Program-made: the position numbers and the translations under genes | Shown here: positions 1-64,000 of the stretch, one piece after another | Numbering within the stretch: position 1 is the stretch's first letter | Layout: every line of letters starts with the position of its first letter | Source: Vitrella brassicaformis CCMP3155 | Lineage: Eukaryota; Protista; Chromerida | Direction of reading: 5' to 3' | DNA: 64,000 nucleotides | NCBI GenBank assembly: GCA_001179505.1 | Contig: CDMY01000458.1 | Span: 1-64,000 of the forward strand | The notes under the pieces: generated by a model | Databases searched by the model: none | The model's input: the letters and a program-made list of their open reading frames with translations, nothing else | Told to the model about the DNA's origin: nothing

Positions 1-320
1 AGCGACGAGCCGATGCCCTCACTCAACGGGGCACCGAAGGTGCGCACAGCACAAGAGATACACAGAGAGAGAGAGAGAGAGTGAGTGGTGTCAGGGAGGG
101 AGGCGGACACGCCTCGCTTGTCTGTGGACGTGTCCATGCAGGAAGCGAGCAGTGGGCTAAAGAGCGCGTCAACATGATAGGGCAGGCACTCACTGGCAGT
201 CCGCCTCCGAGATCGGGGTAGGGTTCCCGTTCCCCAAGGCACCTCCCAAGCGAAGTGAGCAAGATAATCGAGCTCACTCACGAAAGGCCATGCACGCCGG
301 CATGTGTTTGCTTTTGTCAG

Positions 321-547
321 GGGATACCTTCAAGCGCACGCGTCTGGACACGTCGCGCAACGGAGGCGACCGCAACGGTACAACAGACACATCGGCCCGC
401 CAATCGCCGCCCATGAGTGCATACCTGTGTGTCATTCAGGCCACTTCGGGTCGAGCGCGCGGCGGGCGCGGCGGGGGAGGCTATGGGGGCCCGTACGGCC
501 CTCCGATGATGGGCGGCTACCAGCCCTCCGGCATGCAGTGGAGCTAG
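321..547 (+). CDS. 3' exons of a gene ending in an RGG/Gly-Tyr-Pro-rich tail (possible RNA-binding protein C-terminus)
   Basis: Putative exons 321-377 and 440-547 with a GT..AG intron; last exon reads ATSGRARGGRGGGGYGGPYGPPMMGGYQPSGMQWS*. Upstream exons not resolved. Confidence 0.35.
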
Positions 548-787
548 ATACCCCGCACAGACCGGTAGCTCTGAGTAGATAGGCGGGTGGGGGGTAGCTC
601 CACCGATTGATTGCATGCAGACGGAGCTGAGGCTCCTGCCATGCATAATGACTGGCAGATAGACACCAGGAAGGTGACGTACTAGGCAGGTGTGTCACTC
701 GCAATGGTCAGAGAGAGACCCACTGCTGCGTGTGACAAGCACGTGTTGATGTGAGTGGGGGAGGGGGGGGGGGAGAGGGGGGCCGTT

Positions 788-1087
788 NNNNNNNNNNNNN
801 NNNNNNNNNNNNNNNNNNNNNNNNNNNNNNNNNNNNNNNNNNNNNNNNNNNNNNNNNNNNNNNNNNNNNNNNNNNNNNNNNNNNNNNNNNNNNNNNNNNN
901 NNNNNNNNNNNNNNNNNNNNNNNNNNNNNNNNNNNNNNNNNNNNNNNNNNNNNNNNNNNNNNNNNNNNNNNNNNNNNNNNNNNNNNNNNNNNNNNNNNNN
1001 NNNNNNNNNNNNNNNNNNNNNNNNNNNNNNNNNNNNNNNNNNNNNNNNNNNNNNNNNNNNNNNNNNNNNNNNNNNNNNNNNNNNNNN
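788..1087. other. Assembly gap (300 N)
   Basis: Exactly 300 N. The G-rich sequence GGGGAGAGGGGGGCCGTT occurs on both sides, suggesting overlapping contig ends. Confidence 0.95.
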
Positions 1088-1890
1088 GGGGGGGGGGGAG
1101 AGGGGGGCCGTTTGTGACCTCTGCCGGCACACCACAGGCGGTGTGTTACTGACTCACTGATGCAACCTGATTGTCGGCTGACCCGACATTGCGTTGTATG
1201 CGAGCCGCATGCACCGGTGTCCATGTGGCGTGCTTGGTCCATTCTTTAGAGTGCTTGGGCATGTGTAGATCCCCCACACGTCTACGTGTGTGGACGCACG
1301 TATTCATGCGTGCATTTGTGAGTAAAGGGGCAGGAGAGGGAAAGGGTCGGGCTGTGATTAGATGGGAGACTCGAGAGCGAGGAGACAGCAGACACCTGAT
1401 TGTGCCGTGCTTGAGACATTGAATGCAATGACTCAATTCAACCGATTGACACCATCACAATCGATCAGTCCCACACAGATACGCACAAACGTTGGCACAC
1501 ATCACACGGCATGATGCGCCTGGCTGCAAGTTGTGTGTCTCTGTAGGCTGTTGTCTCATGACACCTGCACGTCGAGATTCTCGACATTGTCGAATGGACC
1601 CATGGTTACTACACCCGATTTCACCCTTCACTCAAAGCGGTTAAAGTTTGCCTAGTGCGGAGAGGCTGCTTACAACCCCCTGAGCAGCCATACGGGGGGA
1701 GCCAGTCGCGCCAGTCCTCTTCCACAGCGGCACATCAGTACAAGCACATTACCTATACAAGCACATTACTTATGACCACGAACTCCAGGTAGGAGGGCGT
1801 ACTGTAAGAACAGATGAGAGACACAAGCAGAGACACATTAGTTGCCCAATGCTTGGTGCTGTGTCTGAAAGTGTGGGACTGTCGCGCCTG

Positions 1891-1915
1891 CAGTCCGGAC
1901 CGCGTAAGTGGGTCA
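1891..1915 (+). repeat. Extra outer copy of the pogo terminal inverted repeat
   Basis: CAGTCCGGACCGCGTAAGTGGGTCA, identical to 1955-1979 but preceded by TG rather than TA. Confidence 0.85.
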
Positions 1916-1954
1916 GTACATGACCCACTTACGCGTCTGACCCGCTTATACGTA

Positions 1955-1979
1955 CAGTCCGGACCGCGTAAGTGGGTCA
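1955..1979 (+). repeat. Terminal inverted repeat (left)
   Basis: TA|CAGTCCGGACCGCGTAAGTGGGTCA. Confidence 0.9.
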
Positions 1980-2357
1980 GTATAGGGCTGACCCACTTAC
2001 GCGTTAAATTCGTTATCACCTGAAACGGACTTTTTCTCAGGTGAAAACAGACTTCAGCTTGCGCTCCTGTGATCGCTCTACTCCTCTGCTCCTCTTTAGA
2101 GGTCTCATACATCAGTGTAATGACAGTGATTCTGCAATGGGAGGTGCCGCTGGATGAGACATGAGCGAACGGATGAGTCACACGATTATGTGCTTGTTTG
2201 TTAGTCAACAATCAATGATGGATCATTGATTCAATTCATTCATTCATTCATCTAGTGAATCACTGCATCACTACAGACAACCCTTCTCGGTTGCTTCGCT
2301 TGGGAGACGGCCGTGATCCTGGCCTGACTGGCCACGAGGTGGCCGGCCATGGGTGTC

Positions 2358-5300
2358 TCACATCACCCATACGTGGTCACCATAGCCGGCCACCATATAG
2401 AGAAACGCCCACCCACCTCCCCCGTCGGCTTTCCCGCCGTATACAGGTATTTGTACGAATGTGTACCCTCCATAGGGTGTACGTACACGTCCCTCGTCGG
2501 CTGCCTGTATACGTACGAAATGTCCCTTCTGCCTTCCTTCCTCTCTGGTCTGTGCGAGTGCTCTTTCGATCAGCCTCCTCGTGGCCGGCGTAGCATGCTG
2601 GGTCGCCCACGGAAGTGCACGCTCCAGTCCTGCAACGGCGTCAACGATGAGGCCTCGCTCCGAAGCAACTGAAAGGTCCGAGAGTTTCAAAGAGAGAAGG
2701 AGAGGTACGTGGCATACCCACCAATCCAATATGTGTGCTGTCTTCCTTTTGTCTTGCCTACCTCTCGCAGCCATGTCGTTGTCCCCTCCTGCCTCTCCCA
2801 TCTCCTCGTCTTCAAACTCTGCCGGCTGCTCGTCGGGCCTGGCGTCCCTCTCGCCAAATGCGATGGCATCCTCCTCACTCATGGATTGGCGGGCCGCCTC
2901 CAGCCGCTCCTCTGCGATATGATCTGCGATGTCCTTGTACGTGACGCCAGTCGGCACCACGAGCGTGTCGGGCTCGAGCTGCCCCTCAAAGGCAGCCCAG
3001 TCGTACCGGCCGCCGAGAGAAACATCACCAACCAAGTACTCCTGGAGAAGCACACACAGGACAAACAGAGCCGTGAGCATCCAAGCATGCATGCTCTCTC
3101 CCTGTCTCTGTGTGTGTGTGTGTGTGTGTGTCTGTGTGCGTACATGTCCATCAGTGTGCTCGACCATCATCTCCTCCATCGACCCCCGACCGCCGTCACC
3201 CATGGAGGCGGCCACCGTCCCCGCAACCCCCTCACCCATCCATGCCTGCGTGGCTGCCTCCACTGCAGCGTCTGCATGCCGACTGACGGCATCGCTGTCA
3301 CCCGCTGGCATGCCGTCCATCATGCCGCGCCCATTGTCCATCATGCCGCCCACTGCATCGCTGTCACCCGCCGGCATGCCGTCCATCATGCCGTCCCCAT
3401 TGTCCATCATGCCGCCCTCCTCATTGTCGGCCTCCTCCGCAGCCCTCCATGCTGCCATGTACGCCTCCAGTCCGCCCATGGCGATCACCTTGGGATGGCG
3501 GGCCAGCTCCAGCTCCCTCCAGTTGGGTGCAAGTGCTTCCTCGTCATCCATCATCATGTAGTCGTCCTCTGGGGGCGGGGGTATCCCCGTCGGCATGGCA
3601 GCCGGGGCGGTCGGCTCAGGCAACTGGGATGGTTGGCCGCCCTCACCATTGCCGTCGCCCTCCATGCCATCGTCATCTCCATACCCAGCCATGAGCTGCA
3701 GCAGCGGGAGGGGCCGAGGGGGCGGATGGAAGAAGGGATCGTGCTGCTGCCCGACTGCCGCTGATGCAGTGTCTGCTGGTGTCGAATGCGCCATGTGGCC
3801 TGCCTGGTCGTGGGGCGGCGGGGCGTCGTTCTGCTGGCTGGGTGGGGGTGGCTCGGGCACGTCATGGTGGTGGGGGTGGGGGTCCGGGTGGTGGTGGGGC
3901 TGTGCCATGTCGACGTCAATGCCGTCCGTCTGCTGGTGCTGTTGCGGCTCCGGCATTCTGCCCTCCACGCGAATGAAGAGCTCCTTGAGGGACTCGACGG
4001 TACATCGCGCATGTCTCAAGCAGTTCTCGATGGTCACCCTGCGAAGACAGCAGCATGCATTATGGGATGAGGAGCCGATTATGGGGGTCATGAGTGTCGT
4101 GCAGTCATCTTACGGGGTGACTTCTGCCCACGCTTCTGAGGGGATCTCGAGGCATCTGCGGAGCCCCCCTCCCTTGCCGGCCTGGCTGTCTGTGCGTCCA
4201 GCCAGCTGGCCCCACACCCACTGCAGCTCACGCGCCATGTACTTGACCTTGAGGGTCCAGATGATACCCGCGTCCAGCGGCTGGATGAGGGCTGTGGCTT
4301 TGGGTGGCAAATACAGCATCGTGACATTCGACAGCCGCTCGGTCAGGAAGTGGGTGCTGTGGTTGTCGAGGATGAGGAGGGCGTGGCGGCCCTGCTCGCG
4401 CATGTCGTCATTGAAGTCGGCGGCCCACTGCTCGAACCGCTCGCTGGTTATGTATGTTGACGGGGTGGTGGCGCGGTCGATGTTGTGGCCCACATGCTTC
4501 TCCCAATCCCAGCCGGCGATGTCGCGGGGGTTCTTGCTCTTGTAGATGACCAGCAGCCGCCGCTTGTCAGTGCCGGTCATGTTGACGTATGCCACGATCG
4601 AGACACGCTTGCGGTGCTTCTTGCGACCTGTCATTCCAGGTAATGAATGCATCCATGCACCGTGCATTGTCTGTCCTCATCATCATGCGTGTGTGTGTGG
4701 TGTGTTCATACCGGCCAGGTGAGTGTCTTCCGGCATGTACGCCCGCGTCGGCATGCCACCGAGATACAGGGCGCTCCCATCCATATTGTAGATGTCCTCC
4801 GGCCGGAAGCGCAGCAGGGTGGGGTAAAGGACGTGCCGCTGGAAGACGTAGGTGGCCGTCCGATCGGCTTCGGCTGCCTCGCCCTCGAGCCGGCGGCACA
4901 CCAGCCGATGGTTGCGCACGAACCTCTTGACCCACGACACGGGCGCCTGATCGGTAGGGAACGCACACCCTGAGGGGGAAAGAAGACAGTGAGGGTACAC
5001 ATGGATGGATGGCGGTACTCACTCACCTGGAAACGTGTCTTTGACCAGGCCCGTGACATGATTGTCGGCAAACCACGCACGCAGGGCCTTCTCGAGGGGC
5101 CCTCGCTGCTGCTTGCGGTAGCGCTTGCGTGCTGGATCGGCTGACACTGTGATGGTGGCCCTCCACCACTCCCAGTGCTGCGTGACCCGCTGGATAGTCC
5201 ATTTGGTGAATCCGGCGATGTCTGCGATGAGCCGGTTGGATAGTTTGCGTGGAGTGCCGTCCTGGTCTGCGAGTGGACACACTCTGCCGTCCTTCATGGT

Positions 5301-6247
5301 GTGTGTGCCGGAGAGGTCATGTGTGCCGTCGTACATCTTGATCACACGCAGACTGCACACACACACGCACACACACACACACACGGACGCGTTTGCTGAT
5401 GCTTGTGTGTGTCTGTCTGTCTGTCTTGTCAGATCCCCATTTCTCACCGCTGCGCGTCGTTCATTTGTTTGTTTTTGGGTTGGTGTTGTTCTGACGGGAA
5501 TGCGGCCGCCGTCTGCTTGGCCGCCATCGGCTTGCGAACACCCGGCATCAGTGCGCTGTCGGGGAGAGGGCCGAGGCGAGGAAGGGTCTCGGCATACGCT
5601 GCTGCGGCCGCATCTTGCTGCACAGACACACACACAGACAGACACACACACACGCAGATGGGTGCTTGAATGCATGTGTGTCATATGTCTGCAGGTACCT
5701 CTTGTTTTTGCTCGAGGCGGAGCTTCTTGCGTTCTTCCTTCTTGCGCTCCCTCTCATCGTTGGCCTCTTGCTTCTTCTGGTCCTCGAGGGCCTGAGCGGC
5801 CATCTCGGTCCGCTCAGCGGCGATGGCGTCACTGACGTACTGCTCCATCGCCGCCACCCCGTCTGCCGCCCCGTCTGCCGCCCCTCCGGCAGCATCCCCC
5901 TCTCCCTCATCGGCATCCTCCCCCTCTCCCTCATGACCCTCGTCCCCCTCTCCCTCGCCACCCTCACCCGCATCTTCATCACGCGGTCTCTTGACGCCTC
6001 TGGCCTTTGGCTTGGCCTTGGCCTTAGCCTTGGACTTGGGTTTGGGTTTGGGTCTGGCTTTGGCCTTGCCCGCCGCTGCTGCCTTGGGTGCTGCCGTCTC
6101 GTTGCCGTCGGCGAGGTTGACGGCCACTGCTGCGTCTTCCTGCAGGGCCTCCTCGTTGTCTCGTTTCTTTTGCGATGGCTTGCGCGTCCGCGGATGGTTG
6201 AGGATCTCCGGTTTGCGGTCTTCGTACTTGTGCCGCTTCATTGCGAT
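2358..6247 (-). CDS. Multi-exon pogo-family transposase (HTH CENP-B-type + DDE_1, DD30D) with long N- and C-terminal extensions
   Basis: Exons join in frame: >=6247-5699, 5617-5448, 5352-5027, 4969-4712, 4627-~4113, 4039-~3146, ~3047-2767, ~2670-2358. Motifs: LEKALRAWF (HTH), SWVKRF, IYNMDGS (D1), LLILDNHSTH (D2), LYLPPKATALIQPLDAGII (D3, 30 residues after D2), WAEVTP-VTIENC. The start is hidden by the gap at 6249. Confidence 0.88.
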
Positions 6248-6248
6248 G

Positions 6249-6548
6249 NNNNNNNNNNNNNNNNNNNNNNNNNNNNNNNNNNNNNNNNNNNNNNNNNNNN
6301 NNNNNNNNNNNNNNNNNNNNNNNNNNNNNNNNNNNNNNNNNNNNNNNNNNNNNNNNNNNNNNNNNNNNNNNNNNNNNNNNNNNNNNNNNNNNNNNNNNNN
6401 NNNNNNNNNNNNNNNNNNNNNNNNNNNNNNNNNNNNNNNNNNNNNNNNNNNNNNNNNNNNNNNNNNNNNNNNNNNNNNNNNNNNNNNNNNNNNNNNNNNN
6501 NNNNNNNNNNNNNNNNNNNNNNNNNNNNNNNNNNNNNNNNNNNNNNNN
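6249..6548. other. Assembly gap (300 N)
   Basis: Exactly 300 N, inside the transposon. Confidence 0.95.
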
Positions 6549-7034
6549 GTGGGTGGGTGGGTGGACGGGGCGGGAGGGGAGGGGTGGGGCCGGCAGGTCA
6601 GTTCTGGTCACTCTCAGATGCTTCTTGCTGAATGAATGTCGTCAAATGAAGATGGTGACTCAATTGACTCGCTTGATTGTCACAGCGGTGCCGTCATTGC
6701 AGCGCGAGCGACAGAATGCTCTTCCGTTTACATTGAGAGTCAAGCTCGCCAAGCAAACTCGCCTTTTCGTCGCAAATCGCCATCCAGAATGGTTCATCTC
6801 AGAAGATGACCATCGAAATGTCTGTATTTCTCCGTTGAATCACTCTTTCATCGGTCCGCTCTTTCACAGAGAGGTTCTTCATCGTCTTCCGGTCATTTTG
6901 AGCCATGAATGGTCGGTTTGGATGGCTGATTTGAGTCTCTTTGGGAGGTGACCCACTTACACGGTCCGTTTTTGACTGTGTACGGAGTGATCGGGATGGG
7001 CTGACCCACTTACGCAACTGACCCGCTTATGCGG

Positions 7035-7059
7035 TGACCCACTTACGCGGTCCGGACTG
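7035..7059 (-). repeat. Terminal inverted repeat (right)
   Basis: TGACCCACTTACGCGGTCCGGACTG|TA. Confidence 0.9.
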
Positions 7060-9009
7060 TACATGACGCTGTGTATTGTGTTTGGCCTCTTGCTTTTGGC
7101 CCATTGCAATTGTATCCACGCTTGGTTTTGATGGCGATTGGGACAATGTTGGCCATGGCTCATTGCAGTAGGGCTGGATCTGCAGGCATCCATTTTACGG
7201 TGCTATGCAGCTCGCGCACCGACCAGCAGAGCACCACGCCTGGATCACCTGTCTGACTGTACAGGTACGTATCCGTGCACCTCACGCGCACCACTATCCA
7301 TCCACATATCACTCTCTTGTGTCGGATGACTGCAGTGTGTTTGGTGTGCTCGTCTGGCATGGTATGAGCCTTGGCTGCCATCACACCGGGTCGTAGCCCT
7401 ACTCGTTGGTACGGATCTTCACCGCACTCACTCATTGGGCCACGACCATGTTCACTTCTGGCTTGTATTGCATCGCATGGTGTGCTCAGCTTGGGATGTG
7501 TCGTGTGGTTGGTTGGTTTTGACTGGTGCATGCCAGGGACACTACTCACTACTGATGGTACGCACCTACACGTGTGATGCGGACCATCCATCACCTCTCT
7601 CTATGTGGATGGTATGCTGGTACGTCTGGTTGATTGGGTTACCACTGCTGGTACGTCACACTCACACACGCCATCACATATGGCTTACTCCATCCATCAC
7701 CTCTCTCTCTCTCGCCATACGTGTGGATGGTGGTGCAGGGTGACGGCACATCTGTGGTGTCGTGTTTGGTTTGTGTCATCGGGGCATCTTGTGTATGGAC
7801 CGCTGGTACGCTACTCGCCCCACCCCTCACACACATCGCTGTCCATCTCACCTATGGTGTTGTGTGTGGCTGGTGTCATGTGTGTGGTGTGGTGTGGTGC
7901 GGTGCAGTTCTAGATAGACTCTCGATTGGACATCTGCGTATTATCTACTATACGTCTGTGGTGAGCTACGTCACTCACATCCGCCTTGCGGTCCAGCATA
8001 CGTTCACCCGGCGACATCACATATATCACAGGGACCCGTATCAAATAGCGGCGAGCGATAGCAAGCGTGTTTACCTGGATGGCAGGACGCTTTGTGATGA
8101 GTCCTGCAGGATAGAATGATGAAACTTTCAGCCGCATAGTCCAGCTGGCCCAGCTGGTTGAGCCTCTTTGGATTGGCCAGCACTCGACAAAACGATTAAG
8201 GAACGCCAGGCCGGTAGCGCAACTGCGGCTGGCGGAAAGATCCCATCGTATCGCCGCCGCACTCGCCAAAACCAGGCTTCTCATCTTGTCAACAACACTT
8301 CCATTCCCCTTCCTCCACATAAGTCAAGCAAACCATCATACCCACGCAAACCATCATATACCCCTTCCTTTGTTTGTCTCCTCCCTTCTCCCCCACCTGT
8401 TCAATCAATACTGACGGCCCGATACGAATCAAATCTATATGTGCGCGACCGACTGCCTGTCAGTGCCTGATGCGGTCTGAGTATACTCTTATTTTTTTTG
8501 ACTTCAATCATGCTTATTTTTGACTTCAATCATGCTAAACATCGACGTCTGACAAATCAACAACACACTAAACAAACAAACAAACAGACAGACAGACGTG
8601 GAATTAACTTTTCCCCGTCAACTTCTTGTCAAATCATCGAAAAATTGTAGCTGAGCAGTGCATAATAAAGATGTCTGGTTGTTCTCCCTGCTGCCGCCTC
8701 GCCATGAACGCATGTCTCCCTCTTGCCTCTGCCTGCTGCTGTGGGTCTTGCTGCATTACAAGTGGTGCCCCAAGAAAAACAGTCTGCACTCAGGCATCTC
8801 TGTGTATGCAAACATATTCATGGATATGTAGACAAGTGACAAGAAGAGTGCATATGTGCGTCAGGGGGAGGAGGCTGACGGCCTGACGGCTGGGCAGGTG
8901 GTGAAGCTAGGTGCCGCTGGCGTTCATCTCACCGAAAGGGCGCGCAAAGGTCAGGGGTGGAGGGAAACGGGGAGATCTACGTGAGCGGCAAGTGTGTGTG
9001 TGTTTGTGT

Positions 9010-9915
9010 GCTGCTGGATGCGTTCAGTTGGTGCAAAGACGGTAGAACTTGATGGGTTCGGCGAGAAGAACAAAGGCGGCGAGGCCAGTACGTCCGCCGT
9101 GGTGGGCAACGAGCGTGAGCAGGAGCTGCAGCAGTACAAGCCGCAACACATTCTGGATGACCTGCCCGCATTTGGTATGCCACGATCAGCTCGGCCGCAC
9201 CCACTCACGCACCCATCCACCCACCCACCCACCCACCGACCATGAGCCTCACGCGTCTGTTTATCTCTCTGGTGTTCATGGCTGGGCCTGTGTGTACGTG
9301 CGTGTGTGTGTCAGCCAAAGGACCACTGCTGTGGCTCATCATGCGCGTGTTCTGCCTCCTTCCCAAGCCGTCACCGAACGGGTCGCCGACCAACTACATC
9401 ACTTCTGCGCAACTTGACGATATCGCGTCATCCCAGGCTCTGCCCTACAGTAAGTAAATACGGCTTTGGATGAGAGAGTCAAGGGCACGACCGACGGGAC
9501 ACATGTCTATGTGTGTATGCGTGTCTGTTCCATTCAGCTCAGTACGAGATAGTGTCTTCGACATCCACGACCAGGACGCCATGACCATCTACAAAACCAT
9601 CACGTTAGAGGACATCCAGGTCAGTCACGCAAGCAAGTGGCCCGTCTCGTGTGGGGTCTCACGTGTGCATGTCGTTTCACAAGTGCTGCATTTTGTGTGT
9701 TGCAGCACACGAAGTTTCGCAGTGACCTGTTGGAGCGTTTCTACTACATGTACAAGTACGCCTCCCACCAAGTGCTCGCCCTGTGCCCTCATCGACGAGG
9801 TGGCGTTGGAGGGCATTCTCAAGGAGATTCCGCCATACAAGATGTGGCATATGCCGGTCAGTGGGCGGGCAAGGAAAGGCAAACACGGCTGATCTCACGG
9901 AATGCTTTGGTGTGA
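9010..9915 (+). CDS. Hypothetical multi-exon protein
   Basis: Four GC3-rich exons join in frame: ...KPQHILDDLPAF / AKGPLLWLIMRVFCLLPKP...ALPY / IRDSVFDIHDQDAMTIYKTITLEDIQ / HTKFRSDLLERFYYMYKY...NALV*. No family recognised; start uncertain. Confidence 0.5.
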
Positions 9916-11271
9916 TGGACGGCTTGTGGATAGATTAAGGACTGGCGTAGAGGGAATTGGATGGTAGGTATGCACCAAAGTCGATGGATTTGTGGCATTG
10001 GTTTGGACACCCTCCTCCCCGTGAGCGTTTGACTCTGCGTGCTCATGGGACTGTATTTGTATGAGTATCACGGGCACACAAACGAGTGTTACGTATAATG
10101 CAAGTTTCTCCCTTAATACAAGCACCCACGCATCCACACACATGTTTGTCTCTCTGCATGTTGTTCTCTGTCTATTTGAGCTGGCCGTGTGTGGTTGTGT
10201 GGGTGGATCGGTGGTTTCCTTGGGTGTGGGTGAGCGGCTGGCTGGCTGGCGGCCTGGCTGGCTGGATAGATGGATGGATGGGCGGGAGGGCGGGCAAGTG
10301 ATTGTTTGGATGCATAGATGACTAATCGGTGCACACAGGTATGTGTACCTTCTGGTAAGCTGCGATCTGGCCATCTGATATGACAAGCTCAAGGTCTTCT
10401 TCTTGCTCCTGCTCTTGCTCCCGTCCTGCGTCGCCCCTACAGATGGATCAGGCATGGGCAGGTCAAAGTCTCGGTTCTGTTTTTTCTTCGACTGGGTGTG
10501 ACGACTGCTCGGCGTGAAAGCAACATTGTGATAGTCAGGGTCGGCCTGGCGCGTCTTCCAAGGTCGCATACTGCAGCCCGTCAGACAAGCACCACAGGCG
10601 AATGGCTGATGCAACTCTTTGTTCGAGGGCCATTGGGTCTGTTGCTGATACGAAAGGGCCGCGCTGGACGTATCCATTGCCCCAGGCCTAGAGAGAATTG
10701 ATTGGATACTCGCCCCCTCGAGACGCAAGAGAAATCCTTGAAAGGACAAATGACTGTTAAGCTCATCCATCCCACACATGCATCGCGTGACAATGAGATG
10801 CTTGACAAAGCACGCAGATTGGTCTTGACACGCCACAGAGAGAGATAGAGCTCTCTCTCTCTTACGCAAACGCAATCAACATGCATGTGGCACATATACA
10901 ACTGAATATGGCAGTACGTAAAGGACGTAAAGAGGCAGACGTAAAGACACGGAACGGGTATTTACGTCGAAAGACATCTAGCTGGATGTATAACAAGCTA
11001 TGAAGCGCGATAGGAATCAAATGAATACGGCGTCTCTACAAAAACGTGTGACAGAGCTGACACTCAAGTGACTAAATGCGTTTAAACGATGATTACCACG
11101 CTGTTGTGTTCGAGTTTTGCATAATTCGTGAGATGTTGAGCTCCTGGACACCTACAGATTGGACACACATGACTTACCCCGATCGAGGTATTAATGATCA
11201 AGTCCTACAAGCCCGTTAGCATGGGGGGCGTTTCTTATGAGAATGAAATGAAAGCGGGACCAGTGGGCAAA

Positions 11272-12800
11272 ATGGAAGCTTATTTGTTTTTTTTGTTGCC
11301 TCTCAGTGTTTCCAGCGCCGTCGGCTACTCGGTTGGAGAGGAGGACCTCTGGCCCCGCTGGTACGATTATCAGTTGCTGTTTCGGGACTCGCAAGATCCA
11401 AGTGCTTGCAGCTGTCCTGGCGCCGGAGGTAACCGGCCGTGCCTGATGGCCTCTCCTACTGCTGTCATATCCCTGACTGTCTCTGTCCGGGTTGTAGGGT
11501 CGTGTTATGGCGAGTGTGGGCGCAAATTCGACGCTGCGGAAGTAGCCACCGTAGAGGCTTTCCAGTACGGCCGCTTTGAGGCCTGTTTCTTCCCGAATGT
11601 CAGAGACAACGGCACACTTGCAACTTTCTTCCTCTACAAGAACGATAGTGACAAGGTGTCCGGGGCGACGTGGCAAGAGATTGACTTTGAGATACATGGC
11701 AGGGGGGGGCACACCCATGCACCGATACAGGTAGGAAAGAGACTCATATCGTGACAACTGGGTTGCTTTCACCTATTTGCCGCCAGACAAACATGATAAC
11801 GGGCAGCATGGGCAGGCGCCGGAATCCAGAAATGTTTCACGCGGCACCGGGTTACGCGAGGGACACGGATGCACAAATCGAAGCCATCAAAAAAGGCTTC
11901 CACCACTTTGCTGTCGAGTGGACACCTGAGTACGTCGCTTGGTTTTTTGACGAGCAGCGGATCCGCCACGAAGTCAGATGCGGGCCAAAGAAGAAGAAGA
12001 AGAAGAAGGGATGCAGACCCTCATTGCCCCAGCTCAATGAGACCATGAACGTGCGGATGTCGGTGTGGCCACTCTCTCCAGCGATCCCTTGGGCCAAGGA
12101 TTGGGCAGGCATACTTGATGAGGAACACACAAAGCTCCCCATTACTGTGTACTATGACTACGTGAAGGTCTACAACTATGATTCAATTTCAAAGGGTTGG
12201 AAGAGAATTATGTTGGAAATTGGAATTTTTCTGAGGTCTTGTTCTTGTCTGTCAGGTTTTGTTCTTAAGTGGGCTGATGACTTCACATCATTCAACACCT
12301 CCAGATGGGAGAAGAGCACCCACACATGGGGTGGCAATTACGCTCACATGCGGCCGGACAAGGCAGTCATTGTTCGGGGACATGACTCAAAGTCGTCATA
12401 TCTCTCCCTTTCCATCGCGCCCGCCGGGGAAGACATCACCGTCCCAGCTCCTCAGCAGACCGGCCCCGGCTGTGTCAATTCTGAGATTGCCCACCTTTCG
12501 ACAGACGTATACACCGGCGTCTGCGACGGTACCAAGAGGGTCGTATGGCAGCAAGGTGTGCGCTACGAAGGCGGCTATGTGGCTTTTGTTCCGATTGAAG
12601 TGTTTGCGGACGACGACGCCGTTCTTCAGTGTGCTGCTACGTGCGATGAGGTTCCCGCATGCCGCGTTTTTTCGGTGCACAATGCCAATACGAGGACGTA
12701 TTGCAGTGGTTTCATCATCCCTGAACGGCAAGTCAAGGACGAGACAGCCAACGGAGGTGTGGTCTGCATGGATGAGGAGAAGGACGAGGACAGGTTGTGA
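11272..12800 (+). CDS. Secreted GH16 1,3-1,4-beta-glucanase (licheninase)-like protein, circularly permuted, with a C-terminal Cys-rich PAN/apple-like domain
   Basis: Signal peptide MEAYLFFLLPLSVSSAVG; exons 11272-11730, 11787-12195, 12256-12800. Catalytic WQEIDFEIHG (ExDxE), QYGRFEA, FHHFAVEWTPEYVAWFFD, YDYVKVYNY; the normally N-terminal block (FVLKWADDFTSFNTSRWEKS) comes after the catalytic core. Confidence 0.88.
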
Positions 12801-15329
12801 AGTAGTTCTTTGAGTGCGAAATTACTACCCCTTAATTCCATAGTTCCGAAGTTACTCATAGCTTCCCCAACTACCTGGATTGTGCCGGCAGCTGCGCAGC
12901 ACGAAGAAGCGCAACTGTTGGGTGCACGTAGGCTGGGAAGATGATGGGATGTGCTTTCTAAAGAGAGATAGTGCTGTGGGGTTGTGCTACAGGTGGGAGA
13001 AACGTCTAGTGGTAGAATGAATGTGACTGATGCAAGTTGGACAATGGACATTAACCAGACCTCCAGAGGGGCCGGCCTGGGTAGCCACTAGAGCGAAGCC
13101 TAGAGCGACCATGAACTTGAATTACGAAAGACTCGACTAGGCCTCCAACTTGAAGGCATCAAGGTCAAATCCAAAGACATGCTGACGCACGGGAGAGATG
13201 GTGACATCTCCCTGCCTTCATCAGCGCAGCGGTATATCATCGAGGCGAAATGCCCTTCAGTGTCATATTTCTTCTCGTGTTTGAGTGCCGATGTGTCGTT
13301 TCATGCCACCCTGCAGCAGATGGGGCTCCTCGCGCACGCGGGTCGACATACTGTTTCCATGTGGAGGAGGGACCCCCGAGAAATAGTCGGCGATCGGCAA
13401 GGCGAACTCCGGAGTCCGCGGCAGAGAGTTTCACCCGCGCGCTCCGGAGTCCGCGAGCTCGCTGAGGCTGACAGGAGCAAGCTGAATCAGCGCTGTGCCC
13501 CTTCCTTGTTTTGCTGCCATTCTTTCATACTTAAGTGACTCATACATGGGTGTTTGTCGTGCTCTTGACGCTACGTGTCTCTGTCGTTACGTGCTCTGTT
13601 TAATATGGCTACGCGCTCCTTCTATTGCTATGCAGCCAATAGAATCTACTACAGTGATCAGCCTGCATACATGCAGCGATGCAAGATATGAGGTTTGTGT
13701 CTTCCTACCTTGTGTACCTTGTGTCTTGTGTGGTCAGGTCTTGCGGAGCTTGGGCAGGATATTGGTTAGTATTGCCATATTCTCAAAAGCCTTTGTCACC
13801 TCGCCGACTCTTCTCCAGCAATCAACGAACTTCTGAAAGACGCCACACACAGCAATCAAGATTCTTCTGTTCCTTCTCGTGTGTTGATTGTCAGTGTGTC
13901 ATTTCAATCCACCCTGTAGCATTCCCTCACTTCATGTGCTGGGCTCCGAACAGCACCATTGTCAACTGCAGGGTGTGAAAGGCGCATGAATATGACACAT
14001 GATCCATCTCACATCAACACATCCGCTGAGTGATGCAACCTCAGTTACAGAAGGAGAAAACCCACAGACAGTGACAAAAACTCCTTTCTCCGCTTCGCCA
14101 TCCGAATGGCCCAACCCACCAATGACCGTTCGTTTGCGTATTGACGTCGGATGGATGCAGGACCGGCTGCTGTGCAGCGCGTCTTCCTCTCAGGCGTGGG
14201 AGTCCTGGCACCCTGACGAAGCTGTCATTCGTGTGTGTCATCACTCGTGCCACAGCTACATGACGTCGTAGTGCTTGCGGGCTCGGGATTCCTTGTTTGG
14301 AGCTACTCTCCCGGCCGTTTGTAAACACTGTAGCGTGCGGGCTTAGCTCACTCAGCTTCCTCATTCGCCTTCTGATGATATCCCCTCAGCTACATCTCGG
14401 GTACGTAGCCTCACAGAAACCCATTGTGGTCACTCACTACCCCTCATCATGCAAAAACACGATGGCAACTCTGCTGTTCAGGCAAGGCGATGGCCTCCGA
14501 CTTCTTGCTGTTGTGTTTCTGACCAGTGTTCGGGTGCCTGGCTCCCCCTTGCCTCGGCTCCTCTTCTCCTCTGCTCCTCCTTGTGATGCGCGTCCTCATC
14601 AACGGTGATGGTCGTGGGCCTCCCGCCTTCACCTTCCAGCATCATCGCATCGCCACCAGAACAACCACACACATGGTGAGCACCACCAATCACACTCTAT
14701 CAGGAGATTCGTACGCTCAAATCGCCCTCTGTCTGTCTGTGTGTCGTTTCAGGGCTCTTCGGAGCTGGGATTCACAGTGCCTACAAGCCTGTCTAACGCA
14801 ATGGCGTCAAGGACAGAGCGTCCAAGCGATACGGCACCAAGGGGAGGTGATCAACGGGATGGCTGGGCGACCGATATGCTACCGAGGCGAAGTAGCATCC
14901 CAGCAGCGGACGCGGCTCCAGCACCGAGACGAGTTGGTGTGAAATCGCGCGTCAGATCACCGACGACCCCGAAGGCGTGCCGCCCTTCTTCTCTTCCCGT
15001 CTTCCATCATGCTGACTGACATGGTTGGTACACCGAATCTCTATCGTGGCCACAGTCGGACTGCCTCTATCCGACTGCACGTGTGACTTGATTTGGCTGC
15101 CACTGTCATCTCCTGAGCGTGCTCACTCCCTCATGACACGTCTGTCTGCGGCAGGGTCTTTGCGGAGGATTCTCTGGGAAGAAGAGGCTGGAGAAGACCA
15201 GCGGGGAACGAAGCTCTTCCTCTTGACGCGGGCGAAGAATAAGAGCCCGGGGGCCAAGGGAGCCGAGAGACGTCTCGAGCTCGCACACACATACGCATAC
15301 GCATACACATACACATACGCATACACAAG

Positions 15330-16563
15330 CATACTTCATTCCCTCGTTGGCTGCGGTTGGCGTGCGGTTCCTAATGTATGTCGCTGTGGCCGTCGCATAA
15401 CACCAATAAGATGCGGGTAAGCCGGCAGTGAATAGCAGTGCACGCGCCATAGCACAAATCACACCAATGGCTCGCTCAGCCACTCCATTCTGGGACTGAT
15501 GATATGGCAAACTCCTCTCTTGTCGTATCTGGTTTGTCTCGCAGAACTCTTTCCACTGGCCCTTGATAAGCTCCGCCCCTCCATCTGTCCTCACTGCCTT
15601 GGGCATGCGGACTGCAGTGCAGTACTGCATGAATGCTGTAGGGGCATCCGATTTCTTCTTGAGAAAGTAAGTCTGCAGGCACCTTGATGCATCATCGACC
15701 ACCACCATCAGATACTTGTATCCTCTCTCGCTTGGCTGCTTGATCTGTGACAGTTTGACGTGACGATGAGATCACCAGGGTGTTGGTGTCGATACGCATC
15801 GATGAGATCACCAGGGTGTTGGTGTCGATACGCATCTCCTGCATACGGCAGTCGCTTCATCTTGGCCTTCAAACACACTTCACACTTGGCCTTCTCGTCG
15901 TCACTGTTGTTCTCCTTCTTTGCCGTTGGTGCGTGTCTTGTCACTTCAGGTAGTTTCTTGAGGTATCCATCATTGACGTGGGCAAATCGCTGATGCAATC
16001 GCTCTTGTGTGACGACTTCCGCGACTAATACGTCTGTTGTCATCACATCCGTCGGTTCTTCATTGTCATCGTCCACCGATGGTGTGTGCGGCTGCTCCAT
16101 GACGTCAACCACTCGCTCATCGGTCGCATTCGGGCAGTCGGACGGGTCCTTGTAGATGTTGAGGTACCAGAATCGCCCTTCACGCATCAATGGGTACATA
16201 TCTCCTCTCCTTGCCTTCAGGAACGCAGCGCCATGATCAATCTCGAGCTTGACGTTGTAATCGTCGATAAGGTGAGCAAGAGAAAGCAGGTTGAACTTGA
16301 GCTTGGGCACATACAGCACGTTGTCCACCATGACCTTCTTCTTGCCTTTGTTGATCTCTCCACAGGTAAACTTGATGCAGCCGACACCCATTGCTGGTGC
16401 GGTTGATCCATTCGCCATGATGACGTTGATGTCGTGGTCGAGTGGCTTGATTTCGTCGAAAAGCTGCTCCTCAAAACAGCATGATCGCGCTGCTCCAGTG
16501 TCCATCATCATTGCCGTAGGTGAGGTTGAACACACACCATTCACGTGCACCACCTCATCAGCC
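15330..16563 (-). pseudogene. Second copy of the copia protease-integrase segment
   Basis: Near-identical to ~17390-18577; carries a short internal duplication (YRHQHPGDLI twice); ends in a (CATA/CGCATA)n microsatellite at ~15290-15330. Confidence 0.85.
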
Positions 16564-16863
16564 NNNNNNNNNNNNNNNNNNNNNNNNNNNNNNNNNNNNN
16601 NNNNNNNNNNNNNNNNNNNNNNNNNNNNNNNNNNNNNNNNNNNNNNNNNNNNNNNNNNNNNNNNNNNNNNNNNNNNNNNNNNNNNNNNNNNNNNNNNNNN
16701 NNNNNNNNNNNNNNNNNNNNNNNNNNNNNNNNNNNNNNNNNNNNNNNNNNNNNNNNNNNNNNNNNNNNNNNNNNNNNNNNNNNNNNNNNNNNNNNNNNNN
16801 NNNNNNNNNNNNNNNNNNNNNNNNNNNNNNNNNNNNNNNNNNNNNNNNNNNNNNNNNNNNNNN
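16564..16863. other. Assembly gap (300 N)
   Basis: Exactly 300 N between the two copia segments. Confidence 0.95.
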
Positions 16864-18771
16864 ACCAGCGGGGCGTTGAGAAATGCTGTGTTGATGTCCA
16901 TCTGATGTATCTCCAGGTTGAGTTGATTCGCCAGGGCAAACGCTGATCGAACAATGTGGTAGGAGGGCGTAGGGGAAAACACCTCATCCACTTGGTTGCC
17001 GTCTTGTTCGAATCCTCTTGCGACGATGCGAGCCTTGTACTTGTCAGGCTTGTAGGTCTTCGGTATGGTTGGCTGAAATAGCTGTGGAAGTGATGGGTCA
17101 TCTCCGGTCTTGTCGTCTTCCGATGGGTGTTGTTGCTTCTCCTCTTGTCCAGGCAGTATCGCCTCGTCAAACACCACATCGCGTGACAGCACCAATTGCC
17201 GTGTGTGCGGCAGATACACCAGATAGCCGTCCTTAGTCGTTGGGTCATACCCAAGTAAGATGCCGATCTGCGTGCGAGGGTCCATTTTGCCAACCGTCTC
17301 TTTCCTCTGGTTCATGTGTGTCTTGCAGCCGAAGGTGCGGATGTGGCCGACATCGGGTGGATAGCCGATGAAGAGCTCATGTGGTGTCTTCATTCCCTCG
17401 TTGGCTGCGGTTGGCGTGCGGTTCTTAATGTACGTCGCTGTGGCTGTCGCATAACACCAATAAGATGCGGGTAAGCCGGCAGTGAATAGCAGTGCACGCG
17501 CCATAGCACAAATCACACCAATGGCTCGCTCAGCCACTCCATTCTGGGACTGATGATATGGCAAACTCTCTCTTGTCGTATCTGGTTTGTCTCGCAGAAG
17601 TCTTTCCACTGGCCCTTGATGAGCTCCGCCCCTCCATCTGTCCTCACTGCCTTGGGCATGCGGACTGCAATGCAGTACTGGATGAATGCGGCAGGGGCGT
17701 CCGATTTCTTCTTGAGGAAGTAAGTCTGCAGCCACCTTGATGCATCGTCGACCACCACCATCAGATACTTGTATCCTCTCTCGCTTGGCTGCTTGATCTG
17801 TGACAGGTCGACGTGGATGAGATCACCAGGGTGTTGGTGTCGATACGCATCTCCTGCATACGGCAGTCGCTTCATCTTGGCCTTCAAACACACTTCACAC
17901 TTGGCCTTCTCGTCGTCACTGTTGTTCTCCTTCTTTGCCGTTGGTGCGTGTCTTGTCACTTCAGGTAGTTTCTTGAGGTATCCATCATTGACGTGGGCAA
18001 ATCGCTGATGCAATCGCTCTTGTGTGACGACTTCCGCGACTAATACGTCTGTTGTCATCACATCCGTCGGTTCTTCATTGTCATCGTCCACCGATGGTGT
18101 GTGCGGCTGCTCCATGACGTCAACCACTCGCTCATCGGTCGCATTCGGGCAGTCGGACGGGTCCTTGTAGATGTTGAGGTACCAGAATCGCCCTTCACGC
18201 ATCAATGGGTACATATCTCCTCTCCTTGCCTTCAGGAACGCAGCGCCATGATCAATCTCGAGCTTGACGTTGTAATCGTCGATAAGGTGAGCAAGAGAAA
18301 GCAGGTTGAACTTGAGCTTGGGCACATACAGCACGTTGTCCACCATGACCTTCTTCTTGCCTTTGTTGATCTCTCCACAGGTAAACTTGATGCAGCCGAC
18401 ACCCATTGCTGGTGCGGTTGATCCATTCGCCATGATGACGTTGATGTCGTGGTCAAGTGGCTTGATTTCGTCGAAGAGCTGCTCCTCAAAACAGCATGAT
18501 CGCGCTGCTCCAGTGTCCATCATCATTGCCGCAGGTGAGATGAACACACACCATTCACGTGCACCACCTCATCAGCCAGTTCTTCTATCTCGACTGCTCC
18601 AATCGTAACAAAGTCCTCATTTCCTTGTTGCTGTTGTTCTTCCTCTTCGTAGACATCGAATTGGTTGGCGTATTGGCGATTGGGACGTCGGTCGTTCCGT
18701 CTATCATTGGCTCGTGCTCGAGTGTTGTTCATAATGATGTCGCCATCCTTATCTCGTCGTTCTGTAGGGCG

Positions 18772-19782
18772 TCATGTTTGCTGCTGCTGCCCTCCTCCCT
18801 GCTGCTGTCCGCCAGTGTGCCAGGTGCGCTGAGAGGATTGGGCATAAGTGGATAAGGCCGGTCGCCAGTAGTCGCCGCTCTGTCTGTTGGTGTTGCTCGG
18901 CTGGTTCCTCCATCCACTGTCATTGTTCCTGTTGGTATTGTTGTATCTGTTGTCAGGTCGTCTGTCAGTCCATCCCTTCCTCTCATCATCATACTGACTA
19001 CGCTGGTCTTGACAGTCATGTTGTCTTCCGGATGGACGGCCGTTCTGCTGATGTTGACGGTCTCGTTGCTCTCTTCGCAGCTGTGTCATGCGGTCATTCG
19101 CATTACGAAGAGCTTCTTCAAATTGCGGCCACGTCAGTGCTTCTCCACGATACGCGCGGGATGCTGACTCATGCGCCATGGTTGCCTTGAACATGTCGAA
19201 TCTCTCAGGCAATGCCGATAGCATGACGGCGATCATCGTCTCGTCTGGCACTGTTGATCCGACTTCATGAAGGCGGCTGACGAGATAGCTGAAGTCGCCA
19301 AGGGCGTCGTCAAGATCGTCCTTGATCATCTTCCAGCTGAAGAATCGCTGCAAGAGCTCGTGCTTGCATACGATACGATCAGGTATGAACCGCTTCCGCA
19401 GTTCTAGATACGCCCATGCACCATTCTCGCCGTGCTTCTGGTATGCTTCTTGAATCAGTCGCTTGGCCTTGTCTGCTGTCTGCAGGGCGAGGAAGCCGAA
19501 CAGCCATCGGAGGTTCTTGGCGTTGGAGCTCTCCTGCTCAATCAGGATTGGCTGTCCCTGCTGGTTCACCACGGGCTGATTATTGCCATCCATCTGTGGC
19601 ACCGCTATCTTCATCGGCGGGACGTCCTCATCCTTAGTAGGTAGATAGACTTTCACATCCATCTCTCTTGCTGCCAAGTAGGCTCTGAGAGTAAAGTCCC
19701 ATTCACGCCACTTGATGTCGTTCTCGCCACTCCTGCCGGTAAAGACGGGGAAGGTGGCCTTGGTCTCGAGATTGAGTGTCAT
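18772..19782 (-). CDS. gag: copia gag polyprotein
   Basis: 336-aa ORF directly upstream of the protease; typical copia gag motifs. Confidence 0.8.
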   Translation of the reverse strand: MTLNLETKATFPVFTGRSGENDIKWREWDFTLRAYLAAREMDVKVYLPTKDEDVPPMKIAVPQMDGNNQPVVNQQGQPILIEQESSNAKNLRWLFGFLALQTADKAKRLIQEAYQKHGENGAWAYLELRKRFIPDRIVCKHELLQRFFSWKMIKDDLDDALGDFSYLVSRLHEVGSTVPDETMIAVMLSALPERFDMFKATMAHESASRAYRGEALTWPQFEEALRNANDRMTQLRREQRDRQHQQNGRPSGRQHDCQDQRSQYDDERKGWTDRRPDNRYNNTNRNNDSGWRNQPSNTNRQSGDYWRPALSTYAQSSQRTWHTGGQQQGGGQQQQT

Positions 19783-19945
19783 CTCTGCTGTCTGCTTTGT
19801 TGATGTTGTTGTTGTCTTTCTTCAAGTACTGCTAGTAGTTGACTGCTGCTGATACTGCGCAAGACACTGATAGATCTGTTGGGATCTGTCATTTAGTTGC
19901 CGAAGACTTCGGCTCAGATAAGCAAGAACCAAGTTGCTGCGCCCA

Positions 19946-20432
19946 TGTGCGAAAAAGGCCGGTGAGGACCTTTCCTGTAGTAAGCTGAATAGAGGATCTG
20001 CTGGGCGGTAAGTCCCAGAGTAAGAGTGCTTTTACTTTAATAAGACCGATGGACTGGCCAGTCAGTCAAAGTTGTTTCTGTCCATGTATGGCATCATGAA
20101 GGGTGGTCAACACAGATCTCACTTCGGTGATGGCTGATAAGATCGTGTCTCCGCAGAATGCTTTCCTTGTCTTTCCTTGTCTTCTCCTCTCTCCACCCGT
20201 TACACAGCAATATACCCTAGCTCACAAGCTCGCAGTGGTTCGTCTTGCCAAGCTGGCAATCCTGACAGGACAGACCCAAAGGGACTTGGCAGCCAGGCCG
20301 CCTAGGGTGCTCCCTGAAACCGCTGCGAAGCCGCCTAGGGTGCTCCCTGAAGACGCTTAGGGTGCTTCCTGAAACCGCTGCTGGGGAAACATTCAACGGA
20401 AATCGCTGCTGCGGAAAGCATTCGACGGAACA
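19946..20432 (-). repeat. Candidate 5' LTR of the copia element
   Basis: On the minus strand starts TGTT (20432) and ends CA (19946), immediately followed by TGGGCGCAGC (possible PBS); contains tandem repeats, a TATAT and an ATTAAA. No second LTR in the window to confirm it. Confidence 0.35.
20297..20381. repeat. Three-copy tandem repeat, core TAGGGTGCT(C/T)CCTGAA, unit about 28-33 bp
   Basis: GCCGCCTAGGGTGCTCCCTGAAACCGCTGCGAA / GCCGCCTAGGGTGCTCCCTGAAGACGCT / TAGGGTGCTTCCTGAAACCGCTGC. Confidence 0.85.
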
Positions 20433-20526
20433 TGCTACTAAGGTGAGAAAGAGAAAGATCTGCACTCCGTATCCATCAGCTCAGCACCGGCTGGACGAAG
20501 AAGACAGGTCTTCCCGTCACTCCACC

Positions 20527-21270
20527 ATGGCGTGCAGCAGTGTGTTGCTGCTGCTGCCGATGAATCTTTTGGTGGTCATCAGCCCTGTCGAAGCAGCGAC
20601 GGCCGGCACACAGGTCAGTTATACAGCGGAAGAACGAATGGGCAGCGCTCCTTATGTGTGTGTACCTGTCGTGCAGTCTGCCGTGTCCTTTGTCCTCTTT
20701 CGCCGTCCCATCCCGCCCCTCATTGCGCCCTCGTCGGCCAACCGCATTGCGTATCGCCACGACCCCAAAGTGACGGTGGCGCGCTCCGTCATGGACGTCC
20801 TTCATGCCATGGTGACTCGACCTCAAGTGGACGTGTATGTGTGGTTGAACATCACTACCAACAAGAGGAAGAGGGGCACGTACGGCGTCAAATGCAGTCC
20901 CGACAAGCCTCTTGGCATCGTCCTGGATCGAGCTTGTGAGGAGGGGCTCACCTCGTCAATCCTCAAAGGTCTCGACAGCTATGCCTTCGTGTACAACGGG
21001 ACGCAGCTGGCGGTGAGCGACCCTCTGGCCGAGGTGCTGGAGAGGGCCGGCAACAACGCATCCAACGCCATCACACTCGACGTCACCACAGCACCAAGTG
21101 AGCCTACCAGCTAGGCAGCCAGCGAGGCAGCCGTGGAATGGTGCTAGGTGGCGAGAAGAGTCATGTGGAGGGATGAGTGTGTCTGTCTGTCTGTCTGCAG
21201 AACGTCCTTCTCGTGACGAGACTCTTTTGCGGATGCTGCGGCTGAGCAGCCCTTTGGGGATTCTTCTCTG
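20527..21270 (+). CDS. Hypothetical protein with a signal-peptide-like N-terminus and a possible ubiquitin/SUMO-like domain
   Basis: MACSSVLLLLPMNLLVVISPVEAA; main exon includes TYGVKCSPDKPLGIVLDRACEEGL..YAFVYNGTQLAVSDPL, resembling a beta-grasp fold; probable last exon ~21200-21270. Confidence 0.45.
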
Positions 21271-21914
21271 AGTCAGGTACCTCTCGTAAACGGGCATGGC
21301 GTGAACGGGCAGCCATGCAGACAGGCAGGCAGGCAGGCATGCACACTGATGAACACACACGGGCGAGGCGGGAGGAGATGGAGCCCATCTGTCGTGACTG
21401 AGTGACTGACTGACTGACTGACTGAACGGCTGACTGTGCCCTGTTTGTTCTGTGCTGCTCCGCTGTTTGTGTCTGTCCGGAAGAAAGCAACGTGCGAGCA
21501 GAACAGCTACTCGGACATAGGCGAAGGCCTTCTGCCACTTGATGAGTGGCTGGACGCTGATGCGCTGCTCAACAAGACAGGATTCACGCGGCTGACGAGA
21601 TTATATAACGAGAAGCGTCCGCTTGCGAGACCGTCGCCGAGACGTCACTGCGGTGGCCCATCTCTGGGTGGTCAGTCGATGGTACCGCGCCCACTGGCAA
21701 ATGAGGCGCGTGGTCGTCATGACGGCAGGAGAGAATACATCGCATATACATATCGCGATATATATCCCATGCATCCCTGTCGAGCACACCAAAGCCGCCA
21801 AGCACAGAGCAGTGTGACTCTCGTAGTTTTCATCACAATGTGGATATGCGGGACGGGGAGGGTAGTATGTAGGACATTCATTGCCCTTGTCGGTTCGGCA
21901 GCTAGCTGGGATGT

Positions 21915-21930
21915 ATATGTGCTGGTTGTG
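21915..21930 (+). repeat. Target-site duplication (left) of the non-LTR element
   Basis: ATATGTGCTGGTTGTG, identical to 24459-24474. Confidence 0.85.
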
Positions 21931-24458
21931 AGGCCACGCTGCGCCAATTCCGTCGCCTGGTCGACAAGGACAAGGTCAAGCAGGCCGTCCGGTTCCTGAC
22001 CGAGCGGGGAGGGGGAGGCGCGCTCGACCCCAACGACCTGGCTGAGGCCGACCCTGCGGGCCGCACCGTTCGGGAGGTCCTCGAGTCGAAGCACCCCACC
22101 CAGAGTGACCCTGACCCGTCCTGCTTCCTCGACCGGCCCCTCCCTCCCCTCACCCAGGTCGAGCTCACCGCCAACCACATCGAGCGGGCGGCACGGGCAA
22201 CGAAGGGAGGCGCGGGACCTGTTGGTGGCGAGTCGTCGGTGTGGAAGCAAGTCCTTCTCAAGGGCGGCGCGGCAAGTGCGGAGCTGCGCAGTGAGTTAGC
22301 GGCCATGGCCTCCCACATCGCCAACGAGGACGTGCCCTGGGAGCGGCTGCAGGCCCTGCGTGCATGTCGGCTTATCGGTCTGGACAAGCAACCGGGCGTG
22401 CGGCCCATCGGGATCGGGGAGGTCCTGATGCGCATCATGGGCAAGGCGATGGCCAAGGCAGTCGGGGTGGATGCGGAGATTGTGTGCGGTGCGGACCAGC
22501 TCTGTGCCGGGCTCAAGGGGGGCGTGGAGGGTGCCATTCATGCGGTATCCGGCGAGTTCGACTCGGGTGGCGTTGAGTGCGCGATCCTGGTGGATGCGAC
22601 GAACGCCTTCAACGAGATGAGTCGCTCTGCCGCCCTGTGGAATGTCCGCATTTTCTGGCCGCGGTGCTCACGCTTCCTGTTCAACACCTATCGCGGCCAT
22701 GCGGCCCTCTACATGCGCGACCAATCCGCGCCGCTGTGGAGCCGAGAAGGGACCGCACAAGGCGACCCCTTGGCCTCCCTCTTCTACTCTGTGGCCACCC
22801 TTCCGCTCGTGTGGGAGATGAAGCGGCCAGCAGAGGAGGGCCCTCAGGCATGGTTTGCCGACGACTCCGCCAAGCTGGGAGACCTCCAGCCGGTGCGCGA
22901 GTGGTGGGATGAGCTGCAGCGGAGAGGGCCACTGGGGGGCTACCAGCCCAACGGCAAAAAGACCAAGCTGGTGGTGCGGGCGGGTTGCGAGGAGCGGGTG
23001 CGGGAGGTGTTTGGCGATACCGACGTAGAGATTGTGAGTGGTGCTCGATATATGGGGGGATTTGTGGTGACCGCGGAGGGCAAGCGGGCCTACGCCGCCG
23101 AGAGGGTGCAGGAGTGGCAGCGGTGTGTGAACCGGATGGCGGACGCAGCGGCCAAGTACCCGCAGGCAGCCCACACGGCACTCACGACGTCTCTGCAGGT
23201 CGAGTGGGATTTCTTCATGCGGGTGATGCCTGAGGAGCGGGCGACATTCGAGCCGCTGCGACATGCCCTCACCCATTACCTCACCCAGCTCTCCAGCCAT
23301 GCGGTGACCGCCACTGAGGCCCAGCTGATGATGCTGCCTGCGCGTTTTGGGGGGATGGGGGTGAGGGACCCGACACCGCAGCGAGTTGCGGTGGCATACG
23401 AGACGTCCACCAAGGGCACCTCCCTGCTGGTGTCCACCATCCAGAACGGCGACCCACCCGACGGCCCTCCATCCAATCCCTTCCAGCACCGCGCCGAGAT
23501 GCAGCAAGCGGTCAAGGAGGGGCGGCGGGCGACCGATGAGGCAGCCAAGGAGCGCTTCGAGGACGGCCTCCAGCAGCTGCCCCCAGAGAGACGACGGGCG
23601 GTCCACCGGGCGATCGAGGCCAAGACGGCCGGGTGGGTGACTTGCCGCCCTGACGCAGAGGACCACACCGACCTGACGCCTGACGAGTTCCGCGACAACA
23701 TGGCCATCCGATACGCCTACGAACCTCTCAAGATGCCCACCCACTGCGACGGCTGCGGGGCTGCATACTCGCTCGACCACGCTCTCAACTGTGGGGTGGG
23801 TGGGTTGGTGATTCGGCGGCACAACGAGGTGGTGGACGTGCTGTGCGACCTTTCTGCCAAGGCTTGGGGCGAGTCGGCGGTCAGGAAGGAGGTGGTGATC
23901 GTGGAGCCCGAGGAGGAGGGGGAGAAGGGGGTGCAGACGGACATGGTGGTGAGAGGGGTGTGGGAGAGGCAGAAGGACGTGTCGTTCGACGTATGTGTGA
24001 CGAACGCTGACGCACCGTCCTACCGCAAGCAATCCACCGCCTCCATCCTCAAGAGCAAGGCCAAGACCAAGAAGGCCCACCATAGCCGTGTGTGCGAGGA
24101 CAAGTCCATCCATTTCACCCCCTTGTGCGTCACGGTGGATGCTGTGTGGGGCAGAGAGGCCAACGGTTTTTTCAGCCGCCTGGTTGAGAAGCTGCGCACC
24201 AAGGCTGCGTGGGCAGAGAAGTCGTATGGCCAGGTGATGGGGTGGGTTCGTGCTCGTCTGTCTGTTGCGTTGGCGCGTAGTGCGAGTATGTGTGTGCGTG
24301 GTGGGCGGCGCCGCTGGAAGATACGCTAGGCGGGCGCTGAGGATGGTGCTGGCATGTTTGTCGCATGATTGAGGGTTGGTCGACGTTGACGCAGTTCGTT
24401 TCATGAGAGAACGACAGACTTTGCCTGTTGTTGCGCTATGAGTTAACGTATGTCACGC
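21931..24458 (+). mobile_element. 5'-truncated CRE-clade-like non-LTR retrotransposon (RT + CCHC + restriction-like endonuclease)
   Basis: Bounded by a 16-bp direct repeat; intronless, microsatellite-free, uninterrupted ORF. Confidence 0.88.
21933..24329 (+). CDS. Reverse transcriptase-RLE ORF (no ATG at the truncated 5' end)
   Basis: Frame open from 21906. Motifs: VLESKHP, LDKQPGVRPIGIGEVLMR, DATNAFN, GTAQGDPLA, WFADD, CDGCG..DHALNC (CCHC), RRHNEV, QTDMVVRG..FDVCVT..KTKK (PD-(D/E)xK-like). Confidence 0.9.
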   Translation, partial: ATLRQFRRLVDKDKVKQAVRFLTERGGGGALDPNDLAEADPAGRTVREVLESKHPTQSDPDPSCFLDRPLPPLTQVELTANHIERAARATKGGAGPVGGESSVWKQVLLKGGAASAELRSELAAMASHIANEDVPWERLQALRACRLIGLDKQPGVRPIGIGEVLMRIMGKAMAKAVGVDAEIVCGADQLCAGLKGGVEGAIHAVSGEFDSGGVECAILVDATNAFNEMSRSAALWNVRIFWPRCSRFLFNTYRGHAALYMRDQSAPLWSREGTAQGDPLASLFYSVATLPLVWEMKRPAEEGPQAWFADDSAKLGDLQPVREWWDELQRRGPLGGYQPNGKKTKLVVRAGCEERVREVFGDTDVEIVSGARYMGGFVVTAEGKRAYAAERVQEWQRCVNRMADAAAKYPQAAHTALTTSLQVEWDFFMRVMPEERATFEPLRHALTHYLTQLSSHAVTATEAQLMMLPARFGGMGVRDPTPQRVAVAYETSTKGTSLLVSTIQNGDPPDGPPSNPFQHRAEMQQAVKEGRRATDEAAKERFEDGLQQLPPERRRAVHRAIEAKTAGWVTCRPDAEDHTDLTPDEFRDNMAIRYAYEPLKMPTHCDGCGAAYSLDHALNCGVGGLVIRRHNEVVDVLCDLSAKAWGESAVRKEVVIVEPEEEGEKGVQTDMVVRGVWERQKDVSFDVCVTNADAPSYRKQSTASILKSKAKTKKAHHSRVCEDKSIHFTPLCVTVDAVWGREANGFFSRLVEKLRTKAAWAEKSYGQVMGWVRARLSVALARSASMCVRGGRRRWKIR

Positions 24459-24474
24459 ATATGTGCTGGTTGTG
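24459..24474 (+). repeat. Target-site duplication (right)
   Basis: ATATGTGCTGGTTGTG. Confidence 0.85.
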
Positions 24475-24603
24475 CGTGTTAATTGTCTTGACGCACTTAT
24501 GCCACTGAGTGCGTTCGTGGAGATGCGACGAGTGTTTCATTCTCTGTCTTCGGCGCCGAGGAAAAAATAGTGGGACAAAGCACTGCAGTTTTTCCCTTCA
24601 GTG

Positions 24604-27600
24604 ATGTTGCTGCTTCTGGTCTTCGCCTTTGCTTCCCTGCCGGCCGCTGTTTTCGGCGCCTCGGAAGCCAACGCCTCGCCCAGTCTCCTCTCACAGCTTG
24701 AGAGCGATAGCAGGCACCAGCAGCTGAGCGCTCTGCGGGCAATGTCCGCGGTCATCGCCAAGAATGCACAGCCAGCTGACGCTGCTGCTGTCATTGCGGA
24801 GCAGTTCGGTGCAGCTGTCTTCGCCCTGCTGAGAGGGTCTGCAGAGCCGGCTGTGGAGCAGGAGGCATCAAAGCTGCTGGTCGAGATGGCAAGCACAGGC
24901 GCCAAGGCAGTGGAGGCCCTCATACGGTGAGCAATAAACGGGCGCGATTGGAGATCTCTCTCTCGCTCTCGGTGTGTGTCTATGTCAGGGTGGGTGCCAT
25001 ATCTTCCCTGACAGAGGCCCTTAAGCGTGCTGTGCAGCTTCCATGGGGCTTCCCTAGCACGGCCATCATCATGCCCTTGCGCCGGGTGGTGCTCGTGGCG
25101 GATGATGAGGGGTTGCCGTGGGCGGGTGAGCTGTTCGAGGCCGACGGGCTGCCTCCGCTCGTGCAGCTGCTGGACCACCATCACGACGAGGTCAAGAGAG
25201 CCGCAACCAACGTCATCAGGAAGTTTCCTACGGTGAGCGAGAAGGACGGCTGGTCTACCGAGCTGAGCTTGCTGTCTGTCTCTTTTGTGTATGTCCAGCT
25301 CCGAGCGAGCCCTCTGTTACCTGGCAGTCCGGCTACATCTTGTTCCAGAGTGGGGTGCTGACCAAGCTCTCACCGCTGCTGCTGTCGGCCGACGACGAAA
25401 TGCGCCAGGATGCCGCCGACATCATAGGGATGACATTGGTCGCCCTAACTTTTACCGCTCGTAAGCTGATCGACGCCACACACACACACACACACACACG
25501 CACCCAGCCACCACCTTTGTGTGTGATCAGAGAAAGTGCCCGAGTCGCAGCCAGACATTCTCGAGAACATAATCAACGCCGACGTGCTGCCCAATGCCCT
25601 CACTGCATCGACGGAGTGGGGGGATACGGCCGCCCGGACAGCTTTCATGGCGACGCACTTGAATGGATGCACGCTGCTGATGCGCAAGGGCAACGAAGCA
25701 GAGGTAGGCATCACCACCACCACCAGTAGCAGCACCTGGCACCTCATCGCGTATTGGTATGGTGTGTGCGCCGCGTGCAGCAAAGCTACGCAGTTGACCA
25801 CGCCTGCATCGACTCGTTCTGCAACTCGCTCGAGCACCGTGTTGAGCAGCGACCTAATTGGGGGCGCTTGGAGAATGAATTCCTCCACAAGCTGCTGATG
25901 GATTCTTTCGCCGCTATCCTCAGATTCGACGGTGTGATACACGATGCGGCACAGCCGTGCCTTAGATGCTGTCTTGCTGTTTGGCGGTGTTGTGTTGTCA
26001 ATCGATTGTTCAGTGGCAGCTTAAGACAGCGAGCCAAAGCCGCCATTCTTTCAAAGGTCTCACTGCACCGACCACACACGCGCACGCGGCTGTGGGTACG
26101 TCCGTCAAGGTGGGCTGCTGTGGTGGCTGTGTGTCTGCAGACTGGCTGCCAAGAAGGGATCGAGGCCTTCCTTGAGCACCCCACTGACGTCATCAGGACG
26201 AGCGCCGAGGAGGCCGTGGAGAGCATCAAATCAGCAGATGGTGACGAGCCCGACGATTCGGACCCGTTGGCTGAATACTACAGCTCCATCGATGAAGCTG
26301 AAGATGACGCAGCGCGCGTCAAGGCGGCGAATTCCTTCCTGCAGAAGGAACTGGAGGGCGGCGACCCGGACAGGCAGCTGCTCGTTCTGCAGGCCGCGGA
26401 CATGAGCGTCAGCGACAGCGCAGACCCAGACCCAGATTGGACCGCCTCATCCATTGCTAATCGTTTCGGGGCCGCTATTACTCCCCTGCTGAAAGCGACG
26501 GTTGAGCCTATGGTGCAGGTGGAAACACTACAGCTCTTGATCAAGTTTACGAAAGCGGGCGTCAAGACAGTCGAGGCGCTCATAGGGTGAGTGCCGACAT
26601 ACACAATCATTCACGCAGCTGGCTGGGGGCATTGTCTCTTCCTGTGTGCATATGACAGGGTCGGGGCCATCCCCTCCCTCGTGGCGATCGTCAAGGAATC
26701 TCTGGAGCTGCCCGACGACAACAACCGGACGGCAGCTCTCCCCATCCCCCTGTTCCACACCATGTTTGTGGCGGCAGAGGCCAAACTGCCGTGGGCAGAT
26801 GAGCTCATCGGGGCGGGCGGGGTGCCTCTGCTGGTGCAGCTGCTTGAGCATGACCACGTCAACATCACCAGGTTGGCGGTGAAGACGCTCGAAAATGTCG
26901 CAGTGGGTGAGGAGCAGCACAACGGGTCATAATGTGTCGCTCATTGTCTGTCTGTCTGGGGGCTGTTTTGTTGTTGTTGCGTGCAGCCTCACTGCTCGAC
27001 AAGTCCTGCCGGTCGTGTCAGGCAGATGCGCCCGCTCTGTTCTCTGAGAGGCAGATGATCATGAAGCTGTCGTCGCTGCTGCTATCGTCTGATTCCCACC
27101 TGCCCATTCACGCCGCCAACATCATGCTCGTGATCCTGAAAACAATGAACTTTATCCCCAATGGTAAGCTTACCACAGCAGCACAGCCCAAGGCAAGCCA
27201 CGCACCCATGTGGTTGTGGTGCGTGTGTGTGCTCAGGTGAGTGGCCAGAGGCGCAGTCTGCCCTTCTTGGCAGTCTGGTCGATGCTGACACCTTGGTCAT
27301 CGCTGAAGAAGCTTTCCGTTCTAAGACGGGTCTGAGAGCTACGCGACGGTCTTGGCGCTGACGTGCGCCCTGCTGCTGCGGAAGGGAAACGACACACATG
27401 TAGACGCGTACCACTTAGAGACGCACCGACTAGAGACGCCTTGACTGCTCTCTATGGCCTGGCTTGTGTGGGATTCTCTGCGGTACAGCGGATGGCTGCA
27501 ATCGACGACGGGTGTCTTGACATAGCGTGCATCGGCCTGGGGGCCGACCATCTCGAGTTTCTGATGCTGGAATCCTTCAACATCATCCTCAAGTAGGCGT

Positions 27601-27958
27601 GCGCGTGTGCAAGAGGCAGATGCATCACTGATGAGCGCCTTATCGTTTGTGCCGCTCTCCCCATCAGCGACACGAGTGTCACATTGAGCCAGCGAGCCAA
27701 GGATGACATCACTTGCAGGGTGGGTGGCTAGGTACGGGCGAATACATATGTCACTGTGTGTGTCCTCCTGTCCTTTGTCGATAGGGCGGCTGCGTCAAGG
27801 CCATCCAGCGCTTCACCAAGCACCCTGACCAGGCCGTCAGCACTGAAGCCACGCAGGCAGTGAAGGCCCTCCAACTGCACGTGAGTCAGTCAAGTCTGCA
27901 ACAACCACTGTCCCATGGATGTACGGCTAGCTTCCCCTGCGCATCAGGCTACTGCTAA
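24604..27958 (+). CDS. Armadillo-repeat protein (importin-alpha-like repeats) with a signal-peptide-like N-terminus and two internally duplicated modules
   Basis: About 11 exons; repeated GLPPLVQLLDH / GGVPLLVQLLEH, VGAISSL / VGAIPSL, GVLTKLSPLLLS, GGCVKAIQRFTKH; N-terminus MLLLLVFAFASLPAAVFG. The 3' end is approximate. Confidence 0.7.
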
Positions 27959-29162
27959 AATGCATCGAGTTGAAGCGGTCACCAGCTGAGGGTATCGTAT
28001 CCACAGGCGGATCAGAGGGATGCTTGTCTTGTGCGGCCACGAACGATGTTGACAGACAGCTGGAAGGAGAAACCGTTTAGTTAGTGCGGTCCTTCCTTGG
28101 TGTGTGTGGGAGAGGAGGGAAAGGTGCGAGTGAGTGCATGGCGCCGGCATTTTGTACGTATGTCCATTGCATTTGCCATCGACCGACGCGTGTGTGAGAT
28201 GTGAGACGCTGTAAGTGGCCTATGGTTCGATGTTTTTTGTGTGTGGCACTCACTCTTACTACTTACGAGAGTCAGGCCAGGCAGGTGTGTGCGCTGCGAT
28301 TTGTGTGTTGCATGGCATGCAGTTAGGCTCTTCGTCAGGTTGTTATGGCTGTTAGCTTTCGAGTAAGGTCTCACTTATTATGTGCATGTGTCTCCCCTAG
28401 CTGCCTATGCCTGTCTGTCTGTCTGTCTGCTGGGGGCGCCATGCCATGAGGATGTTTATCTGGCTGGCCACTTGACAGGTCCTGTGTCTGCGCCACAGGC
28501 TGTGGCCGCTGTGCCATGCACCAATTAGTGCTGCGTTGGTCCTTCATAAGTGTATGTAATAGTGACCCCCAGCCCTGTCTGGCCATGGGTCAGGTCAGAG
28601 GAAGGGAGAGACGAGAGGGGAGGGGTCTATATGTCAAGGTGAGATGCCATCCATGCATTTGGACTGTCCATGGACAGACGAGTCTGGTGCGCATGAAAGA
28701 CATCACACGCTCAAGGTCGTCTCGCACAACCCTGTCCGTCTCACGATATGTCGCCTCTCTTTTGGGGTCCCGTCCACCACACAAACATGCAGTGAGTGAG
28801 ATAGTCAGGGGCAGCCAGCCGCCCGCACAAGGCACAAACATCAGGCACAGTCGCGTCTCCACGTCGGTCAAAGCGCCATTGTATGCCGCACAACGGCCCA
28901 CAAGCACATGCGTCTCGGGCAGGCAGGCAGGCAGGCAGAAAGGCGCCTTTCCAACCAGCGAAGTGCGTCCCGTGAGAAGTACGAGAGAAGCAATGGAGAA
29001 AGACATGAAAGTCTCTCTCTCCCTCCCTCCCTCCCTCCCTCCATCCCTCCCCCAGATGCCCGTGCTCACATCCTCCAACACGTCACTGGTCCTCTCGCGA
29101 TGTCTCATTCGGTCGTCCCGTCCCCCACATACTTTGTCCTTCCCTGCCTCCCAAAATAATGT

Positions 29163-29894
29163 TTATCTGAAGCGGAATGGTGTGGGCCTTGCCTTCTCTC
29201 GGGCCGTGATGGCCTCACGCTGCACCTCAACGGCCTTCATCCGCTTCTCCATCGCTCTGGTGCCCTTCAGCGCCACTGACACCCTCCTCGCCCTCCTCCT
29301 GCGGGGGTTTTCGGCAGCGACTGCCCTCTCCTTTGCCCTCTTCGTGACACCGAGGGCCTCATCAGGAACTGGATGTCCTCGAGTGGCTATGACTCGTGCA
29401 GCATGGGCCTTGGTGCACTTCATTGCCACCGCCGGAGCCTTTATCTTCCTGCTGGTCGGCTTATTGGACACGACTGTCCTCTCCAGGCCTTGAGTTGCGA
29501 CAGGAACTGGATGTCCTCGAGTCGCTATGACCCGGGCCTCATGGGCCTTGGTGCCTTTCAGCGCCACCGACACCATCGACGTCACTTTCTCCTCCTTGCT
29601 GGTGGCCTTGTGAGCAGCGGCTGCCTGCCTCTGGGCCATCCTGGCTTCTCTCCAGGAAGCCCGCAGCCGACCGATAACGGCGCTGATGCCGTCATCCTCC
29701 GACTCGCCGTCGTCTTCGTATATAAACCGATACACACTGGAGTCCCCGTCAGACAGCGACTCACACGACCAGAACGATTCTGAAAGAGCACAATTCATGC
29801 GTCTGAGTCGTGTTCTGAGTCTGAGACATGGACATGATCTTTTCTCTGTGCGCACCGTCGGAGGCATCGGATCCCGAGTCGTCGAATACATCAC
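29163..29894 (-). CDS. Basic Arg/Lys/Ala-rich hypothetical exon with 46-aa internal repeats; paralogous to 61519-61867
   Basis: 243-aa ORF with VA(L/M)K(G/C)TKAH(E/A)ARVIATRGHPVP repeated; a possible further exon lies at 28600-28950. Confidence 0.45.
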   Translation of the reverse strand: MMYSTTRDPMPPTVRTEKRSCPCLRLRTRLRRMNCALSESFWSCESLSDGDSSVYRFIYEDDGESEDDGISAVIGRLRASWREARMAQRQAAAAHKATSKEEKVTSMVSVALKGTKAHEARVIATRGHPVPVATQGLERTVVSNKPTSRKIKAPAVAMKCTKAHAARVIATRGHPVPDEALGVTKRAKERAVAAENPRRRRARRVSVALKGTRAMEKRMKAVEVQREAITAREKARPTPFRFR

Positions 29895-30340
29895 GCTGGC
29901 CAGCCTTCACGCGGCGGCGACCTGAGTGCTTGGTAGCAGGCATTATCTTTTTGCAGTGCTATTTCTGAGACGGGGGGTGCCGATGGGGGCCGTGCATGCA
30001 AGCTAGCTGGCGCATGTGTTGATTGAATCCATCTATACCATTGAAGTTTCCCTACACACCAGGCACACGCAGTGGCGCTGATACGTTACTGATCGCCGTG
30101 GCGACTTCCTGGCCTGGTGAGAAATATCCCGGCCGTCACTCAGCTTCTCCATCTCTCATCCGCCTCTAGATCTCCTCTGAGTCGGGTTCACCCCAGCACA
30201 ATGTCCATCCTGCCGCTCGACAAGTCGTCCTCTTTCCTGCTCATCGTCTGCATCAGCGGTGTGCCGGGAGGGAGAAAGCGAGACAGACAGACAGAGATCG
30301 ACGGAGCTCAGACGACGCTTCTGAGGAAGATCCTGTATAC

Positions 30341-30828
30341 ATGTACATCCTTCTCCGTGTACTTGGTGCAGCTGCCATTCTTGGCCTGATCCATCGTATC
30401 GACACCAGCCAGCAAATTGAGCCCCACTCCGACCAACCGCACGAAGGTGCCGATCAGGGGCCGTCATCATGCATGAATGACGAAGCACGGCTGGCGAAAG
30501 CACTGGACAAGGCAGTGGAGGGCTACTTCCTGCGCAATTCCCACGGATTCAGGTCGGGCCAGCCCGGCAACAAGCTCACGCTTCCCTCCCTTATGCTCTC
30601 ATGATGGCACTGGAGGACCAATCGAAGGCCCTTGCGGACTCTCCGAGTGGTGCGGCCTTTGGGCCAGTTCATGGGGTGGTCAGTGGGCTTAGCAGACTGC
30701 TTGAGGGTGAGAATGCTCGTGTGTTTGGTCTGTTGAGGGAGAAATATAGCACGTACAAGCAGGCCTTCGACAAAAGCAAGGGGGAGAGAGACGAGGGTCT
30801 GTCAGCTGTTTTCGAAGCCTACCCTTGA
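30341..30828 (+). CDS. Small putative secreted hypothetical protein
   Basis: Signal-like MYILLRVLGAAAILGLI; two GC3-rich coding blocks (30341-~30555 and ~30600-30828). Confidence 0.4.
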
Positions 30829-30942
30829 CATGCATCTGTTTCTCAACGGCCAAACTGTGTGTACTTTGCTGAATAAACAAAAAGGTCTGTACAGACACCC
30901 ATTTCCATCGTCTCATGAACCCTGCCCCCGCCCTGCATCCAG

Positions 30943-32473
30943 CTACTCCTGCTCTCCCACTCTCTCCCCCTCCCGCATCTCCTCTGCCTCTACTATCTCC
31001 TCCTTGGCCCTCTGACGCTCGTCCATCGCCAGCTGGAAGGCCAGCTCTTCCTCATCCGTCAGATCGCCCAGCGAAGTGAAGGTGTGGGTGCGGCGGCTGT
31101 TGTGGGAGCCGTGGAGGAGGCCGCGATGAAATCGGTCGCTCAAGGCCTTCTCCTCCATGGCATACCTGCAGGGGGAGAAATATGGATGGATTGCCATGAT
31201 CGGTCGTGATTGGTAGTGTCTCGTGTGCGTTTGGTCTCGTGTGTGAGTACCAGCATCCCATGACCCAGAGAAATGTCAGGAAGCTCATGCAGAGGAACCA
31301 ATACAGCACCCTGCAGTCCACACACGCACACACAGGCAGGTATACATTGACAGGCAGAGACTTGAAAGGCTGCTGTCCTTCTCACCTGAGGTGCAGAGGC
31401 AGGTTTTGGTTCTGCGGGTTGTGGCTGCAATCTATCCACGGCGCGTTGGGCGCCTCGATGCTCTCGTCGAGAGTGACACCAACGTGCACCAACGCCATGT
31501 GCATCAGGGCTGCAGCACACACACACACACACACAGAGAGAGAGAGAATGGTTCTTTGGGTGTTCGCTGACCCGCCCGATCACTTACTTTGAATCTCGGC
31601 GGGCAGCCCAGCCCTCACGGTCAATAGAGGCGACCTCCGACGGATGGGCTCTGCGTGGTACGGCCCATCCATCGCACTGCCGCGGATCACATAGCCACAG
31701 AGCTTGCTGCCCTGGCTAACGCGGCACTTAGCCCTCCTCAGGGCACTCTGAGCATCGCCCGCCTTGTCTGCAAGAAGAATGCCCCACGCACGGATGGGCT
31801 GTGGAGGGAGGGCGGAGGAGTTGAGCGGGGCGGCCAGGTAGTTAAAGTGATACGTCCGGTCGTTGGGCGGGCAGTCGACGCCTGTGTCAAGGAGAAGCAC
31901 ATGTTATGTGCTTCCTGTCCATCGCAAAAAGCCAGTTTTCCTACCTTTCTCGCATGGCACGCTTAGCCACACGGCGAGGGACAGATCCACACCGGCATCC
32001 TCAAATATGATGGCATTCTGCTTCATAGCGGCAAGGTCCGACTCGGCGAGCGGCGTGAAAGTGCCGTCCGAGAAGGAAGGCCACCCCTTCAGGACATAGA
32101 ACGCCCCAAAGCCGCCCAGACTCCCCAGCACCAGCTGGCACACCAGAAGGCCCACCGCAACCGAGATCAGCCAGCCGCTCCGCAGCCATCGCAGGAAAGA
32201 TCCAGCCAGGAGGGCAGCGGGCAGAGCCACCAGGAACGACTGAGCGAGGTGGGGAGCGTCCGCCCATGTGTGCGGGCCCGTCAGGACGATAACAGCGATG
32301 ATGGCAACGGCGAGAAGAGGCCCGGATAGCGCCACAATGGGCAGCGCAACGTTGGGCGATGGCGTCTTTGGGCTGTACGTGAAGAACAGCTCATCGTCCG
32401 CTAACTCGTCATCCTTGATGAGGCATGGCGACTCAGGGGTGGCGCGAGAGAGCTCCTTCATCTTGGACGGCAT
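30943..32473 (-). CDS. Multi-pass membrane hypothetical protein with a C-terminal UIM-like motif
   Basis: Exon 1 (32473-~31965) has three to four hydrophobic segments; later exon VLYWFLCMSFLTFLWVMG; last exon has DLTDEEELAFQLAMDE. Confidence 0.55.
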
Positions 32474-32519
32474 TTGGAGAGGCCGGTCCCTTCGGCCCAC
32501 TGGAAATTCACTTGTCATC

Positions 32520-32527
32520 TGCGAGCT
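32520..32527 (+). promoter_or_regulatory. TGCGAGCT motif in a bidirectional promoter
   Basis: CATCTGCGAGCTAAG between divergent starts 32473 and 32705. Confidence 0.4.
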
Positions 32528-32704
32528 AAGATTGCATCACAAATCGCACGCCAAATGGCATCCCAGTCCTCCAAGAGGCCTTTCACACCCGCACCATCCG
32601 TCACTTCAGCTAAAAGACCCGAGTCAGCTCTTCTCAAACCGGTGAAGGCGCCCATCGCCCAGCAATGCCCCTTCGAATTGGTCAGCATCGGCGTCTCGCC
32701 CAAC

Positions 32705-35700
32705 ATGGCGTCTTGCCGCCTCGGCACCGCCTTTCGCAAGACCAACGAGGGAGCAAAGCGGCCGCCGACGGAGAAGGGGACGAACCTGCGTGGCAAGGAG
32801 GAGGGAGAGGGGCGGAGACGGAAGAAACGCATGACGGTGGCGGTGACGAGTCAGGTGATGGAGGGATTGCCGGTGCCCAAGGAAAAGGACATATACGAGG
32901 AGTTCACCAAGGACGGCAGGGTGCACCTGGCTGGGGCGGGGCTGATCCAGGAGCTGCTCAAGGCGTCAACTGGGGGAGCCACCGACGCCCAAAAGGTCTG
33001 TACGTGCTCCAAGAGACCAACATGCACCCATGAATCGCCTCCATTTTTTGACTTCAGGTCCCGACTTATGAGGCTGTCTGTCCGCCTGATGCGGACAGTG
33101 CCATGCTCCCCCTCCAACAGGAGCCACTCCAGGACGGTGAACGGCGAAGAGACCAAGAGGAAGAGCCTGTCGCCCCACCTCCGCCCCCCCGCACACCCAC
33201 CCCTCCGCCATCTGCCGCGCATACCGGTTGGAGGCGGCAGCTGGAGGTGCTGACGAGCATATCGTCTGCATACGGCTACAGTTGGGGCAAGGAGGGGCCT
33301 GTCGGCAAGAGGAAGAGCCGGCCGCCGACGAGCGGTGGGTGGAAGGTGCTGAAGGGAAGGCGCGAGCAGGATAGGGATGGGGACAAAAGGAGGGTGGAGG
33401 AAAAGGCCACGACGTACACTCCCCGGGCGGTGAGAGAGCGGATCGCAGACAAACTAAGGAGGTGAGCGGGGATGAGACGGAGATTACAGGTGCGATCCCT
33501 TTGCTCTGCTGTTCTGCTGCAGCATGTTTCCGTCCTGTCGTTTTCTCCTCCGTGAGCTGCTCATCACACCCGCCGTCTCAAACGCTTCAATCGTGCACCA
33601 ACTAGACGACGCACTCCCGTCCGCCTCGCCAGTGAGTTCACATACACAAACACATACACATACACATCGATCTCGACGGAAGACCAACTCATCTTTGCCG
33701 TGATGTCTCCTTTCAGGCGCCTGTTGACCTGTCGCTGGCGACACAGACGGCGCGAGACACGATCCCGCCTTCCACTCCGCCCACCACTAGGCCGCCATCG
33801 CCCCCGCAGACGTGCCGCCCATCACACGCCAAGGGGGGCGGCTTCGAGGCGCCCAGGAATGGCGGCCGCCCCTTCATGCTCCTCTTCCCGAGATATGATG
33901 TCGTTGTTATGAGTGAGCGGACTGACCGTCGGGAGAGGGGCGGGGGTTTCCATGGGACGTGATGATGCGTTGCCTGTCAGATGCGCGGCTTCCCCGGACG
34001 CGGTGCTGCAACGCGCCGGTTTTGTGCCGTTTTGACGTGTCGGAGGGCCTCAGCATCGCATGCACACAGCCAAACTGCCAGAGTATGCGTTCTTCAACTT
34101 AACAACCACACTCCTCACCGATCCTCTCTTTAATTCCTCAGTCCCTGCCCTGCCGATCGAGCCTCTTCCCGTCTCCCTTCGCTACGACCTCTGGGGCTCC
34201 CACATGAAGTACAATGACGGCCTTCTGCCGCCACTCGGTACCCACTCGCCCCCACAGACGGAGAGGCGGCGACCCCCCTCCGCCCACTCGTCCAGCTGCG
34301 CCAGCGACACCCACGAGGACGCATCGAATCGGATGTGGGCCTTCCAGATGCCCGCCAAGGGGGTGCCCACACAGCAGCAGGGGCGGCTGGGTGTGAGAGG
34401 GAAGCAGCTGGGCGAGAGCGCGCCGTCTTCTCCCCGTGACAAGCCGACGAGGAGGGGAGAGCGGCGCAAGAGTGACAACGGGCAGCTGCTGCAGGTCGAA
34501 CGGCCAGAGATTGGCGGGGTGGTCGGCATGTCGATCGTCCGCAGCTCGGCGACGATCGACGCCGCCTCGCCAATTGAGAAGACCGCCGATATTGTCAACA
34601 AAGAGCAGGAGGAGACAGTCGTGGAGGCGCCGCCACTGGCAGCGCCAGAGCGAGAAAAGGGGAGGCCCGCGACCGCTGCTGCGGCTCCAGGCCGGGATCA
34701 AGAGCGCGCAGAGTCGCCTCATTTCGACCTCAATGAGCTCCCGGCCTTTCGCCATGGCAACCGCACCCCCACCCTCCCTGCCAACCGCGCCAGGCACCCC
34801 TCTTTCGCGGCCCTCGAACGAGCATTGGCAACGGCCGGAGACGAGAAAACGAAACCATCAGGAGAGGGAGGCAAGAATGGTGGTGGGGGTGCCAATGGTG
34901 GTGACCGGAGCAGGCACAGCAGCCAGAGTTCGCTGATCCTCCATAGCGATGCAGAGGGGCCGCTGGTGCCCAAGGGTCATGGCACCACTTCCACCCCCGT
35001 GATATCCCCGCCCCGCAGCCGGCCGTCGACGCCATCTCTGTGTGAGGGAGATGAGATGGGGCTGCGGGAGAGGCCACGGAGCGCTCCTGACTCGGTGTCA
35101 CTGATGAGGAAACGGCTCCATGAGGTGGGTGGGTGTGGTGTGAGGGAGAGAAAGACATGGTCTTGTGCCTCATGATTGGTATGGTGTGTGGTTTGTCTCA
35201 CTTCTGCAGCTCGGTTGGATGGCTCGCGCCAACACCACAGACACCTACCACACCCCCACCATCCCCCTGGTCCACCACTTCCCCCCGGCACCCGCCCCAC
35301 ACTCCCCCCCACTCATCCAAAATCACCACCTGCACCAGCAGCAGCAACTCAGGGGAGACATCGAGCCGCCAAGGGGAGAGACATCTCCCTTAGGCCGCGT
35401 GACGCCGTCCTTCCCCCAGCCAGAGCCGTCACAAAGAGAGGAGCAGCCAGGCGGCACAACCGCCCTGGCACTGTCTCTCCCTTTGCCAGTGAACCTCTTC
35501 ACCCGCAGCATCCCCGTCACGGCTGCGCAGAATCAGAGTGCACGTGTGGCCGGCAGACCCACCCCACGGCCGCCGAGGGGCCGCCGGACATTCCTGCATT
35601 CGCACGAGGGGGCGGCCGCGACGGTCCTTCCCTTGCCGAAGCACCGATGGGGGATGCCGCTCGTTCCTCCACTGGCCAAGATTGCCCGGCCCAACGAAGA

Positions 35701-36630
35701 CCTGGAGCAGGCTGACGAGCATGCAGATGAGAGGAGGGGGCTCACTGCGCGGCCGCACACGTCGAGGACGGCAAGGAAGGCCGCCTTGGTTCGTGGGGGT
35801 TTGGGAATTGGGGATCGGTTTGAGTACCAGCCTTGTGTGGGGGATCGGCCGCAGACGAGCCGCGTGAGCAAGAAGTTCAGTGAGCGGCCCTTCTACACAC
35901 CCGTGAGGGAGGCAGGGAGAAAGACATGCACTGCACTGCACGAGAGACAGACATGAACGGGGCAATGTTGCCTGTGTGTGTGCGTGTGTGTGTGTTCAGG
36001 AGGTGGTGCACGGCCCTTCGATGGAAAAGCTCAAGAAGGTATAAAAGACATTGCCACCCGGGGACGATTAGCAAGTGTTCTGTCCTCGTCTGTCTGTGTT
36101 GATTTAGGCGTTTGAGACCGCCCTGACGTACTCGCGACCGGCCGCGCGCCGATTGACAGATGGCTAACCCCCCACCCACCGACCTCAGCCCACCCCACCT
36201 TCCCTTGGTTACATAGAACAATGTAGAGTTTTGACCTATCGCAGAGGTGCGTGTTGACGCGTGTGTAAGGTTTGTTTTGTGTCTGTCGGTAGCACACACA
36301 CTTGCTTGGTGCCACGATGGTGGTGGTGGACACATCAAGACATATATATATGACATCAACACAGAAACGTCTGCCAAGTTCTCGCGAACGGACATGCCGC
36401 CTCCTTGTGTGCAATTTGACCGTTTCAGCATCGAGCTGGAGATGCATCGCGCCCTTGAGAGCATGGCGCTTTGCACCCACAGGCCGATGACGTCACGGTC
36501 AAGCCACACACGAGGCGCTAGCACAACGATAGGTTCACACACCAACCACACTCTCTTGGCAATGAGACGACGGTCATTCGCTGTCCGTCCTCCGCCTTTT
36601 CCCCATCGAAGCCGCCTCTGGCGTATTTGA
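32705..36630 (+). CDS. Large low-complexity (Pro/Ser/Arg-rich) multi-exon hypothetical protein
   Basis: Consecutive GC3-rich exons (32705-~32995, ~33060-33460, ~33720-33910, ~34140-35120, ~35330-35905, ~36000-36045, ~36295-36630); joining not fully verified. Confidence 0.4.
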
Positions 36631-36833
36631 ACAGGGGCGACACGACTGAGGGCAAGGGATCGAACAAACAGCAGATCACCGTCATTCACCATATGTTCTT
36701 TAGTTGGTTCAACACGCTCCCCGGCAGCAACGCCCTCACGACAAATAAATCCTGCTCCTCTTTGTCTGTCTCTTATCTCTCTGCGCGGTCATCTCATCCT
36801 TGGCATCTACTAGGCATATGCGGATCAATCACA

Positions 36834-36909
36834 TCACCCGTACATATCCTCCTGAAACCCCGGCCCTCGGCTCGGGCGAAGATGGTCATTGTCGGGATCG
36901 ATGCCCCTG

Positions 36910-36956
<47 letters not shown>

Positions 36957-37822
36957 CGTTTGTATGCACACGCCGCCACACGTGTCCCCCCTCTCACCTG
37001 CCGGGAAACGGCCCCAAGGGGTCGAATCGGATGTTGCCCCGGCCACGCCCAGCCCCCACTCCACCAGGCATCCCGCCGCCGAACATGGGGTCGCGGGGAC
37101 CCACCAGATTGCCGTCAGGACCGAAATACCTGCACACACCACAGACACCTCAGTCCGTATGCTTTGTGTGTTGGCTGCCACATGCTCAGTGACTCACCCG
37201 GGTCCGCCCATGCCGAGTGGTGGGTCTCCGAGGTCGCTGTCGGGCCGCCATGGGGGAAACCGCTCGTCGCGCAGGGGGTCGCTCATGGGGGGCGGCTGGG
37301 GAGGGGCCGCAGGATGCGATGCCGACGCAGCGGGCTTGGTCTCACCTGACGTGGCCAACGCACACACAGAAGCGTTGGCTGCAGGCGTGTGTGTGCTAGA
37401 GGGGGTGGGGTGTAGTTTACTTGTTGCTGCTGCAGCGGGGCTGAGACGGTCAACAATGGCGCGGCGAAAGGCCGTCTCCTGCGAATGGATGGATGGATGG
37501 ACGGATGACACACACGTCCGTATCATGCGCTCGGTGATGTGACGGGACCTGGTGTGTCGTTACTTACGATTGCTTTGAGGTCCTTGAAGGCATCAACGAG
37601 CGAACCGTCGGCATCTAGATGAGCTGTCAGATCTTCACCCTTCTTGGCCAAAACCTCAGACGGTCTGAACCACATCACAGCGAACAAACAGAACGGTCAC
37701 GATACCGATACCGGAGATGTCCTGTGTGTGTGCGTGCGTGTGTTACGTGATCTCATAGTTGAGCAGCGCCGATTCCTTGCCGCCACTCAGTGATTGCTCT
37801 GAACCACACACGCACACACGCA

Positions 37823-37856
<34 letters not shown>

Positions 37857-38367
37857 CGTTCAGCCACTCGTGTGTGGACGCCGTTGCTGCTCATGTGGCA
37901 GGCACATGTGACGTACCGACAGCATGAACAGACAGCGTGTTGCCGATGACGATGGCCTTGACGACCGCCCGGCTGACGCCCTGCTTGGACGGCGGGGTGT
38001 AGTTGAAGGCGTACGCATCGCTGTTGGCATTCCACGACGGCAGCAGCACCACCCTCACCACACTCCCGTCACCCGCCTTGCTCATGCCTAGTCACCAGAG
38101 AGACACCCAGGCAGACACACACACAGGAAGATGATCTATCACCGTTTTGTCTCTCTCCTGTTTGTGTTTGTGTTTCTCTCTTTCTGCCCGGCTGTGTCTG
38201 CCGCTGATGTGCTCATTGACTGACTCCCGGTATGGGATACCTCCAGCCTCGTCGGTGCATTCGAGCGTGTATCCGCTGTCGAGCAGACAGCCGTGCAGCG
38301 CCAACACACAGCAGTCGGTGGCTGACCGGCACCCAGCCAGCTTGGACAAGGCCTCTAGCTGACGCAT
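36834..38367 (-). CDS. PSMF1: Proteasome inhibitor PI31 (PSMF1) homologue
   Basis: FP-domain motifs CVLALHGCLLDSGY and LLPSWNANSDAYAFNY..VKAIVIGNTLSV; Pro/Gly-rich tail GNLVGPRDPMFGG..IRFDPLGPFPG..PDNDHLRP..DMYG* ending in an HbYX-like M-Y-G. Confidence 0.85.
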
Positions 38368-38393
38368 TTCTCCTTTCCTTCTCTCCTACCAAT

Positions 38394-38429
38394 TGCGAGC
38401 TGCAAATGATTCGTCTCTCTAAGCTCGCA
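38394..38429. promoter_or_regulatory. Two oppositely oriented TGCGAGCT motifs in a bidirectional promoter
   Basis: 38394-38401 (+) and 38422-38429 (-), between PI31 and the propeptide-repeat gene. Confidence 0.4.
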
Positions 38430-38530
38430 CTTGAGAGGGAGGAGGGAATAGGAGGGCCGGATCTTACGTTGATTACAAGCGGTTTTGCGATTCCCTGTTG
38501 AGCAGAGATACCATCACACCACCGCAGCAG

Positions 38531-40163
38531 ATGTCGTCGATGCGCTCCCTTCGTCTCGCCCTCTTTGCCCTTGTGGCAGTGTGCACCGCCGCGCCCGCAG
38601 CAGACCAGGCACACAAGGGCGGTACGGACACGCCCACACGTACACACAGCAAGTGGTGCCTTCCGCCTCCCTCTCACCCTGTGTGTGCGCACTGTGTGTG
38701 TCGTGTTGTGTGTCAGTGCCTGCGAGTGCCAAGAATGTGACGACTTTCGGCAAGAGCGGCCCGTTCGCCAAGCTGGACCCCTTCCTGCTGCGGGCCTACA
38801 AAAACTGGCAGGACCGGCCCTCACCCGGCAAAACCAGCACCACCACAACCGCCACCAGCACCAACAACACACGTACGCCCTCACACACGAGAGGGGGGGT
38901 GCTTGGGTGCACTGTAACTCTCTCTGTCTGTCTGTCTGTCTGCCTCTCTGTGTGCCCCAGAGGCGGACACGCTGTCGTTTGTGAGGGAGACCGTGACTGT
39001 GGATGCTGTGGCGGCGGGTGAGGTGGCGGCCCTGCAGCAGTCGCTGGAGGCCGTGAGCGAGGAGGAGGTCGTCTGCTACGGCCACGTGTGCTCCGCACAG
39101 GTGGCCGTCGAGAGGGTGCCTGACCTTGCGCCAATGACGGAACTCAAATCTGCCAGCCTCGCTATGGCCAGTGAGTCGACGCACACACACACAGAGACAG
39201 GGAGAAGGGGAGAAAGGAATCCTCTCGTGTGTGTCAGGTACAGTTGTAGACAGGCCAGTGACAACTGACGACAACAACACCAGCACCAGCACCAGCACCA
39301 CCACAGCCTCAAGCAGCAACCCCAAGCCCGCCAGCAAGCTGGACGCCACCCTACGCAGCATCTACCAGCAGCACGTCTCCAATGGCACCAACACAGGGGC
39401 CAGCTCCCTCTCCACCATCCTCCCAGAGGCCGCCATGCTCTCCAACGATACCGTCACCGTCGACGCCGTCGCAGCCGAGAGGGACAACGCCACGGCACTC
39501 AAGACCGACCTCGAGGCTCTCACCGGCCAAGAGGTGTCATGCTACCAGCACATGTGCTCGGCCAGGGTGCCCGTAGGCGCGATAATGGAGCTTGAGGACA
39601 TGGAAAGCCTCGCCTTCGCCCGAGCGGCCATGGCCACCACACACCCAAACCCAAACCAGCCAGTGGGTGTGGGCGGCATCGGACGGGACCTGTACACCTC
39701 GGCTGCTGCGTCACCTGAGGCAGATGCAGCAGCAGCAGCTGAGAAACCTGAGTCGAAGCTGGACGGCACGCTGCAGCGGCTGGCGAGCGACTGGAAGGGA
39801 GACAGAGAGGGAGAGGGAGAGGGGGCGACGGTGCTGGGAGCCACGGTGAGAGACGGCCACGTGACTATCGACGCAGTGGCTGCGTCTGAAGCCGAGGCGG
39901 CCGATCTGAAGACCAGCCTGGAGGGGCTGACCAGCCACTCGGTCGTGTGTGTGAGCAAGATCTGCAGCACCAACATCCCTCTGAGCGCGCTGGCGGGTTT
40001 GGAGGAGGTCGAGAGCCTCGAGTATGCTCGACCGAGCAAGATGGTGCTGCGTGGGTCGTCCCAGGACATCATGGGGGCGCGCGGGTCGCAGGGCATGCAG
40101 GGGGCGATGGCGGCTCGGGCGGCGGCTAGGATGAAGAGCCACAACAGCCTCAGGGCACCCTGA
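38531..40163 (+). CDS. Secreted protein of three tandem subtilase (S8/S53-like) propeptide-like domains, no catalytic domain
   Basis: Signal peptide MSSMRSLRLALFALVAVCTA; three repeats of KLD..L / V(T/D)(V/I)DAVA..(A/D)L..(S/D)LE(A/G)(V/L)..C-x4-CS..(V/I)P..(L/E)..SL..AR; stop at 40161-40163. Confidence 0.75.
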
Positions 40164-40383
40164 TGGCAGACAGGCTGGCTGGCCGGCAGCCGTAGATTGA
40201 TCAACGGATAGCCATCTGGATGGATGGATGGACAGATCCGTAGCGTAGATAGTCAGTCTTTTTTCGGTGCGGTGTGGGTGTGTCGTGGATAGCCAGGCAG
40301 CTAGATGTCTAGATTTGTGGAGCCTTTACGCGAGGCAGACCCGCACAATGACACGGCAGATTGACAGATTGACAGATGAACAC

Positions 40384-40683
40384 NNNNNNNNNNNNNNNNN
40401 NNNNNNNNNNNNNNNNNNNNNNNNNNNNNNNNNNNNNNNNNNNNNNNNNNNNNNNNNNNNNNNNNNNNNNNNNNNNNNNNNNNNNNNNNNNNNNNNNNNN
40501 NNNNNNNNNNNNNNNNNNNNNNNNNNNNNNNNNNNNNNNNNNNNNNNNNNNNNNNNNNNNNNNNNNNNNNNNNNNNNNNNNNNNNNNNNNNNNNNNNNNN
40601 NNNNNNNNNNNNNNNNNNNNNNNNNNNNNNNNNNNNNNNNNNNNNNNNNNNNNNNNNNNNNNNNNNNNNNNNNNNNNNNNNNN
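40384..40683. other. Assembly gap (300 N)
   Basis: Exactly 300 N. Confidence 0.95.
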
Positions 40684-41716
40684 GCGGGGGGGGGGGCTGG
40701 GGATGAGCAGAGAGGCTTGGGCGGGTGAGTGAGTGTGAGTGGTACTGTAGCCTATAGATTTGTGTCGATAGATACAATGTTGTCTATTCTATGCCGAGAG
40801 AGACACACCTGTGTGTGTGTGTGTGTGTGTGGGTGTGTGTGGGTGTACGTCTATCTTATCTAATACATGTGTGTCGTCTGTTGATCCATCCATCCATCCA
40901 TCTCAATGCAGGTGTGTGTGTGCGTGTGCGAGCGCATCAGAGAGAGAGAGAGAGTATGCGTCAGTCATTAATGTCAGCCACGAGACAGTAATTCACCGGG
41001 AGGGAGGGAGAAGGAGAGAGATGCTGTCGATATGATGTATGATGTTCTAGGGGGAGGGGTGGGGGGGCGTTTTGGTCAAGGTCAGTCAGGCAGCCAAGCA
41101 AGCCACCAAGTTGGCACGTCCATCGGTGTTGGTGTGTGCCTTGTGTACGTCAGTCACGTCATGCAGCAAGTACAGTACGGTAGAGGCAGGCAGGGCAGGC
41201 AATGCAGTACACACAACTCCTTTTTCCTTTCTCTCGCAGCGTCCAGCCATCCATCCATGGGACGCTAGAATGGGTATTTGTTGAGACGGACGTGCAATGG
41301 GTGGGTGTGGGTACCTGTCACACACACTCACTACTACTCACTCACACACACACTGCATGTCGCCACCCATGCACACCACTCACTCGGAAGAACTGGGAGG
41401 GAGGGAGAATTCCCTCTGCCTGCTACTGACTGACTGCACGGTATGATTGATGATGGTGCGATGCATGACAAGAGCTGATGGATTGTATACGAGATTTATT
41501 TAACACACACAGTTCACAACCCATACAAGCTCTACCTACGCATGTATGTGTCTGTCAACCAACGATTAATCGTTTCCTCACACCCCTCAAGCCATTCACC
41601 GCAAACACACCACACACACATCAGGTGTGCACACACAGGCAGGCCTTTGAGCCCACTACTACGTACGTATCCGCCCCTGCCCACGGTCCCCCACCGCCCC
41701 CCTCGCCATGCCATCA

Positions 41717-42480
41717 TCAATCATCCTCCTGGCCTTCGTCAGCCCACGACGGTGTGTGCGCCGCAGTGCTGCCCGCCGTGGCCGGCTGGGTGGTCACTGC
41801 AGGCGACATGCGTGGCCAAGGCGACGGACCCGCACCACCCCCACCCCCACCAACCTGGGTACAAGAGAGAGGGGACGTGCCCTGAGTGCCTTCATGTGTG
41901 TGTGTGTGTGAACTGACCAGTTTGGTCGGTGACATCATCATGTTCATGTCTTGGATGTCTTGTGTCTGTTCGAGGAGCATGGCCTTGACCTCGGGCAGCT
42001 TGCCGGCTTCTCTGCGGAAGCAGTCGAAGCACCGGGGGGCGGCAGACAGCTCAATCAGCTGGCGATGGTCGAAACGCTCGGGGCCTGCCACACACACACA
42101 GAGAGAGAGAGTGGAGGGCAGAGAGAGACATTTGTGTGTGTGGGGAAGGAAGGTTGCAGACAGACATACAAGCCAGGTTAGTGAAGGGGTCGGCGGGATC
42201 CATAACGAGCGGCCGCTGGGCCAGCAGCGGACCCCAGATGTCACCGTACTGCACTCAACACAGTATGGGATGAGTGTGTCTCTCCCTCCCTCTCTCCATC
42301 TCCCCCTCCCTCACTCACCTCGTAGGCGGCGAGCTTCGCACTCTCCGGCAACTGCTGCTGCTGCTCCTTCTGGTGTGCAGTATCAGTGTCGTTGTCAGCC
42401 CCCCATGTGAGGTTGAGTGACGCGAAACCTCGACACACCTCAAACACTCCTGCCACCACACACAACAGACTCCCCTGCAA

Positions 42481-42513
<33 letters not shown>

Positions 42514-42571
42514 TGAAGAGAGAGAGTAGACTCGCTGCTTTGTGGCCTTTTTCGTGCGGATTGCCTGCTGC

Positions 42572-42609
<38 letters not shown>

Positions 42610-45600
42610 GTGGTGCCGTAGTTGGTGTGCCGCATGTATGCCGAGCAGCTCCAGCAGGTAGTCCGACGGAGTGGTGAGCGCACTCGACCACGGCTGCCGC
42701 GACGACCACAGATGCACCAGACGCATCGCCTCCTTCACCTGCACACACACACACACACGTGGGTGTGGGGGGCATGGGGGCTTTGGGCGGAGGGGATGGG
42801 GGGCCGGTACATATTTGTTTTGCTGTGCGACGATCTGTGTGGCGTGTTTGGCGGATGCTGGGGTGAGGTAGTGCCTGAGGTGCTGGGGGGTGTCCCGCAC
42901 ACACGACCACAGCGAGGAGGGCGTCGCATACACGGGGCTCAGCTGAATCCTGCACACCACACCACCACGCAACTTTGCTTCTCCCTCCCTCCCTCTCTAG
43001 GCCCTTTCCGACCTTATGTGCAGCGGTCCGGCCTTGTCGATCATGTCCCTCTCCTCGTCGCCCAGCCCGTCGACATCTCTGCGGACGGGCTTCTCCGGCA
43101 CCATCTCGAGGCACACACCACTCCCGTCGCCGCCCACACAGAAGTTGCCCGCCTGGTGGGAGGCCAGGTGCACCTGCAAGATGGCCTGCAGTGTCTCGAG
43201 GATCGACGGCAGCCTGACAGACAGAGAGAGGGGGAGAGAGGGAGAGGGAGAGGGAGGGGTGGGTTTAGGGTGTGTGGGCGAATGTGATGGGGCTTGGCTG
43301 TACCGAACCGACCATTTGTGGTGGTCTTTGTGCGGCAGCTGCTTGACCATGAGGACGATGAGGGCGTCGGCCTTCTCCAACGTCACCAGACCCTTGCCCA
43401 CACCCCCACCTGTGTGTGTGTGTGTGTAGAGTGTAACCACCACCAAGACACAGACAGTGCTGTCTCCCGTGTGCTCTGTGTGTGTGTGTATGTGTGTGTG
43501 TGTGTGTATGTGTGTGGAAGGGGTGGCTAGCGCACCTCTGACGACTTCTGTGACGGCGAGAAACGACTGCGTGGCGAGGATCTCGCAGAGAGCCGACACA
43601 CTCGACTGCACACTGCACACATGGACAGATAGAGACAGAGGCAGCAAAAGAAAACAGTGCTGTAGTGGATGTGTGTGTGTGAGTGTGTGTGTGTGTGTGT
43701 ATACGTCTTATAGTGCGCCTTTGACGCATATTTGTCGTGGATATCGTGGAGAATGTCGTCGGTCAGCTCCAGCGAATACATACGCTGCAGCAGCTGCCTG
43801 TGCACACACACACACACACACACATATATACAGAGAGAGAGACACAGACACTCACCTTTTCATAGCGCCGGGGGACGGCTTCGTCTCACCCACACCGCCA
43901 CCAGCACCAGCAGCAGGGGCAGGCAGCCTGCACAAGCAAAGCAAAGCAAGGCCACCATATCACATCTATGGCGGTGTGTTGATGTCGATGTGTGTGTGTG
44001 GGTCACTCACTTGGTGGTGTCGTCTGTATCTTTCCCGTCCCCCTCCCCGTCCCCCTTGTTAGTGCGAGTATCACTGTCCGTGTGGGCGTGTGTGTTGGCG
44101 TCAGAACGGACTGGCCTCTGGTGCAGTGCCACCATGCTGACACATAGAGAAGCTCAATTATCGGCTGTGTGTGAGGTGAGATGTGAGGGGGTGTGGTGAA
44201 ATATACCCGTTCCCGATGAGTCTGAAGGTCTGTGGGTGTCGCTTGAAGAGCACTGACGGCCGCACACCCACAATGGCTGCACGCGCGACACACACATACA
44301 TACACACACACACACATAGACACGATGGCTGCACCTTGGACACGTACCACTGACGGGGGTCTTGTGTTTCCTTCTGAAGGTGTCGCAGAGGGCGGACACC
44401 TGCACACCATTACTCGCCCCTGCAAACACCAACACACACACGTATGCCCCGTGTGTGTGTGTGTGTACCGTGTTGCTCCTCGATCAGTTTGGCCAGCTCC
44501 TTGACGACGGCCGGCTCATCCTCAGGCACACTGCGATCAGGCCTCTCACCACCACCACCACCACCGCCACCACCACCGCCACCACCACCGCCACCACCAC
44601 CGCCACCACCGCCACCATCAGCAGCAAACTTGCCGTCTGCACACACACCATACCGATGCCCCCAACACATACACACACACACACACACGGACGCGCCCGC
44701 CCACCGGTGTGTATGTGTCTGTGCAGTGACGCCATCGGGGGCTCAGCGTCGCCCCTGAACTGAAACAGCTGAGGGTTCTCACACAAGTAGGCCGCCGTCG
44801 GTGTCCCCAACACACTCGACAAACTGACACACACACACACACACACACAATCAGCGGGGGATTTGGCGTGAGAGAGGCGTGTGTGCGCACCTGCAATGGT
44901 GCTCCAGCTCGAAGCGTCGTTCGAGGTCTGCAACGGACATCGCCCCCTCCGCACCGCTCAATATCACCTGCCCCACACACATCCATCCATCCATCCATCC
45001 ATGGCTCCGGCACACACACGCACGATTGGGTGTACTGTACTCCTGGACTGACCTGGACGGCCTTGAGCACGTCGCCATGCTCCCACTGATACTCACCATG
45101 CCCACTCCCACTCTCACTCTGATGATTACGATCGCCCTCTCCCTCTCCCTCGTCGCCCCCACCACCCTCCTGCAAGTCGCCGTACCCCGGCGGCGGACAC
45201 TCGTCGTCCACACCCACCCCCACACCCATGCCACACACCCCCATGCCCCAGTTCATAGTGGTGCTGCCATGGTGGCCACTGTGGCTGCTGCTGTAGGGGG
45301 CGAGGTAGGCCTCGGGAGTGTAGGCGTACGGCTGCTGCTGCTGCTGCTGGTGGTAGCTGCACTGGTAGTGGTCATCCTGCTGCAGGTGGTGGCTGTAGTG
45401 GTGCATGGCTGGGTGTGGGTGTGGGTAAGGGGTGGGCGGGGGGAGTGGGGGCATGTTCTGCGCCTCTGGGCACCTGACCAACCATCGGACACGGCACACA
45501 CACACATCTTTGCGTTGCGTGTGTGTAGTGATGTGTTGTGTCTGTTGGGCTAGCTAGGTAGCTACAGGGAAATGATGAAGGAGGCGCCCCCTCCGACGGT

Positions 45601-45910
45601 TCTGGCAACGTTCTGCACGTCAAATATATCGGGCCGCGCCTCGAGCACCTCCATGAGGGTCATGGGGTTGCGGGGGTAGGCCTCCTTTAGCGACAGCATC
45701 AAACTCCGACCATAGTGCGCCGAATAACTGCAACACCACACCATCATCCACCAGAATGGATGGATGGATGTGTGTGTGTGCAGGGCAGGGCACCGACCTT
45801 GCGGCGAGTTGTTCGATGGCGAGTGGCTGCGGCCTCAGCAGATCCACCAGCTGGTTTGTCAGAGAGACCGCATCCGGGCTGAGGTGGGCCGCCATCCGCA
45901 GAGCCACCAT
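41717..45910 (-). CDS. OAS-like (2'-5' oligoadenylate synthetase fold) nucleotidyltransferase, probably catalytically inactive, with three N-terminal OST-HTH/LOTUS-like domains
   Basis: Spliced protein contains VSALCEILATQSFLAVTEVVRGGGVGKGLVTLEKADALIVLMV (OAS: [25 protein letters not shown]), IRIQLSPVY (VEFDVLPAF), VKEAMRLVHLW, PSDYLLELLGIHA (PPQYALELLTVYA), FASLNLTW, RPLVMDPADPFTNL (RPVILDPADPTGNL). About 17 exons; start codon tentative. Confidence 0.82.
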
Positions 45911-46127
45911 GTCAAACGGGACGCCGCTGGCCGACACAGCCTGCAGGCAGCAACACAGACAGCACACGCTCAACGACACAGACAGATACCTGTGCACCAC
46001 CATGTGTTTGTTGCCACTACCATCGCAAGGCGATTCCGGTGTTGTAAACACAACGGAAAGCGACCAGCGTTCTGATCTCTGAGTCTTACCCGTGTATCAA
46101 GACCATCCATTCACGCAGGGAAGAAAA

Positions 46128-48394
46128 ATGGGCGCCTTTAAGGGCTGCAAAGCGGCCTACTGGTCCGTGGCCGTGCTGGCCATCCTGAAATGGTTCTTCC
46201 TCCGAGCCATCACCCTCGTCAACCTCTCTCCAGCTGCAGCAGATAGCCATCTGGACCAGCCCCTGTTGCTCACATTCCTCACCTTCCTTCCCACGACCGC
46301 CCTGTCCACCGTGCTCGTCGTGTGGCTCCTGTGGTGGTGGTGGTGGTGTGCGCCGCTGGAGGAGGGCGACAGACCCAGACCACCCCAGGGCCCCCCGGTG
46401 GCCTCGGCCGCCTCGGCAACCATGGTGGCCTCTGCGGCCGGCGTCCCGCCCGGCACGCCAGAGATCGCTATCGTCGAGAGGGGGCTGCTCTCATCACCGA
46501 TGGCACACGGAGCGAGGCTCTCCCTCGCTGAGGCGGTGTGCCGGATGCTGTGGCTGGGGTTCATGCCGGCGGTGCTGGACGCCCTCGCCACGGTCATGCT
46601 GCTATACGCCTTTGTCCGCCTTCCCAATGGGCTGTTCTCTCTGCTGCGGTCCTCCCTCCTCGTGTTTGTGCCCATCTGCTGCCAGTGTGTGCTGCACGCC
46701 GGCGTGCTGACGCGGATGCAGCATGTGGGGGGCTGGGTCGTTGCCGCGGGGCTTGCTCTTGCGGCGTATACGGCGGTGTTTGAGCAGCCGGCCACTGCTG
46801 GTGCTGGTGTGGGTGTGGTGTTGGCTTTGGCGGCGGGGTTGATGCAGGCGGTGCATGTGGTGTGGGAGGCGGTGTGCTATGAACAGCTTCTCGACCCGAA
46901 CGAGGCGGAAGGTCTCAGATCGGTAGGTTGCGTGGTGATGTGCGCGGCGGTTTTGTGGGCATGGATGGCTGGATGTGTGTGTGTGTGTGTGTGTGTGTGC
47001 AGGTGGTGTTTGTGTGTCTCGAGGGGTTTTGGAGCATGGGCATGGTGGTCGTCGTCATGTTTGTCGTCCCCCTGCACACCAGGGTCGACTTGTGGCACAC
47101 AGCCGTCCTGGTACACACACACACACACACACACACACATGAAGGAGGACAAGGGGGAGGGGCTGCATCGCATCGGCCGTCTGTCAGAGTTTGTTCTGCG
47201 TGTGTCGTGTCGTTGTGTGCAGGGATTTCACAACGAGGCCCTCCTGCTGTGTGCGGGCGGATTCACTCTACTGGCGGCGATGCACCTCTACAGTGAGGGA
47301 GACGGAGAGAGCACACAGACAGACCAGACAGACGGAGAGGCCGTCTCTTTCTCATGCTATGCCGTCTCTGTTCCCTCTGTCAGCCGTTTTTTGCTGCTAT
47401 GACCAAGCAGCTGGCCACAGATGCCTTGCGGAACTCCTGACAACACTCGCCATGTGCGCCTGCCTTTGTATGCCGACACGCATCTATGTCTCTGTGTGTC
47501 TGTCTGTCTCTCTCTGTGTGTGTGCAGGTATGGGTTGGACGAGCTGCTGTGGCGCTATTATGGGTATGAGGGGTACGGCCCCATCTTTGTCCACTCCGTC
47601 GATATGGCCTTCAAGATCGTGGGCGTCGGCCTCGTCACAGCTGGCAAGAACACCAGACCACATCACTGCGCGGCGAATGTGGTGCTGTTGTCCATCTCTC
47701 TCTGTCTCTGTGTGTGTCTGTGTGTGTCTGTGGTTGTGCTGGCTAGGTACAATGTTGTACGCCGAGTGCGCGTCGATTCGGGACTGCTGCCCGCTGACCC
47801 TCCCCCCTCCCCGACCAGCCCCGCTACACATCCCCGACAACCACATGTTCGCTCCCAACGCCCCGCCCCCCTGCACAGCCAAGTACATGCCCCGCCATCC
47901 CCTCATCCCCCCTCTACTCAAACAACCGAAGACCACCCACCACGGTGCACACAAGGGGGCCCCTCATCGGCCCTCTGCGACGCCTGGAGCCGCCCAGCAG
48001 CAGCAGTGGCAGTGGCAGCGAGGAGGCGCTCGCGAGAGTGGGGCAGCAGCTGCAGAGGCCTGTGCGGAACCTGATCCGCTTTCTGAGGGACGGACATCCC
48101 CCCGAGAGCATGACGCGCGCCACGAGCCTGCAAGAGCCGATTCTTCCTCGTGGTGGGGGTGAGGACCATGACCATGATCAGGGGCGAGAGATATATGAGG
48201 CGCTGGCGGGAGAGCTGCGAGGCCCTGATGGGGGGAGTGGAAACGGAGACGCTGTCACGCCGCGGACGGCTGATGCGGTGCTGGAGCGTCCTCATGGGCA
48301 GTGGCGGCCACATGTGCCGGTGACGTATGTGGCCAATACGTATGCCAACACACCGAGGGCTGGCACTGGCCACCACAGTGGCACCCAGCAGTGA
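46128..48394 (+). CDS. Drug/metabolite-transporter superfamily protein, SLC35F/nucleotide-sugar transporter-like
   Basis: About 9-10 hydrophobic segments; QPLLLTFLTFL, PAVLDALATVMLLYAFVRLPNGLFSLLRSSLLVF, VCLEGFWSMG; long hydrophilic C-terminal exon ending at 48394. Confidence 0.75.
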
Positions 48395-48879
48395 GTGAAT
48401 GATACCTGGGCCTGTGGGGTGGTGGGTTGGGGTGTGGGTGTTGGTGCGGGTGTGGGTGTTGGTGCGGGTGTGGGTGTGGGTGACGCTGTGCCGTCCTCTC
48501 TCGGTCGGTAGCCGTTGTTGGCGTTTTGTGTGTCTGTAGCGAATTGGCTGCCGGGCGGCAGCACAGTCATTGAGTGCACAGAGACAGCCAGACGGATTGA
48601 GGATTGTGTGTGGGGGAGGATCTTGCCTGCGTCCCGTCCTCCATGGTGTCTGTCTGTCTGTCTCGGCTCGCATATCTCCTCCCTGCCCATCCAACGACTA
48701 GATAAAGGAAAAACCGAAAACCATGACTGACTCAAATCTCTTGAACTGACTTGATAAATCACCACGACACACACACACACACACACCCATCCATCCATCC
48801 GCCACCCCTCCCTCTGTCTCTTCCCTTTGTCTGTCTGTCTGTCTACTGCTGCCACCCACCTTCGGCCTGTCGATCCGCT

Positions 48880-49800
48880 TCGCCATCTTCCTTCCACGCA
48901 GACGACAAGGCATGGAGGACACGCGCCGCAGCTCGACAGCCAGGTAACTTAACAAGACGACGCCGTACACAGACAATATACACACACCACCACAAGCGGC
49001 GCGTCCCGCTTACCCACCACAGACAGAGCGAGGCGGATGCACAGCACAGACACACGGACACACACACACAGATGCATAAAACACTAAAGCCAACTGTACT
49101 GCAGGTCAGGTGAGTCACATGCCAATAAGGCTGGTACGATACGCCGGGTAGTAGCATGCAATTGAATTGTGACACACCCGTCCCGTCAGTAAGCAGTACC
49201 TGACTTTCCCCGTCAGTATGAATAACGCAACGCAACGCAACGCTGTCTATGTGTGTACTAAAATGTCGATCAAACATCACTAGGTACACACATAGTGGCT
49301 GGCTGAGAATACCCCACACACCACGCCACACCACACCACACCACACCACACCCGGTAGGCTGACGACCAACGGAAAAAGACAGACAACACATGATCTCTC
49401 CGACGACACGAGCAAACAACTCTCGCAACCAAGTAAGCAGCTTCTAAGGGTAAGTGTATGTGTGTTGGGGGATGGGATGGCCTCTGGTTCAGACCGTACT
49501 GGGTAGGCGCAAGACAGGCAGGGAGGGACGGAAAACCATGTAGCTGCCCTCACCACACACGGACAGGTGTGTGTCTGCTGTCAGGGCTGCGACGCCAAGA
49601 CACCACACACGCACCTGTCGGTGGACGATGACGTCAGCTACATGGGCAGTGAGGTACACGATCCACAGGAAGCTAAGCTTAACCAAATAACGCAAAACAC
49701 GCGAAACACCTGAGAGACCCACACACACACACAGAGAGACAGAGGGTAGTAAGATGCCAACCACAGGCAGCCTTGTCAACCTCTCCTCTCCCCCTCCCTC
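48880..49800 (-). CDS. Possible small membrane protein (fragmentary exons)
   Basis: Blocks VSRVLRYLVKLSFLWIVYLTAHVADVIVHRQ and YGVVLLSYLAVELRR; gene model not resolved. Confidence 0.25.
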
Positions 49801-49844
49801 ACCTAAATCAATCACTCAGCAGACGATCGATGTCCATGCATGAA

Positions 49845-50564
49845 TCAGTTGCCGCCCTCCTGGCCTTCCTGGCCCTCCTGGAACTCCTGCTGGTCCCTCT
49901 CCTCCTGCCGCAGCTCGTCAGTGGCCTCATCGGGGTCGACCAGCTGATCTTCAGGCACCGTCAGCCACTCAGGAACCGGCCACTTGCGAGTCACGAAACT
50001 GCCGACCAACACACACACGCACTCCTCCAATCTGTGTCTTTGTTTCTGCTCTCTCTTTAATGCATTGTCAGTCACCTCATTGGCGCAGCGTCGCCGAACA
50101 CGGCTGCGATTCGGCACTGTGGGCATTTCTGCAGATTGAGCTTCTTGATGAAGGCCACAACGTCGTACGAGTAGAGGAGGGCGTCGACGTCCCCGTCAAT
50201 AAGAGAATGGGCCATAGAGGACAGGCCCACCACCGGCACAAGCGTCGCCTGACACAGACACACACACACACAAACACCGGCCCAACGACATACTCTCTCT
50301 GTTGTGCTTCCGCCCCGTACGTTAGGGAAGAGCATGAGGGCCATCTGCGCTCGAGTGGTGCCGGCGATGAAGCCTATCCTGATGGAAGGCGTGTTGAGTG
50401 CAGCGACCCCGCGGCTCTCCTCCTCCGTCAGACTGAGGCCGGGGAATGCGCTCAGGTCTGCTGGTGGGGCGCCCTCTGGGACGGTCAGATTGGCGGCCTG
50501 AGGACCCAGGATGATCGCCGTCTGGTCGCCAGCCAGATAAGGACAGGTGAACCCTGCACACACA

Positions 50565-50599
<35 letters not shown>

Positions 50600-53500
50600 G
50601 GAGGGAGGGAGAGGGGGGGTGGGTGGTCTCCCTTGGCCAGCTCACCGGCGAATTGTTGCCTCAGGGGTGTCCTGAAGATGCTGGCGGTAACGACGTCGTA
50701 GTGGTCGTCATAGAGCGGGGCCACCAGGTCGACGAAGAAGTGCGTCACGACGGGCCGGTGGACGAACTGCACCTCGATCTCGGTGTCATACGCGATGGAC
50801 AGGCCCTTGACAATCGCGCCGATCAGATCGACCTCAAATCCCCACACAGTACCGTTCGGCAGGCGATAAGCGAAAGGGGGATAGTCAAAGTCCGACCCCA
50901 CCCACAGCACGCCCTCGTCAAGCACTCTTGCAAACGTCCCTGTGGCATTTCGTGGGTCAGGCAGAGTTGCCGAGCACTCTCCCTCGGCGAGGCTGGTTGC
51001 GGCGACGGACGGCAGGCCCTCGCTGGCGTTGCCGGCGAAGAAGCGCTGCCATATGGTGGCCCAGCCGCCATTGCCCTCCAGGTAGGCAATCGCGGCCGAG
51101 AGGGCGTCCTGAAGCTGCTGGTCGCCCTCATTGGGGATGTCTACCGCTGCAGAGGGGCTGCCCTCCTGCTGCTGCTGCTCCTCTCCTTCTGCTGCTGGCG
51201 GTGCGGTGGTGGCCTCGAGGAAGGTGTCCTCGACTTGGAGGGCACGTGACTCGCTGGACGTCTCGGCCACTGCATCGTGAACACACACAGGGACGGTGTG
51301 CTGATGGATGGATGGATGCCCTACCTTGTGGAAGCTCTGATCCGTCTTCTTCGCTGACCCAGACGCCCCCGTCCGGCGAGCTGCTGTCCTCGAGGAAGTA
51401 GTAGGTGTTCCCATCCTCGGTGAAGAAGTAGGTGTTGTTGCACAGGACGATCTCGCCGTCAACGGCACCCACTTGATCGCACTGCTCGTCACTGACAGAC
51501 ACCAAATAATCAGGAGAGAAGGAGAGGGCCCGTGTGTGGAGAGAGAGAGGGGGGGGGGGGGGGGGGGGGNNNNNNNNNNNNNNNNNNNNNNNNNNNNNNN
51601 NNNNNNNNNNNNNNNNNNNNNNNNNNNNNNNNNNNNNNNNNNNNNNNNNNNNNNNNNNNNNNNNNNNNNNNNNNNNNNNNNNNNNNNNNNNNNNNNNNNN
51701 NNNNNNNNNNNNNNNNNNNNNNNNNNNNNNNNNNNNNNNNNNNNNNNNNNNNNNNNNNNNNNNNNNNNNNNNNNNNNNNNNNNNNNNNNNNNNNNNNNNN
51801 NNNNNNNNNNNNNNNNNNNNNNNNNNNNNNNNNNNNNNNNNNNNNNNNNNNNNNNNNNNNNNNNNNNNNGGTGGTGTGTAGGGATGCATGGCTGGTCTGC
51901 TCACTCTGCGGGTGGTGGCTGTGGGTCTTGGCCGCCTGTTGTGGCATTGCCCGGGGCGAAGAAGTACGTCTGATTGCCTTCACACACACACACACACACA
52001 CGACCAGAGAGTGTGAGAGTACACTTCTCTCGCGGTCTCTCTCGGCATCGGCATCGGCGTACCAACGGTGTAGAAGTATGTGCCGTTGTAGTACTGCAGC
52101 TCGCCCTCAACGTCCTCCAGACCCGGCACATCCACAGCCTCGCCCTCGTCAGGGATGAACCTACACACACACACACACACACATGGCACAAGTGGCGGCA
52201 TGCTTGTGAGTCGTATCCCTCCACTCACTCCACTCGCTGACTCACCCCGCAGGTGGCGACTCCACGCCCTGCTCCCCTTCAAACAGCTCGGGAGAGTACG
52301 GCAGATCAGCAGGGGGCAGATAGGAGTTGGGATCGTAGTACTGGTCTTCTGTCGAGGTGGTTGGTGGCGCCTCCTCGCCGGTCGTCACTTCCTCACACAC
52401 GCCCTCATAGCAACTGGCCGAGCAGCACTGCACCGAGTCGGCGCACTCAAACCCTCCCTCGGCACAAGCCGTCGAGTAGTAGACGGTGGTGTCGTACCGG
52501 TCGTCGCCATAGTCAGCGTACCCCCCATAACCGACAAACGGATACCACCACCCTCCGCCTCGGACGGGCAGCACCACAGGGATCGGATAGCGCCACCGTG
52601 GGAAGCGCCAGAACCTCGGGCGGTAGGAGAATGGCGGCCTGTAGAGGCCTGGCGGAACGGGGTATCTTCTCCTCACGGGCGGCCTCACTGGCACGCGTCG
52701 AGGGATTGGGACGCCCACCCTGGGTGGGGGGAGGGGTCTGCGAGCCACCGGCAGCCGGGGTCTCGGCGGCACATACGGACGACGCGCACCAGGACGGAAC
52801 GACTGAGCACATCACATAGAGCACAGACCAGGTGAGATGGGGAGGTAGGCAAACGCCCTCCGTGCCACCTCAGCTGACTCACCGGTGGCCTGGGTCTGAA
52901 AGCGGGTGGCCTGGCCGCAGGTGGCCTCGGCCGAGGGCCTGCACCTGGACGGCCAACAGGAGGCCTCACAGCTGGTGGGCGAGGCCGCGGACCTGGTGCA
53001 CCTGGCCGTGGGCCCGGCCCGCCCGGACGAGTCGCAGGGGGCCTTGGCGGTTGAGGGCGCGGCGCGGGGCGGGTACCCGGCCGAGGAGCGACTGGCTGAC
53101 CGGGACGAGCACCGCGGTCCCATTGCCTGATCGGGTGACACGCACATCACATGAGGCAATGGTAGGTACGTGTCCCTGTCCTCTCCCCGCCCTCGTTCGC
53201 TCACCGTGCGACTTGGTTGGCTCTGTTGGCGAGATCGGGGCTGATCTGACCCGACGGGCGACTGGGCTGCGACCTGGACGGGGATGGCCGTGGCTGTGGC
53301 TGAGGCCTTGGCTGCGATGGCCGTGGCTGTGGTCTCTGGACGGGCCGAGAGGGAGCAGTGGGCCGACTCTGGACAGGAACACGAGCACCACCTCCCTGTG
53401 TGAGCAGACAGCACCACACACACACACGGAAGAGCCAGTTCAGCCGTCCCTTCTGCCGTGAGGTGCGTCCTGCCTGTGATGTGAGGTGATGTCTGTGTGT

Positions 53501-53742
53501 GCCTACCCCGCTGTAGCCTCCTCCGCCGAAGGAACGGCCTCCTCCGCCGCCTCTAAAGCCTCCCCGGCCGCCACCTCGACCTCGCTGCGCATCTGAGAAC
53601 GTCACAAAATCAGTGATTGGTCAGATCTGTGTTCTGACGGGTATATCTGTGTGCATGGGTGCGTGTGGGAGGCCCCATGCCCACCTGATGCGATAAGGAT
53701 GGCGGCGGCCAGAAGGAGCAGATTCTGACAAAACCTTCTCAT
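49845..53742 (-). CDS. Secreted modular protein: RGG, Pro/Arg-rich region, six-Cys knottin-like motif, N-x-T/YF repeats, and a type 2 periplasmic-binding (SBP_bac_3-like) domain
   Basis: Signal MRRFCQNLLLLAAAILIAS-DA; SBP motifs RVLDEGVLWVGSDFDYPPFAY..GFEVDLIGAI..LYDDHYDVVTASIFRTPLRQQFAGFTCPYL..IGFIAGTT..LIDGDVDALL; last exon SFVTRKWP..GGN* ends at 49845. Confidence 0.75.
51570..51869. other. Assembly gap (300 N)
   Basis: Exactly 300 N after a poly-G run, within an intron. Confidence 0.95.
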
Positions 53743-53814
53743 GGTTGGGGTCAGGGAGAGTACGACAAGGAGAGTGACAGTCAGACAAAGCCAGCGAGAG
53801 ATCCTTCTCCCTTC

Positions 53815-53832
53815 AGCTCGCATCTGCGAGCT
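53815..53832. promoter_or_regulatory. Palindromic pair AGCTCGCA-TC-TGCGAGCT in a 110-bp bidirectional promoter
   Basis: Lies between divergent starts 53742 and 53853. Confidence 0.45.
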
Positions 53833-53852
53833 TAGCCGCAGAGTTTCTCTCG

Positions 53853-55944
53853 ATGGCTTTCTCCTGCGTATCTGTGACCGTGGTGGTCTCCCTGGTGGCC
53901 CTCGTGTGGCCTGGATCCTCTGTTGCTTCTCATGGCGACTCACGGCGGAGTCCGCCCAACATATACCGCAAAGCGGCTCAGCACCATGCCCATGCGGCAG
54001 CAGGGGAGAGCGGAGGGCCGGCATACGTCACCAAGTACTTCTCCAGCGACGTTGATCACTTTAACTATGAGGGTAGGATCAGCGGATCACTGACTCGGAG
54101 ACGGTCAGTTCAGAATCTGTCTGCTCTGCCGTTGCGGTGTGTGCAAAGACAACAGGACGTTCGCTATGCGCGTGTTGGTCAACGAGGAGCGGTGGGATGG
54201 ACAGAAGGGGCGGCCAATTATCTTCTACACAGGTGCGTCGGTGGGGGTGACTGGCTGTTGGATGGTCATTCATTCATGACTCTCGGTGTGGTGTGCAGGC
54301 AATGAGGGTCCCATTGACTTGTTCTGGAACAACAGCCGCTTCTGGACGGAGACCGTCCGCGACCACTTTGGCGGCGTTGTGGTGTTCGCCGAGCACCGCT
54401 ACTTCGGAGAGACCATGCCCTTCGGCAACAAGTCATTCGAGCGACAGAATATCGGATACTGCACCATCGAACAGGTGGACAGGACACGTTGGGGTGCCAT
54501 CCATCCATCCATCCATCTATCCATCCGACCATTTGTGTGTGTCTTTCTCTTGTCAGGTGCTGGAGGACTATGCGGTGCTGCTGATGCGCCTCCAGTCGAC
54601 CAAGTACGGTAGGGGGCCGATACTGGCAGGTGGAGGGTCATACGGCGGCATGCTGGCAGCATGGTTCAGGTTTGTGGAAACCGCCACGTCAGCCAGCCAC
54701 ACACACTGCTCTCACTGTCCTCCGTGTGCAGGTTGAAGTACCCCTCTCTGGTGACGGGCTCCCTGGCCGCCTCGGCACCGGTGCTGCAATACGTCAACAT
54801 GACCGACCAATACATGTGGTTCGCCAAGGTTACTGAGGACTTTCGATCAGCCGGCTGTGCCGACGGCATCAAGACGGCATTCACGTTTCTGGAACAAGCC
54901 ACCAAGACTCTCAAACACAACAAAAAGGACAAGGCCACGGCGGCTCTGCGGCACTCACACAGGCAGACGGACGAGCGGCAGCAGACAGTGGATGATCTCG
55001 CCGGCACCTTCTCCACCTGCACACCCATCGAGAACGGCACCCAGGTCGAGTCGCTCATCGCGTGGATGATGGACGCGTTCGGCGAGCTGGCGATGGTCGA
55101 CTATCCCTACCCGGCCTCGTTTCTCGGCTCACTGCCTGCCTGGCCCGTCACCAAGTTCTGTGAGGGGTACGGCAGCACTGCTGCTGCTGCTGCTAGTGTG
55201 TCCGATCGGCGTGGTGTGTGGATGGCCATGAGGAGGGGGCTGGACGCAGCGGGGCTGGCGGAGAAGGGCAAGTGCCTCAACATACAGACCACGGGCGAAG
55301 ACGACTCACTCGGTGAGCAGATGAACAGAAAGGGGCAACCACATGGTTCATTGCTGTATGTGTGACGGTGTTCATTTAGGCGCTTTGGATGGGTGGGACT
55401 ATCTGACGTGCACGACGCAGAGCATGCCCATCGGCAGCAACGGTGACACCGACATGTTCCCTCCGTCGCCATACAACCTCACCGCTGTCGTCGACGGATG
55501 CCGCAAGAAATACGGTGTCACGCCAGACTTCACATGGCCCAGAAGGTGAGATATGAGAGGACCTCCGACACGACACACCGACCGACCCACCCACAAGTGT
55601 GTGTGTGTGTCTATGTCTATGTTGGTCGTGTCAGGTATTCTAACTACTTCGAGGGCTGCAGCAACATCATCTTCAGCAACGGGCTGCTCGATCCATGGTG
55701 GACCGGCTCCTTCCACCACTCGCCTTCGCCGTCGTGTGTGGTGCTCAACGTCACTGAGGGAGCCCATCACCTCGACCTGCGTGCGCCGTCGGACGAGGAC
55801 CCTTTGTCTGTGCGGCGTGTGCGTGAGAGGGAGCTGGGCATCATGCAGGGGTGGGTTGACGCATTCTATGGTGCTGCTGCTGCTGCTGGAGAGGAGAGGA
55901 GACGGCGGGGAGAGGAGGGCAGGGAGACATTGGTCTACCAATGA
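53853..55944 (+). CDS. PRCP: Peptidase S28, lysosomal Pro-X carboxypeptidase / DPP7-like
   Basis: Signal peptide; VDHFNY, IIFYTGNEGPI, VVFAEHRYFGETMPFG, GGSYGGMLAAWFRLKYP (nucleophile Ser), SNIIFSNGLLDPW (Asp), GAHHLDLR (His). Confidence 0.92.
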
Positions 55945-56699
55945 AGAGACAGACAGACAGACAAGAGACTGTGTGGTGGGTGGGTGGGTCGTGGCTGAGC
56001 TGTGGATAGGGTGAATAGCGTTGCGGTTGCTTGGCGAACGAGATCATGGGGAGTCCTTTCTGTTGCCGTCGTGATGTACCAGATGGACTCATGCAGCGAC
56101 AGGGACGCGTCCGGTGGTCCGAGCAGGCCATCGTCGATGTGTTCTTGTTGTTGTAGGTCACCCACTGATCGCCACGACGGCCGACTGGCCATCACAGAAG
56201 TGGTTGACATTGCATCCAGATGCGCGCAGACGGAGAGCAGTGAGCCGCTCTTTTGCGCGTGCTTCCGTGCCGGACGGAGATGTCTTTATTATGGGTGTCC
56301 CTGATGAATGAATGCTGCAATTACTGGACGAAACCGTGCTGAAGGCGTATCCTTCATGAGTGACAGAAGCCATTGACATGCACTACACGCATGCAGACAG
56401 GTCGTGAGACGCTGTCAGTCAGCTGTTGTCCACATCTATCTGTCTGTATACGAGATGCAGGCACACGTACAGATCACTTGGAGGATAACAAGAAAGAAAC
56501 CAGTCAGTCACTGTGCCGATCGACCTACTATGTGTGTATCTAAAAAGTGAGCGCAGTGGTCGAGGAGGAGGAAGACCAAACATCAATCACCCGACTCCAA
56601 ATGACAACAAACAACAGTATGCTCACGTACTGAGCCGAGTGTATCCAGGTGTGCTCTCTCTCTACCACCACTCACATGCAAACACACTGAAAACTGTCT

Positions 56700-57345
56700 T
56701 GCTTCTTCTCTGCCTCCCCCTCGCCCCCCTGCCTCTCAGCCCGAACAGCATCAACTCGAGGGTCTTCCCGTCGTCTCCTCCCTTGACAGGCAGAAGACCA
56801 ACACAGACACAGCATACAGCACATCCACGGTGGACTGCACGCCACGCCCCTCGTCCACCTGTGTGCTCACTGACCTGCTTGCTGCCCTGCCGGTGTCGAG
56901 ACGATTGTGCTGCTGGCGTGTAAATCTTGATTGAACGAATGCACAGACAGAAGGGAACACATGCAGAAGGGAGGGCAGGTCACAAATGAAAAGCTGGTCC
57001 CCGCCTGTCAGTCTGGCCGTTGGATGCATCATCGACGTACGTACTTACCTGAGTTGGGCACACGGCGGAATGAGATGAAGTTCCCCCCTTGTTCCGTCCA
57101 CTCCGTGCCTTCCCCTTCAGCGAAGAACTGGCTCGTCGGGACAGTCCGGTCCTTGACGAGGTCGTGACCGATGAACTGACAGAGAGACAGACAGACAGAG
57201 GTGACCCACTGGAGGTCATTGCCATCCACCCCTCCCTCCCTCCCCTTGCCTGAATCTCGCTCGCCCGCGCATTCTGGACATTCCCGTACAGCTCGAAGAG
57301 ATGCTCCTGCACGTCGCCGATTGTCGGGGGGTCTGGGACACACTA
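56700..57345 (-). CDS. Hypothetical protein fragment with a GC-AG intron
   Basis: Exons ~57345-57250 and 57175-~57050 give QEHLFELYGNVQNARASEIQ|FIGHDLVKDRTVPTSQFFAEGEGTEW..FRRVPNS; downstream exons uncertain. Confidence 0.45.
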
Positions 57346-57432
57346 GGCTGCTGTGGTGTCTGAGTCTGGGTCGTATGCGGATACCCCTGAACGACCATCA
57401 GTCATGTTGTAGAATCGCACGATCTCTCCTTT

Positions 57433-57612
57433 CGTCATCGAGAGTTTGTCACACGGCGGAAGAAGATGCTCTTCTTCCAGTCCGTGCCTTCCTTTTCACC
57501 AAAGAACTGGCTCGTCGGGATAGTCCGGTCCTTGACGACATCGTGACCGACGAACTGAATCTCGCTCGCGCGCGCACCCTCGGTATGCCTGTACAGCACG
57601 ATGAAATGCCGC
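57433..57612 (-). pseudogene. Intronless paralogous copy of the 57050-57345 coding segment, 5'-truncated
   Basis: RHFIVLYRHTEGARASEIQFVGHDVVKDRTIPTSQFFGEKEGTDW..FRRVTNSR*. Confidence 0.55.
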
Positions 57613-57614
57613 TG

Positions 57615-58487
57615 GCGAGTTCGGCATTGCCTGCGTCAAGTCGCTGCTCAAGCTCCGTGGCATCAAGGAGCTCAAGTTCCAGCCGCGGCCCAACGATGCC
57701 TTCAAGCGGCTGGTGGAGAAGCGGACTGATGGCGACACCATCGATGGGCTTGAGGGGCGGTATGACATCAGCTGGACGGACGAGGAGGAAGATGAGGAAG
57801 ATGCGCTCACTCTCAAACCACTCGACGCTTTCGGGTGGTGGGATGGATGAAGTGGGTGGGTGGGTGGGTGGGAGGGTGAATGGACTGAATCGCTGCCTCT
57901 CTTTATCTCTCTGCGTGCGTGTGCGTGCCTGTGTGTGTGTGAGCTTCCTGGCGGGATGGCGGGATGGCTGGATGTGTGCGTGTGTGCGCGGCTGGATGGA
58001 CGGATGGATGGATGGATGAAGTGGGTGGGGGGAAGGGCACTCGCAGCCTCTCCATATCTCACTGTATGCCTGTGTGTGTGTGTGNNNNNNNNNNNNNNNN
58101 NNNNNNNNNNNNNNNNNNNNNNNNNNNNNNNNNNNNNNNNNNNNNNNNNNNNNNNNNNNNNNNNNNNNNNNNNNNNNNNNNNNNNNNNNNNNNNNNNNNN
58201 NNNNNNNNNNNNNNNNNNNNNNNNNNNNNNNNNNNNNNNNNNNNNNNNNNNNNNNNNNNNNNNNNNNNNNNNNNNNNNNNNNNNNNNNNNNNNNNNNNNN
58301 NNNNNNNNNNNNNNNNNNNNNNNNNNNNNNNNNNNNNNNNNNNNNNNNNNNNNNNNNNNNNNNNNNNNNNNNNNNNNNNNNNNNGGGGGGGGAAGCCATC
58401 CTGACTGGCGGGATGGATGATGAAGTGGCAAAGGTGGGAAAGGTGGGTATCGCCAAGTGTGACCCTCGCACAGCTGCCCTTATATGA
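57615..58487 (+). pseudogene. 5'-truncated coding fragment of a lineage-specific family
   Basis: Strongly GC3-biased frame EFGIACVKSLLKLRGIKELKFQPRPNDAFKRLVEKRTDGDTIDGLEGRYDISWTDEEE..KPLDAFG|GT, preceded by an in-frame TGA; probable later exon 58385-58487. Confidence 0.45.
58085..58384. other. Assembly gap (300 N)
   Basis: Exactly 300 N after (GT)n. Confidence 0.95.
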
Positions 58488-60049
58488 CAGGAGGCAATAT
58501 GGCCAGGAAGGTGCAGGTGGGTCGCGTCAAATAGACGTGTGGCCGAGCAACAGAGTAAGGTGTAGGTGTAAACCGCAAAGGTAAAGTGTAATTAGATATG
58601 AATTCGCAAAGTAACTCTCTAGGATGGTCTTTTTTGTTCCACGCGCAGTGTTGTGTTATGGCTGCATGAGCTGGATGTGTGCACCGTTTTTGGGTGGGTG
58701 GGTGAATGGACTGACTCGCTGCGTCTCTGCGTGCCTCTCTGTATGCCTGTGTGTGTGGGCTGCATCCCGGGATCGGTTCGACACTGGCTGCCTGGCTGTT
58801 TGTCTGTCTGTCTGTCTGTCTGTGTGGGTGCCATTCCTTCGGTCAAGCCATGCCCCAGCCAGCCAGCCAGCCAGTCAGCCAGCTGCTTGTTGACATGTGC
58901 AGATAGGTCAGGTTTTCGCAGGCAGAACGTCCCACCGCTCACATGCATTGCAAACTCTCGTGTGGAGTGAGTTGATTGCAGTTGGTCGGTACTCTGAAAT
59001 TGGGCAAGGTCATTGGTTGAACGACACACGGCCTACGCCAAGGAGGCAGGCAGGCAGGCAGGAAGCACACAGTCATGGCGTGACGTACACGCAGAAGATG
59101 AAAATGTCCACCTCTCCGTCAGTCCGTCACACTCATCGCATTCTCTCCCACAAACCAAAGGCCCTCGCAGTCACCTCAACAGCCTCTCCGATATAAAACG
59201 TAGGCAGCGATGTGAGATCATGCCAATGCACAGACCGCACAAACCACTTCCCACTGCCTTTTCCGGCCCCTCTCTCGCGTCATTGACCGATCAAATCTCA
59301 TGCTCAGCCGCCCGACAACAATCAGCACCAGGAGAGGAGAGGACGACAGATATAAAATGAAGGCAGCGATCAAATCTGCATACAGACAGAGAGACACCTG
59401 CCTGCCCACCCTTTCTCCCGTCTCTGCTGAGGCCCCACGCCCAAGCCGAGAGGGCCCCACCCCCAAGCCATTCCTCCATGTGTGTGTGGCGCGCAGTCTT
59501 GTGTGTGTGTGGCCAGCAGTCTGCTAGCAAGAGGAAACAAACTGGGTGAGTAGATAGAGTGCCAAAGACGTCACGTTACAGACAGCAACAGGTGATGAAC
59601 CATGCACCCTCGCAGCAAAGGACACGCCGAGAGAGAGGGGCCCACCTTCCACCCCCACCCGCAGCATCCATCCATCCATCAATGCCTGCCTCCCTCCCTC
59701 CATCGTCCCCCTATCCATCTGTCTATCTACCGTGTGTTGGTGTTGTGTCTGTGGTGCGGTGCCTCAGTGGTGGTGGCGGTCCCGGATCCTTTGGCGCCAG
59801 TGCTCCGCGGAGGAGCGATCCGTGCGGTTCTCGACGGCTGAGCAACCACACACAACAGACACATTAGTAAAAGACACATGGGTTTGTATGGATGCGTTCA
59901 TTCGTGCAAAGAAAATGTACTCATTCATTCATTCATTCATTCATATGTGTGCTTACACGGGTGCTGGTCACGGGTGTTGGTGTTGGTGTCCGTGCGGTAG
60001 GTGGGCGTGGGACTGGGTCGCGCATCTGATGAACGGATGAACGGCAAAC

Positions 60050-61370
60050 ACACACACACAGTACAAACAGTCCATACATCGCTGTTTCCCTTCCCTTGTC
60101 CCTTTCTCTCCGTTGCTTTGCTTACACGGCCTGAACCGGTTCTCCGTCCTCATGCTCCGTACCACCTGCACATGGCGGTGGCGCTGGCGGCGGCTGGCGG
60201 GCTGTGTGCTCTGCGGTGCCGGTGGTGCGGACCATGCGTTGTGGGTGGGAGGGGGGGCGCGCGGAGGGGCGGGGGGGCCGGCGGGGTCGTCGACAACCAC
60301 CACAACGGGCAGGGTGAGGGGGCGACGGAGCTGCGAGGCCCTGGCGTAGGGGTTGGTGCGCACGGATACCCCATTTATGAGGAGGTCTAGGGGAGTGAGG
60401 CGGCGCGACATTGCTTCTGCGAAGGCCTGCGAACACACACACACACACACACACACACATGGCAGAGAGAGCACATGGTATGCCGTGAATGTCTGTCTGC
60501 TCGGTCTGTGGGGTGGGTGAGTGGGTGCATCTGGCGGCCTGGCTGCCTGGCTGCACTCACTGCATACGCACATCCAACGAATCGGATGCATTCCATTCCA
60601 TTCCCCTCCCTCATGGCTTACTATCTCAATCAAGTCGTCGGTACGCATGGAGCCATCCAGCGCGATGTGCATTGTGCGGCCGAGAAACCCCCCCAGCGGT
60701 CGTGTCCGACTCCCCGGCTCGTCATTCGGGACCTCTACACCTACGGGCTGCTGAATGGGGCTCGCGCCGGTCCCAATGTAGTTATTGTACTCCATTGCAG
60801 AGCTCACCAGAGGGCGGGCGGGGAGCATTCCCGACTGCAGAAACAACACAACAGCAGAAACAACACAACAGCAACACACATTCAACGAACGTGTGCTCTC
60901 TTCCCCTCACCTTTGGAAAGGACGCATAGGAGTTTCAAGAGTGTGTCGAGCAGCCATTTGCAGGTCTCGGGGCAGATCTGGCCACTCCAGCAGACCGGAA
61001 TGGTGATGATGAAAGCGATGATCGCAATCACCGCGACGTAGAACATGAAACACCAGAAGGCCTTCTTCGAATCCGTTCTGCACTGCTCACTGCAGCAGTA
61101 TTGGCACGCACCGGTGCTGCGGCGTTTGCAGGTGCTGCAGCACCGGCGACAACCTGAAACAAACAAGAGGCGATCTTCTGCCTCAATCATTCTGGTTCCC
61201 CCCTTATTTCCATGCTCACTGGAGGCGATTCTGACATTGATGGGACGTGTGCGATCCGTGCCTTCGTCGCCACGAAACACCTCCGCCGGCTGAGCCTCAG
61301 GAGCAAAAGTCCGATTGCCCGACGCGCCGAGCTCAAATTCAGTGTGCAGCCGTCGCTGCAAGGCCCTCAT
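60050..61370 (-). CDS. Hypothetical membrane protein with a Cys-rich segment before a TM helix
   Basis: CRRCCSTCKRRSTGACQYCCSEQC followed by FWCFMFYVAVIAIIAFIITIPVCW; further exons ~60840-60610 and ~60430-60120. Confidence 0.5.
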
Positions 61371-61462
61371 GGTCGCTGGGTCGCTGACGGACAGAAGGTT
61401 CGGGCGGCCCCGCCTGCGATAGAAAAGTCACCTGAAGAGATTTATCCATCGAGATAGGCGAT

Positions 61463-61870
61463 TCAACCAAAACAGTCGCCCAGCCCACCTGAGCAGCAAA
61501 TGGCAGTCTCTGAGACATCATCAGGAACTGGATGTCCTCGAGTGGCTATGATCCGTGCAGCATGGGCGTTGGTGCACTTCATTGCCACCGCCGGCGCATT
61601 TATCTTCCTGCTGGTCGGCTTCTTGGACACGATTGCCGTCTCCAGTCCTTGAGTTGCGACAGGTACTGGACGTCCTCGAGTCGCCATGACCCGTGCCTCA
61701 TGGGCCTCGGTGCCTTTCATCGCCACTGACACCTTCGACGTCACCTTCTCCTCCTTGCTGGTGGCCTTGTGCGCAGCGGCCGCCTGCCTCTGCGCTATCC
61801 TGGCTTCCCTCCAGGAGGCCCGCAGCCGGCCGATAACGACGCTGGTGTTGTCATCCTCCGATTCGCCTTA
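61463..61870 (-). CDS. Basic repeat exon paralogous to 29360-29708 (possibly the 3' exon of the kinase gene)
   Basis: AG acceptor at ~61870, then GESEDDNTSVVIGRLRASWREAR..VAMKGTEAHEARVMATRGRPVP..VAMKCTNAHAARIIATRGHPVP..FG*. Confidence 0.45.
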
Positions 61871-62219
61871 CAACAGGTATAAAACGGCATGGCGTGTCTG
61901 TGCTTATTTTACCTGCTTGTCGTCTGTCGTACAACAGATAATTGCGGACATCTTCAAAGGCGCGAGCGCGTGGCGGCACTGAAATTCAACTTGCTTACGC
62001 AATTTGAATCCCTCGGGCTGAATCACAAACAGCGGCAAGTGCGCACGGAAGTGAGATGGGTTTCTCTTGTGCATTTCTCCTTGTTGCTCCTCAGTTGAGT
62101 TGATATCAATTGCGGCCCTGGCAGACACACGACAGACATCAGTTGAGTGTGTGTGCAGTTGATCATGGCGCAATGGATGGGTGGATGGATGGATGGCTGG
62201 TGCAGTGTCCTCACTTGTA

Positions 62220-63760
62220 AATCAGGTCGATGAGCAGGTCACTGTCGAACAAGTGGCGGTGCGCCCTGCGCACCATGTCGGCAAACTGGTCAAACGTCTT
62301 CCTGCCAACCTGAAGCAACTGATCCATTCATCCATCCATGAGACGCAGAGAAACAAGGAGAGAGATGCGCCTGGGATATGAAAACAGAGAAACAAGGGGA
62401 AACGAGGTTCTTCATATCCTGGGCGGGTGGCGTGCCCAGGTCTGCCTCTGCACGAGTCGACCGGGGACACATACACACGAAGATGTATGCATTGCTGGAT
62501 GCAGATGGGCATCGCGTATGTGTGTTCATTGCCACGCTGCCATGCTGACGTACATCGAAGGGACGGCGGCCTGTGTACACATGACACAATACTATAGAGG
62601 TGCATTTGAAAACTTTGTGTGTCTCATCGCTCTCTCAGCCTCTGTCTAGGTGTGCTGCGTACCTACGTGTGGCCCAGATCTCGGTGGCGGACCCGATTCC
62701 CTTCGACGTGTCCAAGTGGGCTTCTGAGCTCCGATAGCCCTGTGTGTCTCTTCTGAGCTTAGGGCTGTGTAAGACATACACACACAGAGAGATTGGCTTT
62801 GATTGAATCGAGGAACGAAGGTGAGCAGTGATGTATGTAGATAGATGCACGTATAGGTAGGTGTACTTACGGTGTTGGCCGTCGTCCGGCTGCTTCAAAC
62901 TCGTGTGACTGGCCAAAGTCGTACAACTTCAACACCTTTCTGAAGAAAGAAAAGAATCTTCAATCAAGGAAGACATGCAGCACCCACCGACAATGAGGGA
63001 GGGAATATGCCTTGGCTATATGTGTCCCTCCCTCCCCCCCTCCCTCCCTGGCTCCATACCAAGTCTCTGAATATACATACCTGCCATTCCTGCCCTGCAT
63101 CAGTATGTTCTCGGGCTTCACGTCACGGTGGGCCACGTTCTTCATATGCGCCAGCCCCTGCAATATCTGCACACACACACACACACACACACGCCATGGA
63201 TTGGTGTTGGTTGCCACCCAGCTAGTAGCAGGCACCCAGGCAGCGTGCGCGTGTGTGTACTTGGAATGTAAAACGCTTGACCGTGCGACACCCCTTCACA
63301 GCGTCCCCCGCTTCACGTGCTCGTATGACAGATACATGCGCTTGTTGGCGTTGTCCAGCCATGAGCCGTGCATCTTCGTCAGGTTCGGGTGGTTGAACTT
63401 GTCAGAAATAGCCTGTATACACAGACATACGCAGGCTATGATTGAATTCTCATGCGTCTTTGCATGAATTACCATCTCTTTCTTCCGTTCCTCGAGCAAT
63501 CCGGCGCCCTGACGGCCCGAAAAACGCCATCCAGCATCGCGAACCAAATTGGTCTTCTTCCCTCCGCAAGAGCCGTCGCCGACAATGCTGAGAATCTTCG
63601 TGACTTCGTATCGCAAACAGGCTCGGGCCTTTGGCCGGCGAGCCACAGCGTACATCAAAGCCGAGACCCATTCTGACAGCCGCCGCAACACGATGGTCGC
63701 CGTTCTTTGGATGAGCGAGGCAACGGAAGCAAGCGCTGCGATCGTCAGGGAGAGAAACAC
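62220..63760 (-). CDS. Ser/Thr protein kinase (multi-exon) with a hydrophobic N-terminus
   Basis: GDGSCG (Gly loop), HPNLTKMHGSW, ILQGLAHMKNVAHRDVKPENILM, LKLYDFGQ, GYRSSE, EIWA..YTGRRPF, LLIDLIYK. Confidence 0.85.
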
Positions 63761-64000
63761 CCACCGTGCAGACGATTCGGGCCAGAAGAAAGTTGAGAGA
63801 TAGGACGGCGGCGGAAAAATAGTTTTCGTCTCTGTCTCGTAAATTTTCTCGCCGTCACAAGCACGCCGTCCGCTGGACCCGATGTCCAGCGGCGGGACAT
63901 CCGATTGACTCCCTCTGGACCCACATGCATTGCGCCTGAAACACGCGCACGCGCACAGGAGGCCGAGGACGCATGCATGCGACCGTTGGAGCCGTTGCGA

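Follow-up and report, generated by a model that had tools for sequence, protein, structure and literature searches.

The window analysed here, 64,000 nucleotides of a Vitrella brassicaformis CCMP3155 contig, contains a minus-strand gene of 20 exons that begins with an ATG at 45910 and ends with a TGA at 41717-41719 (Table 1), the same span that an earlier, sequence-only reading had proposed. Removal of 19 introns, all GT-AG and 49-126 nt long, leaves a single frame of 2754 nt (917 aa) that is open across every junction, which bears out the assembly of the gene from minus-strand exons; no single ORF displays the whole protein, as had also been noted. Eleven of the 19 introns (2, 6, 8, 9, 10, 11, 13, 14, 17, 18 and 19) are supported by spliced contigs from RNA runs X6 and X1. 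Overlapping contigs chain exons 6-10, 10-12, 13-14, 14-15 and 17-20 and link the N- and C-terminal halves, and one X6 contig covers exons 17 to 20 and continues into the 3′ UTR. The locus is one real, transcribed gene. A gene model that wrongly joined neighbouring LOTUS and OAS-like genes could account for two observations: the exon 12-13 and 15-17 junctions are not among the confirmed joints, and the whole 917-aa protein was not recovered from public protein collections (representatives searched with exons 15-17, a word index searched with the Alphamonas homologue, and an exon-seeded profile). We nevertheless consider such an artefact highly improbable in view of the contig chains from exon 6 to exon 12 and from exon 13 to exon 15, the uninterrupted frame, X6 contig 23, whose unplaced ends are of the length expected for exon 13 and for a portion of exon 16, and the identical fused order in ~70 homologues from independent transcriptomes.

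Table 1. Features of the LOTUS-OAS gene in the Vitrella window
Feature	Position	Strand	Basis
Complete coding region (917 aa in 20 exons)	41717..45910	-	Open frame, GT-AG introns, spliced contigs, colinear homologues
Exons 1-7	45910-45798, 45727-45566, 45473-45053, 44967-44891, 44823-44705, 44636-44469, 44419-44348	-	
Exons 8-14	44276-44207, 44136-44011, 43927-43856, 43797-43705, 43612-43536, 43409-43313, 43213-43013	-	
Exons 15-20	42949-42811, 42738-42532, 42474-42319, 42248-42170, 42084-41918, 41854-41717	-	
Predicted LOTUS-like unit 1, aa 12-81, exons 1-2 including intron 1	45598..45877	-	Unit-1 profile and alignment to unit 1 of P0036
Predicted LOTUS-like unit 2, aa 224-291, spread over the last part of exon 3 and exons 4-5, introns 3-4	44724..45079	-	Unit-2 profile
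Predicted LOTUS-like unit 3, aa 336-406, running from the last part of exon 6 into the first part of exon 9	44121..44523	-	Unit-3 and unit-4 profiles
Low-complexity linker, most of exon 9 and exon 10	43856..44120	-	In place of the fourth LOTUS unit of dinoflagellate orthologues (alignment)
Predicted N-lobe of the OAS-like domain (Pol-beta NTase core), exons 11-14	43013..43797	-	Family profile, Foldseek of homologue model
P-loop GGGVGKG, aa 524-530, exons 12/13	Within N-lobe	-	
D538-A539-L540, equivalent to human OAS1 D75-A76-D77; second catalytic Asp replaced by Leu	43360..43368	-	Alignments
R623 codon AGG (43014, 43013 / 42949), split by intron 14	42949..43014	-	Profile alignment to pig OAS1, MAFFT columns
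Predicted OAS1_C-like helical lobe, exons 15-19	41918..42949	-	Exons 16 and 18 match Pfam OAS1_C; homologues above cut-off
15-Gln insert in OAS1_C-like lobe	42609-42565	-	
Exon 20, with the stop codon and an acidic tail rich in Gly, Pro and Ala	41717..41854	-	Open frame; X6 contig from exon 17 to 3′ UTR

The C-terminal half is predicted, from profile matches and the model of a homologue, to carry a complete OAS fold with two lobes, Pol-beta NTase and OAS1_C. The OAS-type peptides quoted in the sequence-only reading are all present (VVRGGGVGKG in exons 12/13, KEAMRLVHLW and PSDYLLELL in exon 16, and RPLVMDPADPFTNL in exon 18). Pfam, PDB and AF2 analyses were run on homologues and single exons rather than on the spliced 917-aa protein, and neither Pfam nor phmmer against the PDB turned up OAS or LOTUS in stop-free genomic pieces in which introns were still translated. 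Clean exon 16 (positions 43-79, 14.0 bits) and exon 18 (positions 131-149, 16.8 bits) matched OAS1_C colinearly; it was the sole Pfam match for each exon, each alone falling under the 19.9 cut-off, which homologues exceed. Against solved structures, the family profile found OAS2 (3e-36), OAS1 (1.5e-23), OASL (1.6e-16) and OAS3 (2e-13), and its alignment to pig OAS1 (E 2e-23) covered residues 23-324. The spliced Vitrella model itself scored 112 bits against P0008, an OAS-only protein that matches OAS2 and human OAS1 (the latter at 6e-12). Structures were modelled on the closest homologue (P0036), which is ~40% identical to the Vitrella protein in the OAS part. This part had a pLDDT of 90.8, and its top Foldseek match was human OASL (4xq7, TM 0.69), with OAS1 at 0.64 over ~330 columns, followed by OAS2, OAS3 and CdnC. 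Membership of the DZF (NF45/NF90) group was rejected, with ILF2/ILF3 at E 0.3-0.64 in the family-profile search and at TM 0.46-0.63, below the OAS and CdnC entries.

The family is homologous over both lobes to OAS1, OAS2 and OAS3 (PF10421; 4ig8, 1px5, 9h1z, 4s3n), and the Vitrella protein has the motifs KxxxRLxxxW, PSDYLLELL and RPLVMDP in common with them. Compared with these enzymes, it adds an N-terminal LOTUS array and a poly-Gln insert in the C lobe, and it differs in the active site. The earlier statement that this half follows OAS1 motif by motif needs one correction: the P-loop Ser is replaced by Gly (GGGVGKG vs GGSxGKG), D-x-D reads D-A-L, and the third Asp is Arg, such that the human OAS1 D75/D77/D148 triad corresponds to D538/L540/R623. 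R623, at the position of human D148 and pig D147, is encoded across a junction that is present in an X6 spliced contig. Across the family, the P-loop Ser position is Ala in 60/72 members and Ser in 4/72, and the D77 equivalent is Glu in 60/72. None of the 72 LOTUS-OAS proteins examined has the full acidic triad, whereas the OAS-only P0008 keeps a D-E-D triad. From these substitutions, we infer that nucleotide polymerisation has been lost from the OAS-like domain.

The sequence-only reading had favoured a dsRNA-activated sensor enzyme of the OAS type. In such a protein, LOTUS units would capture RNA and the OAS domain would signal to an effector by making 2-5A or a different nucleotide. The complete fold with its OAS1_C homology, the retained G-x-GKG P-loop backbone and D538, and the Glu at the D77 equivalent in most relatives are what an active enzyme might display. 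We consider this explanation very unlikely, as the Vitrella protein lacks the P-loop Ser and has only one of the three catalytic carboxylates left, the triad is degenerate throughout the LOTUS-OAS proteins yet present in related OAS-only proteins, and the top structural match is the inactive OASL. Because two of the three catalytic residues are lost, an RNA-binding scaffold is more likely than a virus sensor that makes 2′-5′-oligoadenylate. In a manual alignment, the Vitrella protein has Gln where human OAS1 has R195 and K199, which we take to be dsRNA contacts; if that assumption is right, OAS1-style dsRNA binding by its OAS lobe is doubtful.

The three winged-helix-like units proposed for the N-terminal half are present, since profiles of homologue units scored them at 33-50 bits and 3000 shuffles at no more than about 7 bits. 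The unit-1 profile gave 42.0 bits on aa 14-77 (shuffles ≤7.2) and the unit-2 profile 32.6 bits on aa 225-283; unit 3 (aa 336-406) scored 44.6 bits with the unit-3 profile and 49.8 bits with the unit-4 profile. As the Vitrella units are pieced together from exons that lie in different frames, the Pfam scan for LOTUS-type domains was made on homologue N-halves. The newer WH_Egal model (PF23713) was above cut-off in 61/62 of these (best 9.8e-18), and OST-HTH (PF12872) was matched weakly and below cut-off in 5/62. In the AF2 model of P0036 (pLDDT 88.6 for the N-terminal units), the counterpart of Vitrella unit 2 matched the LOTUS domains of Tejas, TDRD5, TDRD7 and MARF1 at Z 9.3-10.1 and rmsd 2.0-2.5 Å over ~70 residues. 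The top five VIA matches of the homologue model were all LOTUS domains (Z 9.2-10.1), a structural search of AFDB Swiss-Prot placed MARF1, Egalitarian and TDRD5 at the top, and Egl structures were also matched by its N-terminal units. Hence profile and structure searches recovered both the OAS1_C/NTase and the LOTUS folds, the structures on the homologue's model, and the N-terminal units are, by these predictions, LOTUS-type (Egalitarian-domain-like) winged helix-turn-helix domains. RNA contigs confirm introns 8, 9 and 10, and therefore no hidden exon for a fourth LOTUS unit lies in the linker. The linkers that join the LOTUS units to the OAS part are low-complexity, poly-Gly, acidic and His/Gln-rich.

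The spliced model matched its homologues with a best phmmer E of 1.6e-85, colinear over 7 segments. The family comprises ~90 proteins with 1-4 WH_Egal/LOTUS-like units followed by OAS1_C, and the fusion, which had been recommended for a search in other proteomes, occurs in dinoflagellates (the majority), the colpodellid Alphamonas and Digyalum. The proposed architecture of three LOTUS-like winged helices and an OAS-fold domain in one transcript is thus upheld, and by sequence comparison the Vitrella protein belongs to a family conserved across Myzozoa, of which it is a divergent member. The fusion had been described as unfamiliar. In agreement, our literature searches on LOTUS/OST-HTH with OAS, and on oligoadenylate in dinoflagellates or Vitrella, found no published description of the architecture; in the databases, however, ~90 proteins are already tagged with both PF23713 and PF10421, which makes the fusion less singular than had been supposed. 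The surfaces of units 3 and 4 are nearly invariant among dinoflagellates, and the strong conservation of the LOTUS units there looks more like a housekeeping RNP function than an innate-immune role. With its long branch (1.46) and the absence of one of the two LOTUS units that are most conserved, the Vitrella protein may differ in function from the dinoflagellate orthologues.

We propose that the protein is probably a multivalent, non-enzymatic RNA/RNP scaffold, in which a LOTUS array is combined with a pseudo-OAS domain, and not a 2-5A second-messenger synthase. The OAS-like domain would act as a binding module, as in OASL, domain I of OAS2, domain I of OAS3 and the DZF proteins. OASL is catalytically inactive and fused to adaptor domains, and works through binding instead of synthesis. 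It resembles the modelled homologue over the full OAS fold; in contrast to the three N-terminal LOTUS units of the Vitrella protein, it has two C-terminal ubiquitin-like domains. The two proteins are ~18% identical, have different active-site substitutions, and belong to a vertebrate interferon context and a free-living alveolate, respectively. The LOTUS units may bind structured or double-stranded RNA, as those of Egalitarian do by placing helix 2 in RNA minor grooves, and may recruit a DEAD-box helicase in addition or instead. LOTUS domains were predicted to be dsRNA-binding winged helix-turn-helix modules (PMC2848206), and in Egl the LOTUS-like domains and an inactive exonuclease-fold domain jointly bind the minor grooves of dsRNA, in a composite pocket (PMC13186709). 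Drosophila Egalitarian, with three LOTUS-like Egl domains and an inactive exonuclease-homology domain (9rvy and others), shares with the Vitrella protein the logic of a LOTUS-like array plus a dead nucleic-acid-enzyme fold. This fold is a 3′-5′ exonuclease in Egalitarian and OAS/NTase in the Vitrella protein, which is without the BicD or dynein context.

Protein-protein contacts might matter more than RNA. Oskar, TDRD5/7, Tejas and MARF1 were per-domain matches to the homologue model (Z 8.3-10.1, rmsd 2.0-2.7 Å), Oskar and Tejas being among the best, and MARF1 and TDRD5 have tandem LOTUS arrays like the Vitrella protein. In these animal germline proteins, the LOTUS partners are Tudor, NYN or SGNH domains rather than OAS, and Pfam OST-HTH is only weakly matched by the LOTUS-OAS family. 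The LOTUS domains of Oskar and Tejas bind Vasa. By analogy with the extended LOTUS of Oskar/TDRD, the units could regulate DEAD-box helicases while the pseudo-OAS domain serves mainly in DZF-like dimerisation or docking, organising helicase granules without reading RNA. The near-invariant unit 3 and 4 surfaces would suit this role, as would the NF45/NF90 DZF heterodimers among the structural matches, with a weak sequence signal (E 0.3). DZF proteins likewise combine a pseudo-nucleotidyltransferase fold with RNA-binding modules, but these are dsRBDs and zinc fingers, they heterodimerise, and the Vitrella protein is not a member. We regard this second role as possible but unlikely: the OAS similarity is far stronger than the DZF similarity, and the Pfam family matched by the units, WH_Egal, was founded on proteins that bind dsRNA directly.

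The OAS superfamily is regarded as the most widespread group of eukaryotic CD-NTases and possibly dates to LECA (PMC10732462). The LOTUS-OAS proteins represent a conserved chromerid and dinoflagellate branch of it that gave up the catalytic triad and became permanently fused to LOTUS-type units. If the favoured scaffold role is right, the working hypothesis for protist OAS homologues shifts from second-messenger immunity to RNA/RNP scaffolding. The family would also be a further case of the recurrent design of LOTUS plus a dead enzyme, as in Egalitarian and in Oskar, where the partner of LOTUS is an inactive hydrolase fold (PMC2848206). The LOTUS-OAS protein is absent from a 2026 review of dinoflagellate RNA-binding proteins. 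Gene expression in dinoflagellates is mostly post-transcriptional, and the family provides them with a defined candidate RNA-binding protein. A broader idea, which we think distinctly doubtful, is a Myzozoa-wide RNA-surveillance hub, in which the dead OAS lobe would sense foreign or structured RNA like OASL, or catalyse via non-canonical residues, and LOTUS would couple sensing to helicases or RNP granules. This would amount to an OASL-like antiviral or anti-transposon arm with an origin separate from that in vertebrates, in a lineage that also has Ub-LOTUS-OAS paralogues; two relatives, P0009 and P0092, are among those that also carry ubiquitin.

The spliced model of the LOTUS-OAS gene runs from ATG to TGA across 19 introns of 49–126 nt, all with GT-AG ends, and no single ORF holds its frame. 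The sequence-only reading had noted that no ORF contains the whole protein, and every peptide that it quoted was found in the spliced product. Public sequencing runs were matched to 41400–46400, and spliced contigs were present in X6 and X1. Contig joints corresponded to predicted introns 2, 6, 8, 9, 10, 11, 13, 14, 17, 18 and 19, with CT..AC ends (i.e. GT..AG on the minus strand). A single X6 contig joined exons 6–10, X1 contigs joined exons 10–12 and, separately, 13–14, and further X6 contigs joined exons 14–15 and 17–20 with the 3′ UTR. Junctions 12–13, 15–16 and 16–17 were absent among these joints; the unaligned ends of X6 contig 23 have lengths that would fit them. X6, a run without recorded kind, behaves as an RNA library, because it gave spliced contigs at high depth over the locus; X2 and X4 carried the locus unspliced and behave as DNA. 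The N- and C-terminal halves thus lie on overlapping transcript pieces, and a mis-joined gene model is very unlikely. Nearly all introns in 41900–45800 have (CA)n/(GT)n or (GA)n microsatellites adjoining splice sites, leading to broken short-read contigs with many false joints and loose ends.

Features of the LOTUS-OAS locus
Feature	Position	Strand	Description
LOTUS-OAS gene, 20 exons	45910 to 41717	minus	one open frame, 2754 nt, 917 aa
23-Gly run	44616–44548	minus	linker before LOTUS unit 3
15-Gln run	42609–42565	minus	inserted in OAS1_C lobe relative to all homologues
436-aa ORF	46092–47402	plus	hydrophobic membrane-protein-like stretches

Pfam and PDB-sequence searches with genomic pieces including translated introns gave no match. 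An exhaustive HMMER search with exons 15–17 returned nine relatives, most with Pfam OAS1_C above the curated cut-off. A word-index search with one of these relatives, the Alphamonas edax homologue P0002, returned 87 proteins. Most were already annotated with PF23713 (WH_Egal) and PF10421 (OAS1_C), and their main sources are transcriptomes of dinoflagellates and genomes of Symbiodinium. The spliced model is colinear with this family over up to seven segments (best E 1.6e-85) and matched the OAS-only protein P0008 (112 bits), which matched human OAS1 (E 6e-12). A profile of 75 members matched solved structures of OAS2 (3e-36), OAS1 (1.5e-23), OASL (1.6e-16) and OAS3 (2e-13) over both lobes; bacterial CdnC matched weakly and DZF proteins marginally. 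OAS1_C was the sole Pfam match of each of the intron-free exons 16 (model positions 43–79, 14.0 bits) and 18 (131–149, 16.8 bits), in colinear order. The closest homologue, P0036, was modelled with AF2 (pLDDT 90.8); in the PDB this model best matched the OAS-like domain of OASL (TM 0.69), followed by OAS1, OAS2, OAS3, CdnC and NF45/NF90, and AFDB and ESM Atlas searches gave the same picture. Family profile, exons and homologue model agree with the early view of an OAS-like C-terminal half.

The N-terminal halves of homologues contain up to four repeated units of ~70 aa. Pfam WH_Egal was recovered in 61 of 62 such halves (best 9.8e-18), whereas the anticipated OST-HTH appeared weakly, in 5/62. 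An AF2 model of a homologue's four units (pLDDT 88.6) matched, at the top of AFDB Swiss-Prot, the MARF1 LOTUS array (2e-9), C. elegans Egalitarian (5e-8) and TDRD5 (1.5e-6). The best per-domain solved structure for the homologue model was the Tejas LOTUS domain (Z 10.1, rmsd 2.0 Å, 70/75 residues), with further best matches to LOTUS domains of TDRD5, TDRD7 and MARF1; Egalitarian–BicD–RNA complexes and Oskar ranked after these. Homologue unit profiles scored 42 bits at aa 14–77 of the Vitrella protein, 33 at aa 225–283 and 45–50 at aa 336–406 (best of 3000 shuffles, ≤7 bits), and therefore the three winged-helix-like units proposed earlier are present as LOTUS-like units. The third matches the unit-3 and unit-4 profiles alike, and exons 9–10 are low-complexity where dinoflagellate proteins have the other of the two; a missed fourth-unit exon there was ruled out by the RNA contigs. 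The Gly and Gln runs are coding microsatellites in an otherwise conserved protein. Together, these results show that one transcribed gene joins three LOTUS-like wHTH units to an OAS fold, with all structural assignments taken from a homologue's model.

Active-site residues were numbered by aligning P0008 with human OAS1 (D75-A-D77) and the family profile with pig OAS1 (D147 = human D148). In the Vitrella protein, D-x-D aligns with D538-A-L540 and the third catalytic Asp with R623, whose AGG codon is split by intron 14 at a junction present in an RNA contig; the P-loop, GGGVGKG, has no Ser. None of 72 LOTUS-OAS proteins keeps all three acids. At the position of D148 they carry Q, T, H, R, S, K or L, the residue matching D75 varies, and 60 have Ala in place of the P-loop Ser. 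D-E-D is kept in the OAS-only P0008. From alignment, this pattern reads as a long-standing pseudoenzyme signature, and the predicted OAS fold of the Vitrella protein lacks the residues that two-metal catalysis needs. The active OAS-type sensor initially proposed thus fails on two of three catalytic acids and the P-loop Ser, and on a triad incomplete in 72/72, and is very unlikely. By manual alignment, Gln stands in place of human OAS1 R195 and K199, which we take to be dsRNA contacts; if they are such contacts, it is uncertain whether the OAS lobe binds dsRNA in the manner of OAS1.

By analogy, we favour as probable a non-catalytic, multivalent RNA/RNP scaffold, because two of the three catalytic acids are lost and OASL, Egalitarian and Oskar provide precedents. 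In OASL, the OAS domain is inactive and is accompanied by adaptor domains. Egalitarian is the best precedent, with LOTUS-like units and an inactive enzyme fold: helix 2 of its LOTUS-like domains enters neighbouring minor grooves of dsRNA, and these domains and a domain with an inactive exonuclease fold together make up a composite RNA pocket (PMC13186709). In Oskar, too, LOTUS is combined with a hydrolase fold that is inactive (PMC2848206). In the proposed scaffold, the OAS lobe would act as a binding module and the LOTUS units would bind structured RNA and/or a helicase. A helicase-regulating, protein-docking role is an alternative that we consider rather unlikely.

A tree built from the OAS part places the Vitrella protein within the LOTUS-OAS clade (support 96/94), on a long branch (1.46) and nearest to Alphamonas (41% identity). 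Members occur in dinoflagellates, the colpodellid Alphamonas and Digyalum, so the fusion is probably older than the divergence of these myzozoan lineages. Most dinoflagellate proteins have four LOTUS units, the Vitrella protein three and Alphamonas P0002 (603 aa) one, of unit-4 type; the P0002 transcript, labelled complete, may be 5′-incomplete. P0009 (Gymnodinium smaydae, 637 aa) and P0092 (443 aa) have an N-terminal ubiquitin, WH_Egal-like unit(s) and then OAS1_C, mirroring vertebrate OASL (OAS, then two ubiquitin-like domains). AFDB cluster matches A0A6P4ZBT7, A0A6P4ZUN8 and A0A6P8H0P3 aligned to the family model over the winged-helix array and OAS part (in one, query residues 8–685 to match residues 234–1031). 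Going by their accessions, we take these to be amphioxus and sea anemone proteins, and the architecture may thus occur in some invertebrates too.

OAS-superfamily homologues are known across eukaryotes (PMC10732462), and database entries for family members already list both domains or bear the name 'OAS1 domain-containing protein'. Literature searches found no published description of the LOTUS-OAS architecture or family, which is absent from a 2026 review of dinoflagellate RNA-binding proteins. OAS pseudoenzymes and LOTUS proteins are themselves known kinds.

The neighbouring 436-aa ORF has no Pfam match (best DUF554, E 0.28). It starts ~180 bp from the LOTUS-OAS ATG in a head-to-head pair, and the two genes may have a common promoter region.

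What the first reader, a model, noticed from the sequence alone, without database searches (positions are those of the whole stretch)
42770..43610. Catalytic triad of the OAS-like domain appears substituted (pseudoenzyme)
Seen: ungapped alignment to the OAS motif GGSSGKG..SDADLVV gives GGGVGKG..ADALIV (the Ser of GS is lost; second Asp is Leu), and VEFDVLP aligns with IRIQLSP (third Asp is Gln). There is also a long insert (QAGNFCVGGDG..DMIDKAG) and a poly-Gln insert in the C-lobe. Established: the metal-binding Asp triad is needed for 2-5A or cyclic dinucleotide synthesis; human OASL and DZF proteins (NF90/NF45) are inactive versions of this fold. Inference: a non-catalytic RNA sensor or scaffold, possibly convergent with OASL.
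Basis: partly seen in the sequence, partly recalled or inferred. Interest (0 to 1): 0.7.

Follow-up and report, generated by a model that had tools for sequence, protein, structure and literature searches.

The report
Catalytically dead OAS domain, Vitrella
A gene of the alga Vitrella brassicaformis joins three RNA-binding winged-helix domains to a domain with the fold of the antiviral enzyme OAS that has lost its metal-binding residues, as has every relative found in dinoflagellates and their kin, so it most likely binds or scaffolds RNA and does not make 2'-5' oligoadenylate.

Summary
On the minus strand, about 45910 to 41717, lies a hand-modelled 20-exon gene with GT-AG introns throughout. 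Its C-terminal half is an OAS-fold domain.

- **Glycine loop:** OAS1 GGSSGKG is GGGVGKG here, so the Ser is lost.
- **Strand beta2:** D-A-D is D-A-L.
- **Third-Asp strand:** it reads HIRIQLSP and has no acidic residue. Neither is acidic.

The gene belongs to an apparently undescribed family of one to four Egalitarian/LOTUS-type winged helices plus an OAS-like domain. I found it in dinoflagellates, Alphamonas, Digyalum and a second Vitrella paralog. None of 79 members has a full acidic triad. The triad columns are among the most variable in the family, while the window gene keeps 38 of 42 highly conserved columns.

A model of a homolog's domain (pLDDT 93) matches OASL, OAS3 domain I and OAS1 at Z 25-27.

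Best reading: a conserved pseudoenzyme acting as an RNA-binding or RNP scaffold. This parallels OASL, NF90/NF45 and Egalitarian.

The scan has already reported an inactive LOTUS-OAS gene on other DNA of this genome (s1-212026).

The joined spliced protein was not searched or folded.

The parts
45798..45910 (-). Exon 1 from ATG 45910: first half of winged helix 1 (MVALRMAAHLSPDAVSLTNQLVDLL...)
   Evidence: Sequence. Family HMM positions 10-33 fall here, weakly (E about 4).
45566..45727 (-). Exon 2: second half of winged helix 1. The donor CCCT|GTAGCT is weak and an in-frame TAG follows at once, so the link to exon 3 is inferred.
   Evidence: Family HMM positions 33-74, E=0.009; phase bookkeeping.
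45053..45473 (-). Exon 3: low-complexity Pro/Gln/His/Gly-rich linker
   Evidence: Open frame with GT-AG borders.
44705..44967 (-). Exons 4-5 (44967-44891, 44823-44705): winged helix 2 (MSVADLERRFELEHHC / LSSVLGTPTAAYLCENPQLFQF)
   Evidence: Sequence pattern matches the family's second winged helix by eye. This unit has no significant HMM hit.
44207..44636 (-). Exons 6-8 (44636-44469, 44419-44348, 44276-44207): poly-Gly linker plus winged helix 3 (VVKELAKLIEE / VSALCDTFRRKHKTPVS / IVGVRPSVLFKRHPQTFRLIGNG)
   Evidence: The winged-helix profile A4 hits the three exons colinearly (HMM 8-24, 19-46, 31-73; best E=4.3e-5). Family HMM E=9.5e-5.
43856..44136 (-). Exons 9-10 (44136-44011, 43927-43856): acidic and Gly-rich linker
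   Evidence: Open frames, GTGAGT donors, consistent phases.
43536..43797 (-). Exons 11-12 (43797-43705, 43612-43536): N-terminal helices of the OAS-like domain, then strand beta1 (SFLAVTEVVR)
   Evidence: aligned to the family; family HMM positions 409-464.
43313..43409 (-). Exon 13: G-rich loop GGGVGKG (OAS1 GGSSGKG) and strand beta2 A-D-A-L-I-V-L (OAS1 S-D-A-D-L-V-V). The Ser is lost, the first Asp kept, the second Asp is Leu.
   Evidence: BLASTP to family members up to 67% identity, E=2e-11.
43013..43213 (-). Exon 14: helix LPSILETLQAILQVHL, beta3-beta4 hairpin, an acidic loop about 20 residues longer than in relatives, and the start of beta5 (PLHI + first two bases of the Arg codon)
42811..42949 (-). 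Exon 15: completes the Arg at the OAS1 D147/148 position, then IQLSP and the start of the C-lobe. The R195 and K199 equivalents are Thr and Ala.
42532..42738 (-). Exon 16: C-lobe helix VKEAMRLVHLWSS (K213 equivalent is His), TTPSDYLLELL, and the 17-Gln insertion
   Evidence: Pfam OAS1_C positions 43-90, E=0.016. Family HMM E=5e-14 for this stretch.
42319..42474 (-). Exon 17: C-lobe helix (VVAGVFEVCRGFASLNLTW) and a Gln-rich loop
42170..42248 (-). Exon 18: YGDIWGPLLAQRPLVMDPADPFTNLA, the OAS signature (OAS1 RPVILDPADPTGNL)
   Evidence: Pfam OAS1_C positions 131-150, E=0.014. Family HMM E=1.8e-6.
41717..42084 (-). Exons 19-20 (42084-41918, 41854-41717): end of the OAS-like domain (RCFDCFRREAGKL, at the position of the OAS1 CFK motif), Gly-rich tail, stop TGA at 41719-41717
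   Evidence: Family HMM E=5.6e-5.

Best explanation
The stretch is part of a real, intact Vitrella brassicaformis gene on the minus strand (about 45910-41717; 20 hand-modelled exons, about 917 codons). It encodes three Egalitarian/LOTUS-type winged helices, low-complexity linkers and a C-terminal OAS-fold domain.

The OAS-fold domain is a pseudoenzyme. It keeps the fold, the glycine-rich loop and the C-lobe signature. It has only one of the three metal-binding carboxylates (D-A-L on beta2; Arg and Gln on beta5). It has no GS serine and no Lys213 equivalent. It therefore cannot carry out two-metal nucleotidyl transfer, which means no 2-5A and no cyclic oligonucleotides.

The loss is ancestral to a conserved myzozoan family (dinoflagellates, colpodellids, squirmids, chromerids).

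Inferred mechanism: the winged-helix array binds structured RNA or an RNA helicase. The dead OAS domain serves as a further RNA, nucleotide or protein docking platform. This is the logic of Egalitarian (three LOTUS-like domains plus an exonuclease-homology domain not known to act as a nuclease), of NF90/NF45 and of OASL.

Shown: the fold, family membership, the substitutions and the family-wide lack of constraint on the triad. Inferred: RNA binding and the scaffold role.
For: Organism: window ORF 18775-19782(-) is an exact V. brassicaformis CCMP3155 protein.

Gene integrity: all introns are GT-AG with consistent phases and the exons are open.

Family:
- The representative search gave WH+OAS proteins from Alphamonas, Digyalum and MMETSP dinoflagellates.
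- Word searches gave about 90 members, including Symbiodinium, Prorocentrum, Ceratium, Pelagodinium and a 1352-aa Vitrella paralog, P0083.
- Pfam finds WH_Egal (PF23713) and OAS1_C (PF10421) above cutoff in homologs.
- The family HMM maps colinearly onto the window gene only.

OAS homology: profile versus PDB gives OAS2 6e-29, OAS1 3e-19 and OASL 2e-15, with residue-level alignment over both lobes.

Fold: AlphaFold2 of P0002:130-470 gave pLDDT 93.1 and pTM 0.91. VIA-align Z was 27.1 to OASL, 25.9 to OAS3 domain I and 25.5 to OAS1, against about 20 for CdnC and NF90/NF45.

Triad: 0 of 79 members have a full acidic triad. Triad columns sit at the 91st-92nd percentile of entropy, while the G-loop sits at the 0-12th. 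The window keeps 38 of 42 highly conserved family columns.

Winged helix: the model (pLDDT 93.5) best matches Oskar, TDRD5 and Tejas LOTUS domains and Egalitarian domains bound to mRNA stem-loops (PMC13186709).

Requirement for the three Asp: PMC6019448 and PMC6307210.
Against:
- No public protein matching this gene was found, so expression and splicing are inferred.
- The window protein itself was not folded, because joining exons was excluded. The geometry comes from a homolog that is about 45-65% identical in the conserved exons.
- Window exons alone give only weak Pfam hits (E about 0.015) and no PDB hit.
- The G-rich loop with its Lys, and in most relatives a Glu at the second Asp position (66 of 79), are strongly conserved. 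Some ligand or metal contact may therefore survive.
- An acidic residue three residues before the retained Asp (E-K-A-D; also in P0002, P0083 and P0074) could in principle approach the site.
- RNA binding by these winged helices is untested.
Confidence: 0.6

Rival explanations
1. The domain is still an enzyme with an unconventional active site. For example, the retained Asp together with the Glu three residues upstream (LEKAD), or carboxylates from the enlarged acidic beta4-beta5 loop, bind metal and support nucleotidyl transfer.
For: The first Asp is retained. An acidic residue at -3 recurs in the chromerid and colpodellid-type members (window, P0002, P0083, P0074). The G-rich phosphate-binding loop and its Lys are highly conserved. 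The window's beta4-beta5 loop is rich in Asp and Glu.
Against: The -3 position is Gly in 52 of 79 members, and the first-Asp column is among the most variable. No member has three carboxylates in either register. The GS Ser and the Lys213 equivalent are also gone. The acidic loop is specific to this one gene, and in the homolog model the equivalent shorter loop is the least confident part of the N-lobe (pLDDT 80-89).
Confidence: 0.07
2. The dead OAS domain is mainly a dimerisation module, as in the DZF domains of NF45/NF90. The two Vitrella paralogs (this gene and P0083) form a heterodimer that brings two winged-helix arrays together.
For: Vitrella has two divergent paralogs with the same architecture. 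NF90-NF45 DZF heterodimers are among the structural matches (Foldseek E about 4e-9; VIA Z 18-20). Both DZF proteins are also catalytically dead NTase folds attached to RNA-binding modules (established knowledge).
Against: OAS-family structures match clearly better than DZF (Z 25-27 against 18-20). No DZF Pfam hit. No interface analysis was possible. Only one protein per species was noted for the species named in the hit lists, but copy number per species was not examined.
Confidence: 0.15
3. The locus is a decaying or non-functional duplicate of the better conserved paralog P0083. The substitutions, poly-Gln run and loop expansion simply reflect relaxed constraint.
For: Low-complexity insertions (poly-Gln, poly-Gly, an acidic loop). 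The winged helices are more divergent than in relatives. No matching protein was found in public collections. Leu at the second Asp position is unique in the family.
Against: Twenty open exons with canonical GT-AG borders and consistent phases. All five invariant residues of the OAS domain (alignment A3) and 38 of 42 highly conserved columns are retained. The loss of the triad is shared by the whole family, including strongly conserved dinoflagellate orthologs, so it is not a sign of decay of this copy.
Confidence: 0.08
4. The domain is a ligand receptor and not a scaffold. It binds a nucleotide or oligonucleotide (ATP, 2-5A-like or cyclic oligonucleotide) through the conserved G-rich loop, without turnover, and so switches the RNA-binding activity of the winged helices.
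For: The loop G-G-x-x-G-K-G is at the 0-12th percentile of variability although catalysis is lost. NF45/NF90 DZF crystals exist with bound ATP, UTP and CTP (entry titles 4at8, 4at9, 4atb).
Against: Conservation of the loop may be purely structural, since it is a tight turn after beta1. The Lys213 and Gln229 equivalents that contact ATP in OAS1 are changed (the roles of these two residues are from my own knowledge and were not found in the paper I checked). No ligand evidence.
Confidence: 0.12

Closest known systems
Human OASL (OAS-like domain, PDB 4XQ7)
   Same: Best structural match of the family model (Z 27.1, rmsd 2.9 A over 289 residues). An OAS fold with the catalytic Asp residues replaced and no 2-5A synthesis (PMC6019448, PMC6307210). 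The dead domain is combined with a non-catalytic partner module.
   Different: OASL carries two C-terminal ubiquitin-like domains and acts in vertebrate RIG-I signalling. This protein carries three N-terminal Egalitarian/LOTUS-type winged helices and no ubiquitin-like domain. The loss of the triad is independent and much older, being shared across Myzozoa. Only about 20% sequence identity.
OAS1 / OAS2 / OAS3 (2'-5'-oligoadenylate synthetases; PF10421)
   Same: Homologous over both lobes (profile E 3e-19 to 6e-29). Same strand order, G-rich loop, LxxLxxW helix, PSDY/W-LLEL helix and DPxxPxxN motif. OAS3 domain I and OAS2 domain I are also inactive.
   Different: The metal triad is not kept (only the first Asp in the window gene). 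The GS Ser, Lys213, and the dsRNA contacts R195 and K199 are not conserved. The domain is fused to winged-helix repeats. Not interferon-linked. No RNase L partner is known in alveolates (not searched here).
NF90/NF45 (ILF3/ILF2) DZF domain proteins
   Same: A catalytically dead template-free NTase fold joined to RNA-binding modules. Structural similarity at Z 18-20.
   Different: A different branch of the fold, scoring lower than OAS. DZF proteins use dsRBDs and zinc fingers, not winged helices. Heterodimerisation is proven for DZF and unknown here.
Drosophila Egalitarian (Egl)
   Same: The winged helices match Pfam WH_Egal (PF23713) in homologs (E down to 2e-11). Structurally they match Egl domains bound to mRNA stem-loops (9rw6, 9rw3, 9rvy). 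Egl likewise has three LOTUS-like domains followed by an exonuclease-homology domain, and together they grip RNA (PMC13186709).
   Different: The C-terminal module is an OAS fold, not an exonuclease fold. No BicD or dynein light-chain motifs were examined. The structural match of the winged helix is weak by Foldseek E-value (0.04-0.1).

Membership tests
OAS family (OAS1_C, PF10421; OAS fold) | Sequence homology to OAS over the N and C lobes | tested here: met
   Window exons G and I each hit PF10421 colinearly (E 0.016 and 0.014, each below the gathering score on its own). Homologs pass the cutoff. Family profile versus PDB OAS2/OAS1/OASL gives E 6e-29 to 2e-15. Family HMM versus window exons gives E 3e-22 and 2e-14.
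OAS family (OAS1_C, PF10421; OAS fold) | OAS-type three-dimensional fold | tested here: met
   Tested on the homolog P0002:130-470, not on the window protein. pLDDT 93.1; Z 25-27 to OASL, OAS3 domain I and OAS1, against about 20 for the next families.
Active 2'-5'-oligoadenylate synthetases | Three metal-binding Asp (human OAS1 D75, D77, D148) | tested here: not met
0 of 79 relatives have all three acidic.
Active 2'-5'-oligoadenylate synthetases | G-S motif serine of the NTase signature hG[GS] | tested here: not met
   GGSSGKG corresponds to GGGVGKG in the window. Ser at the second position occurs in 1 of 79 relatives.
Active 2'-5'-oligoadenylate synthetases | dsRNA-contact residues R195 and K199 | tested here: not met
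   By the alignment to 4ig8 these are Thr and Ala in the window, and Asn and Gly in the family consensus. The role of these residues is from PMC6019448.
Active 2'-5'-oligoadenylate synthetases | dsRNA-stimulated synthesis of 2-5A | not testable with these tools
   Needs an enzyme assay.
OASL | Inactive OAS-like domain followed by tandem ubiquitin-like domains | tested here: not met
   The inactive domain is present. There is no ubiquitin-like domain: the C-terminal tail is a 45-residue Gly-rich stretch and the read-through ORF covering the tail gave no Pfam hit. A relative, P0095, does have an N-terminal ubiquitin domain.
DZF (NF45/NF90) | DZF domain signature and DZF-type fold as the best match | tested here: not met
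   No DZF Pfam hit. DZF structures score Z 18-20, below OAS at 25-27.
Myzozoan WH(Egl/LOTUS)-OAS-like family (unnamed) | Colinear architecture of one to four Egl-type winged helices followed by an OAS-like domain, with the family's invariant residues | tested here: met
   Family HMM positions 10-738 map in order onto 46096-41720 of the minus strand. Winged helix 3 matches the winged-helix profile. The five invariant OAS-domain residues of alignment A3 (Gly of the loop, Trp of HHKW, Trp of HLW, Pro of TTPSD, Pro of MDP) and 38 of 42 highly conserved columns are retained.
LOTUS / OST-HTH (PF12872) and WH_Egal (PF23713) | Pfam match and winged-helix fold of LOTUS type | tested here: inconclusive
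   Homologs pass WH_Egal (bits 34-45, cutoff 27). OST-HTH is only E=0.079. The window's own winged-helix exons give no Pfam hit. The winged-helix model matches Oskar, TDRD5 and Tejas LOTUS and Egl domains with probability 0.9-0.99 but E 0.04-0.25.

The most novel reading that the evidence does not exclude
The family is an ancient alveolate counterpart of Egalitarian and NF90. In this reading it is an mRNA-selecting adaptor in which an array of Egl/LOTUS-type winged helices and a dead OAS domain jointly clamp structured RNA. It may work as a heterodimer of the two Vitrella paralogs. It would then be part of the post-transcriptional control on which dinoflagellates and their relatives are thought to rely heavily (my own knowledge). 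That would make OAS-fold pseudoenzymes a recurrent and very old solution for RNA recognition, not a vertebrate oddity.
Probability: 0.25. Interest if true: 0.75.

Novelty: new variant of a known kind. Interest (0 to 1): 0.55.

Why it matters
Catalytically dead OAS-fold proteins are known from vertebrates (OASL, the inactive domains of OAS2 and OAS3) and, more distantly, from DZF proteins.

Here the same outcome appears in a conserved, apparently undescribed protein family of dinoflagellates, colpodellids, squirmids and chromerids. In this family the dead domain is permanently joined to Egalitarian/LOTUS-type winged helices.

This shows that 'OAS-like' hits in protist surveys of innate-immunity genes (for example PMC10732462) cannot be read as 2-5A or cyclic-oligonucleotide signalling without checking the active site.

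It also points to a candidate RNA-binding factor in a lineage where, to my knowledge, gene regulation is largely post-transcriptional. And it gives a natural series of states for studying how an NTase becomes a pseudoenzyme: D-x-D kept in P0074, one Glu kept in most dinoflagellates, one Asp kept in Vitrella.

Tried and rejected
- **Pfam and PDB on read-through ORFs.** Scans of 42997-43647 and 42244-42972, and a PDB search with exon D alone, gave nothing related to OAS. The exons are too short and the intron translations too biased. Only exact exons G and I gave weak OAS1_C hits.
- **Word search with ORF2.** It found nothing because of the length window.
- **Search for the gene's own public protein.** None turned up in the representative library or in the profile word search. 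P0083 from Vitrella looked at first like the self protein, but its sequence differs throughout, so it is a paralog.
- **Joined model.** For that reason no phylogeny of the window gene was made. Per-exon BLAST shows it about equally distant from all members, slightly nearer the 'T-type' group P0002, P0060, P0062 and P0070-73.
- **Paralogs in the window.** None found.
- **Rejected families.** DZF or CD-NTase/cGAS membership was rejected because the structural scores are lower and there are no Pfam hits.
- **Literature.** Searches for a described LOTUS-OAS or alveolate OAS family found nothing.
Full report
**What is there**

The window is eukaryotic DNA with short GT-AG introns full of (CA)n and (TG)n repeats. 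Window ORF 18775-19782(-) is, residue for residue, a protein of Vitrella brassicaformis CCMP3155. That settles the organism, which earlier notes of the scan had also named.

The finding lies in a minus-strand gene. I modelled it by hand as 20 exons from ATG 45910 to TGA 41719-41717, about 917 codons. Every intron is GT-AG and every junction keeps the frame. The junction codons even supply two conserved family residues: a Gly of the G-rich loop that is near-invariant, and the invariant Trp of 'HHKW'.

The weakest point of the model is the exon 2 donor (CCCT|GTAGCT at 45566), which is followed at once by an in-frame TAG. The attachment of the first winged helix therefore rests on colinearity with relatives only.

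**Check of the observation**

- Exon 13 (43409-43313) encodes GGGVGKGLVTLEKADALIVLMVKQLPHKDHHKW.
- The exon 14/15 junction gives GPLHIR|IQLSPVYATP.
- Exon 16 carries the 17-Gln run.

Taken alone, the window pieces are hard to place. Read-through ORFs gave no relevant Pfam or PDB hit, and exon 13 alone gave none. Only exons 16 and 18 touched Pfam OAS1_C, colinearly, at E about 0.015 each. The link to OAS becomes solid through relatives.

**The family**

A full HMMER search with ORF 42244-42972 found eight proteins. Five of them have the same architecture: Egalitarian-type winged helices (PF23713) followed by OAS1_C (PF10421) above the Pfam cutoff. They come from Alphamonas edax, Digyalum oweni and MMETSP dinoflagellates.

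Two word searches raised this to about 90 members. These include Symbiodinium, Prorocentrum, Ceratium and Pelagodinium. They also include a 1352-aa Vitrella protein, P0083, which is a paralog and not this gene.

Dinoflagellate members are 55-70% identical to one another over the OAS-like domain. That degree of conservation fits a core function better than an arms-race gene.

An HMM of 48 full-length members hits only this locus among 1902 six-frame segments of the window. The hits run in order from HMM position 10 to 738 along 46096 to 41720 (ORF pieces E=1.9e-14 and 3.3e-22; exon 18 1.8e-6; exon 19 5.6e-5). A profile of the family's winged helix covers exons 6-8 colinearly. No public protein for the window gene itself was found.

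**Homology to OAS and the active site**

A 51-sequence profile of the OAS-like domain finds, in the PDB, OAS2 (6e-29), OAS1 (3e-19), OASL (2e-15) and OAS3 (2e-10). The alignments span both lobes. The window exons were added as separate fragments. The mapping below is read from those alignments.

| OAS1 feature | Window | Family (79 members) |
|---|---|---|
| GGSSGKG loop | GGGVGKG | G-G-A-A/V-G-K-G |
| First Asp (D74/75) | Asp | Highly variable: Q25, A13, E7, I7, H6, D5... |
| Second Asp (D76/77) | Leu | Glu in 66, Thr in 7 |
| Third Asp (D147/148) | Arg of HIRIQLSP | Q24, H12, T9, S8, K6, R5... |

That column is Tyr, Phe or Trp in most relatives. The HMMER register is backed by two OAS1_C fragments, P0001 and P0007, which read 'VDL[RK]FSP' with Asp at the same spot. 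Both positions face the same side of the strand and neither is acidic, so the conclusion does not depend on the register.

Further findings on the site:
- None of 79 members has three acidic residues in either register. Only nine have both beta2 positions acidic. The GS Ser occurs once.
- By column entropy, the first- and third-Asp columns lie at the 92nd and 91st percentile of variability.
- The G-rich loop lies at the 0-12th percentile.
- The window gene matches the consensus at 38 of 42 highly conserved columns.
- The Lys213 equivalent is His in the window (Thr in most relatives).
- The dsRNA contacts R195 and K199 are Thr and Ala.

The three Asp are the metal ligands required for 2-5A synthesis (PMC6019448, PMC6307210).

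**Structure**

The OAS-like domain of the Alphamonas relative P0002 (residues 130-470; D-A-T on beta2, ITIQISP on beta5) folded with pLDDT 93.1 and pTM 0.91. Strand beta2 starts exactly at the retained Asp (DATIVLFV) and beta5 is TQITIQISP.

Foldseek ranks OASL, OAS1, OAS2, NF90/NF45 and OAS3 domain I first. VIA-align gives Z 27.1 (OASL), 25.9 (OAS3 domain I) and 25.5 (OAS1), clearly above CdnC and DZF at about 20. The two best matches are themselves inactive OAS domains.

The two insertions fall as follows:
- The window's poly-Gln run falls in the loop that is disordered in the model (residues 233-254).
- The 'long insert' reduces to about 20 extra acidic residues in the beta4-beta5 loop. The part before it is the normal beta3-beta4 hairpin.

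**The N-terminal half**

A model of the family's best conserved winged helix (pLDDT 93.5) most resembles the LOTUS domains of Oskar, TDRD5 and Tejas. It also resembles the 'Egl domains' of Egalitarian in complex with mRNA localisation stem-loops. The probability is 0.9-0.99 but the E-values are weak.

The 2026 Egl-BicD paper describes Egalitarian as three LOTUS-like domains followed by an exonuclease-homology domain, which together recognise dsRNA signals (PMC13186709). The present family has the same layout with a dead OAS fold in place of the exonuclease-homology domain.

**Interpretation**

The OAS-like domain is a pseudoenzyme, at about 0.85 for that part alone. The loss predates the divergence of the myzozoan lineages sampled.

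The most likely role (inference) is an RNA-binding or RNP scaffold. The winged helices would engage RNA or a helicase, and the dead domain would act as a docking or clamping surface.

Rivals:
- a residual unconventional active site using the retained Asp and the Glu at -3;
- a DZF-like dimerisation module pairing the two Vitrella paralogs;
- a nucleotide-binding switch using the conserved G-rich loop;
- a decaying duplicate.

Intact exons and retained family residues argue against the last of these.

**Comparison and novelty**

The domain is a member of the OAS fold family by sequence profile and structure. It fails the defining tests for an active synthetase. It is not OASL, because it has no ubiquitin-like domain, and it is not DZF.

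I found no paper describing a LOTUS/Egl-OAS fusion or an alveolate OAS pseudoenzyme. The survey of eukaryotic OAS-like proteins in PMC10732462 does not use the terms 'active site', 'alveolate' or 'dinoflagellate'.

Within this scan, another agent has already reported an inactive triple-LOTUS-OAS gene on another piece of this genome (s1-212026). That may be the paralog. First readers also noted the LOTUS-OAS fusion at this locus. I therefore rate this a new variant of a known kind.

**Limits**

- The joined spliced protein was neither searched nor folded, and no tree was built for it.
- Residue-level structural superposition was not available. The register of the third site therefore rests on profile alignment and on the P0001 and P0007 fragments.

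Noticed in passing
P0095 (443 aa, from a Logan assembly): A relative with an N-terminal ubiquitin-like domain (PF00240), then one winged helix and an OAS-like domain with a degenerate triad (T-A-E; S/R). This is an OASL-like pairing of ubiquitin fold and dead OAS outside animals, in reversed order.
   Followed up: partly
P0074 (715 aa, EukProt transcriptome GEMP01...): The only member that keeps D-x-D (D-F-D) on strand beta2 and a Ser in the G-loop, but it has Ser at the third Asp position. This may be an intermediate stage of active-site decay.
   Followed up: partly
P0083 (Vitrella brassicaformis CCMP3155, 1352 aa, on a 232-kb contig): A second Vitrella paralog with better conserved winged helices, GGSVACG, D-V-S on beta2 and FSVSVVP on beta5, plus a long low-complexity tail. 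Two paralogs in one genome raise the possibility of a heterodimer as in NF45/NF90.
   Followed up: partly
window 41717-45910 (-): No exact or near-identical protein for this gene appeared in the 1.84-billion representative library or in the word searches, although a neighbouring ORF is an exact public Vitrella protein. The locus may be unannotated or modelled differently in the public annotation.
   Followed up: partly
window 18775-19782 (-): This 336-aa ORF is an exact public Vitrella protein. It clusters at 90% identity with six other proteins (five from different Vitrella contigs, one from a JGI metagenome contig), several of them shorter, so it looks like a multi-copy, lineage-specific gene or repeat-borne ORF.
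   Followed up: no
P0046 (Prorocentrum cordatum, 1138 aa): A protein kinase and EF-hands joined to the OAS-like domain in one annotated protein. This is either a merged gene model or a further fusion.
   Followed up: no
window 45562-45570 (-): The exon 2 donor is non-consensus (CCCT|GTAGCT) and a TAG lies in frame right after it. If the intron is retained, translation would end after the first winged helix, giving a 91-residue product.
   Followed up: no
window 46092-47402 (+): A long open frame on the opposite strand starts about 180 bp upstream of the gene's ATG, suggesting a head-to-head neighbour. Not examined.
   Followed up: no
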